From IMG/VR virus record IMGVR_UViG_3300008108_000264: a DNA stretch of 20,000 nucleotides; one strand, 5' to 3'. Source of the stretch: an uncultured virus (IMG/VR IMGVR_UViG_3300008108_000264) (Duplodnaviria > Heunggongvirae > Uroviricota > Caudoviricetes). Positions 1 through 20,000 of this stretch are shown here, one piece after another. Made by a program: the position numbers and the translations under genes. The first letter of the stretch is position 1, and each line of letters begins with the position of its first letter. Below the pieces are notes generated by a model. The model was not told where the DNA came from. It ran no database searches and was given only the letters and a program-made list of their open reading frames with translations.

Positions 1-2310
1 GTATATGGTAAACTTAGTAAGTTATCTTTAAATAGTCCTGTTGCTAATACTAAATGGGATTATATAAGATTTGTAAATTCTAATTGCTATAGACCTTCTG
101 CTATTGCTTTTTTAGAATCACAGAAACAAGTTAGAGGTACTAAGCTTAGACCTTCTTATTGTCCTCATATTGAAGGTACTACTCCTTATAAGGAGTTTTG
201 GAAAGAAGAAACAAAACGTATTAAATATGGTTATGAACCTATTATAGATGGTGAACCTTGTGGTTTAAGAATATCAGGAGAGTTTTACTTTTATCTTAAT
301 TATTGTGTAATACAGAATATAAAGATAGATGAGAATGGTAAACAAAAGGATGAAAGAACATTTCCAGATTTTCTATCAATGGACTACTACTGGTTTAAAG
401 AACTAGAAGCTAGAGAAAACCCTGAGATATATGAGCTAGATATGAGTTATAAAAATAGTTTAGCTGTTGCTAAGTCTCGTCGTAAAGGTTTCTCATTTAA
501 AGCTGCTGCAGGTGCTGTTTGGATTACAGCATTTAAAAGATTCTCTAAAGTACTTATTGCTTCTGATACTGGATATGATGCTGCATTATGTTTTAAGAAA
601 TGTATGCCTATTATTGACTGGTTAACTGATTATACTCCTTTTGGTCGTGAACCTCTTGGTGATACTAAAATGAATGGTGGTTGGAAACATATACCAGTAT
701 CATCAACTAATGACTCAGGTCATTTTATTTTTGGTTATGAAAATACTAAAACTAAAAAGAGACAAGGTAGACTATCAGAGATTATGACTGTATCACTTGC
801 TAATAAATTAGATAAAGCGTCAGGTGAAGGTGTACAAAGAATATACTTTGAAGAATCAGGTAAAATAAACGATTTAAAGAAAGCATGGACCTTTGCTAAG
901 GAATCTTTAAAAGCAGGTTCACTATGGAGAGGTATTGCTATTCTATTTGGTACTGGTGGTAGTATGGTTAAAGATAATGGAGATAAAGGATCATCTAGAG
1001 ACTTCTCTGAATTATTTAATAATCCTCTTTCTCAAGACTTAGGTGTCTTTGATAATATTTATGAATACCAAGATACAGATAAACAATGTGGATGGTTTGT
1101 ATCAGATATGTGGTCAAACTTTGGTTCTAAGATAAATATTAATAATAAGATCTATGATGGTATTGATAAAAATGGTAATGCTCATTTTTGGGTAGCTGAA
1201 TTATTCCTAAATAAAGAAAGATTAATTAAAAAAGAAAGTGGTAAAAAAGAAGACTATGATTCTTTTCTTACACAACGTTGTAAAACTCCATCTGAGGCAT
1301 TTTTAGTTACTGAGGGTAGTGTATTCCCAACTGCTGATTTATTAGCTCGTAAAACCGCTATAGAATTAAGTAGATTAAAATATGAAGCATATAGAGTAGC
1401 TGGTGAATTAGTTGAGTATAATAATGTTGTAACTTTTAAACCTGACTTAGAAGGTAAATTACAAGCTATAGATTCGTATGTTGTAGATACTTTAGATAAA
1501 GAAGGTTGTGTATTAAGATATGAATCACCAATGAAAGTAGATGGTGTTATTCCAGATGGAGCTTATATAATTAGTGTAGACCCTATTGGTATGAATACTA
1601 TATCAGGTAAATCATTAACATCTATTATTGTAATGAAAACTCCTAAGTTTGCTCATTTGTTTGGACCTGAAAAAATAGTATGTACATATAGAGGTAGAAG
1701 TAAAATTAATCCTCAAGGTTATGTACATGAACTATTGATGAAGTTATCTAAATATTATAATGCTAAGATTACATTTGAGAATGACCGCGATGGTGGTATA
1801 TTACAATACTTTATAAGAAAAGGTGAAATAGGTAGATTAATGTCAAAACCAGAAATGACTCTTAATAAGTATATAAAGAATAGTGCTACAAACTTAAGAG
1901 AATACGGACACTCAATGGGTAGTAGAAGACATAAACAAATCGGTGAAGATTTATTACTTGAGTGGTTATTAAAGAGACAAGCCAAAAAGAAAGTTGTTGA
2001 TGATTCAGGTAACATAATGGAATTAGAAGGGTTAAGAAACCTTGATATGCTGGAAGACAAAGCAGTAATTGAAGAATTGATTGCTTATAATAAAGATGGA
2101 AACTTTGACACGGTCATGGGTTTAATGGGAGCTATAATACAAATAAATGAACATTTTAATGAAGATTTTATTGATGCTTCTCGAGGTGACTTTGAAAATG
2201 TTTCTTCTTTTTGGAAAGGAATTTATTTAAATAAGTTTGGTTCTGAAAGACAGAAATTTGAATATTCTATTGAAAAAAACAAAAACCAAAATAAAGAAGT
2301 AGAATGGTAA
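1..2310 (+). CDS. terL: Terminase large subunit, crAss-like (5' partial; true start lies upstream of the window, not at ATG 379)
   Basis: Frame 1 is open from base 1 (VYGKLSKL...YKEFWKEETKRIKYG...ISGEFYFYLNY) into the listed ORF. Walker A-like KSRRKGFS, Walker B RIYFEESG, coupling motif FGTGG, and RNase H-like nuclease acidic motifs ISVDPIG, FEND and NFDTVM. Directly upstream of the portal gene. Confidence 0.93.
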   Translation, partial: VYGKLSKLSLNSPVANTKWDYIRFVNSNCYRPSAIAFLESQKQVRGTKLRPSYCPHIEGTTPYKEFWKEETKRIKYGYEPIIDGEPCGLRISGEFYFYLNYCVIQNIKIDENGKQKDERTFPDFLSMDYYWFKELEARENPEIYELDMSYKNSLAVAKSRRKGFSFKAAAGAVWITAFKRFSKVLIASDTGYDAALCFKKCMPIIDWLTDYTPFGREPLGDTKMNGGWKHIPVSSTNDSGHFIFGYENTKTKKRQGRLSEIMTVSLANKLDKASGEGVQRIYFEESGKINDLKKAWTFAKESLKAGSLWRGIAILFGTGGSMVKDNGDKGSSRDFSELFNNPLSQDLGVFDNIYEYQDTDKQCGWFVSDMWSNFGSKININNKIYDGIDKNGNAHFWVAELFLNKERLIKKESGKKEDYDSFLTQRCKTPSEAFLVTEGSVFPTADLLARKTAIELSRLKYEAYRVAGELVEYNNVVTFKPDLEGKLQAIDSYVVDTLDKEGCVLRYESPMKVDGVIPDGAYIISVDPIGMNTISGKSLTSIIVMKTPKFAHLFGPEKIVCTYRGRSKINPQGYVHELLMKLSKYYNAKITFENDRDGGILQYFIRKGEIGRLMSKPEMTLNKYIKNSATNLREYGHSMGSRRHKQIGEDLLLEWLLKRQAKKKVVDDSGNIMELEGLRNLDMLEDKAVIEELIAYNKDGNFDTVMGLMGAIIQINEHFNEDFIDASRGDFENVSSFWKGIYLNKFGSERQKFEYSIEKNKNQNKEVEW

Positions 2311-4982
2311 CTTTTGAACAACAAAGAGTTCCTACCAAGGATAAAACTAAACAATGGAGAATTAACCAGGTTGATGCAATTTGCTCAAGGGTTGATGAGT
2401 TTGGTAATGATTGGTACAGAATGTGGCAAAATTATAGATTAAAAAATAATCAAATAGATCAAGATGAATTTAGAGAGTATTGCGATACTCTTGGTTTATC
2501 TGAAGGTGAAGGTAGAAAATTTGTAGAACCTTTTAATAAGACACATACAATTATAGATGTATTAAAAGGTGAAGAAGCTGGTATGCCTTGGAATTTTGAT
2601 ATTATCAACTTATCTTCTAAAACTACAAATGAGATATTAAGAGAAAAACAAAGAGAGTTAAAGCAATATATTGATTTTAAGGTTTCAACTGAAATTGAGA
2701 AACAACAATTTAAAATGCAGACTCTCCTTCAAATGAAAGCTGGTGAAATGAATTCTCCAGAAGCTGAAGAAGAAATGAAAAAATTTGAACAGGAGTTAGT
2801 AGAAAAAGAAAAACAAGTTCTTAATCCTGAACAAATACAAAAGAAGTATGCTAACTATAAAAGTAAAAAAGAAATAGCAATGCATAAACTTCTTAAAGCA
2901 TTAGCTGTTAATTACAATTTAAAGTGGATTAAAAATCAAACTTTTGAAGATGCATTAATTGCTGGTATTGAAGCTGTTGAAGTTGTAGTAGATGAATATA
3001 CGGGAATACCTTCAATTAAACAAATAAATGTATTAAACTTATTTTTCCATAAATCATCAGATACTCCTTTCTTACATGACTCAGATTATGTAGGATATAA
3101 AGAAGAGTTAACAATTAGTGATGCTCTTGATAAATATGCTGAGGATATGGATGAAAAAGATGTAGAAAAATTAAGACAGTATAATAGTAAGGTATTTGGA
3201 TATAATGAAAAATTCCATAGCCCTGGTGGTGAATCTGTATCTCACTGGGATAACTTAAAGAATTATGAATATACTTATAGACATCCATTATCTACTATTC
3301 CTTCTTATGGTACAAGTAATGTATTATCTGAAGGTTTATATGCAAGTGATAGATATAGATATAAATATGAACACTACTGTGTTGTTTATACAACATATTG
3401 GAAATCTCAAAGACGTGTAGGTAAACTTACGTATATTAATGAGTATGGTGAAATGGCTGATACAATTGTAGATGAGAATTTTCCATTACCAGAAAGAGCT
3501 ACTAAAGAAACATATAAATTGCATACTTTCTCTAGAGATAAGGTAAAGTATAAATGGGAATCTGAAGAGGGTAAACCTTATTCATTAGAATGGATATGGT
3601 TACCTGAAGTATGGAAAGGTACTAGGATTAATGGTGAAATATATGTTAAGATTGAACCATATGAAAACGCATATCAATCTTTAATGAATCCTTATAAGAC
3701 TAAATTACCTATTCATGGTTTTGTCTATAATAATAGAAATGCATTCTCTGTATCTATTATGGATAGAATTAAACCGTGGCAAAAACTATATTATGTTGTA
3801 ATGTCTAAATGGTTAAAACTTATAACTCAAGATAAAGGTGTTGTTCAGTTATTGAATGTATTAATGATGGACAAACAAATTGGTTATAAAGAATCATTAC
3901 AGATTGCAATTGATCAAGGTATTCTTCCTTATAACCCTCTTGCTCATTCACAAGGTCTAGCTAATGTAGCTGGTCAAATGAGACCATCAGATAGATTAGA
4001 TTTATCTAACTCTCAACAGTTAGCTCACTATACTAATATTTTACAATTTATAGAACAGCAATTAAAATTAGCTGCTGGTATATCTGAACAACGTCTTGCT
4101 CAAACTGGTACTAATACAAATGTAACTGATAATCAAAGAGATGTAACTCAGTCTATGAATATTACTAGTGGCGTATTTACAGCTCATGATATGTTGTGGC
4201 AAGAAGTATTACAAAGTTTATGTGAGACTGCTGCTAAAACATTAGATGGTAAATCTGGATTTATTAGACAAGTATTATCAGATGAAGAAATAGCTCTTAT
4301 TGACTTAAACCTTATTTCAATGGAAGATGAGTATGTAGTAAAAGTTGGTAATAATAGTAGAGCCTATAGAATACTTGAACAAGCTAAAGGATTTGCACAA
4401 GCTCTTATTCAAAATGATAAAGCTAAATTCTCTACTTTACTTGATCTTCTTGATAATGATAACTTATCTGAGTTTAAAGAAGAATTAAGAAGTATTGAAG
4501 ATGATATTGAAAAAAGAGAAGCATCCATGCAGGAACAACAAATGAAAATGCAAGAGCAACAACTTGAAGCACAAAAACAACAAGGTCAAGCTGAACGTGA
4601 ACATAGACTTGATATTGAAACTCTTAAAGGAGAATACGATATTAAGAAAGCTCAAATTGCAGCTATGGCTTGGTCACCTGATAAAGATGTCGATAAAGAT
4701 GGATTACCTGATATTCTTGAATTAGAGAAACTTAGAAATCAAGCTTACAATGAAGAACGTAAGTTAGAACTTGATGCTAGGAAGATTGAAATTGAAGATA
4801 GAAAATTAATGCAAAAAGAAGGTGATGCTAGAATGAGTGCTAACTTTAAAGCTAAGGAAAATGAGATTAAAGAAAATCAATCTAATATGGATAGAATAAG
4901 TCAAGAAAGATTAAAGATGCAAGAGCTTAGAGCTAAAGCACAAATAGAAAGAGAGAAACAAAAAACTAAAAACAACAATTAA
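2304..4982 (+). CDS. Portal protein, crAss-like (892 aa)
   Basis: Overlaps the terL stop by 7 nt. Size, position between TerL and the capsid genes, motifs IDVLKGEE, WLPEVWKGTRI and GISEQRL, and a long Q/E/K-rich coiled-coil C-terminus resemble crAss-like portals. Confidence 0.88.
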   Translation: MVTFEQQRVPTKDKTKQWRINQVDAICSRVDEFGNDWYRMWQNYRLKNNQIDQDEFREYCDTLGLSEGEGRKFVEPFNKTHTIIDVLKGEEAGMPWNFDIINLSSKTTNEILREKQRELKQYIDFKVSTEIEKQQFKMQTLLQMKAGEMNSPEAEEEMKKFEQELVEKEKQVLNPEQIQKKYANYKSKKEIAMHKLLKALAVNYNLKWIKNQTFEDALIAGIEAVEVVVDEYTGIPSIKQINVLNLFFHKSSDTPFLHDSDYVGYKEELTISDALDKYAEDMDEKDVEKLRQYNSKVFGYNEKFHSPGGESVSHWDNLKNYEYTYRHPLSTIPSYGTSNVLSEGLYASDRYRYKYEHYCVVYTTYWKSQRRVGKLTYINEYGEMADTIVDENFPLPERATKETYKLHTFSRDKVKYKWESEEGKPYSLEWIWLPEVWKGTRINGEIYVKIEPYENAYQSLMNPYKTKLPIHGFVYNNRNAFSVSIMDRIKPWQKLYYVVMSKWLKLITQDKGVVQLLNVLMMDKQIGYKESLQIAIDQGILPYNPLAHSQGLANVAGQMRPSDRLDLSNSQQLAHYTNILQFIEQQLKLAAGISEQRLAQTGTNTNVTDNQRDVTQSMNITSGVFTAHDMLWQEVLQSLCETAAKTLDGKSGFIRQVLSDEEIALIDLNLISMEDEYVVKVGNNSRAYRILEQAKGFAQALIQNDKAKFSTLLDLLDNDNLSEFKEELRSIEDDIEKREASMQEQQMKMQEQQLEAQKQQGQAEREHRLDIETLKGEYDIKKAQIAAMAWSPDKDVDKDGLPDILELEKLRNQAYNEERKLELDARKIEIEDRKLMQKEGDARMSANFKAKENEIKENQSNMDRISQERLKMQELRAKAQIEREKQKTKNNN

Positions 4983-4984
4983 TT

Positions 4985-6610
4985 ATGAATTACGGAAAAC
5001 AAACAGTGATCGGAGATCCAACAGAAACAGGAAAGCAATGGTTAGATCATCATGATGATGTAGATTATGTTAACTTAAAAACTAATCATCATTATACTAA
5101 TAGTAAAGAAGATTTAATTAAAGGTGTAAATAAAATAGCTGATGTAGTAAAAGTAACACTTGGTGCTAAAGGTAAAAACGTACTATTTAATAATAGAGAT
5201 GGTAAACCTCAAATTACTAAAGATGGTATTACTGCAGCACGTCAGGTATTTTCCATTAATCCTTTTGAGAATATGGCTATACAAATAGTTAGAGAAGCAT
5301 CTGAGCAAACAGTTAAAACTAGCGGCGATGGTACAACTACAACTATTATATTAGCAAGGTATATTATTAACAAAGGATTTGAATTACTTAGTTCAGGTAA
5401 AATAAGTTACTATGAATTAGCTAAACAGATTGATGAGACTAAGGATCTTATAATTAATAAGATTAAAGAAAGATCTTTAAAAATTGAAGAGAACTTTGAT
5501 AAGCTTTTGCACGTAGCAACAATATCATCAAGTAATAAACAGATAGGTTCTTTTATATATGATATTATGGAAGAGATTGGTATATATGGATCTATCGAAG
5601 TTAAGTCATCTAATAATACTAAAGATGTAATAGATAAAGTTAAAGGTATAAAAACATCTAAAGGTTTTTACGCTCCTCACTTTGTTACTGATAGATTAAA
5701 GATGGAGTACAGAATGAATGATGTTCATATTGTATTAATTGATGATACTGTTAGAAGTTTTCAAAATGATATATTACCATATATTGAAGAAGCTCCAGGT
5801 AGACCTATTCTATTTTTTGTTAATGATATTGAACCAACTACTTTACAAACTATTATTAATAATAAAGTAGCTAATCCTCAAATGTTTAATATTATGTTTG
5901 TAGAACATGATGGATTTGGTGATAGAAGAATAGAAATAATGAATGACATTGCTGCAATGACTGGAGCTAGTGTTGGTAATGCAGAAGACTTTGGTGAGAT
6001 GGGATTTGCTAAAGAAGTAATAGTTGATGAAAATAGTACTTCTATATTAGGTGGATCTATAGATGAAGATATTGTAAATCGTCTTGTAGAAGAAACTCAA
6101 TATAAGTTAACTAATGACGAATTAGATGAAGACCAAAAGAAATATTACAGACGTAGATTAGCTACACTAAAAGGTGGTGTTGCTGTTATACATGTAGGTG
6201 GTATTACCGAAGTTGAAATGAAAGAGAAAAAAGATAGAATAGATGATGCAGTAGAAGCTGTTAAGTCTGCTATTGATAGAGGTATTAGTGTTGGTGGTGG
6301 TTATACTTTTATAAATATCTGTAATGATTTAAATAATGAAAATAATAAGGAAGGAGAACAAGTAATAATTAATTCTTTAATCCAACCATTTATTCAGTTA
6401 TGTAATAATGCAGATTCTAATAGTAATGAAATATTAACTAAGTTAATATTTGATTCAGGCGTAGGTTATGATGTAATCAATAACGAATTAGTACCATTAA
6501 ATAATTACAATGTATATGATCCTACAGGTGTATTAATTGATGCTTTAAGTAATGCTGTTGCTGTGGCTAAAAGTATACTATCTGTAGAATGTTCATTATA
6601 TAATTACTAG
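4985..6610 (+). CDS. groEL: Phage-encoded group I chaperonin (GroEL/Cpn60-like), 541 aa
   Basis: GVNKIADVVKVTLGAKGKNV, ITKDGITAA, ATP-binding GDGTTT, GFGDRR, GGVAVIHVGGITEVEMKEKKDRIDDAV (equivalent of catalytic D398), GGG and DPTGV are all colinear with GroEL. Confidence 0.96.
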   Translation: MNYGKQTVIGDPTETGKQWLDHHDDVDYVNLKTNHHYTNSKEDLIKGVNKIADVVKVTLGAKGKNVLFNNRDGKPQITKDGITAARQVFSINPFENMAIQIVREASEQTVKTSGDGTTTTIILARYIINKGFELLSSGKISYYELAKQIDETKDLIINKIKERSLKIEENFDKLLHVATISSSNKQIGSFIYDIMEEIGIYGSIEVKSSNNTKDVIDKVKGIKTSKGFYAPHFVTDRLKMEYRMNDVHIVLIDDTVRSFQNDILPYIEEAPGRPILFFVNDIEPTTLQTIINNKVANPQMFNIMFVEHDGFGDRRIEIMNDIAAMTGASVGNAEDFGEMGFAKEVIVDENSTSILGGSIDEDIVNRLVEETQYKLTNDELDEDQKKYYRRRLATLKGGVAVIHVGGITEVEMKEKKDRIDDAVEAVKSAIDRGISVGGGYTFINICNDLNNENNKEGEQVIINSLIQPFIQLCNNADSNSNEILTKLIFDSGVGYDVINNELVPLNNYNVYDPTGVLIDALSNAVAVAKSILSVECSLYNY

Positions 6611-6626
6611 GCTATATAATATAAAA
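6611..6626 (+). repeat. Left arm of 16-bp perfect inverted repeat GCTATATAATATAAAA
   Basis: Exact reverse complement of 9541-9556. Begins at the first base after the groEL TAG. Confidence 0.9.
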
Positions 6627-6675
6627 AAAATATCCTTTTTTAAGGAAAATCAAACTTTAATAAATAAATAATTAA

Positions 6676-6683
6676 TATTTTTG
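6676..6683 (+). promoter_or_regulatory. Possible Bacteroidota sigma-A -7 element (TAnnTTTG)
   Basis: TATTTTTG fits TAnnTTTG in the 74-bp gap before the scaffold gene. No clear -33 TTTG, and the context is very AT-rich. Confidence 0.3.
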
Positions 6684-6684
6684 T

Positions 6685-7935
6685 ATGGAAAAATTTATGC
6701 CAAACTTAAGTGACTTAGCTGACACTGAAATCAGCTTAAACGATTTAGATAATATTATTGAGAAGGAATCATTTAATTTCTCACAAGAAAGTCCTAATTT
6801 TTCAAATCAATCTGTTAGTCCTATGGATATGACTAATAGCTTGGTTCCAAAAGAAGATCCTTTCCAAAAAGAAATGATAAGTATTCTTGATAATGAAATA
6901 AATTCTTCAGGAGTTAACGATGCTCCAGAACCTAGAGTTCAAAATGAAATTCAACCTCAAGTTGATTATTATGAAAATCAAAATAATTATAATCAACCAG
7001 ATGCTTACGATGTTGCTTTTGAACTTATACAGGAGATGGATCTTCTAAGATTACCACAAGGTATTCAATCATTAACACCAGAAGAAATTCAATTTTATAA
7101 AGAACAAACATTAATTCAACAAAGAGAAGAAGCATTAGAATATCTAAGAAGTCAAATTTCACATGATCCTTATATGTTAGAAATATTTGACTATACTATG
7201 GCAGGAAAAGACTTTGCAGATATTACTACTTTTAAAGCTTTAAACAATGTTGAAATTAACTATGAGACACTTAACATAAATGATGAAGAAACTCAAAAAG
7301 AATTAGTAAGACAATATCTTTCAAGCGACTTAAATCCCGCAGATAAAAAAGATAGAGAATTACTTTCTTACATTCCTGAAAAGATAGAAAAATTATTAGA
7401 TTCAGGTGAGTTGAGACATAAAGCCGCTGAGGCAAGAGATCATTTTGTTAATAGAATAAGACAACAAAAAGAATTTGAATTTCAAAAAGCCATTGAATTA
7501 AGAGAAGCAAGCGAATACGAAGCGTGGTTAGAGCAGCAAGAACAATTACAATGGGATCAAGAGTTTAGAGAGATATTACATCAAAGACCTTGGAGTGATG
7601 CTAAAAAACATCAAATAGTAAAAGAGAGTCAGTTAATAGAATTAGAAGATGGATCCAGAATACCTATCTGGGATTACAAACGTCAAATTATTTTTTCTGA
7701 TCCTTACCTATTCCAACAGTTTTTAGATTTTACAGCTAAACTAGATTTACAACAAGGAGATTTTGTGGGTTTAGAATATTCTGATGAACCTGACTTATCT
7801 AAATCTACTATAAATAAAATATTAGAACGAGCAGTTCAAAAATCACAAACCGCTAAAAATAATTCTACTACTAGAAATCCTACTTTTGAAAAACAAAATA
7901 CTAAACAAGTAGCAGATCCTAATCAGTGGTTTTAA
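6685..7935 (+). CDS. Acidic protein upstream of MCP, putative capsid scaffold/assembly protein (crAss gene-77-like position)
   Basis: 416 aa, D/E/Q/N-rich low-complexity N-terminus and helical C-terminal half, immediately before MCP as in crAss-like head modules. Alternative in-frame start ATG at 6697. Confidence 0.6.
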   Translation: MEKFMPNLSDLADTEISLNDLDNIIEKESFNFSQESPNFSNQSVSPMDMTNSLVPKEDPFQKEMISILDNEINSSGVNDAPEPRVQNEIQPQVDYYENQNNYNQPDAYDVAFELIQEMDLLRLPQGIQSLTPEEIQFYKEQTLIQQREEALEYLRSQISHDPYMLEIFDYTMAGKDFADITTFKALNNVEINYETLNINDEETQKELVRQYLSSDLNPADKKDRELLSYIPEKIEKLLDSGELRHKAAEARDHFVNRIRQQKEFEFQKAIELREASEYEAWLEQQEQLQWDQEFREILHQRPWSDAKKHQIVKESQLIELEDGSRIPIWDYKRQIIFSDPYLFQQFLDFTAKLDLQQGDFVGLEYSDEPDLSKSTINKILERAVQKSQTAKNNSTTRNPTFEKQNTKQVADPNQWF

Positions 7936-7965
7936 CATTAATTAAATTTAAAATTTTATAAACAA

Positions 7966-9540
7966 ATGACAAATCCTACTAGTTTTCATAACTCTCAAGT
8001 AAGTTTTGGTGTTAAACCTGTTAAGGTTACTCCAGGCTTGGGTGTTAGAGGTGAAGTAACTTCATCTCACTTACATATGGCATTTGGTGTTGATCAACCT
8101 CATAATATTAACATGGGTTATGCTAGAGTATTCTCTGCAACTACTCGTTATTATGGTAAACCAATGGTTGGTATGACTGAAGCTAAAGGTAACATTAAAT
8201 TGTTATCATCTCATATTTATCGTTGGAGATTATCTGGCGATATGTATCAGAAACTTCGCGTAACTCGCGTAACTACTAATGATGTACGTCCAGGTCTTAA
8301 TCACTCTGCATTTACTCTTGTATTAGACAAGCCTTGGTTCCAAGTGCCTGACATTATTCAAGGTGAAGATAACAGATACAGACTTCGCGTTACTAATGAA
8401 GAACCTACTGAATTAGGTATCAATGAATTTGAATACACAGTTGAACTTGTAACTGACAATCCTAACGAATTCTTCCCTGCTGAACTTATAATGGAAGGTA
8501 TGGAATTCTGTAAAGTATCAAGTGCTGTAGCTAACGAAGGTAACCAAGATTTTGGTGGTTTCCAATTTGCTACTATCTTTGAATCTGAAGGACAACTTGG
8601 TCAATTCGCTGTTAAATTTGAATTAAGTGACCGTGCAGCTCGTAAAGCTAAACAGTGTGCTGATGAAGGAAAACATGGTGATGAGTACTATGGTCAATAT
8701 ATTAACCAACTTCGCGTTCCTTTTATGTCAACAGACGAAAATGGTAACATCCAAAAATGGACTAACTTTATGTCTATGGCTGAAGCAGAAATGCACAACC
8801 GTGTATATGAAGATGTTGAAAACGCAATGATGTTAGGTAAAGCTTCTAGCTGGATGACATCTAAAGAAGGTTATATCATCACAACTGGTTCTGGAGTACG
8901 TCAGCAATTAGAGTCTGGTAATGTTCTTCAGCACAATGGTAACATGACACTTTCTCAATTGAATGACTGGTTCACAGCTATTCTTAAAGACAAACGTGAT
9001 AGAGGAGATGCTAAGATCGTTCTTTCTTGTGGTATTAAGTTTGCTGAAATGTTTGACCGTATGGTTAAAGCTGATAGCTCTACTTTCTTAACACTTGACA
9101 CTCACTTTATCCGTAAAGGTTCTGATTATCATCACATGGATTATGGTAGCTATTTTGCTTCTTACAAAGGTTTCATCGTAGAAGTACAAGTTATGTTAAA
9201 TCCTGCTTATGACAATCGTTATTTCCAACCTAAAATGCACCCAGTATATACTAACTATACTATTGACTCTTGGAGAGCTGACATTCTTGACTTTGGTTCT
9301 ACCAAACAACAAGGTACAGGTCAAAGTGATCCTAACATCTCAATGGTAAAAGAATCTTACTGTGACTATCATATCTCTCACAGAGGTAAATGGGATCCTA
9401 AATCAGGTCTTCCTATTACTGACGGTGGTTATGGTTTAGCCGGTGGTATTTCAGGTTATACTCTTGTTCGTGAAAAATCAGCTGGTGTTATGATTGCTGA
9501 CGTATCACGTTGTGGAGCTATCTATTTGAATATAGATTAA
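7966..9540 (+). CDS. Major capsid protein, crAss-like (524 aa)
   Basis: Position and size fit. Motifs YRWRL, GSGVRQQLE, YGSYFASY, NPAYDN and HPVYT resemble crAss-like MCP. Visibly more CGT/AAC/TTC/ATC codons than neighbouring genes, consistent with high expression. Confidence 0.85.
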   Translation: MTNPTSFHNSQVSFGVKPVKVTPGLGVRGEVTSSHLHMAFGVDQPHNINMGYARVFSATTRYYGKPMVGMTEAKGNIKLLSSHIYRWRLSGDMYQKLRVTRVTTNDVRPGLNHSAFTLVLDKPWFQVPDIIQGEDNRYRLRVTNEEPTELGINEFEYTVELVTDNPNEFFPAELIMEGMEFCKVSSAVANEGNQDFGGFQFATIFESEGQLGQFAVKFELSDRAARKAKQCADEGKHGDEYYGQYINQLRVPFMSTDENGNIQKWTNFMSMAEAEMHNRVYEDVENAMMLGKASSWMTSKEGYIITTGSGVRQQLESGNVLQHNGNMTLSQLNDWFTAILKDKRDRGDAKIVLSCGIKFAEMFDRMVKADSSTFLTLDTHFIRKGSDYHHMDYGSYFASYKGFIVEVQVMLNPAYDNRYFQPKMHPVYTNYTIDSWRADILDFGSTKQQGTGQSDPNISMVKESYCDYHISHRGKWDPKSGLPITDGGYGLAGGISGYTLVREKSAGVMIADVSRCGAIYLNID

Positions 9541-9556
9541 TTTTATATTATATAGC
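9541..9556 (-). repeat. Right arm of 16-bp perfect inverted repeat (TTTTATATTATATAGC on + strand)
   Basis: Exact reverse complement of 6611-6626. Begins at the first base after the MCP TAA. Confidence 0.9.
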
Positions 9557-9564
9557 TAATTAAA

Positions 9565-9619
9565 GTGTTGATTTTAGAAAAGGATTGGGGGAGAAAATCC
9601 CCCTCTTCTAAATCAATGT
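9565..9619 (+). promoter_or_regulatory. Extended RNA stem-loop after MCP (attenuator, processing site or 3' stabiliser)
   Basis: Inner stem GGGGGA(9587-9592)-GAAAA-TCCCCC(9598-9603). Outer stem TTGATTTTAGAA(9568-9579) pairs with TTCTAAATCAA(9606-9616) with one bulge. No U-tract directly after. Confidence 0.7.
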
Positions 9620-9640
9620 AAAACTTTTAAAAATAAATTT

Positions 9641-10729
9641 ATGCCTAAATTAGAAACAAGAAACAATCCAAACGTAATTAAAATTGAACCTAGCCCAACT
9701 AAAAAGCCTACAGTAAAAGTTAAGATGCAAACTCTTAATATGGCAGGTGGCTCTCCAAAATTTATAACTGACGAAAGCGGTAAGAAGACTTACCAAATGA
9801 GTTATAAGGATCCTAAAAATCTTACAAGACTTCCAGGTACTGTTGTAGAATATTCTGCATCTCTTGGTAAAAATGGTTTAAATACCGGTCTTGATAAAAA
9901 CGTAGACAATCCTTATTCAGATTTAGATTTTTATAGACAAGGTTGGGAACCTATCCTAAAGGGTAAAAAGAAAGTTCGTTTACAAGAATTATTAGAATAT
10001 AAACATAATAAACCAGCAAATTATTATACAAATCAAGTTTCAGATATTCGCAGTTCTTATCAGATGGAGGAAGCTCCATTCTATCAAAGACCTGAATCAA
10101 GAATATCTTTAAGAGATGGTGTTACATATCTTGATTTAAATAATCCTATTCATGAGGTTAATTATTATATGTTACGTTCTCATAAAATGGTAGCTAATAG
10201 TTATGAAGAGTTAAAAACAAATCCTGACGCTACTCATTACATTGTAGATGAAAATGAAAAAGTTGGTCGTGAATCTGCATCTATCCGTAAAATAAATAAA
10301 GTGGGTGCATGTCTTGAAAAACTCATTAATATGCCTGATGGTACTATCCAAGATTTCTGTAAAGCAATGCTTGTTAACAAACAAGATTTAAATAAAGAAG
10401 AAGCTTACTCAGAACTTGATGCTGTAGTTAAAAAGTCAGATGAAAGATATGATGAGTTTATGGATCTTTATGAAATGTGGGATGATCCTGCAACTAGAGA
10501 GAAATTCATGGCTTACGTTGAAACAGCTGAATTTATGTCTGTACCTAGTTTAATAACTGTTAGAAATAATAAATTCTTCTGGACACAACCTGCAGGTGAT
10601 GGTGGTAAACGCGAATTATGGGAATGGAAATCTAAAGAAGATTTTATTAATTCATTCTTATTGGATCCTAGATATCAAGATGAAGTAGAAATTCTTAGAG
10701 CTCAATATAGATCTAAAACAAGATTCTAA
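9641..10729 (+). CDS. Conserved crAss-like hypothetical protein following MCP (gene-75-like position), 362 aa
   Basis: Synteny, plus segments LNTGLD and LDLNNPIHEVNYYML...VANS...ATHYIVDENE that resemble the crAss post-MCP family as I recall it. Confidence 0.6.
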   Translation: MPKLETRNNPNVIKIEPSPTKKPTVKVKMQTLNMAGGSPKFITDESGKKTYQMSYKDPKNLTRLPGTVVEYSASLGKNGLNTGLDKNVDNPYSDLDFYRQGWEPILKGKKKVRLQELLEYKHNKPANYYTNQVSDIRSSYQMEEAPFYQRPESRISLRDGVTYLDLNNPIHEVNYYMLRSHKMVANSYEELKTNPDATHYIVDENEKVGRESASIRKINKVGACLEKLINMPDGTIQDFCKAMLVNKQDLNKEEAYSELDAVVKKSDERYDEFMDLYEMWDDPATREKFMAYVETAEFMSVPSLITVRNNKFFWTQPAGDGGKRELWEWKSKEDFINSFLLDPRYQDEVEILRAQYRSKTRF

Positions 10730-10735
10730 TAAATT

Positions 10736-11500
10736 ATGTTAATAGATGAAATGCACTATAGGTTTGATTTAGAGGTTGATAGAGTTGCATCTCAAGATCG
10801 ACCTGATATTCTTCCTCCTGAAAAGGATGATTATCTTAATCGTGCAATTAATATCTTTATTAAAGATAGATATGGTTTTGATAATCCTAAAAAGGAAGGG
10901 TTTGAAACCAGTCAAGAAAGAATAAGCAATTTAATGAACTTGCATATTAAATCTCCTGAATTACAACCAGCAGTAACTCCTTTAGACTTAGGAAATGGTT
11001 TGTTTGAACTGAGATTAAGTTCTTTAAATTATAGATATCTTTTTCTTACATCAGCTAAAGTGATGATAAGAAAAGGAGAATGTGTTAAAACTATTGATAA
11101 TACCATGTGGCAAATTGATGACAGGAAAACTGTATTTTCAGATGCTTCATTTGAATGGTCAAGAGTTTTAGCAAACTTTGGAAAATCTACTGCTGTAGCT
11201 ACAGCTAACAATCAAATACCAAGTTTATATTTCGATACAAGAGATAAAGCAGGTAAGTCTCAATTTGACATTGATAGTGTTTATATTAATTACATTAAAT
11301 ATCCTAATAGGGTATGTATAGGTGGTTATAAACACATTGATGATAAAACGCCTTCAGCAACAACTCCTACCACAAACTGTGATATCGATGATATATTTCA
11401 TGATGAGATTGTTAGAATAGCTTCAGAGCTAGCATTCAAAGACATACAAGACCAATTTGGTTATCAATCTTCTCAATTACAAACAGAAAAAGATAAATAA
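10736..11500 (+). CDS. Tail ring/tubular protein, crAss-like (gene-74-like), 254 aa
   Basis: N-terminal EMHYRFDLEVDRVAS...PEKDDYLNRA...GFETSQER, YIKYP and C-terminal CDIDDIFHDEIVRIA fit the crAss ring-protein pattern. Confidence 0.72.
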   Translation: MLIDEMHYRFDLEVDRVASQDRPDILPPEKDDYLNRAINIFIKDRYGFDNPKKEGFETSQERISNLMNLHIKSPELQPAVTPLDLGNGLFELRLSSLNYRYLFLTSAKVMIRKGECVKTIDNTMWQIDDRKTVFSDASFEWSRVLANFGKSTAVATANNQIPSLYFDTRDKAGKSQFDIDSVYINYIKYPNRVCIGGYKHIDDKTPSATTPTTNCDIDDIFHDEIVRIASELAFKDIQDQFGYQSSQLQTEKDK

Positions 11501-11514
11501 AAAAATTTAAAATT

Positions 11515-12918
11515 ATGATTACAAAACACAAAGTAGAAACTTTTATAGTTCCTCGTTTAGGTGTAGCATTTCCCATTACTCCTGGTACAACTACATTATG
11601 GGATTCTACTACTGATGCTGATTTATTAGCTGTAGGTGGATTTGCATTTTATGAGCCAGTTGTTGGTTCTGGTAACCCTGTTTCAACACTTGCTGCTCAA
11701 ACAGTAGCAAACACACCTTCATTCAAAATTATTCACCGTAGAGATGAATCTCAAGATTTAAATCCATTACAACCTAGAAAATATATCCAAACTGGCGAAA
11801 TCAAAACTGATTGCTTAGTAAGTGCTAAAGGTGCTTCTGCTAGATTGAAAAATAACGGATGTTGGATCATTGGTGATTTAGTAGGTAACGTTGGTCAAGT
11901 ACCTGTTGCTGATGAAACTGAATATATGGTTAATGCTGCTCTTCGTGGATGGAGAACAGACATGCAGAATGGTTATAACACTCCATTAAAAATGGGTCGT
12001 TTTACTACTCCTGATTATACATTGTCAACTATTTACACAACTGCTGATCAACAAGTAGATCATATTCTTGGTAACGTTGCTTTTGATTTCAACTCTGGTT
12101 CTCCAGCTGATATCGTAGCAATTTGTATTAATAGCGCCGCTACTGCAGATGTTACTAATGGTGATGTTATTGATATTACTGCAGCTGCTGCTTTAACTAT
12201 TGGTGCTCAAATTGTTATTGGTTATACCAACGCTGGTCAACCTATTAAATTAACAGTTGATGCTCAATTGATTGAAATGTTTAATCTTCTTATTAGTGTT
12301 TATGGTTTAACTGGTACTGAACAAATCGTACCTTACGCTTTAGCTACTGCTGCAAACTTAGCTGTTGCTAACAGAAACATTACTGGTGGTATTGTAGCTG
12401 CTTCTGCTACTACTGGTGTAGATAGATTATTGTTTATTTCTTTAAACAAAAAGCTTGCTTTCTACGACGAAGTATTCCAAACTAAAGAACGTGTTAACGT
12501 TGGTTTAGATGGTGGATTTGGTCAGACTACTCTTAGCCAAAGAGCTATCACTACTTCTGAAGGTCAAGGTTATGGTAGAGAATTAGCACAATACTATGGT
12601 GACATGTTTGGTAACAGACTTTACCCAGGTGGTAAAAAATGGCAGCCTAACTCTGTTAGATATTCTAACGAGATTCAAGAGAATGCTATTTATGACGTAT
12701 ATGTTATCGAATATTGTTCTAATAGAACTGCTACTAGTGGTTTAGTGAGTGTATCTCCTCAAAGAATTATTCTTGCTGTTATTAACCAAGAAATTGGTAG
12801 CGCAGTAACTAATCCTTTCTTTACAGGTGTAGCTAACCCTCAAAAAACTTATATCGAAACAAGACTTAACACTTGGATGCCAACTACTGGATTCCCATTC
12901 ACTGCGTTAGCTCTCTAA
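11515..12918 (+). CDS. Abundant structural protein, probable auxiliary capsid protein (gene-73-like position), 467 aa
   Basis: A/T/G/V-rich, MCP-like codon bias, EGQGYG and YDVYVIEY segments, followed by a strong terminator. Same position as the auxiliary capsid gene in crAss-like phages. Confidence 0.55.
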   Translation: MITKHKVETFIVPRLGVAFPITPGTTTLWDSTTDADLLAVGGFAFYEPVVGSGNPVSTLAAQTVANTPSFKIIHRRDESQDLNPLQPRKYIQTGEIKTDCLVSAKGASARLKNNGCWIIGDLVGNVGQVPVADETEYMVNAALRGWRTDMQNGYNTPLKMGRFTTPDYTLSTIYTTADQQVDHILGNVAFDFNSGSPADIVAICINSAATADVTNGDVIDITAAAALTIGAQIVIGYTNAGQPIKLTVDAQLIEMFNLLISVYGLTGTEQIVPYALATAANLAVANRNITGGIVAASATTGVDRLLFISLNKKLAFYDEVFQTKERVNVGLDGGFGQTTLSQRAITTSEGQGYGRELAQYYGDMFGNRLYPGGKKWQPNSVRYSNEIQENAIYDVYVIEYCSNRTATSGLVSVSPQRIILAVINQEIGSAVTNPFFTGVANPQKTYIETRLNTWMPTTGFPFTALAL

Positions 12919-12939
12919 GAATAACAATTTAATAATACC

Positions 12940-12974
12940 AAAAGGTGGGTGGTTAACATCATCCACCTTTTTTT
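12940..12974 (+). terminator. Rho-independent terminator
   Basis: GGTGGGTGGT-TAAC-ATCATCCACC stem (10 bp, two G-U pairs), preceded by AAAA and followed by seven T. Confidence 0.85.
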
Positions 12975-12987
12975 AAAATATATAACT

Positions 12988-14034
12988 ATGAGTTGTAAAT
13001 ATATTCCAATGTATATAGATAGAAGAGTTTTCGTAACAGGAAAGGAATCTATTTTAAATACTCATAATTTTGTTGAAGCAGGTTTCTTACCTAGAGGTGG
13101 AGAAGCCAATGATGTACTTGTAAAATGTACAAGTAAGGATTATCATACTAAATGGGATTCACTATTAAATATATTAACACCTCTACTTCCAACTCTACTT
13201 CAAGGTTTATACACATTTGAAAATGCATTAACAGAATCTCCCAATTTTACTGTTAAGTGGGGTGGTAATTTAACAATAAATACTTCAATAGACGGTCTTA
13301 ATTTATACGGAGTTTCATTTAAAAACTTAAATGGATTCAATGTAGGTACCAATGCATCAGATATTACATTAAGTACTACTACAGGAGATATTGTAATAGA
13401 ATCTGATGATATTCTAGAATTACAAGGAAAAAATGAAATTAGAATAGTAACTCCTAATGTTACTAATACTACAGCTACTGCTGGTCAAGTACTTCAATTA
13501 ATAGATCAAACTACAGGAGAATCTGAATGGCAAAGTTATATAAATAAATGTGAAGTATTACATTTCTTTGACAACCCTCTTAATGTAACAGTACCAGATG
13601 GTACTATATTACCTTCTACGTATTTAGCTGATAATTATCTTTTATTAGGAAATACATTATCAACTGATGGTAGTTATATTGAAGTAGAAGCTGTACAAAC
13701 TGTTACAGGAACATCTGGAGCTGTACCTCAATTAGTAATAGGATTGGGATTAGGACTATCACCTTTAGTTAAATATACTAGAAATCCTCCTGATCATCAA
13801 TTTACTCATATTGCTAAAGGTAAGATATTTAGAACTTCATCAACTACAGTATATCTTAGTATTGAAGGAAATATTTATGATCCTACAGGTGAACGTATAA
13901 ATTCTTATTATGATTATCAATCAGGATCTTTTAACTGGATTAGTAATGCAAATATAGTTTGTAATTTTAATTTAGGTATTGGAGATCATGTTTCTGAATT
14001 AAAACATTTTTCAATTACTAAATTTTTAAAATAA
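12988..14034 (+). CDS. Putative fibre/decoration protein (348 aa; start moved to ATG 12988)
   Basis: The listed GTG at 12949 lies inside the terminator stem, whereas ATG 12988 is in frame with an A-rich leader. N-terminal YIDRR..TGK motif shared with three downstream genes. Fibre-type segments LPRGGEANDVLVK..DYHTKW and ATAGQVLQL..GESEW. T/G/N-rich. Confidence 0.6.
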   Translation: MSCKYIPMYIDRRVFVTGKESILNTHNFVEAGFLPRGGEANDVLVKCTSKDYHTKWDSLLNILTPLLPTLLQGLYTFENALTESPNFTVKWGGNLTINTSIDGLNLYGVSFKNLNGFNVGTNASDITLSTTTGDIVIESDDILELQGKNEIRIVTPNVTNTTATAGQVLQLIDQTTGESEWQSYINKCEVLHFFDNPLNVTVPDGTILPSTYLADNYLLLGNTLSTDGSYIEVEAVQTVTGTSGAVPQLVIGLGLGLSPLVKYTRNPPDHQFTHIAKGKIFRTSSTTVYLSIEGNIYDPTGERINSYYDYQSGSFNWISNANIVCNFNLGIGDHVSELKHFSITKFLK

Positions 14035-14038
14035 TAAT

Positions 14039-15616
14039 ATGTTAATATCTGAAATTACTTATACAGGTGTAACTACGGGTACTCTTAATACACAAGCTGT
14101 AATGACTATTAGTTTAAAAGATACTTCTAAAACTAATGGTACAATTGTATCTAGAGTTTGGGCGTATGGTGTAGTAACTGGTCCTGGTACTGCAACAATA
14201 TCTAATTCTTCCGATGAAGATGTTTGTTTAATAATTGATACTAAAAATATAACTGTTAATGTAACTTTAACAGTAACTGACTCAGATGGATTTATTTGCC
14301 AATCTAGAGCTCAAATAATTAGATCAGGACTTAATACTGCATTCTATGCAATTAATGCTGATTCTTTTGTATTAGCTGGTAACTTAGTTGAGTTTACTCC
14401 TATAGATAATGTAGCAGCTATAAGTGGTTCGCCAACATTCACTACACCTGCATATACTCAATATTGGTTTGATAAAGAAAATGATAATATTTGGGATATC
14501 CAAGATACTTCAGGTTCTATTCCAACTTTTAGTTATGTTTATGGTATATCAAATTATCAAGCTAAAGTAGCAAGTACAAATGCTACAGTTTATACTACAA
14601 TAGCTTTTAACGCTGTTACTACAGGTAAAGATCTTATTGTTACATCTATAAATGATTGTACTGAATTATCAGCATACTCTGAAAGTGAAGATTATCTTTC
14701 AAGATTATTAGAAAGAGGAAGTTTAGATAATTCAAATATGAAGTATCTACAAGTTACATTAACTAATAACTGTTGTGCATCTGAATCTGTTGTTTGTAAA
14801 ATATATCCTCTTTATGGTATATCTATCTCACAAGGACAATATACTAATACAGGAATTGATGTTCCAGCAGAAGATTGGCCATTATCAGTAGCATGTCCTA
14901 CTGTACCTGACTTTAGATTATTTACTGTACCAATAACAATATCTGGTATTACTGCATCTAATGTATTATCTATTCAACATACTGATAGAGGTATACCTGG
15001 TTATACTACTGTTACAGGATCATTAACTTTTGATCTTGAAGTTTTATTTGAAGGATATAGTATTGGAGTTTGTGGAAATCAAATACCACAAACTAATACA
15101 ATTATATTAACTACTACAGAAGGACACATATACACAATAGTATATACTTTAGTTGATAATGGTGGCACTACTTCAATGAATTTAGAAATTGATAGTATAA
15201 CTTCACCTACTGAAGCACAATTAAATCCATGTGATATTAGCATAGTAGAAGAACCTTCTAATACAGTTATGTACTTAACTCCTGCTAATTTTGGTTTAAC
15301 TTTAGATTCTTTTCCAGATGGTATTTATCAAGTTACAATTAATAATAGTGGTATAAGTAATGAAACAGTCTCAGGTTGTACATTTGTTAATTGTGAAATG
15401 TATTGTTTAATAATTAAAGCATTAGCTAATGAATGTCCTAGTACAATAAGCATATTATATGAAGCTTTAGTTTACTCTGCTAATTGTGATAATGTTTCTT
15501 GTCAGAATCTTTGTGATTTATATGAAATGTTAGTTTCATTATTAGATGAATGTGATTGTACAATATTATCTAACACACGACCTGTAATATCATCTAATTG
15601 TGGTTGTAATAAATAA
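14039..15616 (+). CDS. Structural protein with PKD/Ig-like N-terminal domains and Cys-rich C-terminus (possible tail hub subunit), 525 aa
   Basis: SRVWAY...VTLTVTDSDG and YWFDKENDNIWD...FSYVY..NYQAKV resemble PKD domains. 11 Cys in the last ~80 aa, ending SNCGCNK. Confidence 0.5.
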   Translation: MLISEITYTGVTTGTLNTQAVMTISLKDTSKTNGTIVSRVWAYGVVTGPGTATISNSSDEDVCLIIDTKNITVNVTLTVTDSDGFICQSRAQIIRSGLNTAFYAINADSFVLAGNLVEFTPIDNVAAISGSPTFTTPAYTQYWFDKENDNIWDIQDTSGSIPTFSYVYGISNYQAKVASTNATVYTTIAFNAVTTGKDLIVTSINDCTELSAYSESEDYLSRLLERGSLDNSNMKYLQVTLTNNCCASESVVCKIYPLYGISISQGQYTNTGIDVPAEDWPLSVACPTVPDFRLFTVPITISGITASNVLSIQHTDRGIPGYTTVTGSLTFDLEVLFEGYSIGVCGNQIPQTNTIILTTTEGHIYTIVYTLVDNGGTTSMNLEIDSITSPTEAQLNPCDISIVEEPSNTVMYLTPANFGLTLDSFPDGIYQVTINNSGISNETVSGCTFVNCEMYCLIIKALANECPSTISILYEALVYSANCDNVSCQNLCDLYEMLVSLLDECDCTILSNTRPVISSNCGCNK

Positions 15617-15623
15617 TTAATTT

Positions 15624-15872
15624 ATGAATACATTAAAATGTAAATTATTAGAATATGCAGTTTTATATTCAGGTAAATCCTTATGGGGTTTAGATTGTGA
15701 CTTAGAACAATTACAGATTGAACTTGAAAAAATCCACAGATATTTATTTTTGCTAAATTCATTGGAATCACAGAACGACTGTCCTCATATTCCAATAAAA
15801 ATGCAAGAAAAAATAGATAATTATATAAAAGCATTAAATAGAAAAAGATCTACTTTTTGCAAAAATTGTTAA
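15624..15872 (+). CDS. Small Cys-containing helical protein (possible partner of the upstream hub-like protein), 82 aa
   Basis: Tightly packed in the operon (7-nt gap). Five Cys, ending in CKNC. Confidence 0.6.
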   Translation: MNTLKCKLLEYAVLYSGKSLWGLDCDLEQLQIELEKIHRYLFLLNSLESQNDCPHIPIKMQEKIDNYIKALNRKRSTFCKNC

Positions 15873-15891
15873 TAATTAAAATAAAAATAAA

Positions 15892-16296
15892 ATGGCAATT
15901 AGAAGTACACTTGTTGGTACACCTGACAAGAATTCAATAGATGCAGCTAGAACAGTTACACATGAGTTAAGAAGAATTAAAAGTGCTCTTGTTAATGTAT
16001 CTACAGCACCTAATCAAACTAGCACTATAAATTTATTAACTACTATTGATGCTAGTTTAGCTACTATTGATACAAATATTAGTTCTCTTTTGACTTCTAC
16101 TGAATTAGCAAACTGGAATTTAAAAGCTGGCAATTCAACAGAATACACTTATTATACAGGTATTGATACTGGTAATCCTAGTGGGTCTACATCTAATGTA
16201 AAATTAATAGTTTATAAAGAAGGAATAAGTACAATACTTACTCAAACTATATCTTATAACGCATCAGATTTAGTAATATCAATTGTAACAACTTAA
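15892..16296 (+). CDS. Hypothetical virion protein, 134 aa
   Basis: A-rich leader, heptad-like segment LTTIDASLATIDTNISSL, then a beta-rich C-terminal domain. Within the fibre cluster. Confidence 0.6.
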   Translation: MAIRSTLVGTPDKNSIDAARTVTHELRRIKSALVNVSTAPNQTSTINLLTTIDASLATIDTNISSLLTSTELANWNLKAGNSTEYTYYTGIDTGNPSGSTSNVKLIVYKEGISTILTQTISYNASDLVISIVTT

Positions 16297-16310
16297 TAAA
16301 ATAAAGTAAA

Positions 16311-16823
16311 ATGAAAAAAATATATATAGATAAAAGAGTTACCGTTACTGGTAAACAAAATACATTAGATACATCTAATAATCTTGATTTAAATAAACAC
16401 ATTGAAAGTGTAGTAGAAGAATTAGATTTAGGTACAAGCTTACCGTATAAAAAGTATGTTGCTGTTATTTCACAAACAGGTGAAAGTGCTCCTACTGCTA
16501 TTATTCTTGAAAATACTTTAGGTGAAGTTCCAACATGGTCATATCCTGATCCTACTAAAAAAGGTACATATACATTAACATCAGTTGATCCTAAATTATT
16601 TGAAGGACATGTTGGTGTTTTCTTTTCATCAACTGGTGAACAACCTTTTGAAGGAGTACTTGGTCAATATGCTGAACTTTCAGGTGATAAACCAAAATAT
16701 GATTATCAATTAAATTTTTATTCTGCTAACGTTGATGGTACTGGAAACAGAAATCTTTCTGATGGTTTATTTAATTGTATGATTGAAATTAGAGTTTATC
16801 CTTTAACTAATATAGAAAACTAA
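16311..16823 (+). CDS. Putative fibre/decoration protein with shared N-terminal motif, 170 aa
   Basis: MKKIYIDKRV..G...LDLNKHIE N-terminus followed by a compact beta domain (YKKYVAVISQTG...IEIRVY). Confidence 0.6.
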   Translation: MKKIYIDKRVTVTGKQNTLDTSNNLDLNKHIESVVEELDLGTSLPYKKYVAVISQTGESAPTAIILENTLGEVPTWSYPDPTKKGTYTLTSVDPKLFEGHVGVFFSSTGEQPFEGVLGQYAELSGDKPKYDYQLNFYSANVDGTGNRNLSDGLFNCMIEIRVYPLTNIEN

Positions 16824-16827
16824 AACT

Positions 16828-18792
16828 ATGAAAAAATTATTTATAGACAAAAGAACATTTAAATCAGGTAAAAAATCATTCTTAAATGTAAGTACTACTC
16901 TTGATTTATTTAAATATATTAAATCAGTAGGTGGTAGTGTAGAATTTGTAGAACAAACTTATAATAGTTTACTTAGTAAAGTAAATGCTGGAACTTTAGT
17001 ACCAGGTACTTACTATGTTATAACAGATTATCAAACTTGTTATAATCAACCTGATTATGATCAATTTAAAAACCCTATTGCAGTTTCAAATGCTTCTTAT
17101 GTAACTACATCTGTAGATCCAATTATAGTATTTGCTACTTCTACAAGTACACTTGCACCTGATGCATATCAACCAAGTTATCCTAATGATAAAATTAAGT
17201 ACGATATATTTTATAGTACAACTGAATCTGGAGATCCAGCGTTTGGTAGAATAACTGAAAGAATTGATGAATTTGGAAATCGTGCAGATTATGATCATCG
17301 CACTATTCAATTTAAAAGATATATGTTATATACTTATAGTAAAGTTTTACCTTTACCAGGAACAGTTGAATTACAGAGTGATGGTACAGTACTTGGTACA
17401 TTAACAACTTTTACTTCATTATTACCTAAACAAATTATAGCAATTAAAGGTAGCACTGAAACTTTTTATGAAATTGATACAATTACTGATGATTTTACTA
17501 TGACTGTAACAGGAGAAGCTATTACTGCAACTGGTGCAGGATTTCAATTTTTTAATGCAAATTCTCATAGCGATGATAGTTATTATCCAAACAATGTTAA
17601 TGGACAAGTATCGTTTACTCTTTACTATACCTTTCAAGCTTCAGTAACATTTGGTGGAGATGGTTGTATTAATACATACATTGGAGACCATGCTAAGTAC
17701 GTTATAAATGAAGGTATTGGTGATTTCTTATTAGCAAATAATGTTCTTAAAGATGGTGCTTATCGGAATAATACCATTGGTGATAGTTCTTATAATAATA
17801 CTTTTAATGATGATTGTACTGCTAATCAAATAGGCTACGGCTTTAGAAATAATATTACTGATGATGACTTTGATGAAAATGTAATTGGAACTTTCTTTGA
17901 AAATAATATCATTACAGCAAATTTTTATGATAATCATATAGGTAATGATTTTAACGATAATTTTATTTTGTGTGATAGTTTTTATAGAAACCAAATTGGA
18001 AATGATTTTAGAGATAATTGGTTAGACGGTGATTTTGGTTTTGACTTCCAAAATAATCAAATTGGTAATCAGTTTAATAATAATGAAATTTACAAAGATT
18101 TTTATAAAAATGTTATCCTTAATGGATATAATCAAAATCAAATTTGGGATCAATTTATTGGAAATAAAATAGGAAACGGTTTTAATGCTAATCAAATTTT
18201 TAATAATTTTTACGATAACCATATTTTAGATTATTTTACAAGCAATATTATTGGTGATGCTACATTTGCTGTTTTATATTCATTTAATAGTAATATTATT
18301 AATAATTCTTTTCAAAATAATACTATTTTAGGTAATTTTTTCAAAAACAATATTGGAAATAATTTTTCTGCAAATAATATTGGATTTGAATTTAGAAACA
18401 ATTTAATTGGTAGCGATTTTTCAAGTAATGATTTAGGTGATAATTTTGGTTATAATGTAATTGGTAATACTTTTCAAAATAATGTAATTGGTAATGACTT
18501 TGGTTACGGTGGTAGTGCTACACGTGGAAATAAAATAGGAAACACTTTTGTTGGAAATAATATTGGTGAAAATTTCTATGATAATGTAATTTCTGATTTA
18601 TTTATAAATAACATTATAGTTGATAATTTTAAATTTAACCATATTTCTTATTCTTTATTTGGATTTGACTTTACAACTGCTACGCATGTTTATGCTGATT
18701 ATAATTGTAAAATTATTAAATCAAGTGATACTAGCTATTATTTAGAATATTTAAATATAGTAACACCTACATATGTAGCAATAACTGCATAA
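16828..18792 (+). CDS. Putative tail fibre/spike with C-terminal Asn-rich beta-solenoid, 654 aa
   Basis: Shared N-terminal motif, fibre-like GTVELQSDGTVLGTLTTF segment, and about 30 nonapeptide repeats N-x-I-G-x-x-F-x-x. Confidence 0.65.
   Translation: MKKLFIDKRTFKSGKKSFLNVSTTLDLFKYIKSVGGSVEFVEQTYNSLLSKVNAGTLVPGTYYVITDYQTCYNQPDYDQFKNPIAVSNASYVTTSVDPIIVFATSTSTLAPDAYQPSYPNDKIKYDIFYSTTESGDPAFGRITERIDEFGNRADYDHRTIQFKRYMLYTYSKVLPLPGTVELQSDGTVLGTLTTFTSLLPKQIIAIKGSTETFYEIDTITDDFTMTVTGEAITATGAGFQFFNANSHSDDSYYPNNVNGQVSFTLYYTFQASVTFGGDGCINTYIGDHAKYVINEGIGDFLLANNVLKDGAYRNNTIGDSSYNNTFNDDCTANQIGYGFRNNITDDDFDENVIGTFFENNIITANFYDNHIGNDFNDNFILCDSFYRNQIGNDFRDNWLDGDFGFDFQNNQIGNQFNNNEIYKDFYKNVILNGYNQNQIWDQFIGNKIGNGFNANQIFNNFYDNHILDYFTSNIIGDATFAVLYSFNSNIINNSFQNNTILGNFFKNNIGNNFSANNIGFEFRNNLIGSDFSSNDLGDNFGYNVIGNTFQNNVIGNDFGYGGSATRGNKIGNTFVGNNIGENFYDNVISDLFINNIIVDNFKFNHISYSLFGFDFTTATHVYADYNCKIIKSSDTSYYLEYLNIVTPTYVAITA
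17770..18660 (+). repeat. Degenerate 27-nt (9-aa) coding tandem repeat
   Basis: Examples: NQIGYGFRN, NVIGTFFEN, NHIGNDFND, NQIGNDFRD, NKIGNGFNA, NNIGNNFSA, NVIGNTFQN, NNIGENFYD. Confidence 0.85.
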
Positions 18793-18827
18793 TAATTAAA
18801 AAAGTTTATCTTTAAAATATAAAAAAA

Positions 18828-19445
18828 ATGAAAAAAATATATATAGACAAACGAGTTACTACCAATGGTAGAAAAAGTAAAATAGAAGTTGATAACTCAC
18901 TTGATTTAAATAAACATATTGAAGAAGTAGTTAATACTTTAAATATTACTTCAAATGCTTCTGGTATATCATATGATAATACTGTATCAAATATACTATC
19001 AAATAACGTACAAAGTGCAATAGATGAATTAGCATGGATAACTAAAAAAGTAACTATTAAAGCTGCTGCTATTACAACTTGTGGAACAAACCCAATTCCA
19101 TTTTTAGCTGCCCCTGGTGTTGACAAATATTATGTGTATGAAATTGATTTAAAAAAACCAGCAGTTACCTCAGTTGTTGGTGGCTTAATGGATTATTTTT
19201 ACATAGGTACTGATACTCAAGAGGGTAGTATAATGCAAGTTTCAGATTATAATAGTCCAGCTAATCTTGTCTTTCAATATGAAAGTAGAAATGGTATAAA
19301 TACAAATTTACCAGTTGATGTTATTCCAGTATATCCAATTACAACAAATGAAGCTATTGTATTTACAACATATAATGGATCTAATCCAACTTCAGCTGTA
19401 GGTAATATAGAATTAGAAGTAAGATATAAAATTAAAGAATTCTAA
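18828..19445 (+). CDS. Putative fibre/decoration protein with shared N-terminal motif, 205 aa
   Basis: MKKIYIDKRV..G...LDLNKHIE N-terminus, stalk-like ASGISYDNTVSNILSNNVQSAIDEL, then a beta-rich C-terminal domain. Confidence 0.6.
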   Translation: MKKIYIDKRVTTNGRKSKIEVDNSLDLNKHIEEVVNTLNITSNASGISYDNTVSNILSNNVQSAIDELAWITKKVTIKAAAITTCGTNPIPFLAAPGVDKYYVYEIDLKKPAVTSVVGGLMDYFYIGTDTQEGSIMQVSDYNSPANLVFQYESRNGINTNLPVDVIPVYPITTNEAIVFTTYNGSNPTSAVGNIELEVRYKIKEF

Positions 19446-19460
19446 TAATTAAATATAAAT

Positions 19461-20000
19461 ATGTCATATAAATTAAATGCCATAACAGGTAAGTTTGATT
19501 ACTATGAAGTTGGTAGTGGTAGTGATATAGCTACTATACTTAAAACTAAAGTAGTAAATAAAACTACTCCTTCTGTTACCTTATCAAAAGCAGCTTATCA
19601 AGTATGTTTAGTATCAGGTGCACAAGGACAAAGATTAGCTGTAAAGTTAGCTAAAGCAGACAATGATGCAAACTCAGCAGGAACACTTGGTATTGCATCT
19701 GAAACTATACTTATCAATCAAGAAGGATTTATTACTTCTGTTGGTGCTATTGAAGGTATAAATACAACTGGTTCTTTACAAGGAGAAACTTGGGCAGATG
19801 GAGATATTCTTTATCTAAGTCCTACTACATTTGGTGCAGTTACTAATGTTAAACCATCAGCTCCTTTTCATCAAGTTATTGTTGGTTATGTAGAGTATGC
19901 TCATGGAGTAAATGGTAAGATATATGTCAAGATAGATAATGGTTATGAGTTAGATGAACTACATAATGTTGCTATAACTTCTCCACAAAATGGTGATACA
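19461..20000 (+). CDS. Putative fibre protein, 3' partial (absent from the ORF track)
   Basis: ATG 19461 is open to the window end: MSYKLNAITGKFDYYEVGSGS...LAKADNDANSAGTLGI...WADGDILYLSPTTFGAVTNVKPSAPFHQVIVGYVEYAHGVNGKIYVKIDNGYELDELHNVAITSPQNGDT. This resembles a recurrent phage fibre/decoration domain. Confidence 0.75.
   Translation, partial: MSYKLNAITGKFDYYEVGSGSDIATILKTKVVNKTTPSVTLSKAAYQVCLVSGAQGQRLAVKLAKADNDANSAGTLGIASETILINQEGFITSVGAIEGINTTGSLQGETWADGDILYLSPTTFGAVTNVKPSAPFHQVIVGYVEYAHGVNGKIYVKIDNGYELDELHNVAITSPQNGDT

Follow-up and report, generated by a model that had tools for sequence, protein, structure and literature searches.

A conserved box before the putative scaffold gene of many crAss-like phages, a candidate late activator site, lies in one arm of an inverted repeat that is very probably coincidental

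The DNA analyzed here (the window) is the whole 20,000-nucleotide stretch from an uncultured virus (IMG/VR IMGVR_UViG_3300008108_000264). It carries the head module of a crAss-like phage, comprising the genes for terminase, portal, GroEL, an acidic orphan protein at the scaffold position, and the major capsid protein (MCP) (Table 1). The terminase, portal, and MCP are of the crAss type and follow one another in head-module order, by which the window was assigned to the crAss-like phages (Crassvirales and relatives). The MCP shares approximately 20% identity with those of Fpv3 and the cr phages, and a ring-protein match in Pfam (E 8e-5) was under the cutoff. For the acidic protein, no PHROG match was retrieved, and its Pfam match was only below the cutoff. 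The sequencing runs that best contained the window DNA were mostly labeled as lake, river, or freshwater. The nearest record matched the window identically across 11.5 kb.

Table 1. Coordinates of the features in and around the scaffold–MCP region of the window
Feature	Position	Strand	Remarks
Phage groEL	4985..6610	+	PHROG 5725 (E 1.9e-114); Pfam Cpn60_TCP1
groEL TAG stop	6608-6610	+	Overlaps the upstream edge of the box
Conserved upstream box, candidate activator site	6608..6616	+	Consensus ~W-R-G-GCT-A-T-W; GGCTAT at 6610-6615
Left arm of the inverted repeat	6611..6626	+	Only the first bases (box) conserved
Bacteroidota sigma-A -7 element TAnnTTTG (TATTTTTG)	6676-6683	+	Intergenic, sense; matches TAHHTTTG
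Acidic protein before MCP, putative scaffold	6685..7935	+	Scaffold label by position alone
crAss-like MCP	7966..9540	+	PHROG 11589 (E 5.8e-39); TAA stop 9538-9540
Right arm of the inverted repeat	9541..9556	+	Unconserved spacer between MCP stop and hairpin
Motif at hairpin base	9556..9570	+	Common to the window and its three closest relatives (alignment)
Post-MCP stem-loop	9567..9617	+	Centroid; putative leaky terminator or 3' stabilizer

A sequence-only reading of the window had pointed to a perfect 16-bp inverted repeat bracketing the scaffold-position and MCP genes, and this description was accurate: the two arms are exact reverse complements, the left one beginning directly after the groEL stop and the right one directly after the MCP stop. 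An additional pairing of TAATTA with TAATTA beyond a CTAG bulge is present in the sequence but was unused in the best RNAduplex structure. That reading had also cautioned that a 16-mer inverted match may well arise by chance in DNA of this size. The caution held for the window as a whole, with such a match in 120 of 200 shuffles, but not for intergenic DNA, where only 20 of 5000 dinucleotide shuffles of the 393 intergenic nucleotides gave a 16-mer inverted match between the two gaps (~0.4%). The repeat is uncommon for a single window, yet expected somewhere in a large scan. The intergenic p value of 0.004 is not trivial and counts against a coincidence. A second perfect 16-bp inverted repeat was identified in coding DNA (2205-2220 and 6858-6873). 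Among viral contigs, the left-arm 19-mer was present solely in the window's own contig; Rfam returned no match at the gathering threshold, and a sigma-70 scan stayed at chance level (108 versus 121).

Relatives were drawn from viral, metagenome, and genome contigs and from named phages. A search among them for conserved primary sequence, one of the checks proposed for the repeat, was positive for the left arm, the first bases of which form a box that is kept in relatives and tied to a promoter, amid otherwise unconserved AT-rich DNA. The box received the top plus-strand score in the window (12.8) from a matrix trained on 24 lineages. It was found in 24 of the 32 discovery lineages, corresponding to 24 of the 28 with a -7 anchor; the eight lineages without it were four with the anchor and four without the gap or the -7 element. 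Two of the 24 boxes are GGCG variants, and five of the -7 anchors (L011, L050, L026, L047, and L137) are variants chosen by eye. The bases preceding GCT favor T/A-A-G, and those beyond GCTA(T) are not conserved. The sequence GGCTATATAAT is the same as that of the window in L043, L044, and L063 (45-50% MCP identity), and the 13 bases at 6608-6620 are identical in L182. Box-like words occurred in other gaps at a background of 2 per 2620 nt. The three closest relatives (L002, L003, and L004; 79-82% MCP identity) lost the whole gap, and both the box and the -7 element are gone. No protein family followed the presence of the box in a gene-content comparison.

The -7 element of Bacteroidota sigma-A promoters spans -12 to -5 according to the available text of PMC9723704 and PMC6847099. 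From the element before the scaffold-position gene, a start site was predicted at ~6688, which is 4-5 nt past its final G, and ATG 6697 was therefore suggested as the start codon of the acidic protein. This second ATG is probably the true start, and the N-terminus counted from it looks, by eye, like those of L002 and L004. The scaffold-position gene has the same -7 element ahead of it in phi14:2, crAss001, DAC17, p-crAssphage, crAss002, IAS, and Fpv3. The start spacing that fits ATG 6697 in the window is at odds with the position of the first ATG in several relatives. Many lineages have the -7 element just 1-3 nt before their first ATG, which leaves too little room for a canonical start. A -33 TTG element was absent in the window and was observed in 2 of the 24 discovery and none of the 13 held-out lineages described below, compared with 7 of 29 controls; the available text of PMC6847099 describes the -33 element as weak in F. 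johnsoniae also. Compared with the Bacteroidota sigma-A promoter (-33 TTTG and -7 TAnnTTTG), the -7 element is thus alike, whereas the -33 TTG is rare here and the far-upstream box is extra.

For a held-out test, the prediction was fixed first, and new loci were found via portal and MCP alignments, giving 13 lineages with a -7 element. The discovery-set matrix scored at least 7 in 11 of these 13 lineages, which are not independent and make up about five groups by an estimate that used no tree, compared with 0 of 29 other TAnnTTT(G/AC) candidates (Mann–Whitney p 5e-6), the latter being taken from related genomes and including some doubtful promoters as well as the phi14:2 g093 site, which is a true box but, at 6.6, falls below 7. 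The count omits duplicates and near-duplicates (L184, L185, L206, L226, L235-L238, L242, L245, L247, L248, and L250), loci without a scored scaffold gap (L189, L197, L198, L209, L224, L228, L243, L249, L251, and L252), and two loci without a -7 element by regular expression (L182, box present, and L253, box absent). The strict two-part pattern was single-copy in three of five held-out contigs, the reversed pattern had no matches, and none of five gut Crassvirales carried the strict pattern. A loose genome-wide scan for the box plus the -7 element gave counts close to those of the downstream control.

The box is conserved and held at a narrow set of distances from the TAnnTTTG element. Its GCT starts 65 bp before the -7 element in the window, and the distances for 37 boxes were 44 (1 box), 53-58 (18), 61 (2), 64-68 (15), and 76 bp (1). 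Inside each of the two main classes, the box-to-ATG distance was the more variable one (64-77 in the 53-58 class and 73-105 in the 64-68 class), although the overall spread was alike for the two anchors (sd 6.3 for the -7 element and 8.1 for the ATG). With respect to the upstream stop codon, 17 of 36 boxes lie 0-3 nt past it, 14 lie more than 3 nt past it, and five lie within coding sequence, and even there the distance to the -7 element is kept. The abutment of the left arm on a stop codon is thus attributable to the upstream gene being packed against the box as the promoter edge, together with the T/A-A-G favored before GCT. On a quick MCP tree of the discovery set (34 rows), approximately four shifts of whole helical turns were suggested. 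Five post hoc values gave phasing with an R of 0.99 at a period of 10.75 (p 0.00035), and p was 0.13 when outgroups were included. Among the held-out boxes, 4 of 11 fell on the pre-registered grid, and as 39% were expected by chance, helical phasing is unconfirmed.

The box also occurs in the cultured phage phi14:2. Across the 95 kb examined, there are two exact copies of the 12-mer ACGCTATTAAAA and no more; one belongs to g092 (portal) and the other to g093 (scaffold-position gene), both located 68 bp ahead of the respective -7 element, and the box-to-ATG distances are 105 and 82, respectively. The box was absent from the middle promoters of g070, g075, and g110. For the middle gene g108, GCTAT was found 72 bp before a -7-like element, and the box is therefore not cleanly late-only. 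The available text of the phi14:2 preprint (bioRxiv 10.1101/2020.03.07.982082) states that the late genes use the host polymerase and that a promoter motif is often located upstream of g092 and g093 homologs; its tripartite logo was built from the middle promoters g070, g075, g108, and g110. The promoter region described here shares with these host-polymerase promoters the gene position and TAnnTTTG, and differs in its box, which lies 53-68 bp upstream of the -7 element.

We consider it somewhat better than even (probability of roughly 0.55) that the repeat is a coincidence of a drifting right-arm spacer with a left-arm box marking a promoter edge, the box being a candidate late activator site. 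In this mechanism, the right arm would be part of an AT-rich spacer that drifts freely after the MCP stop, and the box would form the upstream edge of a promoter that serves the putative scaffold gene and the MCP gene. The host RNA polymerase with sigma-A would start at ~6688, and a sequence-specific protein bound to the box, at about -78 to -73, would switch the promoter on late in infection. Such activation would lift the output of scaffold and MCP over that of portal and GroEL, and the hairpin past the MCP gene may cut read-through. The box itself is best read as a candidate site at which an upstream activator would bind to stimulate a late promoter of the host polymerase.

Upstream of the terminase gene, the window's contig encodes a 175-aa winged-helix-like protein adjoining an 87-aa HU-like protein, the former called by eye and from weak Atlas matches. 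In L111, the two genes lie at 17014-17541 and 16779-17042, respectively, and the phi14:2 counterparts by position are g098 and g097. In the Atlas, matches to RepL-like features and to the MotA and MarR clusters (TM < 0.5 for both clusters) are leads only. The pair is widespread, occurs as well in the relatives G005 and G008, which lack the box, and is found weakly in crAss001 and DAC17; the two proteins are therefore mere candidates for the binder and DNA bender. A more specific and tentative proposal is that environmental crAss-like phages, including phi14:2, switch the host polymerase to the head genes through the winged-helix protein binding the box and the HU-like protein bending the AT-rich spacer, with spacing that steps by about one helical turn (44, 53-58, 64-68, and 76 bp). 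If true, this would supply the missing middle-to-late switch.

Two other functions of the box are kept in play by the -7 elements lying 1-3 nt from an ATG. A second promoter may lie in tandem, with the box as its -10-like core and either a modified host polymerase or a phage polymerase as its reader; the fixed distance would then result from tight packing alone. Several boxes read TGCTATAAT or GGCTATATAAT, and such a promoter would account for -7 elements too near the ATG and for the clustering of box-to-ATG distances at 64-69 and 72-77; however, nothing is conserved after GCTA(T), and phi14:2 g092/g093 and L047/L048 differ in their ATG distance but keep their spacing to the -7 element, and we consider a tandem promoter unlikely. 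Alternatively, the box could work at the RNA level in the read-through message: it may be a site of processing, the degenerate arm of a terminator, or an operator through which the scaffold regulates itself, as in P22 (known from a title cited in PMC5529062). This role, similarly unlikely, would agree with the frequent position of the box right after a stop codon (the 17 of 36 noted above) and with its forming the 5' arm of a local, partly G-U hairpin in L029, L043, L063, L044, and L023. Most boxes, including that of the window, form no local hairpin, the box of L050 constitutes a 3' arm, five lineages carry the box inside coding sequence, and its spacing tracks a DNA promoter element, all of which argue against an RNA site.

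The remaining explanations assign a function to the repeat itself. The long-range RNA duplex put forward by the sequence-only reading is possible in naked RNA but found no support in relatives. Among the 29 lineages for which both gaps were available, perfect complementarity between the pre-scaffold and the post-MCP gap reached a maximum length of 5-9 nt, so that none exceeded 9 complementary bases, compared with 4-12 nt in 870 mismatched (non-cognate) gap pairs. No covariation was detected, and by duplex energy only 4 of the 29 relatives had three or fewer foreign gap partners as good as their own, approximately the chance rate. Pairing of the arms in this lineage only, on a read-through transcript with a 2.9-kb loop for processing or stabilization, would accord with the 20/5000 shuffle frequency and with a 16-bp helix of -15.5 kcal/mol in the MFE fold of 6560-9660 as a naked 3.1-kb RNA. 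That fold leaves ribosomes out of account, however; the pairing energy of the window is equaled with one right gap and with three left gaps from other lineages, and an RNA starting at ~6688 would exclude the left arm, which counts against a duplex and makes this pairing improbable. The suggestion of two oppositely oriented binding sites or promoters stood for the left arm, which bears the promoter-tied box, and failed for the right. As an inverted box copy driving antisense transcription or looping DNA, the right arm does read GCTATAT on the minus strand, as the left box does, but it scored 5.5 against 12.8 for the left arm and below six other minus-strand sites of the window, was not followed by a -7-like element in the next 95 nt of the minus strand, and is missing from relatives; such a role is very improbable. 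Inversion of the capsid cassette by recombination at the arms, for which only the geometry speaks, is hardly credible, as no strand-switch joint appeared in the contigs of any of four runs (three of DNA, one of RNA), one contig spans 5001-11000 uninverted, although rare variants are hidden in contigs, and all relatives examined have the same orientation. Short-sided joints were also seen at two places, ending at 9529 and 9537, and other organisms are their probable source. Neither arm was found in the three closest relatives. The inverted repeat is real, but most likely a chance coincidence, and in itself it is without importance; the worthwhile object is the box in the left arm, the function of which is putative.

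Stems cleaved by RNase III flank rRNA, and they resemble the repeat in placing a long-range complement around a transcript segment. They differ in that the repeat here is unconserved and without covariation, contains two G-C pairs only, and has its left arm upstream of the predicted start. Promoters with P2 Ogr sites or the T4 MotA box are activator-dependent phage promoters, and those of Mu C and Mor are described in the same way; in all of these, as proposed here, a short upstream site is paired with a promoter from which the host polymerase transcribes structural genes. Activator sites of the Mu, P2, and T4 type sit nearer the core promoter and their binders are known, whereas the present box lies at about -65 to -80, is mostly single-copy, and has a putative binder only. 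A promoter before the scaffold-position gene has already been reported (bioRxiv 10.1101/2020.03.07.982082, available text), and middle as well as late genes in crAss-like phages are thought to be transcribed by the host polymerase (the same preprint; PMC8375218; PMC10136315). No element separating the middle from the late class or boosting the capsid genes was named in the available text of these three sources. We found no mention of the upstream box or of a late activator in targeted literature searches or in the available text of PMC8375218 and PMC10136315, and neither GCTAT nor an activator appears in the main text of the phi14:2 preprint (bioRxiv 10.1101/2020.03.07.982082), the figures and supplements of which may show such sequences. 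The box offers a concrete, mutable cis element and a candidate switch for late gene expression, and because a cultured phage carries it and an infection time course of that phage has been published, the question is directly testable.

Downstream of the MCP gene, the spacers of L002, L003, and L004 differ from that of the window in length and sequence. The separate hairpin reported to follow the right arm was recovered as a centroid structure (z -2.37; 2 of 200 shuffles as good), and hairpins were also found after the MCP genes of these three relatives (z -5.59, -3.88, and -3.43, respectively). RNAalifold gave no consensus structure for the hairpin from the four-way alignment. The stem-loop is probably a leaky terminator or a 3' stabilizer. 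As a side observation from a single RNA run (X16), which we do not count as evidence, the contigs listed span 6855-10581, interrupted at 9565-9602, and no contig listed lies over groEL.

In the three closest relatives (L002-L004), both the box, the conserved GGCTAT-type motif that is a candidate activator site, and the Bacteroidota sigma-A -7 element (TAnnTTTG) were lost from the gap before the scaffold-position gene. With both elements gone and a gap just 11-38 nt long, the head genes of these phages must be expressed in another way. In the related loci L016, L020, L022, L026, L027, and L230-L241, the distance from TAnnTTTG to the first in-frame scaffold ATG was 1-3 nt, which is too tight for a canonical start site.

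The stem-loop following the major capsid protein (MCP) gene shared a short motif at its base between the window and L002-L004, and a hairpin also occupied this position in many other phages, both distant relatives and named crAss-like ones. A pair of genes encoding winged-helix-like and HU-like proteins was kept across relatives, with weak matches in crAss001 and DAC17.

Locations of the gene pair in the related locus L111 and of the post-MCP stem-loop
Feature	Location	Strand	Context
Winged-helix-like gene	L111 17014-17541	minus	upstream of terminase
HU-like gene	L111 16779-17042	minus	upstream of terminase
Post-MCP stem-loop	window 9556-9619; L002 7574-7650; also L003, L004		

In the related genome G002 (~115926-116060, minus strand), a box was located directly 3' of a stop codon and 60 bp upstream of a -7 element. 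The gene with this box encodes 1401 aa and is possibly a second box member, not in the head module. Several small ORFs of another genome, G007, were preceded at 61700-65200 by recurring elements whose TATAAT-like core sits within short inverted repeats; these elements are perhaps early promoters.

Another perfect 16-bp inverted repeat was observed in the window (2205-2220 and 6858-6873), with both arms in coding DNA. Four window genes (family D2, at 12988, 16311, 16828, and 18828) open with related N-termini (MKKIYIDKR-like), perhaps representing a common virion-attachment module. Intron-like or nuclease-like inserts split the MCP genes of five loci (L048, L062, L085, L094, and L137), and the groEL genes of L020, L027, L048, and L198 carried long inserts. 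The phage head modules of L154-L158 were found in genome bins labelled archaea or Gammaproteobacteria; these contigs were probably mis-binned.
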